Origin: Gemmatimonadales bacterium | GTDB lineage: Bacteria > Gemmatimonadota > Gemmatimonadetes > Gemmatimonadales > GWC2-71-9 | Assembly: GCA_045803515.1 (NCBI GenBank) | Contig: JBJMOX010000356.1 | Location: forward strand, 1-48,122 | DNA: 48,122 bases | Reading direction: 5' to 3' | Shown: positions 1-48,122 of the stretch, piece after piece | How the letters are laid out: each line of letters begins with the position of its first letter | How positions within the stretch are numbered: the stretch's first letter is position 1 | Program-made: the position numbers and the translations under genes | Notes under the pieces: generated by a model | What the model saw: only the letters and a program-made list of their open reading frames with translations | Databases searched by the model: none | Told to the model about the DNA's origin: nothing

Positions 1-197
1 ATGGACGCACCTGGACCTTCCGGGTCCGCCTGGAGGCTCGCAAGGAAGAAGCGAGCACCCACCTGACGCTGGAGATCACCAGCCCTGGCCAGGCCCGGGT
101 CGTGAGTTGCCGGCGGGAAGAGTGGGCCGGTGAAGCGCCGAACCTGTCGGAGCTCTTGTTTCGCTCGGTAACGGCGGGCGGAAGCCGTCACGTGTAA
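1..197 (+). CDS. C-terminal end of an unidentified protein (gene starts upstream of window)
   Basis: Frame 3 is open from the window edge to TAA 195-197 (..TWTFRVRLEAREEASTHLTLEITSPGQARVVSCRREEWAGEAPNLSELLFRSV..). No family recognised. Confidence 0.3.
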   Translation, partial: GRTWTFRVRLEARKEEASTHLTLEITSPGQARVVSCRREEWAGEAPNLSELLFRSVTAGGSRHV

Positions 198-223
198 GTT
201 GGTGGTGAGCTCGAGGAGGTCGC

Positions 224-637
224 ATGGTGAACGGCAGGATGCCCCTCTTTCTGACGCTGCTCGCCGGAGCGGTCTGTGTGGCGACGTTGTGGCTGCTCCA
301 GCCCTACAGCGTGACGTCGCCCTGGGATGTCTACACCAGGCCGGCCCAACGGTTTCTCGCGGCCGCGCTGAAGCGCGACTCGGCCGCGCTCAGCCGGCAG
401 TCGGGCTCGATCGCGCCGGTGGTCTGGGCGCTGCAGGCGGCTCGCATCCGTCCGGAGTCACTGAAGGCCGTCGCGCGTGACGCCGAGGCCTGGACGGGCC
501 AGCGCCGGGGCGATACCGCGGACGTTCTCCTGTCGGCGGAGGTGTGCAGCCGCCACCCGGTCTGGCTCCGTTTCGTCGGTTCCGGAGCCGGGATGAAGGT
601 CCTGCGGGCCAGCTCGGCCTGCTTCGAGTCCAGATAG
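224..637 (+). CDS. hypothetical exported or membrane-anchored protein
   Basis: 137-aa ORF with N-terminal hydrophobic segment MPLFLTLLAGAVCVATLWLL. GC3-rich. No recognisable domain. Confidence 0.5.
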   Translation: MVNGRMPLFLTLLAGAVCVATLWLLQPYSVTSPWDVYTRPAQRFLAAALKRDSAALSRQSGSIAPVVWALQAARIRPESLKAVARDAEAWTGQRRGDTADVLLSAEVCSRHPVWLRFVGSGAGMKVLRASSACFESR

Positions 638-644
638 AGGGCGA

Positions 645-1082
645 ATGCGCATCGCAATCGGATCGGACCACGCCGGGTTCGAGTACAAGGAGCGGATCGA
701 GCAAAGCCTGCTCCAGCTGGGTCACGAGCTCACGGATTTCGGCACCCACTCCGCCGAGCCGGTGGATTACCCGCTGATCATCCGTCCGCTCGCCGAGGCC
801 GTGGGCGCCGGCCGGTTCGAGCGCGGCATCATCCTCGGCGGCTCGGGCAACGGCGAGGCGATCGTGGCCAATCGGGTGCCGGGCGTCCGCTGCGCGCTCT
901 GCTGGAACATCGAGTCGGCGCGGCTGGCGCGGGAGCACAACGATGCCAACATCCTGTCGCTGGGGCAGCGGCTCATCGCGGAGGCGGACCTGCTGCCCAT
1001 CGTCGCCACCTGGCTCACGACCGGATTCGAGGGCGGGCGGCACGCGCGGCGACTTGCTCAGATCGACGCTCCTCCCTCCTAG
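645..1082 (+). CDS. rpiB: ribose-5-phosphate isomerase B (RpiB/LacA/LacB family)
   Basis: MRIAIGSDHAGFEYK N-terminus and GGSGNGEAIVANR and CALCWN motifs are typical of RpiB. Expected length (145 aa). Confidence 0.9.
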   Translation: MRIAIGSDHAGFEYKERIEQSLLQLGHELTDFGTHSAEPVDYPLIIRPLAEAVGAGRFERGIILGGSGNGEAIVANRVPGVRCALCWNIESARLAREHNDANILSLGQRLIAEADLLPIVATWLTTGFEGGRHARRLAQIDAPPS

Positions 1083-1121
1083 TCCCGCGCCGGAATTCCC
1101 GCCCCGCACCCGGATGACCTG

Positions 1122-2003
1122 ATGCGTATCGAGCTCATTGCAGTCCCCTACGACTCGGCCCACCGAGGCCGACGGATGGGCGCCGGCCCCGAGTACCTGC
1201 TGCGCGCCGGCCTGCCCGACCGCCTGGCCACGGCCGGGTACCAGGTCCATGTGCGCGTGCTGGAAGCGCCGGCTGATGCGTGGCACGCGGAGATCCGGAC
1301 CGCCTTCGATCTGACCCGCGGCGTCGCGGAGGCGGTGCGCAACGCCCGGAGCACCGGAGCGTTCCCGCTGGTCCTCTCGGGAAACTGCGGCCCCGCCGCG
1401 CTCGGTTGCGTCGCGGGACTCGGGACATCGCCCGGCATTTTCTGGTTCGACTCTCACGGCGACTTCAATACCCCGGAGACGACCCTGGGCGGGTTCCTCG
1501 ACGGGATGTGCCTCGCCACGGCGACCGGCCGCTGCTGGAGTCAGCTTTCGGCCGCCATTCCCGGCTTTCGGCCGGTTCCCGACTCCTCCGTCGCGCTGCT
1601 CGGGATGCGCGACCTCGACCCGCTCGAAGCCGCGGCCCTCGACCAGTCCGGTATCCTCCAGGTCCGGCCCGCCGAGCTGCGAGCGAGGCTGCCGTTGGTG
1701 GTGTCCTCCGTCGGCCGAGCGACGACGGCGACGTATCTGCACCTGGATCTGGACGTGCTCGATCCCGGGGAAGGTCGGGCCAATGCCTTCGCGGCGCCGG
1801 AGGGACCCAGTCGTGCCGATCTGGCGTGGGCCATTGCTGCCATCGCCGCCGAGCGGCCCCTCGGCGCGGCCGCGCTCACCTCCTTCGATCCGGACAGCGA
1901 CACGACCGGACGGGCAGTGAGTGCCGCGCTCGAGCTCGGGCTCCGCCTGGCGCAGGCCGCCGATCCCGCGAACAGGGGTGAGGCGGCGCTCCCTACCCGG
2001 TAG
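1122..2003 (+). CDS. arginase/agmatinase/formimidoylglutamase-family metallohydrolase
   Basis: 293 aa with arginase-fold metal-binding motifs FDSHGDFNTP, LHLDLDVLDP, TSFDPDSD. Confidence 0.8.
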   Translation: MRIELIAVPYDSAHRGRRMGAGPEYLLRAGLPDRLATAGYQVHVRVLEAPADAWHAEIRTAFDLTRGVAEAVRNARSTGAFPLVLSGNCGPAALGCVAGLGTSPGIFWFDSHGDFNTPETTLGGFLDGMCLATATGRCWSQLSAAIPGFRPVPDSSVALLGMRDLDPLEAAALDQSGILQVRPAELRARLPLVVSSVGRATTATYLHLDLDVLDPGEGRANAFAAPEGPSRADLAWAIAAIAAERPLGAAALTSFDPDSDTTGRAVSAALELGLRLAQAADPANRGEAALPTR

Positions 2004-2015
2004 CCAGGAGAGGCC

Positions 2016-2522
2016 GTGGAGATTCGTTCCGTCGCCCAGTTCCTGGAGTATTGGGAGAGCTTCCGGGGCCGGACCCGCCGGGTGATCGACTGCATTCCGC
2101 CCGATCGAATCGAGTGGACCCACCAGCCGGGGAAATTCACCCTCGGCGACCTGGTGCGTCACCTGGCCGCGATCGAGCGATACATGTATGCCGAAACCGT
2201 TTCGGGCAGGCCGAGTGCCTATCCCGGCTGCGGGCGGGAGCTGGCCGACGGGTACGCGGAGGTGGTCGGGTACTTCGAGCGGCTGGCCACCGAGTCGCGC
2301 GCCGTCTTCGCCGCGCTGCCCGATGCCGCGCTGGAACGCAAGTGCCTGACACCGGCCGGCACCCCGATCACCACATGGAAGTGGCTGCGCGCCATGGTCG
2401 AGCATGAGGCGCACCACCGGGGACAGCTCTATCTGATGCTGGGAATGCTGGATGTGGCCACGCCACCGCTGTACGGACTGACCTCCGAGGAGGTCCGGGC
2501 GCGAGGGGCCCGGGCGGGCTAA
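2016..2522 (+). CDS. DinB-family (DinB_2) protein
   Basis: GTG start. DinB helical-bundle pattern ..LVRHLAAIERYM.. and ..MVEHEAHHRGQLYLML.. Confidence 0.8.
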   Translation: MEIRSVAQFLEYWESFRGRTRRVIDCIPPDRIEWTHQPGKFTLGDLVRHLAAIERYMYAETVSGRPSAYPGCGRELADGYAEVVGYFERLATESRAVFAALPDAALERKCLTPAGTPITTWKWLRAMVEHEAHHRGQLYLMLGMLDVATPPLYGLTSEEVRARGARAG

Positions 2523-2567
2523 CTTCCGGTCACCATACGCGTGTCGCCTTCTACTAGGGAGTCTCAG

Positions 2568-2729
2568 TTGCCCAAGCGAAACTATGGATTTGAAAAGCGC
2601 CAGAAGGAGTTGCACAAGGAGCGCAAGAAGGAAGAAAAAGCCCAGCGCAAACTCGAGCGGGCGAAGGCCTCGGCCGACGAGGCGCCGGCGGAGCCCACCA
2701 CGACCGATGACGGCGCCCCGGCAGAGTAG
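2568..2729 (+). CDS. small lysine/glutamate-rich protein (KRNYxFEKRQKE type)
   Basis: ORF 2541-2729. AGGGAG lies 6 nt before TTG 2568, favouring a 53-aa form PKRNYGFEKRQKELHKERKKEEKAQRKLER... Highly charged, no TM. Confidence 0.5.
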   Translation: MPKRNYGFEKRQKELHKERKKEEKAQRKLERAKASADEAPAEPTTTDDGAPAE

Positions 2730-3309
2730 CCCCGCCGTCCACGTCCTCGTTTTCGACGGCTTCGCGGACTGGGAGCCGGCCTTCGCGCTGGCCGAGCTGC
2801 GCCGAAGCGGTGGCCTCGAGGTCGTGACGGTCGGCTTCCAGCGTCTGCCGGTCCGGTCCATGGGAGGCCTGCAGATCGTGCCGGACCTGGCCCTGACCGA
2901 CGTCGAGCCCGTCAACGTGCGACTCCTGCTCCTCCCGGGAGGGGAGCGGTGGGAGGGAGCGTATCCCCAGACCGAGCTCGAGACACTGCTTCATGCCCTG
3001 CGGAGAGCGCGGGTGCCGATTGCGGCTATCTGCGGCGCCACGCTTGCCGTGGCCCGGGCCGGGTTGCTGGACGACCGGAGCCATACGAGCAACGAGCTGG
3101 CATATCTCGAGCGGATGGTGCCGCAGTACGCCGGTTCGAGCCGGTACGTCGACGCGCTGGCGGTTCGGGATGACGGGCTGATCACGGCCAGCGGCCTCGG
3201 GGCCATGGAGTTCGCCCGGGAGATCTTCGAGGAGCTGGAGGTGTTCAGCGCGGCGGATCGTCCGATCTGGTACCATCTCTTCAAGCACGGGGCAGTACCC
3301 ATCTCCTGA
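2707..3309 (+). CDS. DJ-1/PfpI-family protein
   Basis: ATG 2707 inside ORF 2584-3309. ..VHVLVFDGFADWE.. and nucleophile-elbow region PIAAICGATLAVARAGLL. The part of the ORF upstream of 2707 overlaps the previous gene out of frame. Confidence 0.8.
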   Translation: MTAPRQSSPAVHVLVFDGFADWEPAFALAELRRSGGLEVVTVGFQRLPVRSMGGLQIVPDLALTDVEPVNVRLLLLPGGERWEGAYPQTELETLLHALRRARVPIAAICGATLAVARAGLLDDRSHTSNELAYLERMVPQYAGSSRYVDALAVRDDGLITASGLGAMEFAREIFEELEVFSAADRPIWYHLFKHGAVPIS

Positions 3310-3326
3310 GCGACAGGACTCGAGCC

Positions 3327-3749
3327 ATGCGCCCGACAAAATCCCGGTCATGGTTTACCCGACTCGCCAAGATCACCGCGCACCTGGCCGGGAAGCCAGC
3401 GGCGTTCGTCCTCGCCGTGCTCGTCATCCTGCTGTGGCTCGTGACCGGTCCGATCTTCCATTTCAGCGACACCTGGCAGCTGGTCATCAACACGGGCACG
3501 ACCATCGTCACCTTTCTGATGGTCTTTCTCATTCAGTGTACCCAGAACCGTGATACCGAGGCGCTCCAGGTGAAGCTCGATGAGCTGCTGCGGGTCACCG
3601 CCGGGGCCCACAACGCCTTGCTCGACCTCGAAGAGCTCGAGGAGGTCGAGCTGCGGCGGATCCAGACCGAGTACGCCAAGCTGGCCCAGCGGGCCCGGGC
3701 AGACTTGCGGCAGGGTCTGCTCGACACCGGCATTCCAGACATCGGATGA
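3327..3749 (+). CDS. low-affinity iron permease family membrane protein
   Basis: 140 aa. FHFSDTWQLVINTGTTIVTFLMVFLIQCTQNRDTEALQVKLDELL is the hallmark of this family. Two TM helices. Confidence 0.8.
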   Translation: MRPTKSRSWFTRLAKITAHLAGKPAAFVLAVLVILLWLVTGPIFHFSDTWQLVINTGTTIVTFLMVFLIQCTQNRDTEALQVKLDELLRVTAGAHNALLDLEELEEVELRRIQTEYAKLAQRARADLRQGLLDTGIPDIG

Positions 3750-4195
3750 CTCGGGGGATGGATCGGTTCCTCGAGGCGGCCCTGGACGAAGCACGGCAGG
3801 GGTTCACCGAGGGTGGGATTCCGATCGGCTCCGTGCTCGTCTGCCAGGGACGCATTCTCGGCCGCGGGCACAATCGGCGGGTACAGGCCGGCAGCGCCGT
3901 CCTCCACGCCGAAATGGACGCCCTCGAGCGGGCCGGCCGGCTGACCGCCCGGGTCTACCAGGACTCGGTGCTGTACACCACACTTTCTCCCTGCGCCATG
4001 TGCAGCGGCGCCATCCTCCTCTATGGCATTCCCCGGGTGGTCATCGGAGAGAATCGGACTTTCCGCGGTGAGGAGGAGCTGCTGCGCTCCCGCGGAGTGA
4101 GCCTGGACGTAGTCGATGATCCGGCCTGCGCCCAGTTGCTCGCCGGCTTCATTCGGGACCATCCCGAGCTCTGGAACGAGGACATCGGCCGCTAG
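3746..4195 (+). CDS. cytosine deaminase, yeast Fcy1-type (CMP/dCMP deaminase zinc-binding fold)
   Basis: HAEM zinc/catalytic motif. LYTTLSPCAMCSGAILLYGIPRVVIGEN and C-terminal W.EDIG follow the Fcy1 pattern. ATGA overlap with the upstream gene. Confidence 0.8.
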   Translation: MTRGMDRFLEAALDEARQGFTEGGIPIGSVLVCQGRILGRGHNRRVQAGSAVLHAEMDALERAGRLTARVYQDSVLYTTLSPCAMCSGAILLYGIPRVVIGENRTFRGEEELLRSRGVSLDVVDDPACAQLLAGFIRDHPELWNEDIGR

Positions 4196-4206
4196 TCCGG
4201 TGGTCG

Positions 4207-4464
4207 ATGGCGGAGCTCCTCGCGGAGCGAGATCGTATGACCGACGACCGAATCGTCCAGGTCCTGGAAGAGATCCGCGACCTCCAGCGGGAGCACGCGG
4301 AGCGCTACGGAGAGGCGCTGCGCAACCAGCAGGAGTCCATCCGCCTCCAGCGGGCGGGACTCCGGCGGGTGCGGGTGATCCTGGGGTTCGCCGCCGTGGT
4401 GCTCGTCCTGGCGGTCGTGGTGCTTCTCATGCTGCTGGTGCGGGTGGTGGCGCGAGTCTCCTGA
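4207..4464 (+). CDS. hypothetical tail-anchored membrane protein
   Basis: 85 aa. Charged helical N-terminus and a single C-terminal TM ILGFAAVVLVLAVVVLLMLLV. Confidence 0.5.
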   Translation: MAELLAERDRMTDDRIVQVLEEIRDLQREHAERYGEALRNQQESIRLQRAGLRRVRVILGFAAVVLVLAVVVLLMLLVRVVARVS

Positions 4465-4521
4465 GATATTTCGTCCGGTGCAAGACCTGGCGGTCGCGCC
4501 AATTCTTCTTCTGAGGGTCGT

Positions 4522-4905
4522 ATGTCCGAGTCCCCTTCCGCATTCCCGTACGTGACCCACCTGAACGTCCTCTTCGAGCCGCTCGAGCGGATCGACGTGC
4601 AGACCCTGGTAGACGCCTGCACCGATCGGTGGTACAACCAGACACTTTGCCGGGTGAACGACTCCGTGGTCCGGCTGGGCATCGTGCACGGCGAGTATCA
4701 CTGGCACAAACACGACGAGGAGGACGAGTTCTTCTACGTCGTGGAGGGCCGCTTCCTCATCGACCTCGAGGGGCGCACTATCGATCTCGGCCCGCGCCAG
4801 GGCTTCATGGTGCCGAAGGGGGTGCTGCATCGCCCGCGTGCCCCGGAGCGCACCGTCATACTGATGGTGGAAGGCGCCGGGATCGTCCCGACGGGTGATT
4901 CATGA
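4522..4905 (+). CDS. cupin-domain protein
   Basis: 127 aa. Cupin motif region GEYHWHKHDEEDEFFYVVEGRFLIDLEG...PKGVLH. Confidence 0.75.
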   Translation: MSESPSAFPYVTHLNVLFEPLERIDVQTLVDACTDRWYNQTLCRVNDSVVRLGIVHGEYHWHKHDEEDEFFYVVEGRFLIDLEGRTIDLGPRQGFMVPKGVLHRPRAPERTVILMVEGAGIVPTGDS

Positions 4906-5900
4906 GCACTCGGGCGTGGTCGATCGTCAGCTTTGCCCTCGGCTCCGTGGCGTGCGGAGAGAAGCCGGCACCACCGCCTGACGCATCCTCGGTGCGGGAG
5001 GCACCGGCCCCAGCCCCCGCACCGCTTCCGGCCGGCGAAGCCTACCTTGCCGTACCCGGCGGGCGGATCTGGTACAAGCTCTCGGGCACCGGCCGCGCGA
5101 CGCCGCTGATTCTGCTGCACGGCGGCCCCGGCTACTCGAGCTTCTACCTGAAGGCGTTCGAGGAGCTGGGCGACGAGCGGCCCGTCGTCCGCTACGACCA
5201 GCTCGGCGGCGGCAAGTCCGACCGGATCAGTGACACGACGCTGTTCACCATCGATCACTTCGTGCGTGAGCTCGACTCGCTCCGCGCGCACCTCGGCTAC
5301 CAGAAGGTCCATCTCCTGGGCCACTCCTGGGGTACCATTCTCGCCCTCGAGTACTACCGGGTCCATCCCGGGCAGGTGGCCAGTCTCACGCTGGCGAGCG
5401 CGGCGCTCGACATCCCGGCCTGGGAGCGGAACGCCAGGCGGCTGGTCGCGACGCTGCCGGACTCCTCGCGCCGCGCGATCCGCCTCCGCGAGGCCGAGGG
5501 CAAGTTCGACGCTCCCGACTACCAGGCCGCGCTGGGGGAGTTTTACGGCAGATATGTGTGGCGCCACCCGGTGGAGGCGGATCTCGACAGCCTCATGAAG
5601 ACCGTGAACGAGAGCATCTACAACTACATGCAGGGGCCGAGCGAGTTCACCATCACCGGCACGCTCAAGCGCTACGACGGGACGGCAGCGCTCCGACAGG
5701 TGAAGGTCCCGACACTCTTCACCGTCGGCGAGTTCGACGAGGCGGACCCCGCCACCATCCGGCGATTCGCCCGCATGACGCCCGGGGCGCGGGTGGTCGT
5801 CCTCCGGGGAGCGGCGCACCTCACCCCGTGGGACGCCCGGGAGGAGAGCCTTCGGACCGAGCGCGCTTTTCTCGCCGCGGCGGACTCGGCCGGGCGGTAG
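4902..5900 (+). CDS. proline iminopeptidase-family alpha/beta hydrolase, predicted lipoprotein
   Basis: Lipobox-like ALGSVAC, LLHGGPGYSS motif and nucleophile elbow GHSWG. ATGA overlap with the cupin gene. Confidence 0.85.
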   Translation: MSTRAWSIVSFALGSVACGEKPAPPPDASSVREAPAPAPAPLPAGEAYLAVPGGRIWYKLSGTGRATPLILLHGGPGYSSFYLKAFEELGDERPVVRYDQLGGGKSDRISDTTLFTIDHFVRELDSLRAHLGYQKVHLLGHSWGTILALEYYRVHPGQVASLTLASAALDIPAWERNARRLVATLPDSSRRAIRLREAEGKFDAPDYQAALGEFYGRYVWRHPVEADLDSLMKTVNESIYNYMQGPSEFTITGTLKRYDGTAALRQVKVPTLFTVGEFDEADPATIRRFARMTPGARVVVLRGAAHLTPWDAREESLRTERAFLAAADSAGR

Positions 5901-5906
5901 AGAGGC

Positions 5907-6662
5907 GTGTCGCCCGGGCGCCCCTTTCTTACCGCGAGCTGGCGCTACCTGGCCATGCTCAACTACGAGGTGCCGGCGGCACTGCTGCAGCCCATGGTCC
6001 CGGCGGGTACCGAGCTGGACTCGTTTCGTGGCGCCGTGCTCGCGACGGTGGTCGGCTTCCGTTTCCTCGACACACGAGTGCTCGGCGTCGCCGTCCCCGG
6101 TCACCGGGATTTCGACGAGGTGAACCTGCGGTTCTACGTTCGACGCCGGGCAGAGGACGGCTGGCGCAGGGCGGTGGTCTTCGTGCGCGAGCTCGTGCCC
6201 CGTCGTGCCATCGCCCTCATCGCGCGGTGGACGTATAACGAGCCGTACACGGCTGCGCCCATGCGGCATGACCTGGACGTGGCTGGAGCTGCCGTGGGCC
6301 TACCCGGTCGCGTGGCGTATGAATGGAGGCTCGCCGGCCGCTGGCATCGACTCGAGGTGCGCACCACGGGCCGGGCGTCGCGACCTGACCCCGACTCCGA
6401 GCCCGCCTTCATCGCCGAGCGCGACTGGGGCTACACGGTTCAGCGCGACGCCGGGACCAGGGAGTACCGGGTCACCCATCCAGCGTGGAGGATGTGGACC
6501 GAGGCGGCGGGACAACTGGACTGCGAGGTCGGCGCGGTCTACGGGAAGGGATTCGCGGAATGTCTGACCGCACTGCCGCGCTCGGTGTTCCTGGTGGAAG
6601 GGTCGGAGGTCCAGGTCTACCGAGGCCGCCGGCTCACCTCGGCCGTAGGCCGATTCGCATGA
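5907..6662 (+). CDS. DUF2071-family protein
   Basis: GTG start, 251 aa. N-terminal FLTASWRYLAMLNYEVP and FDEVNLRFYV are typical of DUF2071. Confidence 0.7.
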   Translation: MSPGRPFLTASWRYLAMLNYEVPAALLQPMVPAGTELDSFRGAVLATVVGFRFLDTRVLGVAVPGHRDFDEVNLRFYVRRRAEDGWRRAVVFVRELVPRRAIALIARWTYNEPYTAAPMRHDLDVAGAAVGLPGRVAYEWRLAGRWHRLEVRTTGRASRPDPDSEPAFIAERDWGYTVQRDAGTREYRVTHPAWRMWTEAAGQLDCEVGAVYGKGFAECLTALPRSVFLVEGSEVQVYRGRRLTSAVGRFA

Positions 6663-6780
6663 TGCTCCGGCCTGAACGACCACGCGGCGGCCCCGATTTA
6701 GGTACGTTCCAGTAGCTCAGGCTCCCAGAGCGGTCCCGCCCCTCAGGGCGGTACTCACCCCAGCAAGAAAGCAGGTTGCC

Positions 6781-7056
6781 ATGTTGTCCTTCAAAGCACA
6801 CATCGAGCGGTCGAACCGGAAGGCCCTGGACCAGGTCGACGTGCGCGTCACGGTGATCGACCTGAGCTCCGGCCGCCAGTCCTGGCGCGGTGAGTTCATG
6901 TCCCGCACCGCCGATGGCTTCCTGCCGAGCGAGCGGATCCGGCTGACCCTCGACAACGGGCAGCAGGGCACGGCCAACATCAGCGAGACCCATTTCGACA
7001 GTCGCGCACCCGAGGCGACCCTCATCCAGTTCACCGGGAAGGGGCCCCTGTCCTGA
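6781..7056 (+). CDS. hypothetical protein
   Basis: 91-aa ORF with GC3-rich coding pattern. No family recognised. Confidence 0.45.
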   Translation: MLSFKAHIERSNRKALDQVDVRVTVIDLSSGRQSWRGEFMSRTADGFLPSERIRLTLDNGQQGTANISETHFDSRAPEATLIQFTGKGPLS

Positions 7057-7103
7057 GATCAGTCCCGCCACCCGTAGCGGCGCCATCCTCCAGCACGTCT
7101 CCG

Positions 7104-7352
7104 GTGCGGCTGGCTCGCCTCAAGCCGGAGTACGCTTCGCGATATGCCGGGCTTGACGCCGGCGCCTGGTATCCGGCTGCGAGCCTGGCAGCCTATTTCC
7201 AGTCCTGGATGCTGCGGCACCCCGATCCAGCCCAGAGCTCCGGCTCACTCCGCGGGCTGGAGACCGCGCATTTCGAGTTCAAGGGCGGCATCCCCCGGGA
7301 ACCGCCATGGCTGGCGGAGCGGTCGCCGGACGAGCGGCGGACGCCCGGCTAG
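7104..7352 (+). CDS. hypothetical small protein, paralog of 25042-25260
   Basis: GTG start. ARLKPEYASRYAGLDAGAWYPAASL...HFEFKGG aligns with ARLKSEYAHLYPGLDPGVWYNAAWL...HFEFRGG of the second copy. Confidence 0.6.
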   Translation: MRLARLKPEYASRYAGLDAGAWYPAASLAAYFQSWMLRHPDPAQSSGSLRGLETAHFEFKGGIPREPPWLAERSPDERRTPG

Positions 7353-7370
7353 AGCTGAGCTCCGACCCTC

Positions 7371-7625
7371 GTGGCGCGCCTGACACGGGCTCGGCGCTCG
7401 GAGTTCAGGCTGACGATGCTGGCCGCCGGCTGCATCGCGCTCTCCCTGATCGTCTTCTTCCTCTTTACCTTCCCGGCCAATCAGGCAACCCAGAATTGGA
7501 CGGTGCTGCCGGACAATTGGGAATCGCTGCGGCGGCAATGGGAATACTCCCATGCCGTGGCCGCGGGGCTCGATTTCCTGGCGCTCACCGCCTTGACGCT
7601 CTCCCTGCTGGTGGGTCGGGACTGA
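7371..7625 (+). CDS. small two-TM membrane protein (resembles C-terminal half of DUF1772)
   Basis: 84 aa. Two hydrophobic helices flank ..NWESLRRQWEYSHAVAAGL... Start uncertain (alternative ATG 7416). Family assignment is from memory only. Confidence 0.4.
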   Translation: MARLTRARRSEFRLTMLAAGCIALSLIVFFLFTFPANQATQNWTVLPDNWESLRRQWEYSHAVAAGLDFLALTALTLSLLVGRD

Positions 7626-7653
7626 GCGAACAGCCCGGGGCGGGGCGGACCCG

Positions 7654-7899
7654 TCAGGTCGAGGGTTCACCTTCGGCTGAGGTCGCCGACGGATCGCCGG
7701 CCCCCCACTGCTGGCGCGGGATTCCAGTCGCGGTGGAGAGACGCCAGCGGAACTGGAGCCCGCGCCCGGCGCCCGAGGCTCCATCGGCGGGATCCGGCGT
7801 CAGCTCGAGGACCTGAGCAAATTGTCCGGAAAGCCGCCGGATCAGGGCCTGCTGTTCGTCGGTGAGCGGGATCTGAATCAACTGGTCAGGGCTGGCCAT
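7654..7899 (-). CDS. hypothetical small protein (LTDEQQxLI...LELT motif)
   Basis: Last 81 codons of the spurious 429-aa ORF. ATG 7899 is preceded by GGGAGG. MASPDQLIQIPLTDEQQALIRRLSGQFAQVLELTPD... Confidence 0.6.
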   Translation of the reverse strand: MASPDQLIQIPLTDEQQALIRRLSGQFAQVLELTPDPADGASGAGRGLQFRWRLSTATGIPRQQWGAGDPSATSAEGEPST

Positions 7900-8119
7900 T
7901 TGCTGCCTCCCTGGTGCGCAACGACAACGAATGTGGATGGCGATGGCCGAAGCTGGCCGCCGCTTCCGTGGATCGCAATACTGGCGGGCCGTCGTCACTG
8001 GATTGTTACCTGCGGACGGACGGTGCTTCAGCCCCCGAGCCCGCGCCGGTTGCGGAGATTCGCGATCTGGACGAATATGTCGTCGCCGGAGACTCGCTGG
8101 CACGGTCGAGCGGCGCCGG

Positions 8120-8611
8120 TCATGTGGCCTGCGGCTCGTCACTGGAGACGACCCGCTCGACTCGCGCGATGAAGCACCCGGCTTCGGCGTTGCGCAGGTG
8201 GGCGTAGGCGACCGGCCCGGCGCTGAACACCCGGTCCAGCGCCTGCTCGATCGGCGCCGCCCCTGCTCGGGCCTGGTGCACCACCCGGCCGCCCGCTGAA
8301 TAGCCGTCCACGGCCAGCGGCAGATGGCGCAGGGTATCGGGGAAGGCAAGGCTGTCGTACCGCTGGCAGTCTTCGCGGTGGATGAACACCGGGCCGGGTG
8401 ACGGTAGCGCGTCCGGATCGATGAACGGCTGGTAGGTGAACAGGATCCGCTGCTCCTCGCCTTCCCGGAAAGTGTCGAGACAGAGCCGGCACGGACCGTA
8501 GCCCGTGGCGAGCTCCACGTGGGCCGGGTGCCCATATTGGGGCGATGCCAGACTGGTGCGTACGGCTCGGGCCAGTGGCTGGGGGATGCCGAAAACTCGG
8601 TAATGCACCAT
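8120..8611 (-). CDS. DUF1203-family protein
   Basis: 163 aa, GGAGG upstream. ..GYGPCRLCL..ILFTYQPF..GPVFIH..C.. pattern of DUF1203. Confidence 0.7.
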   Translation of the reverse strand: MVHYRVFGIPQPLARAVRTSLASPQYGHPAHVELATGYGPCRLCLDTFREGEEQRILFTYQPFIDPDALPSPGPVFIHREDCQRYDSLAFPDTLRHLPLAVDGYSAGGRVVHQARAGAAPIEQALDRVFSAGPVAYAHLRNAEAGCFIARVERVVSSDEPQAT

Positions 8612-8718
8612 GGAAGCCTCCGCGGGGATGGGGAGAGAAGAATGGGCTCCCGCTCGCGCTCACGCGTCCCGCTCCTTGCGCTGAAACTGCCGCCCCGCCC
8701 GATGGAAGGAGAATCGCC

Positions 8719-9102
8719 ATGCCCGATGCCGCTCGGCCCGCCGTCGGAACCGTGGCCTGGTTCGATCTCACGGTGAGCGACGCGCTCGGGGTGCGCGAGT
8801 TCTACCAGGCGGTGATCGGCTGGACGACCTCGCCCGTGGAGATGGGCGGGTACGAGGACTTCTGCATGCATCCGCCCGAGGGCGGCGACCCCATCGCAGG
8901 AGTGTGCCACGCCCGGGGCTCCAACGCGGACCTGCCCGCCCAATGGCTCGCCTACATCGTGGTGGCCGATCTGGACAGCAGCCTGGCGGCCTGCACGACC
9001 CGAGGCGGTGCGGTGTTGGCCGGACCCAAGTCGATGGGAACGGCTCGCTATGCGGTCATCCGTGATCCCGCGGGCGCGGTCCTAGCCCTCTACCAGGTGT
9101 AG
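8719..9102 (+). CDS. VOC/glyoxalase-family protein
   Basis: ATG 8719 after GGAAGGAG. VAWFDLTVSD..REFYQAVIGW...ARYAVIRDPAGAVLALYQ is typical of the VOC fold. Confidence 0.8.
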   Translation: MPDAARPAVGTVAWFDLTVSDALGVREFYQAVIGWTTSPVEMGGYEDFCMHPPEGGDPIAGVCHARGSNADLPAQWLAYIVVADLDSSLAACTTRGGAVLAGPKSMGTARYAVIRDPAGAVLALYQV

Positions 9103-9135
9103 TCTCACCCCACGACGATGGCGAGGTAGCTCCCA

Positions 9136-9468
9136 ATGATCGCGCGGCAATGGCATGGGCGAGTGCCCGCGGAACGGGCCGATGCCTATTACGACTATCT
9201 CCTTCGGACCGGATTGCCTGATTACCGCAGCACGCCGGGGAATCGCGGCGTGTACGTCTTTCGCCGGCAGGAGGGCGCGGTCGCTCACTTTCTGCTCACG
9301 ACCTTGTGGGACTCGATCGAGAGCATCCGCGGCTTCGCGGGCACGGACATCGAGCGGGCTCGCTACTACCCCGAGGATACCGATTTCCTGCTCGAGCTCG
9401 AGCCGACGGTGACCCACTTCGAGGTGCTGAGCACGCCGGCCGGGGACCGCCAGGACGTCACACCATGA
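9136..9468 (+). CDS. ABM-like (dimeric alpha/beta barrel) protein
   Basis: 110 aa. ..HFLLTTLWDSIESIRGFAG.. is typical of antibiotic-biosynthesis-monooxygenase-like domains. Confidence 0.65.
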   Translation: MIARQWHGRVPAERADAYYDYLLRTGLPDYRSTPGNRGVYVFRRQEGAVAHFLLTTLWDSIESIRGFAGTDIERARYYPEDTDFLLELEPTVTHFEVLSTPAGDRQDVTP

Positions 9469-9494
9469 CTCGAGCAAAGCGAAAGGAAGGGGCG

Positions 9495-10001
9495 ATGCTG
9501 GAAGCCGAGCTCCAATTGGCCCAAGTCAACATCGGGCGGGCGCGTGGTGCCATGGACCAGCCCGTCATGCGCGAATTCGTTGCGCGTCTGGCCGAGATCA
9601 ACGCGCTGGCGGATGGCAGCCCCGGGTTCGTCTGGCGACTGCAGACCGAGGACGGCGACGCCACCGCGTTCCGTCCCTATCCCGACGAGCGGGTCCTCAT
9701 CAATCTGTCGGTCTGGTCCGATCTCGAGGCTCTGCGCGCGTACGTCTACCGGAGCGATCATGCGGCCGTCATGCGGCGGCGCCGCGAGTGGTTCGAGCGC
9801 TTCGAGGGGATCTTCGTCGCGCTCTGGTGGGTACCCGCCGGCCACCGGCCGCCGGTGCCAGAAGCGGTGGAGCGCCTGGCTCATCTGGAGGCGCATGGCC
9901 CCACACCCTACGCCTTCAGCTTCGCCCAACCGTTCGACCGGGCCGGCGCGCCGGTGGGGCGAGACCGAGCCGTCGAGGATGATGCGTGTCCCGCCCGTTG
10001 A
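9495..10001 (+). CDS. DUF3291-family protein
   Basis: ATG 9495 after GAAAGGAAGGGG. LAQVNIGR...INALADGSPGFVWRLQ...NLSVWSDLEALRAYVY. Confidence 0.7.
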   Translation: MLEAELQLAQVNIGRARGAMDQPVMREFVARLAEINALADGSPGFVWRLQTEDGDATAFRPYPDERVLINLSVWSDLEALRAYVYRSDHAAVMRRRREWFERFEGIFVALWWVPAGHRPPVPEAVERLAHLEAHGPTPYAFSFAQPFDRAGAPVGRDRAVEDDACPAR

Positions 10002-10458
10002 GTCCTTGAGGCCGGGCAGGACGGCACCCCGACCCCACCTGTGGGCGCTCGCCGCCGTGACTGCGATCGCAGCCTGCGCCTCGAGGAGCGCGGTCGCCGC
10101 CCCCGAGCCCGTACCTTCCTGTCAGGCCGGCGAGACCGGGCTCGTGCGGGACGTGCTCTATTTCGGCCGGAACCGGCCCGTCGGCGGCGAGGTGGCCGAC
10201 AGCGATTGGAACGCGTTCCTCACCGCGGTCGTCACGCCCCGCTTCCCCGATGGTCTCACTATCGTCGAGGCGCACGGCCAGTGGCGAGACCGGAGCGGCG
10301 TCGTCGAGCGCGAGCGCACCGAGCTGGTCACGTTGCTGCATCCAGCGGATTCGGCTTCCCAGCAGGCCGTCGAGGAGATCGCCAACGAGTACAAGCGGCG
10401 CTTCGGTCAGGAGGCGGTGCTCCGCGAGCGGCTCGCCGCCTGTACCCGCTTCTTCTAG
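9979..10458 (+). CDS. DUF3574-family lipoprotein
   Basis: ATG 9979/9982. Lipobox AIAAC. LYFGRN..VADSDWNAFLTAVVTPRFPDGLTIVEAHGQW. 23-nt overlap with the upstream gene. Confidence 0.65.
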   Translation: MMRVPPVESLRPGRTAPRPHLWALAAVTAIAACASRSAVAAPEPVPSCQAGETGLVRDVLYFGRNRPVGGEVADSDWNAFLTAVVTPRFPDGLTIVEAHGQWRDRSGVVERERTELVTLLHPADSASQQAVEEIANEYKRRFGQEAVLRERLAACTRFF

Positions 10459-10761
10459 CCACGCGCCGCGGTGCCCATCTCGGCCAGATCCTCCGGCTCA
10501 TACTGGGCCCACGTAGTGGTTCGAGGCTCGATGCGCAACTCGGCATGACATCTGATCAGTGGCTCGAGGAACAGAGTCCTTCTGCTCGCGGCTTGCGGAC
10601 TCCTGGCCTGCACAGGTGCGAAGCCCGCACCGCCCGTGACTTCGGCCCGGGGTGCGACAGTCTCGGCGGTGACGGCGGTGCCGGAAGAGGTGGACGGAAA
10701 TTTGCGCAGCTATCAGCGCGGCAGGATTGCGTTGCCATGACGGATACGGCAGCGCAGCAGG

Positions 10762-11357
10762 GTGGGGACGACGGAGCAGCCGCACCTGGTCTTTGTCACC
10801 GGCGGCACCGGCTATCTCGGACGCGTTCTCATCCCCGAGCTCCTCCACCGAGGACACGCAGTGCGGGCGCTGGTACGTCCCGGCTCCGGGCGAGGATTGC
10901 CGAAGCCCAGTCCGGCCAAGGCTGCACAGTTCCGGGCGGTCGATCTGGCGTCGATCCGCGCGTCGGTCGCGGTGGCCTCTCGCGGGTGGGGGTGCGGCAC
11001 CTGGTTTATGTCAGCGTAGCCTACCCCGCCCCCGTCATGCGGGCCTATCTTGCCGTGCGGCAGGAGGGAGAGACGCTGGTTCAGGCGAGCGGAGTGCCGG
11101 CCACGCTGCTCCGGCCCTGGTACGTGCTGGGTCCGGGGCATCGCTGGCCCTACCTGCTGCTTCCGCTCTACTCCGTGCTCGATCGTCTCCCCGCGACCCG
11201 CGCGGGTGCGGCCCGGCTCGGACTGGTCACCCGGCGGGAGATGGTGGCGGCGCTAGTGTCGGCGGTGGAACATCCACCTGCGGGAATCCGGGTCGTCGAG
11301 GTGCCGGAGATTCGCGGGAGACCGGACCAGGGAACTATGGGGAGGGCGACCGGTTGA
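10762..11357 (+). pseudogene. NAD(P)H-binding SDR/NmrA-like gene, apparently frameshifted and internally shortened
   Basis: Rossmann N-terminus VFVTGGTGYLGRVLIPELL..ALVRPG is in frame 1 and stops at 11017-11019. The C-terminal half GVRHLVYVSVAYPAP..LRPWYVLGPGHRWP.. continues in the frame of ORF 10041-11357. The switch is near the G-run at about 10985-10992. Confidence 0.5.
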
Positions 11358-11383
11358 GATCTCATACACCAGGCGGTAGTTGG

Positions 11384-11860
11384 ATGCGGCGGCGGTACCT
11401 CGCCGCGGTCGGGATCACATTCCTTGTCACCGGCCAGGCGTCCTGCCGGAGTCGGGACGGCGGGTTCGCGGCACTGCAGAGTCGCGGGGAGACCGCGATG
11501 GGGGTGAACCAGTACACCTCGTCGCACGTCTTCGAATCGCTCCCTGACGGAGGACGGATCGTGCTGCAGCGGCAGACCGAGGACTCCGCGGGCACCGCCA
11601 GGATCAGGGCTCACATGTCGACCATCGCTCAACAGTTCCGGCGCGGCGACTTTGCGGTTCCCGGCTTCGTGCATGCCCAGGGCGTGCCGGGTACGGAGGT
11701 GATGGCTTCTCATCGAGGGCAAATCAGCTACACGGCCGATACGCTGCCGAGGGGCGGTCAAGTCCGGATCACCACGACCGACACGGCCGCGTTGGCGGCG
11801 GTTCACGAGTTCCTGGCCTTCCAGCGGCGTGAGCACCACGCGGCCGGTCACGGCCCTTGA
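11384..11860 (+). CDS. hypothetical exported protein with His-rich C-terminus
   Basis: ATG 11384 inside ORF 10727-11860. Signal/lipobox-like VTGQASC. ..GGRIVLQ..IRAHMSTIAQQFRRGDF..GGQVRITTTD..HEFLAFQRREHHAAGH. Confidence 0.55.
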   Translation: MRRRYLAAVGITFLVTGQASCRSRDGGFAALQSRGETAMGVNQYTSSHVFESLPDGGRIVLQRQTEDSAGTARIRAHMSTIAQQFRRGDFAVPGFVHAQGVPGTEVMASHRGQISYTADTLPRGGQVRITTTDTAALAAVHEFLAFQRREHHAAGHGP

Positions 11861-12017
11861 AAGTAGTTGAGCAATAACCATGGAAGCTGCTGTCAATGCG
11901 GCAGTTATATGCACGATGTGATGTAATGCCTGACCTGACCCACGGTTCCGACCAGGTCGGCCGCCTGGCCACCGTCTACGAGGCGAAGACCTCCGGCAGC
12001 AGATAGAGAGGGTGATC

Positions 12018-12485
12018 ATGAGTGGATTCTACGAGCCAGCACCGACCTCGACCTCCCCCTTTCGCCACCGTCTGTTCCACCCGCAGTGGGCCATCATCGA
12101 GCACGCTCTCGGGCGGCCGGTGCCTGGCATCCTGCGGGAGCTCTATGGGACACCGGAGACGCTCCTCCGTGGACATTTCTATCTCGACCAGCCAGGCGGC
12201 GCCCGTCGGGTGTGGCTGGATCTATTCCTTCCCCTCGACGATGAAGCCCTCCATCCCTATGGCAAGCCCATCCCGGCGGGCGCGGTCGCGTTTGCCGACG
12301 ATGAGCACGGCGATCCGTACTTCTTCGTCCCCGATACCACCGTTTACGGCGATGGTCCGGTGTACCTGCTGGGCCTTCAGGAAGGACGGGAAGAGATCCA
12401 GCCGGTCGCTGAATCCCTGTCCCAATTTCTTCATTGGCCCCGGCATACGGCGCATGGATCCGGTGGTGGATCGCAATCGATATAG
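12018..12485 (+). CDS. SMI1/KNR4 (SUKH-1)-like protein
   Basis: ATG 12018 after GAGAGGG. ..IEHALGRPVPGILRELYG.. and ..AFADDEHGDPYFF..VYLL.. resemble SUKH-family immunity-type proteins. Confidence 0.6.
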   Translation: MSGFYEPAPTSTSPFRHRLFHPQWAIIEHALGRPVPGILRELYGTPETLLRGHFYLDQPGGARRVWLDLFLPLDDEALHPYGKPIPAGAVAFADDEHGDPYFFVPDTTVYGDGPVYLLGLQEGREEIQPVAESLSQFLHWPRHTAHGSGGGSQSI

Positions 12486-12491
12486 CCGAAG

Positions 12492-12938
12492 ATGAGCAAA
12501 AAGAAGTCGGTCAAGCGGACGTCACCACGGCACAAGGACAGTGGCACCGAAGAAGCCGGTCGCCAAACGGCCGAGCGGCGCCGAAGTACCGCGGAGGGAG
12601 AGCGCGCTGCGGAGGCTCGGAATCAGTCCGCCGCGGAGAGCCAGCGCCAGGTTCAAGAGGCTGGTCGCGAGAGCGCCGAGGAAGCCCGGTCGGCAGCGGA
12701 GGAGTTGCGACAGCGCCGGGAGGAGGTGCGACAGCTCACCGAGACGATGCGGGTCGACGCGGAGCAGGCGCGTCGGCAGCAGGAGGAGATACGCGCCTTC
12801 CATGAGGCGGCACGCCAGGCAGCCGAGGAGACGAGAGCCGCCGCCGAGCGCGCCCGGGACGCGGAGCAAGAGCAGGCCGAGATTATCCGGCAGATGCGCC
12901 GGACCGCGGACCAGCTGCGGCGGGCGCCGCCGGATTAG
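12492..12938 (+). CDS. highly charged coiled-coil protein (E/R/A/Q-rich)
   Basis: 148 aa. Basic N-terminus MSKKKSVKRTSPRHK, then low-complexity helical AEE/RQ repeats. No TM. Confidence 0.5.
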   Translation: MSKKKSVKRTSPRHKDSGTEEAGRQTAERRRSTAEGERAAEARNQSAAESQRQVQEAGRESAEEARSAAEELRQRREEVRQLTETMRVDAEQARRQQEEIRAFHEAARQAAEETRAAAERARDAEQEQAEIIRQMRRTADQLRRAPPD

Positions 12939-12948
12939 GAGTGTCGCC

Positions 12949-13452
12949 GTGTCCATGAGCCCTGTCGAAGCGGCCTTCCGGCGGCTCACGCTGGGGGTCC
13001 ACGTCGTCGGTGTCGCCGGCAATGGACGCGCCGACGCGTTCACCGCCGCCTGGATCATGCAGGCGTCCTTCGATCCGCTGCTCCTCGCCCTCAGCATCAA
13101 TCGGGATCACGCCTCCTATCCCTTGCTCCAGGCCGGCCACGGGTTCGTGGTCAACGTGCTCAAACAGGAGCAGCTCGAGCTCGCGCGCGCGTTCGGAACT
13201 CAGTCGGGCCGTGACCGCGACAAGCTCGGCCTGGTCCGCTGGCGGCCTGCACGCGGCGGAGCGCCGATTCTGGAGGAGGCACTGGCGTACTTCGAGTGTC
13301 GCCTGGACGGCTCCATCCCCGCCGGCGACCACGAGCTGGTGCTCGGCCGGGTGCTCGACGCGCGCGTGCTGGACCCGGTGGCGGTCCCCCTGACGTATGG
13401 AGAGACCGGTGACATGGACGGCAGCAGCGCGCTCTATCCTGCCGGACTGTGA
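12949..13452 (+). CDS. flavin reductase-like (FMN-binding split barrel) protein
   Basis: GTG 12949 (or ATG 12955) after AGGAG. ..GVHVVGVAGNGRADAFTAAWIMQASFDPLLLALSI..HELVLGRV.. is typical of the family. Confidence 0.85.
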   Translation: MSMSPVEAAFRRLTLGVHVVGVAGNGRADAFTAAWIMQASFDPLLLALSINRDHASYPLLQAGHGFVVNVLKQEQLELARAFGTQSGRDRDKLGLVRWRPARGGAPILEEALAYFECRLDGSIPAGDHELVLGRVLDARVLDPVAVPLTYGETGDMDGSSALYPAGL

Positions 13453-13489
13453 TGCCCGGCGGAGTTGATGAAGCGCGCGGGAGACGTTG

Positions 13490-13876
13490 ATGGCGGACGT
13501 GGACGCAAGAGCGAAGCAGGTGGAGCTGCTGGCGGAGTGGAGTCGCTGGATGGTCGCTCTGGAGTCGGCGGTGTGCGCGCTGCTCTGGGAGCCGCTCAAG
13601 CAGCAGTCGGCCGCGCAATTTCCCTTCGGCCGCGGAATGTTGTGGGCCTGGGCAGGGTTCGCGCTCTCGACCGTGTGCGCCACGATCCTGTTGGGTCGGC
13701 TGCCGTGGCTTACCCCGGCCCTGCTGCAGCCCGAGCCGGGCGGCGAGTCCCTCCGCGCCAGACCGCGGCGGGAGCTCCTGATACTCGCGCTGGCGCAACA
13801 CGCCCTGTTTCTGACCGGCGTGCTTCTCCTGGTTGGCTTCGTGCTCCGCCGGGCCGCGCAGCAGGCCGGGTCCTGA
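13490..13876 (+). CDS. hypothetical multi-pass membrane protein
   Basis: About 128 aa with 3 hydrophobic segments. No family recognised. Confidence 0.45.
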   Translation: MADVDARAKQVELLAEWSRWMVALESAVCALLWEPLKQQSAAQFPFGRGMLWAWAGFALSTVCATILLGRLPWLTPALLQPEPGGESLRARPRRELLILALAQHALFLTGVLLLVGFVLRRAAQQAGS

Positions 13877-13893
13877 GCAGAAACCGGGCACCG

Positions 13894-14445
13894 GTGTACC
13901 GGCCGACCAGGGCCGAGGTGCTCGCCGCCGCCGGCGGCACCGTACCGGATCTGGTGGCGCCGGGACTGCGCGTGCTCTTCTGTGGCATCAATCCAAGCCT
14001 CTACTCCAGTGCCGTCGGATACCACTTCGCCCGGCCCGGCAACCGGTTCTGGCCGGCGCTGCACGCCGCCGGCTTCACCCCGCGCCTGCTCGCGCCGTGG
14101 GAGGGCCACCATCTGCTGACGCTGGGCTGCGGGATCACCAACCTGGTGGGACGGGCCAGCGCCACCGCGGCGGAGCTCGCGCGCGCGGAGCTGCGCGCGG
14201 GACGGGCTCGCCTCGAGCGGAAGGTCCGCCGGCTCGCGCCTCGCTGGGTCGCCGTCCTGGGCATTGGCGCGTACGCGACGACGTTTCGCACGGCCACGCC
14301 CCGAGTCGGCCCCCAGGCCGAGCGCCTGGCTGGTGCGGGACTGTGGGTGCTTCCCAATCCCAGCGGCCTGAACGCGAACCATCAGCTTCCGGAGCTGGGC
14401 CGCGCATTCGCCGCATTGCGGGTCGCGGCGGAAGCGGCGCAATGA
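13894..14445 (+). CDS. mug: G/U mismatch-specific uracil-DNA glycosylase (Mug/TDG family)
   Basis: DLVAPGLRVLFCGINPSLYS..HFARPGNRFW...VLPNPSGLN aligns along its length with E. coli Mug. GTG 13894 is chosen as the first in-frame start after the upstream stop; the start is uncertain. Confidence 0.8.
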   Translation: MYRPTRAEVLAAAGGTVPDLVAPGLRVLFCGINPSLYSSAVGYHFARPGNRFWPALHAAGFTPRLLAPWEGHHLLTLGCGITNLVGRASATAAELARAELRAGRARLERKVRRLAPRWVAVLGIGAYATTFRTATPRVGPQAERLAGAGLWVLPNPSGLNANHQLPELGRAFAALRVAAEAAQ

Positions 14446-14578
14446 CGCGTACTTTGCACGCCGGCCCGGACGGCCGTACTGGCGAAGCTCCCTGGTGTCG
14501 CATAGCGTACGGGCGAGAGCCGCACCCTCCGAACCCACGAGCTGGCGCCGATCGGATCTCCGACCAAGGGCAACCCCG

Positions 14579-14806
14579 ATGCGATGTGCACTCATCCCAG
14601 GAGCTCTCCTGCTCGTCTCGCTGACCGGATGCTCGCGACCAGCGGACCGGACCAGCGCCCGAAACGCCCCTTCCGACCGACAGCGGGACAGCGTGCTGGG
14701 TGCCTCTCGGCTGCCCGGAGCCGCCGGCGTGCGCCATGCCATCGAGGCGTCCGACTCAGGTGCCGCCCGACGCAACCGGGAAGACTCCGTGGCGTCGGCT
14801 CCATGA
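14579..14806 (+). CDS. small lipoprotein, hypothetical
   Basis: ATG 14579 gives MRCALIPGALLLVSLTGCSRP (classic lipobox). ATGA overlap with the downstream GNAT. Confidence 0.5.
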   Translation: MRCALIPGALLLVSLTGCSRPADRTSARNAPSDRQRDSVLGASRLPGAAGVRHAIEASDSGAARRNREDSVASAP

Positions 14807-15327
14807 CTGAGCGGGTCCAGGTGCGGCTGGCGATTCCTCAGGACGCCGACCTGATCGCCGGGCACCGCGTGCGCATGTTCCAGGACATGGGCCAGCTTCC
14901 GCCCGATCTCGTCGAGCCCTTCCGGTCCAGCGCACGAGAGCGCCTGTGGGTTCTCCTGGAGACAGGGGAGTACGTGGGCTGGTTGGCGAGTACCCGGGCA
15001 TCTCCGGGCACAGTGGTGGCCGGGGTCGGGGTCCAGCGGCGCCAGGTGTTTCCCCATCCGCGCCAGCGCGCGGACGGAAGCATCGTGGTGGCGAGCGGCC
15101 GTCACGCCATCGTCCTCAACCTATTCACCGAGCCATCCTGGCGGCGCCAGGGAATCGCCGAGCTGCTGATGCGGCACGCCCTCGAGTGGGCCCGGTGTGA
15201 GCGGCTCGACCGGCTCGTGCTGCACGCATCGGCCGAGGGCCGGCCGCTGTACGAGCGGCTGGGATTCGTGCCCACCAACGAGATGCGCTTCGCGGATGAG
15301 CTCCAGCCGTCCTCCGCGGGGTGCTGA
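14803..15327 (+). CDS. GNAT-family N-acetyltransferase
   Basis: ATG 14803. ..LFTEPSWRRQGIAELLMRHALEWAR..LHASAEGRPLYERLGF (acetyl-CoA binding motif A). Confidence 0.8.
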   Translation: MTERVQVRLAIPQDADLIAGHRVRMFQDMGQLPPDLVEPFRSSARERLWVLLETGEYVGWLASTRASPGTVVAGVGVQRRQVFPHPRQRADGSIVVASGRHAIVLNLFTEPSWRRQGIAELLMRHALEWARCERLDRLVLHASAEGRPLYERLGFVPTNEMRFADELQPSSAGC

Positions 15328-15408
15328 TCGAGACCCGGGTGACCCGGCTGGCCCGGGGCCTCCGCGTCCGGTTACGCTTCTGCAGACGAGCAGCGGGAGC
15401 AGCGCGGA

Positions 15409-15903
15409 ATGCGCCGAAATGACGAGTGGACACCATACCCCGAAGGCGAGCCGGCCTTCGGTCTTTCCGACGATGTTGCGCCCGAGGGCGCCGCGCCGGA
15501 GACGGCCACCAGGTCCGCGCCGGTCAACCCCACGCGGCCGGGGCGTCCCCATCTGGTCGTGGTGGTGACCCGGCGGGTGCGGCCGGATGACCGGGCTCCG
15601 GACGGGGCCACCTTGATCACCAGGTTCTGGCACCCCCGGGATCAGCGGTGGAGCGAGAACGCCTTCGAGTCCCTGGAGCACGCCCTTCATATGTTCCTCG
15701 AAGAGAGTGGCTGGCTGCTCCGGCAGCAACAGACGCTCGATGCCGAGTCCGCGTTGGAGCTCATCTTCGAGGCCCGGCGTGAGGACTTCACCGGGCCGAC
15801 CACCGAGGCGCTCCTGGAGGAGGTCGGCCTCACACCCGGAGATGTCGCGGATCTGATGGGGCGGGTGAAGCGCGATGATGACGAGCGGAGAGGTCCAGCA
15901 TGA
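15409..15903 (+). CDS. hypothetical protein
   Basis: 164-aa ORF. ATGA overlap with the downstream DinB gene. No family recognised. Confidence 0.5.
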   Translation: MRRNDEWTPYPEGEPAFGLSDDVAPEGAAPETATRSAPVNPTRPGRPHLVVVVTRRVRPDDRAPDGATLITRFWHPRDQRWSENAFESLEHALHMFLEESGWLLRQQQTLDAESALELIFEARREDFTGPTTEALLEEVGLTPGDVADLMGRVKRDDDERRGPA

Positions 15904-16382
15904 GCCAGAACCAGGCTGTTCGGAGACAAGTCAGCACTCTCCTGGACTGGGGAGACGCCCACGCCGGAGTCGAAAAGGTTCTCGAGGGGATTCCCCCCGA
16001 CCTCCGCGGCGTCGCTCCGGAACGGGTGCCCTACACGCCGTGGCAGCTCCTGGAGCATCTGCGGCTCACTCAGCGGGATATTCTCGAGTTTTGCCGGAAT
16101 CCCCGTTACGTCGAGCCACACTGGCCCGACGACTACTGGCCCGCATCGGCGGCGCCTCCGACAGAGAAGGCCTGGCAGGCGAGCATCAAAGCATTCCTGG
16201 ACGATCGCGCGGCCATGCAGCAGCTGGCGGAGGATGCCGCGGTGGACCTTCTGAGCCCGATCCCTCACGGCAGCGGTCAGACCATTCTCCGCGAGCTTCT
16301 GCTTCTGGCGGATCACAACGCCTATCACCTCGGCGAGCTCGTAGTGGTGCGCCGCTGCCTTGGCATCTGGGGCGGCCAATGA
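15900..16382 (+). CDS. DinB-family protein
   Basis: ..PWQLLEHLRLTQRDILEF.. and ..LLLLADHNAYHLGELVVV.. DinB His-containing helices. Confidence 0.8.
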   Translation: MSQNQAVRRQVSTLLDWGDAHAGVEKVLEGIPPDLRGVAPERVPYTPWQLLEHLRLTQRDILEFCRNPRYVEPHWPDDYWPASAAPPTEKAWQASIKAFLDDRAAMQQLAEDAAVDLLSPIPHGSGQTILRELLLLADHNAYHLGELVVVRRCLGIWGGQ

Positions 16383-16395
16383 TGGTGACGGTCTC

Positions 16396-16878
16396 GTGAG
16401 CGCGGAGAGCCTGGCCCTGTATCTCAACGATCACCTGGCCGGCTCGGTGGCGGCACTGGAGCTGCTCGACGCGCTCGCGGGCCGGGTGGATGGAACGCCC
16501 ATGGAGCAGATGCTCCGTACCGTGCGGGTCGAGGTGGCCGCGGATCAGGACGTGCTGCGTGCGGTATTGGACGAGGCGGGCGGCGAGGAGAGCCGTCTCA
16601 AGCAAGCCGCGGCCTGGCTCAGCGAGAAGCTGGGACAGGCGAAGCTCGCCGTCGCCGGTCACCTGCATCCCGAGCTCGACGTGCTGGAAGGGCTCGAGAC
16701 CCTGGCGCTGGGGATTCAGGGCAAGGCGGCGCTCTGGCGGGCGCTGGGTGCGGTCGCCGCTGAGAACCCCCGGCTTTCCAGCTTCCGGTTCTCCTCGCTC
16801 GAGGCCCGGGCGCGGACCCAATACGAGCAGATCGAGCAGGCCAGGCTGAATGCCGCGCGCGCGGCGCTCCGCGGCTGA
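16396..16878 (+). CDS. hypothetical helical protein
   Basis: ORF 16360-16878. Start ambiguous (TTG 16360 or GTG 16396). ..LALYLNDHLAGSVAALELLD... No family named. Confidence 0.5.
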   Translation: MSAESLALYLNDHLAGSVAALELLDALAGRVDGTPMEQMLRTVRVEVAADQDVLRAVLDEAGGEESRLKQAAAWLSEKLGQAKLAVAGHLHPELDVLEGLETLALGIQGKAALWRALGAVAAENPRLSSFRFSSLEARARTQYEQIEQARLNAARAALRG

Positions 16879-16882
16879 GTCC

Positions 16883-17464
16883 GTGTATGCTTCACCGCGC
16901 CAGGAAACGGCGCTCGCCTACGTCTTCTGGCATTGGCGTCGCGCGGAGGTCTCGGAGGCGTCGTACGTCGAGCTGCAGCGCCGCTTCCATGCGGCCCTCG
17001 CCGCCGCCCCACCGATTGGATTCCTGGGCTCGCATTCGGCGGCCGTTCGCGGGGTCTCCTGGGCGGCGGCGGGTGCGGACGCCTACGAGGACTGGTACCT
17101 GGTCGAAGGCACCGCGGCGCTGGATCCGCTGAACCAGGCGGCGGTGACCGCCTCGCGTCAGGCGGCTCACGATGCCGCCGCGTCCGCGGCGCACGGCGGC
17201 ACCGCGGGCCTCTACCGCTTACGCCGAGGCCGGCTGGCAGTCCATCGGACCGCCGCCTGGTTCGCCAAACCCGAAGGCATGAGCTACGACGAGCTGTACG
17301 TCGCGCTGGAGTCGCCGGTACTCCGGACCGGTGGGGCGCTCTGGGGACGGCAGATGGTCCTGGGTCCCACGCCGGAGTTCTGTCTGCACACGCCTGAACC
17401 GGTGCCGCTGCCGGCGCCGCTCGTTGTCCAGGTGGTGGCTCGCTCACCGATCTGGCCCGATTGA
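16883..17464 (+). CDS. hypothetical protein
   Basis: GTG 16883, 5 nt after the upstream stop. ..LAYVFWHW..YEDWYLVEG... No family named. Confidence 0.5.
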   Translation: MYASPRQETALAYVFWHWRRAEVSEASYVELQRRFHAALAAAPPIGFLGSHSAAVRGVSWAAAGADAYEDWYLVEGTAALDPLNQAAVTASRQAAHDAAASAAHGGTAGLYRLRRGRLAVHRTAAWFAKPEGMSYDELYVALESPVLRTGGALWGRQMVLGPTPEFCLHTPEPVPLPAPLVVQVVARSPIWPD

Positions 17465-17478
17465 GGGAGGTGGAGTGA

Positions 17479-17751
17479 ATGTCTGACCTGCGTCTTCGGT
17501 CGTTGCTCGAGCAGCTCCAGGCGGAGCTGGCTCGCGCGGAGGACCTGCCCGAGGAGCAGCGCCAGTCGCTCCGGCGCCTCGCCGATGAGCTCGGGACCAT
17601 CCTGGCGCGTCCTGCCGGTGCGCGCGGATCGGACCAGGAGTCAGTCCGGTCGCGGCTCGATGACTGGGTCCGCGAGCTCGAGGCATCCCATCCGGCGCTC
17701 TCTACCACGTTGAGCAACCTGATCGACACCCTGGCCTTCTTCGGTCTGTAG
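17479..17751 (+). CDS. DUF4404-family protein
   Basis: Strong GGAGG SD. 90 aa helical, ..LRSLLEQLQAEL..WVRELEASHPALSTTLSNLIDTL.. Confidence 0.65.
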   Translation: MSDLRLRSLLEQLQAELARAEDLPEEQRQSLRRLADELGTILARPAGARGSDQESVRSRLDDWVRELEASHPALSTTLSNLIDTLAFFGL

Positions 17752-17769
17752 CCGTCCGGTGGGGAGACC

Positions 17770-18207
17770 ATGCTTCTCTTTCTGATCTTCGCGCTGCTCG
17801 CCGGCGTGATCCTGCCGGTGCAAGCCGGCGTCAACGCGCAACTGCGCGTCACCCTGGGCAGCACGCTGGCGGCGGCGCTGGTCTCGTTCGTGGTGGGGAC
17901 CGTGGGCCTGCTCGGACTGGTCGCCGTGCTCCAGGTACCGCTCCCGGTGGGCTCCGGCTGGAGCCGGAGTCCTGGGTGGCACTGGATCGGCGGTCTCCTC
18001 GGCGCCGTCTACGTGGCGATCGCCACGGTGCTCGCCCCGCGGCTCGGCGCGGCCACGCTGGTGGCGGCGGTCGTCGCGGGGCAGATGCTGACCTCGGTCG
18101 TCCTGGATCAGTATGGTCTCATCGGCTATCCCCCGCATCCGTTGACGGCGGCGCGAGCGCTCGGAGTGGTGCTCGTCGTCGGCGGCGTGATATTGATTCA
18201 GCGGTAA
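17770..18207 (+). CDS. DMT-superfamily membrane protein (YdcZ/DUF606-like)
   Basis: 145 aa, 5 TM. ..LLAGVILPVQAGVNAQL.. and ..GQMLTSVVLDQYGL.. are typical of DUF606. Confidence 0.8.
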   Translation: MLLFLIFALLAGVILPVQAGVNAQLRVTLGSTLAAALVSFVVGTVGLLGLVAVLQVPLPVGSGWSRSPGWHWIGGLLGAVYVAIATVLAPRLGAATLVAAVVAGQMLTSVVLDQYGLIGYPPHPLTAARALGVVLVVGGVILIQR

Positions 18208-18251
18208 TCCCGCGGCAACGAGCCGCGCCATCCACCCCCGCAGGAGGGGCC

Positions 18252-18596
18252 ATGTCCCAGCCAGGCTTCGCCGAGCAGGTCTCCACCCTGAACACCACGC
18301 TTCTCGCCATCGAGGCGCGAGTCAGCAGCGGGGAGATTCCGGTCGAGGCGCTCGCCGACTTCAAGAGCTCGGTCGACGACCTCCGGCTACGCCTCTGGGG
18401 TCTGGTGAGCGCGGGCACCGCCAACGACTATCGCGGCTTCCAGGAGCGGTTCCGCCTGCGGCGGGCCAAGGAGATCTGCCTTGGCCTGGAAAGCGATCTG
18501 CGCAGCGGGGTGATCAGCGAGCGGCACGAGGAGCTCGCGCCGCTGGGGCAAGCCGCGCGGGATCTGGCGCGCGCCGTCTCGTCGCTGGCGCGCTGA
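18252..18596 (+). CDS. hypothetical helical protein
   Basis: ATG 18252 after AGGAGGGG inside ORF 17976-18596. 114 aa. Confidence 0.5.
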   Translation: MSQPGFAEQVSTLNTTLLAIEARVSSGEIPVEALADFKSSVDDLRLRLWGLVSAGTANDYRGFQERFRLRRAKEICLGLESDLRSGVISERHEELAPLGQAARDLARAVSSLAR

Positions 18597-18600
18597 TCTC

Positions 18601-19062
18601 ATGCCGACCGCGCCGCGCCATGCCATCCTCCTGCTGCTGCTCCTGGCCGTCGGTTGCCGTCCCGCGGCCCGAGGCGGCGAAGCACCCCGCTACGTCCCCG
18701 TCGGCGGCAGCGCGCCGTTGCCCTTCTCAGCGGCTGTCCGGGTGGGTCCGCTGCTCTACCTCTCGGGCCAGATCGGGACGGACAGCGCGGGGCATCTGGT
18801 TCCCGGCGGAATCGCGGCAGAAACCCGGCAGGCGCTGGAGAACATCCGGAGCGTGCTGGAGCACAACGAGTCCTCGCTCGACCGGGTCGTGAAGTGCACC
18901 GCGATGCTGGCCGATATCCACGACTGGGGCGCGATGAACCAGGTCTACGTGACGTACTTCCGCCGGCACCTGCCCGCCCGGAGCGCGTTCGCCACCAGCG
19001 GCCTGGTATTTGGAGCACGCATCGAGCTCGAGTGCATGGCCAGCGTGGGCGCAGGATCCTGA
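18601..19062 (+). CDS. RidA/YjgF/UK114-family protein with lipoprotein-type signal peptide
   Basis: LLLLLLAVGC lipobox followed by ..LLYLSGQIG..ETRQALENI..VVKCTAMLADI..AR.AF.. RidA core. Confidence 0.85.
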   Translation: MPTAPRHAILLLLLLAVGCRPAARGGEAPRYVPVGGSAPLPFSAAVRVGPLLYLSGQIGTDSAGHLVPGGIAAETRQALENIRSVLEHNESSLDRVVKCTAMLADIHDWGAMNQVYVTYFRRHLPARSAFATSGLVFGARIELECMASVGAGS

Positions 19063-19123
19063 GGCGGTTGTGGCGCGCGGCTGGACGCGGGCATAAACTG
19101 GAGCATTCTCCAAGGAGGTCTCC

Positions 19124-19558
19124 ATGAGCGCCGTCCGTGATATCCTCATGCGAAAGGGTCCCACCCTCATCTCGGTCCGTCCCGCCGATACCGTGCTGCG
19201 CGCCGCCACCCTCATGAACGAGGAGGGGATCGGCGGGGTGCTGGTGATGGAAGGCGACGACCTTGCCGGGATCTTCACCGAGCGCGACGTGCTCCGGCGC
19301 GTGGTCGCGGCCGGGCTCGACCCCGCGCGGACCACCGTCGGCGAGGTGCTCACCTCGTCGGTCGTCACCTGCGAGCCCGGAACCAGTGTCGATGAATGCG
19401 CGGCGCTGATGACCGCGCGACACATCCGTCATCTCCCGGTCCGGGAGGCCGGCCGTCTGGTTGGCGTGGTGACGATCGGGGATATCCTCGCGTTTCAGGT
19501 GAGCGAGCAGCAGACCACGATCGAGCAGATGAACAACTACCTGTTCGATCTGCGCTGA
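19124..19558 (+). CDS. CBS-domain pair protein
   Basis: AAGGAGG SD. Two CBS repeats (..GIGGVLVMEGDDLAGIFTERDVLRRV.. and ..HIRHLPVREAGRLVGVVTIGDIL..). Confidence 0.85.
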   Translation: MSAVRDILMRKGPTLISVRPADTVLRAATLMNEEGIGGVLVMEGDDLAGIFTERDVLRRVVAAGLDPARTTVGEVLTSSVVTCEPGTSVDECAALMTARHIRHLPVREAGRLVGVVTIGDILAFQVSEQQTTIEQMNNYLFDLR

Positions 19559-19572
19559 GCCGTGCGCTGCCG

Positions 19573-19833
19573 GTGAGCAACCCGCTTTCCGCCGACATCG
19601 AGCAGGCGCTCGCGCGCGTGTTCCCGCCCGATGAGCAGACAGTCGCGCGGAGCATGCTCGCGAGTTACGGCCTGGCCGACCACCAGCGCGAGGTGGACCG
19701 GGTCCGCCAGGCGTTGCTCAGGCTCAGCCGCGGAAAGGTGGCCTATCTCGGCCATTATCTCGCGGTCGCCCAACACGACTACCGCGATGTGCTCTACTGG
19801 GCAGATCATCCGGAGCAGGCACCGAAGCGGTAG
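19573..19833 (+). CDS. hypothetical protein
   Basis: GTG 19573 in ORF 19396-19833, 86 aa. No family recognised. Confidence 0.4.
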   Translation: MSNPLSADIEQALARVFPPDEQTVARSMLASYGLADHQREVDRVRQALLRLSRGKVAYLGHYLAVAQHDYRDVLYWADHPEQAPKR

Positions 19834-19866
19834 CCCACGGCCCGCACGGTTGACGCGGAGCTTCGC

Positions 19867-20163
19867 ATGTTCCACATCATCTGGGTTTTTGTGGCCGCGC
19901 CGGAGCGCGCGCGCGAGTTCGCGGCCGCCTACGGTCCGGACGGGGGCTGGGTTGGACTGTTCCGGGAAGGCGCCGGCTACCATGACACCGAGCTGTTTCA
20001 GAGCCAGGCGGAGCCCTCTCGCTTCCTCACCGTCGACCGCTGGGACTCGCGGAGCGCGTACGAGCAGTTCCGTCGCGAGCGCGGGCCGGACTACGCCCGG
20101 CTCGATGCCGCCTGCAAGGCCCTCACCGTGCAGGAGGAGTTCCTGGGAGCCTTCGGTGAGTGA
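19867..20163 (+). CDS. ABM-domain (antibiotic biosynthesis monooxygenase-like) protein
   Basis: 98 aa. ..FLTVDRWDSRSAYEQF.. is the typical ABM signature region. Confidence 0.65.
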   Translation: MFHIIWVFVAAPERAREFAAAYGPDGGWVGLFREGAGYHDTELFQSQAEPSRFLTVDRWDSRSAYEQFRRERGPDYARLDAACKALTVQEEFLGAFGE

Positions 20164-20182
20164 CCCGGGCGGGCTTCGCGCC

Positions 20183-20599
20183 ATGCTCCTCCTGGCCCTT
20201 GCACTGGGATTGTCCTCCGCGCTCTCCGCCCAGCGGCCTGCCGTCACGGCCGACTTTCTCGCCGTCACCCGGTGCGACGGCGATACGGCGGTGAGCCAGG
20301 TCCGCTCCGACCTGACCGATTCCGCCCTGGTCGCGCAGGTCGAAGCGCATGAGCGGGTCCACCGGGCGCAGGCCGCGGGATACCCGAGCTGCCAGGCCTT
20401 TCTGGCCACGCTGCGGTCGGCCCGCCGCATCATCGACGTCGAGCTGCCGGCCTACTGTGCCCAATGGCACGTGGCGGTTGCCCAGGGCGCCGACCCGGCG
20501 GACACTCGCCGGGAATACGCCTGGCGTCTGGCGGCGCAGTCGGGGGCGATGGAGAATCGGCTCGACATTCTGGCGCGATTCGAGAGGGAGTGCTGGTGA
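20183..20599 (+). CDS. secreted small protein with HExxH motif
   Basis: ATG 20183 gives signal peptide MLLLALALGLSSALSAQ. Contains EAHERVHRAQ plus four Cys. GTGA overlap with the downstream gene. Confidence 0.5.
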   Translation: MLLLALALGLSSALSAQRPAVTADFLAVTRCDGDTAVSQVRSDLTDSALVAQVEAHERVHRAQAAGYPSCQAFLATLRSARRIIDVELPAYCAQWHVAVAQGADPADTRREYAWRLAAQSGAMENRLDILARFERECW

Positions 20600-21015
20600 G
20601 CCAAGACCCCGCTGCACACGGTTTGGGTATTCCCCGAAGCCTCAAGGCAGCGGCGCTCTGCTTTCTCCTGTTCGCGGTCGCGGTGCTGCTCAACGGCGCC
20701 ACGCAATCGGCCGCGGGGTGGATGGTCCCTCGCCAGATCATGCACGCCGGTTTTCGGGTGGTCGGGGCAGGGGCCATCGCGTGGGGACTGCTTCGCGGAG
20801 CCCGCTGGGCCTGGGTGCTCGGGCTCCTGCTCGGCTCATTCTGGCTGGTGACCGGGCTCCTGACCGTCCTGGTCTTCGAGCGCAGAGACCTCCAGTGGCT
20901 CCAGCCCAGCAGCTTTCAGGTGTTCCTCTTCGCCTCGCTCGGCCTGATGGCCCTGGGGGTCGTGCTGTTGCTCTCTCCTTCCGCGCGGCAGGAGTTCCGG
21001 CGGCCTCATGTCTGA
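20596..21015 (+). CDS. hypothetical four-TM membrane protein
   Basis: GTG 20596 in ORF 20464-21015. Four hydrophobic helices. Confidence 0.5.
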   Translation: MSQDPAAHGLGIPRSLKAAALCFLLFAVAVLLNGATQSAAGWMVPRQIMHAGFRVVGAGAIAWGLLRGARWAWVLGLLLGSFWLVTGLLTVLVFERRDLQWLQPSSFQVFLFASLGLMALGVVLLLSPSARQEFRRPHV

Positions 21016-21421
21016 GCATCTGCGGGAGATGCGGGTATTGACCCTCACGGCGGCCAAGGCGATGGCGGCTGCGGCGGAGGCGTTCGCGCTGGCGCGTGGC
21101 TGGACCGTGGTCATCGCCGTCGTGGACCCCGCGGGCGGACTCATGCTGCTCCACTGTCTCGACGACACCCAGCCTGCCAGCCAGGAGATCGCGGTGGAGA
21201 AGGCGCGAACCGCCGCACGGATGCGACGGCCGACCAAGGCGCTGGACGACGCGATCGCCGGGGGACGGACCGCTTTTCTCAGTCTCCGCGCCGTGGTGCT
21301 CGAAGGCGGCCTCCCGGTCCGGGTGAACGGACACGTGGTCGGCGCGATCGGCGTGAGCGGGATGACATCCTCGCAGGACGGCGAGGTGGCCGACGCGGGA
21401 CTCCAGGGTCTGCAGGTTTGA
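21008..21421 (+). CDS. GlcG/HbpS-like (DUF336) heme-binding protein
   Basis: ..VVIAVVDPAGGLMLL..S.EIAVEKARTAA..GGLPV..GHVVGAIGVSG.. is canonical for DUF336. Confidence 0.8.
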   Translation: MSEHLREMRVLTLTAAKAMAAAAEAFALARGWTVVIAVVDPAGGLMLLHCLDDTQPASQEIAVEKARTAARMRRPTKALDDAIAGGRTAFLSLRAVVLEGGLPVRVNGHVVGAIGVSGMTSSQDGEVADAGLQGLQV

Positions 21422-21450
21422 GCACGGACTGGTCCAGAGGGAGAGGCGCC

Positions 21451-21792
21451 ATGGACGAAGAGATGACCTCGACCACCTTCACTCTGGAAGGCTTCCGGGT
21501 GGTCCACTCGCTCGGCGTGGTCCGGGGTGTGACGGTCCGCTCGCGATCGCTGTTCGGGACCGTGGGCGCGCGCCTGGAGACCCTGCTCGGGGGACACATC
21601 AGCATCCTGAGCTCCCTGTGCGAGCGTACCCGGCAGGACGCCTTCGATATCCTCTTGGCCCAGGCGCAACGCCGTGGCGCCAACGGCGTCGTCGGCATCC
21701 GCTACGACGCCACCGAGATCATGTCGGGTGTCACCGAGGTCATCTGCTACGGGACCGCAGTGGTCGTCGAATCGCTGAGCGAGAGCGAATGA
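21451..21792 (+). CDS. YbjQ-family (UPF0145) protein
   Basis: ATG 21451 after GGAGAGG. ..GVVRGVTVRSRS..A...A.RRGANGVVGIRYD..VICYGTAVV.. Confidence 0.85.
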   Translation: MDEEMTSTTFTLEGFRVVHSLGVVRGVTVRSRSLFGTVGARLETLLGGHISILSSLCERTRQDAFDILLAQAQRRGANGVVGIRYDATEIMSGVTEVICYGTAVVVESLSESE

Positions 21793-21801
21793 TCGGTTGG
21801 G

Positions 21802-21921
21802 TCAGCGACCGTTTCCCCGGCCTCGCCCGGTCTTCTCCTGCAGCTGGGTCCACTCATCGGGATCCTTGACGGTGTTGGACGGTGAGCCGGTCCGGGGCTT
21901 CTTCTCCGGCTGCTTGGCCAT
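21802..21921 (-). CDS. 39-aa protein resembling both ends of DUF3072
   Basis: ATG 21921 preceded by GAGGAGG. MAKQPEKKPRTGSPSNTVKDPDEWTQLQEKTGRGRGNGR. Confidence 0.5.
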   Translation of the reverse strand: MAKQPEKKPRTGSPSNTVKDPDEWTQLQEKTGRGRGNGR

Positions 21922-22165
21922 ATCTGACCTCCTCTTGGTTTCGGCCGGTTCGCACCTCCCCGAAGAGAAGCCAAATTGTCTAGACTTCACAAGAGGGTAG
22001 ATCGGGTAAGATGCTGGTGCAATGTGACTTGGATCACACGCCCGATACACGTGATCGGCATTCCGATTAGATTGCAACTGCGCGGTGTCGGGCCGCGCCC
22101 GGTGGGTCGTCGCTGCGCGCGCAGCCACCGCGAATGGCGCGCACCCCCGCCCCCGAGAGTTTTGC

Positions 22166-22435
22166 GTGTCCAGTTATAAGCCGGAGCAACGCCGCCTGGT
22201 CTGTCGCGGCCGAGAATTCCACTTCGTTTCCTACGAGGCGCGCGCGGCGAGCGAGCGCCGGGGCGAATCCGCCCTTCCCCCGATGTGGTTCCTCATGAAC
22301 GAGGGCAAGCGGACGCCGGTCATGGCGCATGTGAGCGGACAGGAGTCCTCCGAAACCGACCGGGCGCTCCTGCGTTGGGTAGAGAAGGAGGTGTTCGGGG
22401 CGCCGGTCGGCAACGGCAAGTCGCGTGAGCAGTGA
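22166..22435 (+). CDS. hypothetical protein
   Basis: GTG 22166 in ORF 22085-22435, 89 aa. No family recognised. Confidence 0.4.
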   Translation: MSSYKPEQRRLVCRGREFHFVSYEARAASERRGESALPPMWFLMNEGKRTPVMAHVSGQESSETDRALLRWVEKEVFGAPVGNGKSREQ

Positions 22436-22721
22436 CGGTGACGCCATCCGCCCGGCTCGCTCGCGAGGCGTGATCGCGGCAATCCTCCTGGGTTCGGCCG
22501 CGGTCGCCCTCGTGCCGGCCGTGATCTCCCGGACGCAGCGGGTCCAGACCATGCGGGCCGAGTTGCAAAGCGTACTCGCCCAGTGCCGGGAGCGGTACGC
22601 CGGCGCGCACTCGGCGGCGGACACTGCGCGCGCCGACTCCTCGTATCCCGCTACCCAAAGGGATCGGCGACCGGCCGATCCCGCCTGCGTCGCCTATCGC
22701 AAGCACGACATGCTCCGCTAG
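22425..22721 (+). CDS. hypothetical membrane-anchored protein
   Basis: GTG start. One TM VIAAILLGSAAVALVPAVI. 11-nt overlap with the upstream ORF. Confidence 0.4.
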   Translation: MSSDGDAIRPARSRGVIAAILLGSAAVALVPAVISRTQRVQTMRAELQSVLAQCRERYAGAHSAADTARADSSYPATQRDRRPADPACVAYRKHDMLR

Positions 22722-22771
22722 GAGCATCCATCCTCCGGAGGCCAGGGGTGCGCGCACCTGATGAGCAGGCA

Positions 22772-23263
22772 ATGACCCCGGAGGGCTGGCTGGTCCGTCC
22801 CGCTCGGGCCGCGGATCGTTCGTTCATTCTCGCCCTCGCGCCCCGGCTCTCCTCGGGGTTCGCGCTCCCGCCATGGCGAACCCCCGCCGAAGTCACCCGG
22901 GCCGAGGAGCTGACGCTCGCGGCGGCGCTGGTGGCGCCCCCCGAGGGCTCCGCCCTCCTGGTGGCGGAGGACGCCGGAGGACGGCCCGCAGGTTTCGTAT
23001 ACCTCCAGTCGCTCACCGACTACTTCGAGCAGGCAGACCACGCCCACGTCTCGGTCCTGGCCGTCAGCGCCGAGGCGGAGGGGCGAGGCGTCGGCCGGGT
23101 GTTGCTCGAGGAGGCCGAACGCTGGGCCCAGGAGCGCGGGTATCCCTTCATTACCCTCAATGTGTTCGAGCAGAACGCCCGGGCCCGAGGGATCTACGAG
23201 CGGCAGGGCTATGTCCCGGAAACGCTTCGGTACGTGAAGCCGCTCGCTGGCCGCCGAAGCTGA
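22772..23263 (+). CDS. GNAT-family N-acetyltransferase
   Basis: ATG 22772. ..VSVLAVSAEAEGRGVGRVLLEEAERWAQERG..NARARGIYERQGY.. Confidence 0.8.
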   Translation: MTPEGWLVRPARAADRSFILALAPRLSSGFALPPWRTPAEVTRAEELTLAAALVAPPEGSALLVAEDAGGRPAGFVYLQSLTDYFEQADHAHVSVLAVSAEAEGRGVGRVLLEEAERWAQERGYPFITLNVFEQNARARGIYERQGYVPETLRYVKPLAGRRS

Positions 23264-23278
23264 CCGCGGCAGCAAGGA

Positions 23279-23731
23279 GTGCACATGGGGGGGCGTCTGG
23301 AATCGATCTGGATCAAGCGCGCGCACCGGGGTCCCATGGATCCCGTGGCCGCGGCGACCCTGGTGACCGGCCGGGGCCTCGCCGGCAGCGCGGACCGGAG
23401 CCGGCATCGCCAGGTCACCATCATCGAGCGCGAGGTCTGGGGCCGGCTCATGCGGGAGCTCGGCGCGGACGTGTCGCCCAGCGCCCGGCGCGCCAACCTG
23501 CTGGTGAGCGGACTCGCACTCAAGGAGAGCCGGGACCGCGTGCTGCTGATCGGCGGGCACCGCCTGCGCGTCCTGGGCGAGACTCGGCCCTGCGAGCGGA
23601 TGGATGAGGCGCTGCCGGGACTCCGTACCGCCATGGAGTCGGAGTGGGGTGGGGGCGTCTTCGCCGAGGTACTGGACGACGGCGAGATCGCGGTCGGCTG
23701 CGAGGTTGTCTGGGCGACGGAGGATCGATGA
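23279..23731 (+). CDS. MOSC-domain protein
   Basis: 150 aa. ..RQVTIIE.E.W......[11 protein letters not shown].....RPCERMDEA.. is typical of the MOSC beta-barrel. Confidence 0.8.
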
Positions 23732-23889
23732 GCAAGCTGCTGGCGTGGGTGGGCGCGTCGGTCGGCGGTGCCGTCGGCTGGTGGGCGGGCGACCGGATCG
23801 GCCTCTTCTCCGCGTTCATCCTCAGCATGCTGGGTACCGGGGCCGGCCTCTACCTGGGCCGCCGGATGGCCGAGGTGCTGATCGACTGA
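23728..23889 (+). CDS. 53-aa glycine-zipper membrane peptide
   Basis: ATGA overlap with the MOSC stop. [44 protein letters not shown]. Confidence 0.45.
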
Positions 23890-23900
23890 GGGCCGGACGC

Positions 23901-23937
23901 GAGTGGCGGCCGATACGGAAGCTATCGGCCGCCACTC
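23901..23937. terminator. bidirectional stem-loop terminator between convergent genes
   Basis: Perfect 15-bp inverted repeat GAGTGGCGGCCGATA / TATCGGCCGCCACTC with a 7-nt loop. It lies between the 23889 (+) and 23967 (-) gene ends. Confidence 0.7.
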
Positions 23938-23966
23938 CCCTTGCGGGGCGACTGCGAGCTCTGAGC

Positions 23967-24182
23967 TTAACGCCCGAGCTTCACCACGTTCTCCGCCGCG
24001 GGGCCCTTCTGGCCCTGCACGACGTCGAACTCGACTCGCTCACCCTCGGCCAGGCTCTTGAAGCCCTGACCCTGAATCGCCGAATGATGGACGAAACAAT
24101 CCTTCTGACCGTCCTCGGGGGTGATAAAGCCGAAGCCCTTCGCATCATTGAACCACTTGACCGTGCCGGTGGTGCGTGCCAT
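23967..24182 (-). CDS. cspA: cold-shock protein (CspA family)
   Basis: [29 protein letters not shown] (RNP1/RNP2 motifs), 71 aa. Confidence 0.95.
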
Positions 24183-24387
24183 TTCCTACTCCTTGCGTGT
24201 TGTTGTAATCGGAGTCCGGCGATGCCGCCCAGCCGACTACGGAAGCGCGTGATTTGACCCTCACGCGGGGCGGTTGCCCCGGCGCGCCCGAATGGGCGGG
24301 ACCTCGAAGAGCAACCACTAAAAAGGGAGCCGGCGCGACTTCCGCCAGCCCCCTGTGATGACCTTGGACCCTGGCCGCGCACATCAT

Positions 24388-24408
24388 GCGCAGCAATCGC
24401 GCAGCAAT
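24388..24408. repeat. tandem direct repeat GCGCAGCAAT-c-GCGCAGCAAT (11-bp period) in divergent promoter region
   Basis: Read directly at 24388-24397 and 24399-24408, between csp (-) and the DinB gene (+). Confidence 0.6.
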
Positions 24409-24505
24409 ACTAACAGGTCGAGCATTCCGGCACAAGTAGGCGGGGGTCTTGCCCGGGGTGGCCCGATCAGCCAGACTGGCCACTCACCGATCAACCGGAG
24501 CCGGC

Positions 24506-25030
24506 ATGTTTTCGACTCAACCCCCGGCCGCGGACGAGTACCCGCAGGCCTACGCGGACTACGTGGGGCGGGTCCCCAGAGGGTCCGATGTCCTGGAGGT
24601 GCTCGCCCGCCAGCTGGAGGAGACGTCCGGGCGCCTGGCAGGGATCCCGGAAGACCGCGGTGGATTTCGCTATGCCCCGGCCAAATGGAGCGTGAAAGAG
24701 CTGGTGGGACACCTCAACGACGCGGAGCGGATCATGGTCTATCGCGCGCTCCGCTTCGCCCGCGGCGACGCCACCCCGTTGGCCGGCTTCGAGGAGAACG
24801 CCTACGTCCCCGAATCGGGCGCGGAGGCCCGCAGCCTGGCGAGCCTGGTCGGCGAGTGGACGGCGGTCCGACAGGCCTCACTCGCTTTCTTCCAAGGCCT
24901 CCCGCCCGGCGCCTGGGGTCGGCGAGGCGTCGTCAACGCCAACCCGGTCACGGTCCGAGCCCTGGCCTACGTCGTGGCGGGACACGAGCACCATCATCTG
25001 GAGGTGCTGCGCACCCGATACCGGTTGTAG
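24506..25030 (+). CDS. DinB-family protein
   Basis: ATG 24506 after GGAG. ..WSVKELVGHLNDAERIM.. and ..YVVAGHEHHHLEVL.. Confidence 0.8.
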   Translation: MFSTQPPAADEYPQAYADYVGRVPRGSDVLEVLARQLEETSGRLAGIPEDRGGFRYAPAKWSVKELVGHLNDAERIMVYRALRFARGDATPLAGFEENAYVPESGAEARSLASLVGEWTAVRQASLAFFQGLPPGAWGRRGVVNANPVTVRALAYVVAGHEHHHLEVLRTRYRL

Positions 25031-25041
25031 GATTGATCCCC

Positions 25042-25260
25042 TTAGGACCGGTGTCGGTGCAGGCGTCGCGACCGCCCCCCGCGGAATTCGAAGTGGCGCT
25101 CGTCGACCATCCGGGCAATCGACGCGGCTTCGCCGTCACACGGCACGCGGGCGAACTGTCTGGCGGACAGCCAGGCGGCGTTATACCACACCCCCGGGTC
25201 GAGGCCGGGGTAGAGGTGGGCGTATTCCGACTTGAGGCGGGCCTCGCGGGCGCTGGTCAT
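25042..25260 (-). CDS. hypothetical small protein, paralog of 7104-7352
   Basis: 72 aa. Shares ARLK.EYA..Y.GLD.G.WY.AA.L and HFEF(K/R)GG with the other copy. Confidence 0.6.
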   Translation of the reverse strand: MTSAREARLKSEYAHLYPGLDPGVWYNAAWLSARQFARVPCDGEAASIARMVDERHFEFRGGRSRRLHRHRS

Positions 25261-25311
25261 GCGCGACTGACCGGGATGGATTCTCCCACAAAGTAGGGCT
25301 GGAGGTGCACC

Positions 25312-26259
25312 ATGTCTAACGCTTTCCTACGTCGGGGGACTCCACCCGTCGTTCGCTATCGGCTGCTCTGGCTCCTCCTGCTGGCGTTGCCGACGGTCGG
25401 CTGGGCACGGCCCGTCCATCCGGCCAACCGCGTCACCATCCTATACGACGCCTTCGGCGATCATCCGGGGCTGGTGGCCGACTGGGGGTTCGCAGCCCTG
25501 GTGGAGTATGGCGGGAAGCGCATTCTCTTCGACACGGGAAACGACGGCGCCATCTTCGAGCGCAATATCCGGGCGCTGGGGGTCGATCTCAAACACCTCG
25601 ACTTCGTCATCGTGTCCCACCGCCACGGCGACCACACCGGAGGTCTCGCCTACTTGCTGCGGCAGAACCCCGGGGTCACGATCTATGCCCCCCGGGAGGG
25701 ATTCGGCGTGTTCGGCTCCTCTCTGCCCGCAAGCTTTCTCCGGCGGGACAACCGCTTGGCTCCGCGCATGCGATATTATGGGGGCACGTCGCCCAAAGCC
25801 ATCATATCGGGCTCACCCTGGCCCCGGGCACACTTCGTCTTGATCGACAGCCTGACGGAGGTTGCACCGGGCGTGGCGATCGTCTCCACCGTGTCTCAGA
25901 CGCCCGGAACGCTGGAGCTGCGGGAGTTGTCGCTCGCCATTCGGACGCCCGCCGGACTGGTGCTCGTGGTCGGCTGCTCCCACCCGGGGATCGAAACCAT
26001 CGTCGCGGCGACGCAGCCATTCGGAGACCACGTGCACATGGTATTCGGGGGGCTGCATCTGGTGGCTACGCCCGACCCTGAGATCGAACGCATCGCCACC
26101 GCGCTGCACGACCGGTGGAAGATCGACTACCTCGCTCCGGGCCATTGCACCGGGGAGCCGGCATTCGACGTGTTGAGCCGGGTATTCGCGGACCGCTACG
26201 TGTATGCAGGGCTCGGTACCGCGGTGAGCCTCTCGGAGCCGGCCTCGCCTGGCCGTTGA
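25312..26259 (+). CDS. MBL-fold metallo-hydrolase (COG1237-like), exported
   Basis: Signal peptide. ..ILFDTGNDG..LDFVIVSHRHGDHTGGLAYLL.. metal-binding motif. Confidence 0.8.
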   Translation: MSNAFLRRGTPPVVRYRLLWLLLLALPTVGWARPVHPANRVTILYDAFGDHPGLVADWGFAALVEYGGKRILFDTGNDGAIFERNIRALGVDLKHLDFVIVSHRHGDHTGGLAYLLRQNPGVTIYAPREGFGVFGSSLPASFLRRDNRLAPRMRYYGGTSPKAIISGSPWPRAHFVLIDSLTEVAPGVAIVSTVSQTPGTLELRELSLAIRTPAGLVLVVGCSHPGIETIVAATQPFGDHVHMVFGGLHLVATPDPEIERIATALHDRWKIDYLAPGHCTGEPAFDVLSRVFADRYVYAGLGTAVSLSEPASPGR

Positions 26260-26284
26260 GGCCAGTATCTGAAGGGAGCCTTTC

Positions 26285-26821
26285 GTGAGGATGACGGTCG
26301 TGCAGGAGTTCTCCATTCGGATCGCCGCCGTTGCCGATGCCGAGCGGCTCTCCGAGCTCGCCGTTCGGACCTTTCGCGATACCTACGCCGAGCACAACCG
26401 GCCGGAGAACATGGCCCAGTACCTTTCGGCCCATTTCAGCCCGGAGAAGCAAGCCGCCGAGCTTGCTGACCCGCGGATGGCGACCATCGTCGCCGAGGCG
26501 GGCTCGCAGCTCATCGGATACGCGCAGCTCCGGCCCGGGAGCCCGCCCGACTGCGTCCCCGGCACGGACCGGCTCGAGCTGTCCCGATTCTACGTCGACC
26601 GACCATGGCATGGACGCGGGGTGGCGCAGGCCCTGATGACCGCGACCGCTCGCGAGGCCACTGCCCGGGGCGTGGAGACGGTCTGGCTCGGGGTATGGCA
26701 GCAGAATTCCCGCGGGATCGCCTTCTATCGCAAGTGCGGCTTCGCGGATGTCGGCACCCAGACGTTCGTGCTCGGCTCCGAGCCGCAGAATGACCGAGTG
26801 ATGGCGCTGGCCCTGACGTGA
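26285..26821 (+). CDS. GNAT-family N-acetyltransferase
   Basis: ..LSRFYVDRPWHGRGVAQALM..NSRGIAFYRKCGF.. Confidence 0.8.
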   Translation: MRMTVVQEFSIRIAAVADAERLSELAVRTFRDTYAEHNRPENMAQYLSAHFSPEKQAAELADPRMATIVAEAGSQLIGYAQLRPGSPPDCVPGTDRLELSRFYVDRPWHGRGVAQALMTATAREATARGVETVWLGVWQQNSRGIAFYRKCGFADVGTQTFVLGSEPQNDRVMALALT

Positions 26822-27342
26822 CGGAGCCCCCGATGGCATCGCTGAGCCGCGAACTCCTGGAGTGGAACCTGCAACCGCAGACCGGCAGGCGGAGCTGGCA
26901 CGGCGGCCCCACCCCGGTAGGCGCGCTGCGTGGGGTGACCGCCGAACAGGCGCATTGGGCGCCCACGCCGAGCCGGAAGAGCATCTGGCAGCTTGCCCTG
27001 CACATGGCCTACTGGAAATACACCGTGCGGCGCCACCTCGAGGCCGGGCCGGTCTCCCGGTTCCCCCGAAAGCCCGCCAACTGGCCTTCGGTTGCGCCGG
27101 TGCCGGAGCGCGCCGCCTGGGAGCAGGACGTGGCGCTCCTCAAGTCGGAGCACCAGCTCCTGCTCGATGCGTTGCGGCGGGTGCCCGACTGGCCGCTCGA
27201 TCGGGTGCCGCCGGGAGGCCGGCGGTGGACGTACGGTGAGCTGCTGCTGGGCATCGCCGCGCACGATGCGTATCACACCGGACAGATTCAGTTGCTCAAG
27301 CGCTTGTGGCAGGAGCGTGCTCGCCTGGGCCGGCGTTCGTGA
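26818..27342 (+). CDS. DinB-family protein
   Basis: GTGA-type overlap with the upstream GNAT. ..IWQLALHMAYWKY.. and ..LLLGIAAHDAYHTGQIQLL.. Confidence 0.75.
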   Translation: MTEPPMASLSRELLEWNLQPQTGRRSWHGGPTPVGALRGVTAEQAHWAPTPSRKSIWQLALHMAYWKYTVRRHLEAGPVSRFPRKPANWPSVAPVPERAAWEQDVALLKSEHQLLLDALRRVPDWPLDRVPPGGRRWTYGELLLGIAAHDAYHTGQIQLLKRLWQERARLGRRS

Positions 27343-27832
27343 GCCGAACCGCCGGCGGTCGGCGGAGGGTCTGCAGCACGACGCAGTAGCGCTCGGTGAG
27401 CCGGAACAGCGTGTCCAGTTGCTCGGAAGATGCGTCGGTGTCGAGCTCGAAGCCCAGCCGGATCTCCTGGAACCCGACCGGTGTCTCCTTGCTCACGCCC
27501 AGCGTGCCGCGGAAATCGAGATCGCCTTCGGCCCGGACCGTGCCCGCTCGCACCTCGATGCCGAGAGCCGTCGCGACCGCCCTGAGAGTCACGCCGGCAC
27601 ACGCCACCAGGGCCTCGAGCAGCATGTCGCCGGAGCAGGCCTGCAGTCCCGTTCCACCACTCGCGGGGTGAAGCCCTGCCTCCACCAGAGCGCGCCCGGT
27701 CTCGACCCGGCAGGCGATGGCGTGCGAGTCGAGGCTCCCACTGGCAGTGAGTGTCACCAGGGCGCCGGCCGGGTCTTCCCGGTATCGGGCTTTGAGGGGA
27801 GACTGCAGGGCGCGAAGCTCGTCGGCGTTCAT
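27296..27832 (-). CDS. osmC: OsmC/Ohr-family peroxiredoxin-like protein
   Basis: Last 178 codons of ORF 27296-28768 starting MNADELRAL. ..GTGLQACSGDMLLEALVACAGVTL.. and ..LTERYCVV.. (two conserved Cys). Confidence 0.8.
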   Translation of the reverse strand: MNADELRALQSPLKARYREDPAGALVTLTASGSLDSHAIACRVETGRALVEAGLHPASGGTGLQACSGDMLLEALVACAGVTLRAVATALGIEVRAGTVRAEGDLDFRGTLGVSKETPVGFQEIRLGFELDTDASSEQLDTLFRLTERYCVVLQTLRRPPAVRLTNAGPGEHAPATSA

Positions 27833-27868
27833 CGGTCTCGAAAGTGAGGGTGAAGATCGTGGCAAGCC

Positions 27869-28366
27869 ATGATGGATTCTAGCATGCGAGCTGCCGCTGG
27901 GCCTGCCGGGGAGGCTCCCCTCTCGGTGCGCCAAGCCGGGCTGGAGGACCTCGATCTCGTCGCTCCGCTGTTCGATGCCTACCGGCAGTTCTATCGGCAG
28001 CCGCACGATCTGCCGGTCGCACGCGCGTTCCTCCATGCGCGACTCACCGCGGGAGACTCCGAGGTCTACCTGGCGGAGGCCGCCGGGGCCGTGCTGGGGT
28101 TCGTGCAGCTGTATCCACTCTTCTCCTCGACCGGGCCGCGGCCCGGCCGGATCTGGTTGCTGAACGATCTGTACGTGGTTCCCTCGGCGCGGGGGCGCGG
28201 CGTAGGCCGGCAATTGATGGATCGCGCGCGCCAGCTCGCGGAGGAGACCGGCGCCCAGTCCATCGAGCTCACCACGGCCCGCTCCAACACCCTGGCCCAG
28301 GCGCTCTACGAGTCGCTGGGGTATCGCCGGGATGAGGAGTTCTACACCTACTCGCTCGGGCTCTGA
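27869..28366 (+). CDS. GNAT-family N-acetyltransferase
   Basis: ..LNDLYVVPSARGRGVGRQLMDRARQLA..LAQALYESLGY.. Confidence 0.8.
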   Translation: MMDSSMRAAAGPAGEAPLSVRQAGLEDLDLVAPLFDAYRQFYRQPHDLPVARAFLHARLTAGDSEVYLAEAAGAVLGFVQLYPLFSSTGPRPGRIWLLNDLYVVPSARGRGVGRQLMDRARQLAEETGAQSIELTTARSNTLAQALYESLGYRRDEEFYTYSLGL

Positions 28367-28370
28367 GGAA

Positions 28371-28655
28371 ATGGCGGCGACCAGGCTCCTCGCGGCCTTC
28401 GACCAGACCATCGCGGCGGTGCGGCGGATGGAGGCCGTGGGCCTCCGCACGAACGACGGGGCGTCCGCGCAGTCGCAGCTCGGTCGGCTGCTCGAGGAAC
28501 TCACGGCCCAGCGCGCGGCGATCGCCGATGGTGCACCCCTCGACCCCGAGTGGCCCGGCCGGGTGGTGCGCTGGGTGGCCGAATGGATTCCCGAGAGCGA
28601 GCTGCCGCTGCTGGCCCGATTGGGCGGCATCGCCCGCGCCGGCAGAGGCGACTGA
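28371..28655 (+). CDS. hypothetical protein
   Basis: ATG 28371 after GAGGAA, 94 aa. No family recognised. Confidence 0.45.
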   Translation: MAATRLLAAFDQTIAAVRRMEAVGLRTNDGASAQSQLGRLLEELTAQRAAIADGAPLDPEWPGRVVRWVAEWIPESELPLLARLGGIARAGRGD

Positions 28656-28776
28656 GCCGACCACCCATGCAGCGACTCATCGTGCGGCCCGCCAGGCTGC
28701 CGGTCATCGCGCCGGACGCGGTGCTCGCGTTCGTCCGGGATCAGGTCTCGCGGCGCGCGCTCGTCCATCGAGGAAT

Positions 28777-29451
28777 ATGGTGACCACCGAGTTCGTCGGG
28801 TCGGCCACCGAGCGGACCACGGCCGCGACCGACGCCGCCCTGGCGCTGCTGTCGCTGGGCGGGGCGGTCTACCTGACGCGAGCCGTTCCCCGGTCGCTGG
28901 CGCGACGCATCTGGCTGGCGGCCCTCCTCACGCTCTCCCTCGCGTCCGGATTGGGGGCCATCGCCCACGGCCTGGTCATGAGCGGCGCGGTTCGCGAGGC
29001 GCTCTGGCAACCTCTCTATCTCCTGCTCGGCATCACGATGGCGCTGTTCGTGGTCGGGGCCGCGGACGCCTGGCGCGGTGAGGTGACCGCCAGGCGCCTT
29101 CTCCTTCCGCTGCTGGGCCTGGCGCTGGTGTTCTATGGAATCACCCGGGCCGCGCGAGGCGACTTTCTGGTCTTCGTGATCTTCGAGGCGGGGGCGCTGA
29201 TCTTCTCCCTGCTGGTCTATCTCCGGCTGGCCTATCTGCGGACCCGGCGCGGTGCCGGCCTCATGGCGCTCGCGCTGGCGGTGAGCCTCCTGGCCGGCGT
29301 GGTCCAGGCGAGCGGACCGATCGCCGTCCGGCTGGTCTGGGACTTCGATCACAACGGGCTCTTCCATCTGCTGCAGTTGCTCGGGGTGACATTGCTGCTG
29401 CTGGGCCTTCGGCGTGTGCTGGACCAGTCCGACCTCGGAACCTCACCCTAG
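28777..29451 (+). CDS. hypothetical multi-pass membrane protein
   Basis: ATG 28777 in ORF 28528-29451. About 7 hydrophobic helices. Confidence 0.55.
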   Translation: MVTTEFVGSATERTTAATDAALALLSLGGAVYLTRAVPRSLARRIWLAALLTLSLASGLGAIAHGLVMSGAVREALWQPLYLLLGITMALFVVGAADAWRGEVTARRLLLPLLGLALVFYGITRAARGDFLVFVIFEAGALIFSLLVYLRLAYLRTRRGAGLMALALAVSLLAGVVQASGPIAVRLVWDFDHNGLFHLLQLLGVTLLLLGLRRVLDQSDLGTSP

Positions 29452-29457
29452 CCGCCG

Positions 29458-30183
29458 ATGCTGTTGCAGGCTGCGCTCAACGGCGCTCGACCCGCGGGTG
29501 CACATCCTCTCCTCCCCGTCACACGAGAGGCGCTGGCAGCCGCAGCCGCGGAGTCAGTGGCCGCTGGGGCGGGGGCCATCCACGCGCACTCGCGTGGCTC
29601 GGATGGCGGGGAGAGCCTCGCGGCTGCGGATATCGACCGTCTCGTGCTGGCGATACGTCAGGCCCTGCCTTCAACCCCGCTCGGCGTGAGCACCGGGGCC
29701 TGGATCGCGGGGAGCGGGGCCGAGCGCCAGGATCTGGTGGCGGGATGGAGTGAGCTCCCGGACTTCGCCTCGGTAAACTTCGATGAACCCGGGGCAGCCT
29801 CGCTCGCGCGGCTGCTCTTGCGCCGCGGGATCGGCGTGGAGGCTGGGCTCAGCGACGAACATGCTACCTGTCACCTGGCCGAGAGCGGGCTGGCCGACGA
29901 GTGCCTTCGAGTGCTCCTGGAGCCGCAGGCACAGGACCTGAGTGTGGCTCTCGGCATCGCCGATCGGATCGAAGCGGTCCTCGAGAGCTCGGGCATCAGA
30001 TGCCCCCGCCTCCTCCATGGCACCGAAGCCACCGCCTGGCTACTCCTCGACGAAGCGGCCCGCCGAGGCTACGATGCGCGCATCGGGCTGGAAGACATCC
30101 TTCGGTTGCCTGACGGCACGCCGGCCGATGGCAACCGCGCGCTGGTGGTCGAGGCACGGAGGCGTCTTGAAGCGAGAGCCTGA
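29458..30183 (+). CDS. 3-keto-5-aminohexanoate cleavage enzyme-like (BKACE/DUF849) protein
   Basis: MLLQAALNGAR..HPLLPVT..AGAGAIHAH.R is the N-terminal TIM-barrel signature of DUF849. Confidence 0.7.
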   Translation: MLLQAALNGARPAGAHPLLPVTREALAAAAAESVAAGAGAIHAHSRGSDGGESLAAADIDRLVLAIRQALPSTPLGVSTGAWIAGSGAERQDLVAGWSELPDFASVNFDEPGAASLARLLLRRGIGVEAGLSDEHATCHLAESGLADECLRVLLEPQAQDLSVALGIADRIEAVLESSGIRCPRLLHGTEATAWLLLDEAARRGYDARIGLEDILRLPDGTPADGNRALVVEARRRLEARA

Positions 30184-30206
30184 ATCCTCCACCGGGAGGT
30201 CTCCTC

Positions 30207-30716
30207 ATGCTGGTATCCACCGTCGCGGCCATCGTCGACCGAGAGCTCAAGACTGTCCGCCGCGAGCTCGAGGCTTATCCCGACGACCACCTGATCTGGC
30301 GGATACTGCCCGGCGTCCCCAACAGCGGGGGAACGCTCGCGCTGCATCTGGCGGGGAATCTCCAGCACTATATCGGCGCGCAGTTGGGGCGGACGGGCTA
30401 CGTGCGGGATCGGCCGGCCGAGTTCGCCCGGCGCGACGTGCCCCGTGCGGAGCTCCTGGAGGAGCTCGAGACGGCCCGCGCGGCAGTGGGGTCGGTCCTC
30501 GCACGTCTAAAAGATGAGGATCTTCCGAAGCAGTTTCCCGAGATCGTCGGTGGCGTGCGAGTGGACACGGAGGAGTACCTCGTGCACCTGCTGGTGCATC
30601 TCGCGTATCACCTGGGCCAGCTGGACACTCACCGGCGCGTGGTGACCGGCGACGCCTCCGGAGTCGGCGCCGTCCGGCAGACCGAGCTGGGAACGGCCCG
30701 ACCGACCGCCGGCTGA
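30207..30716 (+). CDS. DinB-family protein
   Basis: GGGAGG SD. ..TLALHLAGNLQHYIG.. and ..LVHLLVHLAYHLGQL.. Confidence 0.8.
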   Translation: MLVSTVAAIVDRELKTVRRELEAYPDDHLIWRILPGVPNSGGTLALHLAGNLQHYIGAQLGRTGYVRDRPAEFARRDVPRAELLEELETARAAVGSVLARLKDEDLPKQFPEIVGGVRVDTEEYLVHLLVHLAYHLGQLDTHRRVVTGDASGVGAVRQTELGTARPTAG

Positions 30717-30723
30717 GCCGTTG

Positions 30724-31725
30724 TCAGCAGCTGGTGATCGGTCCGCTCTGCAGGAGCTCGAAGTCGCTCCCGTGCACCGGGTGGGTGCGGAGCTGGTCCA
30801 GCGCATCGGACCAGGCCGGGTCGGACGTGCCGGTGAGGTACCAGGGACTGCCCTGGTCGGCGAGCATCAGGCCATACTTCTTGAGCGCGGTGAGCAGCAC
30901 GAGCGCGTCGCCGGTATAGGGCGCGAGCGAGAAATCTGCCCGGAGCCGGGCCCGGGTGCCGTACGGCGGGAGACTGGTGTCGGTGTACTGTCCGCAGTGG
31001 CTCGCCGGCGGAACGTAGGCGCGCCTCACATGCGGTACGGTGAATCGGATCGCGTGGGTGAGCCGGTCCTCCGCCACCTCGTCGTGCTTGAGCAGCCCAG
31101 GCAGGATCGGCAGGCCCGCCGCGTCGGCCGAGGTCCAGCCGGCCGGGCGGGTCGCGTTGGTGGTGAGATCCCACTTCGCCGACGAGCTCACCCGGAACCC
31201 GCCGCCGCTGCGCACCGCGTTGTAGAGCTCGTACAACGCGCACTCGCCTTGACGCACCACCAGCACGTGGCGATCGCCGGAGCCCGGATCGGGGTCGGCG
31301 GTGCTGCCGCCCTCGATGTGCGCGTCCAGGGGAATCGGCACCGGTCCGGGATCGCTCTCGTCGGAGTAGTCGGCGCCGTCGGTGCCGAAGGTGATCGGCA
31401 CGAGCGGCTGATCCGCCGGTACGACGGTGTAGGGAATGCCGTAGTATTCCTCGGTCGTCCCCAGGTCGAGATGGAGCGCGCTGGCGGGCGACATGACCGC
31501 CAGTAGGGCCGCCGAGTTGGTGGCGACCGGGTCCGCACTCACGTCGCGATTCCAGGCGTTGTCCGCGGGAAAGACCTGGCATCCACCGATGCTCGCGAGC
31601 GTGCCGCTCCCGCCGGGAGATGGGTTGCCGCCGGTGGGCGGGTCGCCGGGGCCGGCGTCGGCAGGACCCGCGGATTCGCCGCACCCTGCAAGCAGCAGAC
31701 TGAGGAGGAGCCGACGGACCCGCAT
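30724..31725 (-). CDS. conserved hypothetical lipoprotein
   Basis: ATG 31725 gives MRVRRLLLSLLLAGCG (lipobox). 333 aa. ..FPADNAWNRDVS..DRHVLVV..C.LYELY..GWTSADAAGLPILPGLL.. Confidence 0.65.
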   Translation of the reverse strand: MRVRRLLLSLLLAGCGESAGPADAGPGDPPTGGNPSPGGSGTLASIGGCQVFPADNAWNRDVSADPVATNSAALLAVMSPASALHLDLGTTEEYYGIPYTVVPADQPLVPITFGTDGADYSDESDPGPVPIPLDAHIEGGSTADPDPGSGDRHVLVVRQGECALYELYNAVRSGGGFRVSSSAKWDLTTNATRPAGWTSADAAGLPILPGLLKHDEVAEDRLTHAIRFTVPHVRRAYVPPASHCGQYTDTSLPPYGTRARLRADFSLAPYTGDALVLLTALKKYGLMLADQGSPWYLTGTSDPAWSDALDQLRTHPVHGSDFELLQSGPITSC

Positions 31726-31880
31726 GGAAGTCTCCGCTCCACTGTGGGGTAGCCCAGGGTGCAAAGATTGTGTCGGTGACCTGTGAACGAGGGGCAAGAT
31801 CCATGCTGCCGCCGACCCGTGGAGTTGGCGCCGCCGGCTGTCGGCCATAAATTCTTGGGCACCCGACCACGGAGAATGAC

Positions 31881-32156
31881 ATGGCAAACGAGGGACTGCG
31901 CCGCCCGGAGAACACCCAGGAGTTCGTGGCCATGTGGAATGCGGTCACCGAAGAGGCGATGACCCACAAGCTCACGGGCGTGCTGCCGCAGCTGGCGCGA
32001 GGGTTGTCGTCGCCGGTGGAGCTGCGCGACGCCCAGGCCGAAGCGCTCTCACCGGTTCTGCTTCGCGCCTTGCAGATCGCGGCCTCTCCCCAGGGCGGGG
32101 TCGCCGCCGCGGTCACGTTCCTGAGCGAGCTGGCGGCCCAGGCGCCAGGACGGTAG
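31881..32156 (+). CDS. hypothetical protein
   Basis: 91-aa ORF after GGAGA. No family recognised. Confidence 0.4.
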   Translation: MANEGLRRPENTQEFVAMWNAVTEEAMTHKLTGVLPQLARGLSSPVELRDAQAEALSPVLLRALQIAASPQGGVAAAVTFLSELAAQAPGR

Positions 32157-32185
32157 CCCTTTCACCTGCTGCCCCGAGGATCTGA

Positions 32186-32392
32186 ATGCGGAACCTGTTC
32201 GCCCTGCTCGCGCTGCTCGGTGCCGGAGGGGTCGCGGTCGGCATCATGACGATCATGCAGAAGGTGCCCGGTCAGGCCGGGCCACTCCCCTTCCGCTTCG
32301 AGAGCGACGGCGGGCCGGGACCGCTGCTCGCCGGACTCATGCTCATCGCCGGCAGTCTCTACCTGCGCTCCACCTGGCAGGGCAGGGACTAG
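32186..32392 (+). CDS. hypothetical small two-TM membrane protein
   Basis: 68 aa. Two hydrophobic segments. Confidence 0.4.
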   Translation: MRNLFALLALLGAGGVAVGIMTIMQKVPGQAGPLPFRFESDGGPGPLLAGLMLIAGSLYLRSTWQGRD

Positions 32393-32399
32393 CCGCGCC

Positions 32400-32798
32400 G
32401 TGCCTTCCTTGCTGCGCACGCTGCTCGATGCCCTCGACGAGCTTCGCTCCCACCACCGGCGCCGCTTGCCCTTCGTGACCCTGCCGCTGGAGCGCCGCCG
32501 GCCGCGGATCGCCGCGGAGGATTACGCGGCCCGCCATTCCATCGAGCACACGCTCGATCGGAAGGCGGAGCTACGCCGCCTGGCGCCGACCCATCCGGTG
32601 GCGGCCCAGCGCTATCACGAGCTGCTCACCTACGAGCTGCAGGGGCTCCGCGAGGTCGTGGCCGTGCTGGATTCCACCGCCGGAGGCCGCGACCTCCAGG
32701 AGTGTCTGGCCGAGACCCGGAGCGAGATCGACCGGCTGGCGATCGAGGTGGCCTGGTGCTCCACGCTGCTCCAGAAGGCTCCGGCACCGCCCGCCTGA
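32400..32798 (+). CDS. hypothetical helical protein
   Basis: GTG start, 132 aa. No family recognised. Confidence 0.4.
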   Translation: MPSLLRTLLDALDELRSHHRRRLPFVTLPLERRRPRIAAEDYAARHSIEHTLDRKAELRRLAPTHPVAAQRYHELLTYELQGLREVVAVLDSTAGGRDLQECLAETRSEIDRLAIEVAWCSTLLQKAPAPPA

Positions 32799-33007
32799 CG
32801 CGCGAGCTGCTGCTGCTCGTCGTCGTCGTGCTCCTGGTCGACGGCGGCTTCATCGCTCTCGATCGCCTCACCCCGCTCCGCTCGGCCTCGGGCACCCTGA
32901 AGCTGGGCTACACCGCCCTCTGGACCGTGGTCATCCTCCTCGTCGTGCTCCGGGGATTGCTGCGGATCCGCGCGCTCCGGGGCCGCCCTACCGGGCGCCC
33001 GCGGTAG
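32702..33007 (+). CDS. hypothetical small two-TM membrane protein (start uncertain)
   Basis: The hydrophobic part LLLLVVVVLLVDGGFIAL...LWTVVILLVVL starts after 32800. The start may be ATG 32702 or an internal GTG near 32755. Confidence 0.3.
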   Translation: MSGRDPERDRPAGDRGGLVLHAAPEGSGTARLTRELLLLVVVVLLVDGGFIALDRLTPLRSASGTLKLGYTALWTVVILLVVLRGLLRIRALRGRPTGRPR

Positions 33008-33037
33008 TCACGGCGGGCGGCCTGCTTGCGCCGGATT

Positions 33038-33057
33038 AACTAACCGATTAATTAGTT
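33038..33057. promoter_or_regulatory. AT-rich inverted repeat, candidate TetR operator/promoter
   Basis: AACTAA-ccgattaa-TTAGTT immediately upstream of the TetR ATG (33061). This is the most AT-rich spot in a GC-rich region. Confidence 0.4.
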
Positions 33058-33060
33058 CGC

Positions 33061-33714
33061 ATGGCCGAGACCGCCAGCCGGGACCAGATCCTCGATGCCG
33101 CCGAGCGGCTCTTCGCCGAGCAGGGCTTCGCGCGCACCACGATCAAGCAGATCGGCCGCGCCGCCGGCGTGAACAGCGCGCTGCTCTACTACTACTTCGC
33201 CGGCAAGGAGGAGCTCTACCAGGAGGTGCTGCGGCGCCTGATCGGGCACCTGGTCGAGCGGACCAGTGGCAGCCTGGATCAGCCCGGCCCGCCGGAGTCC
33301 CGCCTCCGGGCGCTGGTCGCGGCGCAGGCGGAGGTGATCGCCGCCAACCCCCGCTTTCCCCGCCTCCTGGTGCGCGAGCTGGCGGAATCGGACGCGGCCC
33401 ACGCGGTCGGCCAGCTCCACGTCCTCGCGGCCACCACTTTCCGGCGGCTCTGCGATCTGGTGCGTGAAGGCCAGGCGGCCGGAGTCTTCCGCCGCGGCCT
33501 GGACCCCCGCTTCGCGGCCATCTCCATCGTCTCCCAGGTGGCGTACTTCACCATCGCGCGCCCGGCGATCCGGATTCTGCTGAAGACCGGCCCGGAGGGA
33601 CCCTCGCTCGGCACGCTGCGTGCCTTCGCACGGCACGCCGCGGACTTCGCCCTCGCCGGCCTGACTGCGCGCCCCCTGGTCGCTCGCCGCGGCCGCACCA
33701 GGAAGGCCGGATGA
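33061..33714 (+). CDS. TetR/AcrR-family transcriptional regulator
   Basis: HTH region ILDAAERLFAEQGFARTTIKQIGRAAGVNSALLYYYF. Confidence 0.9.
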   Translation: MAETASRDQILDAAERLFAEQGFARTTIKQIGRAAGVNSALLYYYFAGKEELYQEVLRRLIGHLVERTSGSLDQPGPPESRLRALVAAQAEVIAANPRFPRLLVRELAESDAAHAVGQLHVLAATTFRRLCDLVREGQAAGVFRRGLDPRFAAISIVSQVAYFTIARPAIRILLKTGPEGPSLGTLRAFARHAADFALAGLTARPLVARRGRTRKAG

Positions 33715-34669
33715 GACGGGCGCTCCTGTGGGTGCCACTCGCCATGATGGCCTGCACCCACTCCAGGACCGATCGGATCGTGGGCACCGGAACCATCGAG
33801 GTGCGGGAGCTGGAGGTTGCCCCCCAGGTGCCGGCCCGGGTGGTGCGGGTGTGGGTGGATGAAGGCGAGAGCGTGAGCCTGGGTGACACCCTCGTCGTGC
33901 TCACCCAGTCGACCACCCGGGCCGACCTGGCGCAGGGCGAAGCCCGCCTCCGCTCGGCGGAGGCGGCGCTGCGCGAGGCGGTGGCCGGTGCCCGGCCCGA
34001 GGAGGTTCGCCGCGCGGAAGCCGATCTTCGGATGGCCGAAGCCGAGGCCGAGCGGACCAGGCGTGACCTGGAGCGGATTCGCCCGCTTGCCACCACCGGC
34101 ACCGTGAGCCGGCAGTCCCTGGATGACGCCGAGGGTGCCGCAGCGTCCGCCGCCGCCCGGCGCGACGCCGCGCGTCACGCGCTCGATCTCCTCCGCGAGG
34201 GCACCCGGCCGGAACGGGTCCAGGCGGCACGAGCCGAAGCCGCGCGGGCTCGCGCGGCGCTGCAGGCCACCACCGCGGTGGCGCAGGACCTGGTGCTGCT
34301 CGCGCCAGTATCCGGCGTCGTCCTCTCCCGCAACGCCGAGCCCGGGGAGATGCTCGCCATCGGCCAGTCGGCCGTGACCCTCGGCGAATCCGCCGCGCCC
34401 TACGTGCGAGTCTACGTCCCTACCCGTCAGTTGCCCCGGGTGCGTCAGGGGCAGGCGGCCACGGCCGTGCTGGATGGATTTCCCGATCGGCCGATCCTCG
34501 GCCGGGTGGTCGCCATCAGAGCCGAGGCGGAATTCACGCCCCGCGTGGCGCTCACCGAGCGGGAACGTGCCGATCTGGTCTTCGGCGTCAAGGTCGCGCT
34601 CCAGGATTCGACCGGGCTTCTCAAGCCGGGACTTCCGGCCACGGTGGAGATCCACGCCCCGGAGGCTCC

Positions 34670-34673
<4 letters not shown>
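33711..34673 (+). CDS. HlyD-family membrane fusion protein (YbhG-like)
   Basis: Lipoyl-like ..VRVWVDEGESVSLGDTLVVL.., a coiled-coil segment, and ..LKPGLPATVEI... ATGA overlap with tetR. Confidence 0.85.
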
Positions 34674-35424
<751 letters not shown>

Positions 35425-35428
<4 letters not shown>

Positions 35429-36516
35429 GACTCTGGCCGATGCTGTGGAAGGAGCTGGTGCAGCTCCGCCGGGACCGGTTCACCCTCGCGATGATGCTCG
35501 GCATCCCGGCCATCCAGCTGGTGCTCTTCGGCTACGCCATCCAGACCGAGGTCCGCCACCTTCACACCGTGGTACTGGACGAGTCCCGGACGCCGGAGAG
35601 CCGCCGGCTGATCGAGGTGCTGCGGAACACCGGGAACTTCGACATCGTCGAGCAGGTCCGAACCCGCGCCGAGCTGACGGATCGGATCGAAGCCGGCCGG
35701 GCGAGCGCCGGGCTGGTCATTCCGCCGCGCTTCATGCGGGACATCGAGCGCGGCACCGGGCAGGCCCAGGTCATCGTGGACGCCGCGGACCCGCTGGCCT
35801 CCTCCGCGGCGCTGTCCGGCGCCATGCTGGCCGCGTCGGCCCGCGCGGCGGCGCTCGACGGCGCCCGGCCTCCCCGGCTCGAGGTGCGGGTCCGGCCATG
35901 GTACAACCCGGGCCTCCGGAGCGCGGTGTACATCGTGCCGGGGATCATCGGCGTGTTGCTTTCCCTCACGCTGGTGCTCATCACCAGCATGTCGATCGTC
36001 CGGGAGCGCGAGCGGGGTACGCTGGAGCAGCTCATCGTCACGCCGATCGACAAGACCAGCCTGATCCTGGGAAAGATCCTGCCGTTTCTGCTGATCGGAT
36101 ACGTGCAGATCACGGTCATCCTGATTCTGGGCCGGCTGCTCTTTCAGGTCCCCATGCTCGGCAGCCTGCCGCTGCTCTATCTCCTGAGCTTCGCGTTCAT
36201 CGTCGCGAGTCTCGCGCTCGGGCTCCTCATGTCGACCCTGGTGCGGAGCCAGGTGCAGGCGATGCAGCTGAGCTTTCTCTTCCTGCTCCCGAATATTCTC
36301 CTCTCCGGCTTCATGTTTCCCCGTGAGGCCATGCCGGCGCCGGCCCAGTGGATCGGGGCGGCGCTGCCGCTCACCTACTTTCTCACCATCCTGCGGGGCG
36401 TGCTGCTCAAAAACGTCGGACTGGACCATCTCTGGCGCGAAGGACTCATCCTCGTCGCCTTCGCGGTCATCCTGGTGGCGCTCAGCGTGGCGCGGTTCCA
36501 GAAGACCATCGAATAG
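35425..36516 (+). CDS. ABC-2 family transporter permease (YbhS/YbhR-like)
   Basis: ATG 35425 (ATGA overlap). ..MLWKELVQLRRDRFTL.., a large periplasmic loop, then 5 TM. The upstream 317 codons of ORF 34474-36516 are an out-of-frame shadow. Confidence 0.9.
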
Positions 36517-36555
36517 CTCGGTGGGCCCGACCACCCGGAGCTATACTTCTGCCCC

Positions 36556-38642
<2,087 letters not shown>

Positions 38643-38646
<4 letters not shown>

Positions 38647-39464
38647 CCTGGAATCCAGAGCCGCTCGCCCCCGTGTCGCCGGGCTCTCGGAGCAGCCTCG
38701 GCGACTCGGCGGCGGCGGCGCCGACGGGTTTTCCCAAGCGTGAAGTGCTGGACCGATGGCTCGCCGATGCGGGCCAGCAGCTGGACGCGCTGCAGACCGC
38801 GCTCTACGCGGAAGGGAAGCGCGCCGTGCTGGTGGTGCTGCAGGGCAGGGACGGGTCCGGCAAGGACGGCACCATCCGCCGGGTCTTCGGCCCGTTGAAT
38901 CCCCAGGGCTTCTCGGTCACCAACTTCCGGGCGCCGACGCCGGTCGAGCTGGCGCACGACTTCCTGTGGCGGGCCCACCTGGCCGTGCCTGCCAAGGGGA
39001 CCATCGGCGTGTTCAATCGATCACACTACGAGGACGTGCTCGTGGTCCGCGTCCGGCAGCTGGCGCCCGAATCGGTCTGGCGGCCGCGATACGAGCAGAT
39101 CAATCAGTTCGAGCGGATCCTGAGCCAGAACGGCGTCACGATCCTCAAGTTCTTCCTGCATATCTCGCGGGACGAGCAGCGCGAGCGCCTGCTGGCTCGG
39201 CTGGACGACCCGGCCAAATACTGGAAGTTCTCGGCGGGCGACCTGGACGACCGGAATCGGTGGGAGGAGTACAACGAGGCATACGGGGAGCTGCTGCAGC
39301 GGACCAGCACCGAGGAGGCGCCCTGGTTCCTGGTGCCGGCGGACAAGAAGCACGTACGGGATGTGCTGGTGACCGCGACGATGCTCGCGGCGTTGGGACG
39401 ATTGAATCCACAGTATCCCGGCCCACCGCCCGAGGCCGCGGCGCTTCGGAAGGCGCTCGGCTGA
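38643..39464 (+). CDS. ppk2: polyphosphate kinase 2 family protein (PPK2)
   Basis: GTG 38643 overlaps the glgX stop (GTGA). VVLQGRDGSGKDGTI Walker A and FNRSHYEDVLVVRV lid motif. Confidence 0.85.
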
Positions 39465-39466
39465 GG

Positions 39467-39934
39467 TCAGATGCTTCCGTCGGGCCCCACGATCACGTAG
39501 GTGATGTCGCCGCCGTTGAGGACGAAGGGTCCTTTGTTCCCCAGCGTCTGCGCCAGGGCGTTGCTGAGCCGGGCATTGGCGGCGCTCAGGACGACCCCGA
39601 GCTGCATCCCGCCGGAGCTTCCGCCGCCGGGCGGCGCGAAGTTCTCCCAGTCGAGCGTGTACTCGGTGCGCTGGAAGCTGAACCCCTTGGGCAGGTAGGG
39701 GACCAGCTCGGCGGGAAGCACGCCTGGACCCACGTCCCCGGGCCAGCTTCCGGTCTCGTACCATGCGCTGTAGGCGGCGAGGCGCACCGTCTCCAGATCC
39801 GCGCTGGCCTGGGCGGCGAGCGCCCGATTCCTGAGATCGATGTACTTGAGGATCGCCAGGCCACTGAGCAGCCCCATCACCACGATCACCATCAACAGCT
39901 CCACGAAGGTGAAGCCCCGCCGCATCCGGCTCAT
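39467..39934 (-). CDS. type IV pilin/pseudopilin-like protein (prepilin-type N-terminal cleavage/methylation domain)
   Basis: MSRMRRG|FTFVELLMVIVVMGLLSGLAIL, with Gly-1, Phe+1 and Glu+5. 155 aa. ATGA overlap with the upstream gene. Confidence 0.75.
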   Translation of the reverse strand: MSRMRRGFTFVELLMVIVVMGLLSGLAILKYIDLRNRALAAQASADLETVRLAAYSAWYETGSWPGDVGPGVLPAELVPYLPKGFSFQRTEYTLDWENFAPPGGGSSGGMQLGVVLSAANARLSNALAQTLGNKGPFVLNGGDITYVIVGPDGSI

Positions 39935-40458
39935 CGGTCTCTCCGGGAGATCACCTTGAAGCTGTTGCCGAGGAAGGCCGGCAGCGGTTCGCCGGAAGCG
40001 AACGCGACCAGCAGCCCCTCCCGCTCTCCTTCCAGCCGATAGTCCGACCCGATCACGGTATAACGCAGGCCCAGCGGGTGGGCTCCGGCCTCCTCCAGCG
40101 ACTCCGGCAGGCGACCGTTGCGCTCCCGAAACCGCTCCACATGCTGGGCCGCGTTCGCGATGGTGATCCGCAAGCCGGCCTCCTCGACCGCGACCGATTC
40201 CGGGGCCAGCGGGACGGGGAAGACCCACGCCGGGCGCTCGATCCACAGATACGCTCCGGTGAAGAGCACGATCGCCGCGCAGATGAGCACCAGCGGACGA
40301 GACCACGTCCGCGCCCGCCGGCGTGCCTCGGCCGCGCGGAGCTCGGCCTCGCGCTCATCGGCCTGGGTCTTGAGCACGGTGTCGAAGGCGTCGAGCAGCG
40401 CCTTCTTCGCCGTATTGGCTGTGGTCGGAGTGGTCGGACGGGTGGACTCGTGGCTCAT
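39931..40458 (-). CDS. hypothetical bitopic membrane protein of the pilin module
   Basis: 175 aa. Charged N-terminus, one TM PLVLICAAIVLFTGAYLWI, and a roughly 100-aa external domain. Confidence 0.55.
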   Translation of the reverse strand: MSHESTRPTTPTTANTAKKALLDAFDTVLKTQADEREAELRAAEARRRARTWSRPLVLICAAIVLFTGAYLWIERPAWVFPVPLAPESVAVEEAGLRITIANAAQHVERFRERNGRLPESLEEAGAHPLGLRYTVIGSDYRLEGEREGLLVAFASGEPLPAFLGNSFKVISRRDR

Positions 40459-40481
40459 CGCGGCCGTACCCTCTGGCGGAT

Positions 40482-40859
40482 TCAGGTCTCCAGGCGCTCG
40501 CCGGCGCGCGCGCGGGTCACCAACTCGGGGAAGCTCCGGATGTCGATCGGCTTGGTGATGTACCCGTCGAAGCCGGCGGCCATGGCCCGTTCGCGATCAC
40601 CGCTCATGGCATGCGCGGTCAGCGCCAGCACCCGGAGCCCCTGGTGCGGGGACCGGCGGATTTCTTCGAGTAGCGCGTAGCCATCCTTGCCCGGAAGCTG
40701 GATGTCCATGAGCACCAGGTCCGGCTGGACCCGGCCGATGACCTCCAGCATCCCCTCGCCACCGGCGAGCCCCGTCACCTCGTGTCCTTTGAGGACCAGG
40801 AGGGTACGGAAGAGCTTCATATTGTCTGAGCTGTCCTCGACGATGAGAATCTTGGCCAT
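40482..40859 (-). CDS. single-domain response regulator (CheY-like receiver)
   Basis: ILIVEDS..LVLMDIQLPG..LALTA..YITKP (acid pocket, phospho-Asp, Thr, Lys). Confidence 0.9.
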   Translation of the reverse strand: MAKILIVEDSSDNMKLFRTLLVLKGHEVTGLAGGEGMLEVIGRVQPDLVLMDIQLPGKDGYALLEEIRRSPHQGLRVLALTAHAMSGDRERAMAAGFDGYITKPIDIRSFPELVTRARAGERLET

Positions 40860-40958
40860 TGCGCGTCTCGTCCGAAGGCAAAATCTACGCCAGTGGAGGG
40901 GTCCAAACCCGTGCCGCTTGCCCGTACGGTGCTCGCGACCGCGTGGGCAATCGCTTGA

Positions 40959-43199
40959 TCAGCACATGCTTGCGCGCTTGAGTACCGCCCGCACCCGGGC
41001 CACGAGCGAGCGAGTCTGGACCGGTTTGGTGAGATAATCGTGGGCGCCGAGGTCCAGGGCTTTTTCCTCGGTATCGTCGTGGTGTGCGGTCAGGATGATG
41101 ACCGGAAGCGCTGCGGTGCGCATCTGTGCCCGCAGCTCCTCCAGCACGCCCAGCCCGTCGAGCCGGGGCATGTCGACATCGAGCAGGACCAGGCTGACCG
41201 TCTCCTGCTCGAGCCGATCGAGCGCGTCCAGTCCGTCCACCGCCTCGATCACTTCGAAGCCCTCGCGCTGGAGCACGTTCCGGATGAGGCGCCGCATCTG
41301 GGGGTCATCATCCGCCACCAGGATGCGATTCTGCGATTCCGGAGTGGCCGCGACCGGCCCCGCGGGTGGGGTGGTGGTCGCCACCACCGGCACCGGGGCG
41401 GGTGGTTGGGGGGCGGACTCCTCACCGGCCCGGTCTCCCAGGACGCGGGTGAGCTCGTCCAGCGACGTCGCACCGTCCCACACTCGCTCGAGACCGCTCT
41501 CCCAGAGGGTGCGCATCCACACCTTGGTCGCGGCGGCGGCCAGCGCCTCGGGAAGCGCACCCCCATCGATCAGGCGGGCGACGGTCTCGTCGATCGGCAT
41601 GATCTCCAGAATCGCGAGGCGTCCGCGGTAGCCCCTTCCATTGCATTTCCGGCATCCCACCGCGCGGCGGATGCGGACCTCGCCGGCCCGGTCGGCGGGT
41701 GGTCGCACATCGGGGGCGAGCGACTCGAGAGGCACCGGCTCGGCACAGGCGTCGCACAAGCGGCGGACCAGCCGCTGGGCCACGACGCCCTTGAGGACCG
41801 AGGCCAGCTTGAAGGCATCGATTCCCAGGTCGCGCAGCCGGACCACGGCGGACGGCGCATCGTTGGTGTGCAGGGTGGAGAGCACGAAGTGGCCGGAGAA
41901 CCCCGCCTGGATCGCGATGGTGGCGGTCTCGAGGTCGCGGATCTCGCCCACCAGCACGATGTCGGGGTCCTGCCGCAGCACCGAGCGCAGGGCCTTGGCG
42001 AAAGTGAGCCCCTGGGCCTCGCTCACCTGGATCTGGGAGATGCCCGCGATGTCGTACTCCACTGGATCCTCGACCGTGACGATATTCACCCGCCCGGTCT
42101 TGAGCTGGTTGAGCGCCGCGTAGAGCGTGGTGGTCTTGCCACTGCCGGTCGGCCCCGTGATCAGCACCATCCCCTCCCGGTGGCCGAGCAGGCGCTCCAG
42201 CGCCGCGGTCTCGCTCGCCGGCAAGTGGAGGTCGGGGACGTTGGCCCGCAGGTTGGCCTTGTCGAGAATCCGGATGACGACCTTCTCGCCCCGGCGGGCG
42301 ACAGGAATGGTCGAGACCCGGAGATCGACAGCCTGGCCGTCCACCCGCGCGGAGGCCCGGCCGTCGTGCGGCCGCAGCGGATCGGTCACGTCGAGCTTGG
42401 CCCAGACCTTGACGCGCCGGACCAGCGCCGAGCCCGCCGCTTCGGGCAGCCGCATCACCTCGTGCAGCACACCATCCACCCGGTAGCGTACCACCACGCC
42501 GCCTTCGGTCGGTTCGGCGTGGATGTCGCTGGAGCCCTCCCGGACTGCGTCGCTGATCATGGCATCCACCAGCTTGGACACCGGCGCATCGAGCGCCCGG
42601 TCGGCCGCCGGGGCTGCAGGCTCGTGCTCGACCGTCTCCAGCTTGGCGGGCTCGAGCCCATCCAGCAGCCGTGCGATGGCGCGCTCGGGCCGGTACAGCT
42701 CGTCCAGTCGCGTCGCGATCGCCGCGGGGGCGGCCAGCTGGAAGGCGACATCCCGGCCGGTGATGAACTGGAGCGTCTGCTCCAAGTCGAGGTCCCGCGG
42801 GTCGGCGCTCGCGATCCGGATGGTCCGGTCGTTGGCCGACATCGGCACGACCTGGTACTTCCGGGCGACCGCCTCCGGCAAGAGCGTCGTCGTGCGCGGC
42901 TCGCAGAGAGCGAGATCGGCCAGGGGGATGCGGAAGCGCTGGGCCACGATCTCGAGGATCTGCCCGTCGGTGGCCCGGCCGCTGGCGGTGATCCCCGACC
43001 AGAGCGTCGGCCCGCCTTCGCTGCGCACCTGCGCGAGCTGATCGGGACTCAACAGACCTCCTCCGATCAGCACCGGTGCGAGCCACGCGTCGGCCGGCTC
43101 CGGCGCGAGCGTGCCGCGAGCGGAGGTGTTTCCGTCGGAAGGCGCATCGGCGAGAGCCGTGCGCGAGGGGCGGGCGTTACGTTGAGAATCGATCGCCAT
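40959..43199 (-). CDS. GspE/PilB-family secretion/pilus ATPase fused to a C-terminal receiver domain
   Basis: ATG 43199 after AAGGA. T2SSE_N-like N-terminus, GPTGSGKTTT, DPDIVLVGEIRD, GHFVLSTLHTND, CDAC..CRKCNGRGYRGR, a Pro-rich linker, then receiver ILVADDD..LLDVDMP..ILTA..LTKP. Confidence 0.9.
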   Translation of the reverse strand: MAIDSQRNARPSRTALADAPSDGNTSARGTLAPEPADAWLAPVLIGGGLLSPDQLAQVRSEGGPTLWSGITASGRATDGQILEIVAQRFRIPLADLALCEPRTTTLLPEAVARKYQVVPMSANDRTIRIASADPRDLDLEQTLQFITGRDVAFQLAAPAAIATRLDELYRPERAIARLLDGLEPAKLETVEHEPAAPAADRALDAPVSKLVDAMISDAVREGSSDIHAEPTEGGVVVRYRVDGVLHEVMRLPEAAGSALVRRVKVWAKLDVTDPLRPHDGRASARVDGQAVDLRVSTIPVARRGEKVVIRILDKANLRANVPDLHLPASETAALERLLGHREGMVLITGPTGSGKTTTLYAALNQLKTGRVNIVTVEDPVEYDIAGISQIQVSEAQGLTFAKALRSVLRQDPDIVLVGEIRDLETATIAIQAGFSGHFVLSTLHTNDAPSAVVRLRDLGIDAFKLASVLKGVVAQRLVRRLCDACAEPVPLESLAPDVRPPADRAGEVRIRRAVGCRKCNGRGYRGRLAILEIMPIDETVARLIDGGALPEALAAAATKVWMRTLWESGLERVWDGATSLDELTRVLGDRAGEESAPQPPAPVPVVATTTPPAGPVAATPESQNRILVADDDPQMRRLIRNVLQREGFEVIEAVDGLDALDRLEQETVSLVLLDVDMPRLDGLGVLEELRAQMRTAALPVIILTAHHDDTEEKALDLGAHDYLTKPVQTRSLVARVRAVLKRASMC

Positions 43200-43301
43200 A
43201 TCCTTACAATGCTGGCCTGCCTCAGGCACTCACGGCGGCGGTTGCCGCCTCACCCAGGCTGGTGGATGCGCTCCGTGACGTCTTGCAACGGAAACTGATC
43301 G

Positions 43302-44150
43302 GTGCGCCCATCGTCCATGACGGTCATCGGCCTGGGAGCGATCGGGGGATCGCTCGCCTGGCAGGCGCGGATGGCCGGCATCCCGAGGGTGGTGGGCTAT
43401 TCGCCCTCCCGCAACGAAGGCACCGAGGCGCTGAAGGCTTCCGCCGTCACCGACCTGGCCGACTCCCCGGCCCGCGCCGTCAAGGGTGCGGAGCTGGTGG
43501 TGCTGGCCGTCCCACCGAGCGCGACACTCGACCTTATCGGCAGGCTGGCCCCGGAGCTTGAATCCTCGGCGTTGTTGACCGACGTCTGCAGTGTGAAGGC
43601 GCCCATTGTCGCCCGCGCCGCGGCCGCGGGGCTGGGGAGTCGCTTTGCCGGCGGGCACCCGCTCGCCGGCACCCACGTGTCCGGCTTCGCCGCGGCCCGG
43701 CCCGACCGGCTGCGCGGGTGCGTGGTGTATGTCTGCGAGACGGGAGCGCCAGGCGGAGACCAGGCCGCCCGGAGCGTGATGAGCTTCTGGCGCCGGGTGC
43801 TCGAGGCCTCACCGATCCTGATCGATCCCGGCGCTCATGATCGCCAGCTCGCCTGGACCAGTCACCTGCCGCAGGCGGTCGCGTCGGCGCTGGCCAAGAC
43901 CCTGGCGGACCGGGGGCTCGCCGGCGTGTCCTTCGGTCCAGGCGCGCGCGACACCACCCGGCTCTCCGCCAGCCAGCCCGAGCTGTGGGTCGACATCCTG
44001 CTGCACAACCGTGAGGCGGTGGCCGATGCGCTCGCCTCGACCGAGGCGGGGCTGGCCGAGCTTCGTCGACTGCTCGCGGCCGGTGACGCCCCGGGTCTGC
44101 GCGAATATCTGCTGACTGCTCAGCGCTTTCGGGAAGGACTGGATCGGTGA
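43302..44150 (+). CDS. tyrA: prephenate dehydrogenase
   Basis: IGLGAIGGSLA Rossmann motif, ..DVCSVK.., ..GGHPLAG... Alternative start ATG 43317. Confidence 0.85.
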   Translation: MRPSSMTVIGLGAIGGSLAWQARMAGIPRVVGYSPSRNEGTEALKASAVTDLADSPARAVKGAELVVLAVPPSATLDLIGRLAPELESSALLTDVCSVKAPIVARAAAAGLGSRFAGGHPLAGTHVSGFAAARPDRLRGCVVYVCETGAPGGDQAARSVMSFWRRVLEASPILIDPGAHDRQLAWTSHLPQAVASALAKTLADRGLAGVSFGPGARDTTRLSASQPELWVDILLHNREAVADALASTEAGLAELRRLLAAGDAPGLREYLLTAQRFREGLDR

Positions 44151-45418
44151 GAGTCGGCGGCACGGTGCGGGTCCCGGGTGACAAGAGCATCACCCACCGG
44201 ACGCTCCTGTTCGGGGCGCTGAGCGGGGGGACGAGTCACGTCGGCGGGGCCCTTACCTCACTGGATGCCCGCTCCAGCGCGCGGGTGCTCCGGCAGCTGG
44301 GCGTGGAGATCTCGCCGCTCCGTGCCGGCCGGGTGGTGATGATTCGCGGTCGCCGCCGCCTGGCTCGCCCCTCCGCTGTGCTCGACTGCGGCAACTCGGG
44401 GACGACCACCCGGCTCCTGCTCGGCCTGCTCGCAGGCCACCGCTTCGGCGCGACGCTCACCGGCGACGCCTCACTCCGGCGCCGGCCGATGCGTCGCGTC
44501 ACTCTGCCCCTGGGGCAGATGGGGGCGCGATTCACCGAGCATGATGGCGATGGGTTGCCGCTCACGGTGCGCGGCGGCCCGCTCAGGCCGCTCCGGTACG
44601 AGATGCCGGTGTCGAGCGCCCAGATCAAGAGCGCGCTGCTTCTGGCTGGCCTCGCCGGCGGCGTGCCGGTCGAGCTGCGCGAGCCGCACGGCCGCTCGCG
44701 GGACCACACCGAACGCCTGCTCCGCGCATTCGGCTACCAGGTCGAGGAGCGGGACGGCTGGATCATCTTCCAGCCCTCGGGCCAGCTGGAGCCGTTCGAG
44801 ATCCAGGTGCCGGGGGACCCCTCGTCGGCGGCCTTCCTGGTCGGTGCCGCCGCGCTCGCGGAAGCCGGCGAGCTGCGAGTGGCGGCCGTCGGAGTCAATC
44901 CCACCAGGATCGGGTTCCTCGGCGTGCTCGCCCGGATGGGGGCCACGGTTGATCTGGCCGAGACCACCGAGCAGTTCGGCGAGCCGGTCGCCGACCTGCT
45001 GGTGCGCCCCGCCGAGCTCCGTGCCACGGAGGTGGGTCCGGGGGAGATTCCCGGGCTCATCGACGAGATTCCGCTCTTGGCCGTGCTGGCCTCGCGCGCC
45101 GAAGGCACCACGGTGTTTCGCCAGGTGGGCGAGCTCCGGGTCAAGGAGAGCGACCGGCTGGGCCTCATCGCGGAGAACCTCCGGTCGGTGGGCGCGCGGG
45201 CGGAGGTCTCGGGCGATGACCTCTACGTGGAAGGAGGTCAGGCCGCCCCTCGTGGGCGAGTCCGGACCGCCGCCGACCACCGGCTGGCGATGGCCTTCGC
45301 GGTGCTGGGCACGGTGCCCGGCGCGCGCGTCTCGATCGATGATCTGGCCTGCGCGGCGGTCAGCTTCCCGGACTTCCCAGACACCCTTCGAGGCATCCGC
45401 CGGCGGGAGAGCGCGTGA
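44147..45418 (+). CDS. aroA: 3-phosphoshikimate 1-carboxyvinyltransferase (EPSP synthase)
   Basis: VPGDKSITHR, LDCGNSGTTTRLL, ..RVKESDRL... GTGA overlap with tyrA. Confidence 0.9.
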   Translation: MRVGGTVRVPGDKSITHRTLLFGALSGGTSHVGGALTSLDARSSARVLRQLGVEISPLRAGRVVMIRGRRRLARPSAVLDCGNSGTTTRLLLGLLAGHRFGATLTGDASLRRRPMRRVTLPLGQMGARFTEHDGDGLPLTVRGGPLRPLRYEMPVSSAQIKSALLLAGLAGGVPVELREPHGRSRDHTERLLRAFGYQVEERDGWIIFQPSGQLEPFEIQVPGDPSSAAFLVGAAALAEAGELRVAAVGVNPTRIGFLGVLARMGATVDLAETTEQFGEPVADLLVRPAELRATEVGPGEIPGLIDEIPLLAVLASRAEGTTVFRQVGELRVKESDRLGLIAENLRSVGARAEVSGDDLYVEGGQAAPRGRVRTAADHRLAMAFAVLGTVPGARVSIDDLACAAVSFPDFPDTLRGIRRRESA

Positions 45419-46125
45419 AGGCGGGGGTCATCGCGATCGACGGGCCCAGCGCGTCGGGAAAATCGACCACCGCCCGGGCGGTGGCGGAAGCCCTGGGCTT
45501 CGCCCATCTCGACTCCGGCGCGCTCTACCGGGGAGTGACCCTCGTGGCCCTGCGCGAGGCCGCGCGCCGGGGTCGGCCCGGAGAGGATCCGCTGAGCGTG
45601 CTGGATCCTGAGACCATTCTGCGGACCGCGGAGGACCGCGGGCTCATGCTCCAGCCGGATGGCGCGGGGTTCGCGGCCTATCTGGAGGGCGAGCCGGTGG
45701 ACGCCGCGATCCGCGCGCCCGACGTCACGGCCCGGGTCTCCGCGGTCTCGGCCGTACCGGTGATCCGCGAGTGGGTGAACACCCGGCTCCGGGCCATGGT
45801 GCGGGCGGGCCGGCAGGTGGTGGTGGACGGGCGGGACATCGGGACCGTGGTCTTTCCGGACGCGGAGCTCAAGATTTTCCTGACGGCCACCCCGGAGGCC
45901 CGGGCCGGACGCCGGGTGAATCAGCGGGGGGTGAGCGCGGACCCGGCGCGGCTCGAGGTCGAGGCCGAGGCGCTCGCGGCACGGGACCAGGCCGATTCCA
46001 GCCGGCAGGTGGCGCCGCTCCGGTCGGCGGAGGACGCCGTTCCGCTCGACACCACGTCCATGCGCTTCGACGAGCAGGTGGAAGCGATCGTCGGACTGGC
46101 CCGGCCGATCTTCGCGGGGAGCTGA
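45415..46125 (+). CDS. cmk: cytidylate kinase
   Basis: IAIDGPSASGKST P-loop, ..LDSGALYR.., ..VVDGRDIGTVVFPDA..KIFLTA... GTGA overlap with aroA. Confidence 0.9.
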   Translation: MKAGVIAIDGPSASGKSTTARAVAEALGFAHLDSGALYRGVTLVALREAARRGRPGEDPLSVLDPETILRTAEDRGLMLQPDGAGFAAYLEGEPVDAAIRAPDVTARVSAVSAVPVIREWVNTRLRAMVRAGRQVVVDGRDIGTVVFPDAELKIFLTATPEARAGRRVNQRGVSADPARLEVEAEALAARDQADSSRQVAPLRSAEDAVPLDTTSMRFDEQVEAIVGLARPIFAGS

Positions 46126-46126
46126 T

Positions 46127-46137
46127 CCAACCGATTG
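46127..46137. repeat. left copy of 11-bp direct repeat CCAACCGATTG
   Basis: Read directly. Begins 2 nt after the cmk stop. An identical copy lies at 47262-47272. Confidence 0.6.
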
Positions 46138-46221
46138 GGTAGTGTATCAGTCTGACTGTAACGTTGAGAATGACCCGCCTCAGACTCTTCCCGACGACTC
46201 AGCGCCGGATATTCTTGCCTC

Positions 46222-46923
46222 ATGTCCAAACAGATCGGCCGGGCCGCATGGGCGGGGGGTAAAGTCCGGGAGTCCTGGTGGGAACAGGTAGGGGTGGGCG
46301 TGATTACCGCCATCGCCTACTACGTCGAGGGCATGAGCCAAGAGTTGGCTGCAATCGGCGTGGGCGTAGCGGCTGGCCTTGGATGGACCCTGGTTCGCTT
46401 CGGATGGCATTTCTCGCGTGCCCGGATCGTTCAAGAGCGGGCAGACTCAGCTCGCCTCCGCGAAATGGAAGAGCAGGCCCCGCGCATCAATGTGCAGCCA
46501 GAGCGCGCGCACCTCGTTGTGAGAAACGACGGGGCCACCGCTAGCTTTTGGGCGCAGCTTCGCATCGTGGAGCGACACAACTTTCCCAGCCCGATCCGGG
46601 AAAGCTATGACGGTTTTTGGGAGCAGTCTCTTGGCCGGAGGAGATAATACCGCACTGCCTAGAGCGGCGCTTATGGTTGGGCGAGGTGCGGATTCACAAC
46701 TCCGATTTGATGGCCCTGGTACTGTACCATTACAGCCCGCACATCAGTGGCCGCGACGAGACACGTTCGCCCTACCTGGGTGACTGCCGAACCACCGCAA
46801 CCCAAGCCATGGCTACGCATTGAGGTCACCTTCACCTCCCGGCCCCCAATGTTGGAGCGAACTTGGACACGCCGGTATGATCTTACCACCGACGGGATTT
46901 CCGAGGCCGGGTCGGCAAGCTAA
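46222..46923 (+). pseudogene. membrane-anchored hypothetical gene, apparently broken by two frameshifts
   Basis: Frame 1 ORF 46222-46647 (141 aa, 2 TM) continues plausibly in ORF 46617-46823 of another frame. It then returns to frame 1 (..PWLRIEVTFTSRPPMLERTWTRRYDLTTDG..) up to TAA 46921-46923. Confidence 0.35.
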
Positions 46924-46931
46924 CTTGAGGT

Positions 46932-47108
46932 ATGCCCAAACGCCCCCGCAAGCCCAAGCGTGAGGATTTCAACGAGGCGGCTTTCCGCGTTGTACGGGAA
47001 GCCACGGAGGGCCATGAGCCGGGCCGCATCCCGCCTCAGCCGGCCGATCAGCCGGGTACTTGGACCGCACCGACCGAAGAAGAGACTCCCCCTTCCAAGA
47101 CCCCCTAG
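46932..47108 (+). CDS. possible 58-aa basic protein
   Basis: Own translation: MPKRPRKPKREDFNEAAFRVVREATEGHEPGRIPPQPADQPGTWTAPTEEETPPSKTP. Below the ORF-track length cut-off. Overlaps the antisense ORF 46969-47265. Confidence 0.25.
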   Translation: MPKRPRKPKREDFNEAAFRVVREATEGHEPGRIPPQPADQPGTWTAPTEEETPPSKTP

Positions 47109-47241
47109 TCGCGATTAGAAGCGTATCATCCCACCGTGGTAGCGCCTTGTTCAGGTGCTTCTCAAAAGTCTCGTAATCCGGTGAAACCTTCATCAGCGCG
47201 ACCACGGAGGCGAGGTGTTCCCGCAGCCTGGGATGCTCCAT
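46969..47241 (-). CDS. possible hypothetical protein (mutually exclusive with 46932-47108)
   Basis: ATG 47241: MEHPRLREHLASVVALMKVSPDYETFEKHLNKALPRWDD... The C-terminal half is antisense to the + strand ORF. Confidence 0.25.
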   Translation of the reverse strand: MEHPRLREHLASVVALMKVSPDYETFEKHLNKALPRWDDTLLIATRGSWKGESLLRSVRSKYPADRPAEAGCGPAHGPPWLPVQRGKPPR

Positions 47242-47261
47242 GTCATCGGTGAGACCCAAGG

Positions 47262-47272
47262 CCAACCGATTG
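47262..47272. repeat. right copy of 11-bp direct repeat CCAACCGATTG
   Basis: Read directly. Lies 133 nt upstream of the rpsA ATG. Confidence 0.6.
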
Positions 47273-47404
47273 TCCCGCCTTGCGTTGCCACCAGGCCCGT
47301 GTTATCCTCTAAGGCTTCCTGCGCTGGCACTCCGGCTGGCCAGGCACTCACATTTCTCACCCGCGGCTCCCTTCGGCGCGGTGAACAAAGGATCTCACCC
47401 ACGC

Positions 47405-48122
47405 ATGCTCGATCAACTTCAACCCTCTGTCGATCAATTCACCTCGCCCACCGGCCTCCGCGTTCGGCAAGACCTCTACGACGAAGACTACTCCGACGAA
47501 GACTACGAGAAGATGCTCTCGATGTACGAGGGCACCATGGCGCAGATCGTCGAGGGTGAGATCGTCAAGTCGAAGGTCCTCAGGGTCACCGATAACGCGG
47601 TCATTCTCGACGTCGGCTTCAAGTCCGAGGGCTCGGTCCCCCTCGACGAGTTCAAGGATCCCCAGTCCCTCAAGGAAGGCGATGAGGTCGAAGTCTTCCT
47701 CGAGCACCTGGAGGATCAGGAGGGGGCGGTGGTCCTCTCCAAGAAGAAGGCCGACTTCATGCGGGTCTGGGAAAAGATCCGCGTGGCTCACGAGAGCGAC
47801 CAGCCGGTCGAAGGCACCCTGGTCAAGAAGATCAAGGGCGGCGTGGTGGTGAACCTGATGGGCGTGGACGCGTTCCTTCCGGGCAGCCAGATCGCGCTCC
47901 GGCGGGTGCCCAACATCGACGAGCTGCTGGGCCAGACCTACGAGTTCAAGATCATCAAGCTGAACAAGCGGCGGCGGAACATCGTGGTGAGCCGCCGGGT
48001 CATCCTGGAGAACGAGCGGGCCCACAAGCGCGAGCACCTGATGAAGGAGCTCGCCGTCGGCCAGGTGCGGAAGGGCGTGGTCAAGAACATCACCGACTTC
48101 GGCGCCTTCATCGACCTCGGCG
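47405..48122 (+). CDS. rpsA: 30S ribosomal protein S1 (partial, continues beyond window)
   Basis: Own translation from ATG 47405: ..MAQIVEGEIVKSKVLRVTDNAVILDVGFKSEG..GGVVVNLMGVDAFLPGSQ..VKNITDFGAFIDLG. Successive S1 domains. No stop before the window end, so it is absent from the ORF track. Confidence 0.95.
   Translation, partial: MLDQLQPSVDQFTSPTGLRVRQDLYDEDYSDEDYEKMLSMYEGTMAQIVEGEIVKSKVLRVTDNAVILDVGFKSEGSVPLDEFKDPQSLKEGDEVEVFLEHLEDQEGAVVLSKKKADFMRVWEKIRVAHESDQPVEGTLVKKIKGGVVVNLMGVDAFLPGSQIALRRVPNIDELLGQTYEFKIIKLNKRRRNIVVSRRVILENERAHKREHLMKELAVGQVRKGVVKNITDFGAFIDLG

Follow-up and report, generated by a model that had tools for sequence, protein, structure and literature searches.

The 48,122-nt stretch of Gemmatimonadales DNA analysed here (the window) was initially annotated as encoding, at 40959-43199, a filament or secretion ATPase of 746 amino acids whose single reading frame runs through a linker into a CheY-like receiver. 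Two questions are raised by this locus: whether such a fusion is genuine and, if so, whether a motor of the PilB/GspE kind could thereby be placed under the direct control of a two-component signal.

An uninterrupted gene, hereafter ATPase-REC, was found at this place on the minus strand. Its ORF opens with a GTG and spans 40959..43229; the product of 746 aa starts at the ATG at 43199, which follows an AAGGA and agrees with the N-termini of orthologs. Three Pfam domains were recovered in this one product, as expected for a PilB/GspE-type ATPase with a receiver fused in cis. The gene and the regions of its protein are as follows:

40959..43199, minus strand: ATPase-REC gene, 746 codons plus stop, uninterrupted; type IV filament assembly ATPase of the PilB/GspE family with a C-terminal receiver
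42936..43085, minus strand: degenerate MshEN_N four-helix region, residues 39-88, from alignment to V. cholerae MshE (5HTL)
42678..42935, minus strand: MshEN/T2SSE_N1 domain (PF05157), residues 89-174 (Pfam, 8.8e-18)
41445..42590, minus strand: T2SSE ATPase core, residues 204-585 (Pfam, 7.4e-125), with Walker A, Asp box, Walker B, His box and tetracysteine
41325..41444, minus strand: Pro/Ala-rich flexible linker, residues 586-625, variable among orthologs
40962..41324, minus strand: receiver (REC) domain, residues 626-746 (Response_reg match over residues 626-737, 2.7e-32)

Both major domains are practically complete with respect to their profiles: T2SSE (PF00437) scored 416.9 bits against a gathering threshold of 24.9 and covered profile positions 5-370 of 370, and Response_reg (PF00072) scored 111.7 bits against 30.2 over positions 1-111 of 111. 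The T2SSE_N-like domain that had been proposed corresponds to the Pfam MshEN match, and every motif quoted in the initial annotation was located in the protein, including Walker A (GPTGSGKTT, residues 349-357), the His box (GHFVLSTLHTND, residues 436-447) and the tetracysteine zinc motif (CDAC 482-485 and CRKC 516-519). Two details had to be amended. The motif labelled jointly as Walker B and Asp box is the Walker B (DPDIVLVGEIRD, residues 411-422), the Asp box being presumably VTVEDPVEYDI, further upstream, from our reading of the translation against the motifs of the family. The receiver, placed at about 40962-41335, is complete but spans 40962-41324.

Receiver motifs were found at residues 626-632 (ILVADDD), 672-678 (LLDVDMP), 702-705 (ILTA) and 723-726 (LTKP). 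Of the two Asp residues in LLDVDMP, the first, D674, is the phospho-acceptor, with its codon at 41178-41180. Among 121 orthologs, D630/D631/D632, D674, T704 and K725 were invariant or nearly so, in line with the acid pocket, acceptor, Thr and Lys already assigned, and the aromatic switch position 722 was Y or F in all but one. The best matches of the domain were receivers of OmpR/PhoB type and of PleD. These residues point to a canonical receiver of the phosphorylatable type, as distinct from a pseudo-receiver.

A single ORF of this kind could also result from an assembly or sequencing artefact, or from a decaying pseudogene joining separate ATPase and CheY genes; the gene is indeed decayed in many relatives, and the linker is a GC-rich, low-complexity sequence. 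However, the single frame that had been read through the linker was borne out in several ways. In-frame GC3 was 0.90, 0.80 and 0.84 for T2SSE, linker and REC, respectively, with no change of codon bias at the junction, both other frames contained stops, and the same single ORF was found again in independent assemblies. Independent clusters with an unbroken ORF number more than 120, and it recurs in many assemblies; the order MshEN-T2SSE-linker-REC was shared by all 120 closest database proteins or clusters (Gemmatimonadales, 60-92% identity). Compared with the closest intact orthologs, dN/dS was 0.11-0.13 for the whole gene and 0.06-0.09 in the ATPase domain and in REC alike, indicating strong purifying selection on both, with relaxed values in the linker (0.26-0.62). 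Mean identity over 120 orthologs was 78% for the T2SSE core; the linker ranged from 8 to 68 aa at 26% identity. Given an architecture shared by all of the closest proteins, constraint on the two domains alike, invariant catalytic residues in REC and intact catalytic motifs throughout the protein, the fusion is no artefact and ATPase-REC is a real, intact gene. The artefact or pseudogene explanation is already effectively refuted and keeps a negligible probability. Two apparent unfused close relatives were discarded: P0244 is cut by a contig end and has identical synteny, and P0243 lies on a 2-kb contig.

The distribution of this architecture extends well beyond the Gemmatimonadales. Among the 150 best cluster representatives at 50% identity, at least 115 carried a C-terminal REC, including Desulfobacterota-like and Omnitrophota MAGs (Omnitrophota was the one phylum named by the cluster look-ups). 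The ATPase domain alone groups these proteins, the nearest neighbour of 107 out of 116 being another ATPase with a C-terminal REC. TPR, GAF or more REC domains follow the receiver in some relatives, and IMG labels such proteins 'GspE/PilB-like protein/CheY-like'. The arrangement is neither rare nor unusual in sequence space. A catalogue published by Wang et al. in 2016 contains an N-terminal variant, REC-MshEN-T2SSE (Gmet_3473; PMC5013675 Suppl. Table 4), as well as GAF-MshEN-T2SSE and MshEN-T2SSE-cNMPbind (PMC5013675); the C-terminal arrangement was absent from its table. In the literature searched, no experimental study was found on the catalogued MshEN sensory fusions, no experimental or biochemical study on REC-fused PilB/GspE (T2SSE) ATPases, C- or N-terminal, and nothing on Gemmatimonadota pili. 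The caveat initially raised, that the fusion might belong to an already characterised, widespread subfamily, holds for its spread but not for its characterisation. The subfamily, uncharacterised but widespread in uncultured bacteria, is thus a variation on a familiar type of ATPase.

The N-terminal region belongs to the same domain family as that of the MshE-type ATPases, which bind c-di-GMP through tandem 24-residue motifs, RLGxx(L/V/I)(L/V/I)xxG(L/V/I)(L/V/I)xxxxLxxxLxxQ (PMC5013675). Alignment to 5HTL showed that the canonical contacts are replaced in ATPase-REC (R9->W39, G11->A41, R38->T65, G40->W67 and Q61->R88) and that a 3-residue deletion spans L29-A31 of MshE. Loss of the tandem motif was family-wide in 121 sequences, W39 being kept in 112 and W67 in 119 of them. 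Compared with the catalogued MshEN fusions, a C-terminal REC is found only here, and the tandem motif is not conserved here. It was considered whether, as a rule of the subfamily, REC replaces c-di-GMP sensing. This was rejected: the strict pattern was absent from 107 of 115 REC-fused representatives but also from 143 of 151 ORFs of PilB/GspE type that come from other phyla and lack the fusion. The pattern is too strict, recognising only one motif in a protein (locus L007) that was judged canonical by eye. The loss of c-di-GMP contacts, as read from the alignment, is thus retained as a residue-level statement for the Gemmatimonadales family and is not specific to REC fusions. A second candidate hallmark, the N-terminal pattern D-x-W-L ... 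[ST]-x-W, was dropped as well, matching just 11 of 108 REC-fused representatives.

The ATPase-REC protein scored under both NCBIfam equivalog cut-offs, for PilB (TIGR02538, 502.9 versus 675.65 bits) as for GspE (TIGR02533, 512.2 versus 630.25 bits), and the exact machine is therefore not assignable to either. Its best solved homologs were full-length PilB structures from Geobacter (5TSG/5ZFR/6OLJ) and Myxococcus (3JC8), aligned over residues 40-586 with E values of about 1e-122 to 1e-125. These have in common with it the MshEN-N1E-N2D-CTD layout, the Walker, Asp and His boxes and the tetracysteine, but PilB carries no receiver, and ATPase-REC further differs by its score, by its degenerate MshEN_N and by not lying beside pilC/pilT. 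The ATPase core of GspE/EpsE is likewise homologous (E 1e-108), but natural GspE has no REC, and no gsp genes were found near ATPase-REC, itself below the GspE cut-off. In engineered EpsE-Hcp1 fusions (4KSS/4KSR), the partner attached to the C-terminus can reportedly drive hexamerisation and activate the enzyme, so that C-terminal control of such an ATPase has a precedent.

Genes for a kinase, a PilC/GspF platform, PilMNOPQ, a secretin, a prepilin peptidase or a pilT-like retraction ATPase were not found among the ORFs of the window, which were partly annotated (Pfam and translations); the search for a cognate histidine kinase, recommended initially, thus returned none in the window. Platform, alignment complex, secretin and prepilin peptidase were not found in the 10-kb flanks of four orthologous loci either, and only one prepilin gene is present. 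In other lineages, two-component genes do recur beside ATPases with a fused REC. The ATPase is adjoined by hybrid HK-REC-Hpt genes in loci L004 and L005 and has them nearby in L001, the layout being HK-REC-REC-Hpt in L001 and L004, and a stand-alone REC adjoins it in an Omnitrophota locus (L087). A conserved cognate kinase was nevertheless rejected: linkage to the HK-REC-REC-Hpt hybrid, seen in L001 and L004, is not conserved among orthologs, the hybrid being absent from loci L084-L086.

Downstream of ATPase-REC lie genes for a separate CheY, for a putative membrane protein restricted to the lineage and for a type IV pilin, with a candidate sigma54 promoter ahead of the trio; this four-gene cassette is conserved among relatives. 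Its elements, beyond ATPase-REC itself, are:

40878..40892, minus strand: sigma54-type -24/-12 element TGGCGTAGATTTTGC, which starts 33 nt ahead of the first codon of CheY
40482..40859, minus strand: stand-alone single-domain response regulator (CheY), 125 aa (Pfam)
39931..40458, minus strand: 175-aa Gemmatimonadales-specific protein, without Pfam family or PDB fold match
39467..39934, minus strand: 155-aa prepilin with leader MSRMRRG / FTFVE and a type IV pilin fold

The promoter element was sought as TGGC-N7-TTGC (-24 GG / -12 GC) with exact spacing and positional conservation. The element listed above is the sole match in the window. Its position is kept in 26 of 26 aligned loci and in 36 of 45 loci overall, compared with a background rate of 0.007 per 120 nt, and in relatives it lies 31-33 nt before the CheY start. 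It is thus a good candidate for a sigma54-type promoter of the CheY-175-aa-pilin unit. The unit's own candidate promoter separates the ATPase gene from it, which counts against assuming their co-regulation. Scanning for sigma70 promoters and terminators did not help to interpret the cassette, and Rfam and tRNA scans of the window gave no matches. The stand-alone CheY is 36% identical to the fused REC and closest to receivers of hybrid kinases. In the 175-aa protein, a conserved N-terminal helix and a hydrophobic stretch are followed by an alpha + 3-strand domain; we read the stretch, from sequence and model, as a probable single membrane span of a bitopic protein. Its AF2 model was confident (pLDDT 82.5) and had no significant match among PDB folds (best E 0.83). 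A GspG-like 'GRLPxxL' stretch was also noticed in it by eye, with nothing else backing it. The pilin ATG overlaps the stop codon of the preceding gene (ATGA).

Taken together, these features lead us to favour, with some confidence, a receiver-gated type IV filament motor that is switched by a two-component signal. The product would be a functional assembly ATPase of the PilB/GspE family, predicted to be hexameric, for a type IV filament, with a genuine receiver tethered flexibly at its C-terminus. A phosphorelay, probably of the hybrid kinase/Hpt type, would phosphorylate D674, and the OmpR/PhoB-like receiver would then shift its oligomeric or docking state, which may gate assembly of the ATPase ring or its nucleotide cycling, so that the signal directly switches filament extension. 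Such phospho-control is suggested by architecture and conservation; MshEN at the N-terminus, through which c-di-GMP usually acts, looks degenerate. The neighbouring CheY, which would be co-transcribed from the sigma54 promoter with the membrane protein and the pilin, is probably a competitor for this phosphodonor and may work as a sink or relay, and the pilin is the presumed substrate or partner of the ATPase.

It is possible, if unlikely, that the receiver does not regulate catalysis but serves for localisation or scaffolding, or is a sink or relay of phosphate in a pathway with its real output elsewhere: it might target the ATPase to a pole or kinase cluster, or merely tether it to a signalling hub. 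A long variable linker suits a loosely tethered module, a second, stand-alone REC accompanies the gene, and the domains found past the receiver in some relatives point the same way, as does the fact that, outside Gemmatimonadales, REC-fused ATPases mostly occupy signalling-gene neighbourhoods and not pilus operons. However, constraint on REC equals that on the ATPase and the fusion persists over very divergent clusters, both of which functional coupling predicts, and most characterised fused receivers control the output domain to which they are attached. Another explanation concerns the filament. Instead of a surface pilus, the ATPase could power a type II secretion-like pseudopilus, or serve a type IV filament in another role, for instance in secretion or in taking up DNA, the adjacent pilin then being a pseudopilin. 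We regard this as quite improbable. Its GspE score is indeed slightly above that for PilB (512 versus 503 bits, both under cut-off), the pilin has no cysteines and shows weak family matches to the N-termini of GspG/GspH, and the partly annotated ORFs of the window yielded no pilT-like gene. But the best full-length solved homologs are PilB and not GspE, the pilin model fits type IV pilins (C. difficile PilA1 and PAK pilin) and not GspG, and among the partly annotated ORFs nearby there was neither a secretin gene nor any of GspC-M. Major pilins of T4aP classically have a sigma54 promoter before their gene, as established for Pseudomonas and Myxococcus pilA, and a candidate for one precedes this pilin. 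The idea that the pilin is unusually conserved, as a pseudopilin might be, was ruled out by its faster divergence relative to the ATPase (41-71% versus 62-74% identity; 75-77% versus 92% among close relatives).

Receiver control of the motor, as favoured above, has counterparts in trans. Response regulators acting on PilB include PixG/PixH of Synechocystis (PMC11181946) and DrdR of Xanthomonas (PMC13507683), and other cases are PilG/PilH of the Pseudomonas Pil-Chp system and the PATAN-REC proteins of Synechocystis (10.1101/2021.06.11.447907; PMC11181946). In these systems, a phosphorylatable receiver controls the extension motor and is paired with an antagonistic single-domain receiver, like the adjacent CheY. 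However, all of these act as separate proteins, whereas the receiver of ATPase-REC is covalently fused, in a 'Rosetta-stone' version, and has no CheA-type kinase gene nearby. A mechanistic analogue only is offered by the REC-AAA+ enhancer-binding proteins of the NtrC/DctD/NtrC1 type, in which a receiver is linked to a ring-forming P-loop ATPase and phosphorylation controls ring assembly. These are sigma54 activators with an N-terminal REC and a transcriptional output, and they have no homology to the T2SSE/RecA-like ATPase-REC beyond REC. How CheY-like regulators such as PilG/PilH, PixG/PixH and DrdR act on PilB is still being worked out, and a natural covalent fusion represents a tractable object for receiver gating of a secretion-ATPase ring. 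Domain databases already show the architecture, the mechanism would have precedents and the organism has not been cultured; the locus is a useful lead and not a surprise. The subfamily is nevertheless large (more than 100 clusters at 50% identity, in several phyla), and a mechanism established for it would help to annotate the many members so far called only 'PilB/GspE'.

The occurrence of the gene was also analysed among 38 reference Gemmatimonadales genomes, which were scanned with the lineage-specific 175-aa protein as query, an ATPase query being swamped by generic GspE peptides. ATPase-REC was intact in six genomes and deleted or reduced to remnants in the other 32, through at least eight independent losses. 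The gene is dispensable, which was counted against the phospho-gated motor. With most sister species having deleted the gene and kept the pilin pair, ATPase-REC would be an accessory motor or regulator and not the core of the system. A bolder and doubtful extension is that PilB-like ATPases with a C-terminal REC form a large overlooked class of response regulators with a filament-motor output. Phosphorylation would make receivers dimerise across neighbouring C-termini and so gate assembly of the hexamer in the manner of NtrC1/DctD, coupling a two-component signal directly to pilus extension in place of c-di-GMP control, and in Gemmatimonadales the motor would be part of a compact, sigma54-wired accessory filament module, with the 175-aa protein as a membrane adaptor not described before and a dedicated pilin, gained and shed under selection, for instance by pilus-specific phages. 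Where ATPase-REC is deleted or decayed, the pilin pair stays intact, and these repeated independent deletions amount to a natural knockout series that could show what the regulated motor adds.

The minus-strand frame encoding the fused ATPase is open from 43229 (GTG) or 43199 (ATG) to a stop at 40959. Translation probably starts at 43199 and gives a 746-aa product, because AAGGA precedes this ATG and the N-termini of orthologs agree with it. The initial annotation had read this product as a GspE/PilB-type ATPase with a T2SSE_N-like domain and a fused receiver; both the observation and the domain reading were correct. Pfam matched all three domains:

residues 89-174: MshEN
residues 204-585: T2SSE (7.4e-125)
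residues 626-737: Response_reg (2.7e-32)

Every motif quoted at that stage was found in its place, with two adjustments: DPDIVLVGEIRD is a Walker B motif but the additional label of Asp box did not hold, and the phospho-acceptor in LLDVDMP can be specified as D674, the first Asp.

The proposal of an unbroken frame across the linker (residues 586-625) was borne out by third-position GC in the same frame (0.90 in the ATPase, 0.80 in the linker, 0.84 in the receiver), by stops interrupting both alternative frames, and by the recurrence of the single ORF in independent assemblies with identical synteny. All of the 120 best database matches (60-92% identity) carried MshEN, T2SSE and Response_reg in a single protein, and the named organisms among them were Gemmatimonadales MAGs. 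In comparisons with the two nearest intact orthologs (92% identity), dN/dS was 0.11-0.13 overall, equal in the ATPase core and the receiver (0.06-0.09 in each) and 0.26-0.62 in the linker, whose length in orthologs varied between 8 and 68 residues. Codon bias, recurrence, dN/dS and linker variation therefore indicate two equally constrained domains joined by a free tether in one functional protein. The fusion is genuine and under selection, and the copy in the window is neither an artefact nor a pseudogene.

To analyse distribution, 1.84 billion cluster representatives were searched exhaustively with HMMER, and domains were then mapped locally. Among the best 150 representatives of 50%-identity clusters, 115 had a receiver after T2SSE, 101 of these 115 displaying the complete MshEN-T2SSE-REC order, and three had an N-terminal receiver. 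Outside Gemmatimonadota, the fusion occurred in Desulfobacterota-type MAGs (loci L005-L007; about 36% identity, good c-di-GMP motifs) and in Omnitrophota. On the ATPase domain alone, the nearest neighbour of a protein with a C-terminal receiver was another such protein in 107 of 116 cases which, in a sample biased to high scorers, suggests a coherent subfamily. The 2016 catalogue of MshEN proteins contains REC-MshEN-T2SSE, GAF-MshEN-T2SSE and MshEN-T2SSE-cNMPbind, and the C-terminal REC form is not in it (PMC5013675). Such proteins already bear the IMG name 'GspE/PilB-like protein/CheY-like', and a full-text literature search brought up no experimental work on any T2SSE ATPase fused to REC. 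The fusion is widespread in uncultured bacteria, with a closely related form catalogued, and is experimentally untouched; the initial concern that it might be an already characterised, widespread subfamily was right as to its spread but not as to its characterisation.

Other architectures were also observed. Tandem T2SSE-T2SSE proteins, about 1000 aa long and containing two complete ATPase domains each, made up 14 of the 150 best representatives (e.g. P0245, P0248, P0251, P0252, P0255, P0256) and amount to a covalent dimer of the hexameric motor subunit. In larger relatives, the MshEN-T2SSE-REC core was extended by TPR repeats, by a GAF domain, by two further receivers, by a double zinc-ribbon preceding REC or by 600-750 residues without Pfam match (P0268, P0270, P0302, P0340, P0341, P0342, P0374).

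The best solved homologs of the fused protein were full-length PilB of Geobacter and Myxococcus, over residues 40-586, with EpsE/GspE and Thermus PilF ranking next; 4KSS was among the structure matches, and none of the solved structures matched held T2SSE and a receiver in one chain. The protein scored 512 bits with the NCBIfam GspE equivalog (cut-off 630) and 503 bits with that of PilB (cut-off 676). It is a member of the PilB/GspE superfamily, outside both curated equivalogs. The best reading is a predicted working PilB-like assembly ATPase; a type II secretion-like role is possible. Alignment to V. cholerae MshE (5HTL) showed that c-di-GMP contacts were replaced (R9 by W39, G11 by A41, R38 by T65, G40 by W67) and that L29-A31 were missing through a three-residue deletion; W39 and W67 were conserved across the family. 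Judged by the published determinants of MshEN and of the non-binder XpsE (PMC5013675), canonical c-di-GMP binding is unlikely. This is not peculiar to REC fusions, since most sampled unfused relatives also lack the strict motif.

Concerning the receiver, D630, D631, D632, D674, T704 and K725 were invariant or nearly so among 121 orthologs, and the aromatic switch position 722 was Y or F in 120 of them. This conservation rules out a pseudo-receiver, and the domain is canonical and predicted to be phosphorylatable. Its best family and structure matches were OmpR/PhoB-type receivers (RpaB, CpxR, PhoB, PhoP) and PleD.

The following features lie downstream of the fused gene:

40878-40892, minus strand: sigma54-type -24/-12 element TGGCGTAGATTTTGC, 33 nt upstream of the stand-alone CheY start
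40859-40482, minus strand: stand-alone receiver, 125 aa
40458-39931, minus strand: 175-aa protein
39934-39467, minus strand: prepilin, 155 aa

The stand-alone receiver was 36% identical to the fused one and closest in sequence to hybrid-kinase receivers; in Omnitrophota, a stand-alone receiver again adjoined the fused gene. The 175-aa protein was confined to Gemmatimonadales and had no Pfam family. Its confident model (pLDDT 82.5) has two helices, the first of them long, and three strands, and a PDB structure search with this fold gave no match; the long helix can be read as the highly conserved N-terminal helix KKALL[DE]AFDTVLKT running into a single putative membrane span. Its gene was always translationally coupled or adjacent to that of the prepilin, whose ATG overlaps its stop in the window. 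The prepilin carries the cleavage site G/FTFVE, and its model best matched the type IV pilins C. difficile PilA1 and PAK pilin (probability 1.0, TM about 0.5). The cassette is flanked by PDH-aroA-cmk-rpsA at one end and by PPK2 and glycogen-debranching genes at the other, a position that was kept in relatives. Among the partly annotated ORFs of the window, no kinase, sigma54 activator, platform, secretin or peptidase genes were found. A hybrid HK-REC-REC-Hpt was present nearby in L001 and directly upstream of the fused gene in L004, as was a PAS-HK-REC-Hpt upstream in L005; no hybrid kinase was found near the fused gene in L084-L086.

When the DNA 5' of the stand-alone receiver was aligned from 26 loci, TGGCGT-N5-TTGCC was the single conserved block in otherwise unconserved upstream DNA, and it fits the sigma54 -24/-12 consensus, with the spacing exact. 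In 36 of 45 loci, TGGC-N7-TTGC was present in the 120 nt 5' of the first gene, whereas the background rate is 0.007 per 120 nt (the observation spans the window, L001, L084, L086 and L089-L128). Wherever the receiver gene was present, the element began 31-33 nt before the start codon, so the predicted transcript would be near-leaderless, with a very short leader; where this gene was lost, the element was kept upstream of the 175-aa gene, and it was in tandem at L095, L097, L098 and L116. Being conserved and correctly placed, it probably makes the CheY-unknown-pilin unit a separate sigma54-dependent transcript. This would match pilA of Pseudomonas and Myxococcus, a classic case of sigma54 regulation.

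Scanning reference genomes with the 175-aa protein gave 41 loci, every one in an uncultured Gemmatimonadales MAG, and losses were counted in the interval from PDH to the 175-aa gene on the 38 that include PDH (among L089-L129). The fused gene was intact in six, a remnant in 17 and absent without trace in 15, while the 175-aa gene and the pilin were each full-length in 35/38; the stand-alone receiver was lost or partial in 13. Remnants differed in breakpoints and frameshifts: L089, of all reference genomes the nearest to the window, where the gene is a pseudogene, retained query residues 1-92, 181-248 and 535-746, L113 retained 70-154 and 591-743, L110 retained 37-73 and 677-744, and many retained only about 690-746. 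Intact and lost states were interleaved on a tree built from the retained proteins, and parsimony required no fewer than eight changes, hence at least eight independent losses. Because most sister species shed the gene yet keep the pilin pair, the fused ATPase is an accessory motor or regulator and not the only engine of the system. What remnants usually kept was the receiver's final 30-55 codons, beside the sigma54-type element, and we suspect putative upstream activator sites within them.

For the predicted PilB-like ATPase, phosphorylation of the tethered receiver would set ATPase activity, and the neighbouring single-domain receiver would probably compete for the same phosphodonor. The main rival is a receiver serving localisation or phosphate buffering, to the exclusion of catalytic control. 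The nearest analogies include NtrC-type ATPases, whose ring assembly is under receiver control, and engineered EpsE-Hcp1 fusions, in which C-terminal attachment reportedly drives hexamerisation. PilG/PilH, PixG/PixH and DrdR are equally among them, but act on PilB in trans (PMC11181946, PMC13507683). The fusion is valuable chiefly as a compact, naturally occurring system in which to study how receivers gate secretion-ATPase rings, and also because its gene was lost repeatedly in an unusual pattern.

Several further observations were made. In the Desulfobacterota-type MAG L005 (1-11700), a REC-fused ATPase with canonical c-di-GMP motifs is densely surrounded by signalling genes, namely GAF-HK, REC-GAF-cyclase, PAS-HK-REC-Hpt, one for a GGDEF protein directly upstream and one for an HDOD protein downstream; motifs and neighbours suggest a dual input, by c-di-GMP and phosphorylation. 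In the window, 33061-36500 and 36556-39464 (both plus strand) hold an efflux operon (TetR regulator, HlyD-type membrane-fusion protein, ABC ATPase), then an isoamylase-type glycogen-debranching enzyme, then a PPK2 polyphosphate kinase whose gene converges on that of the prepilin with a 2-bp gap, a synteny common to relatives. The large ORFs 10041-11860 (plus strand) and 12883-15105 (minus strand) had no Pfam match and may be spurious. Close to these two, the ORF at 12486-12938 (plus strand) encodes 150 aa, highly charged, Glu/Arg/Ala-rich and repeat-like (…AEEARSAAEELRQRREEVRQLTE…), with good codon bias.
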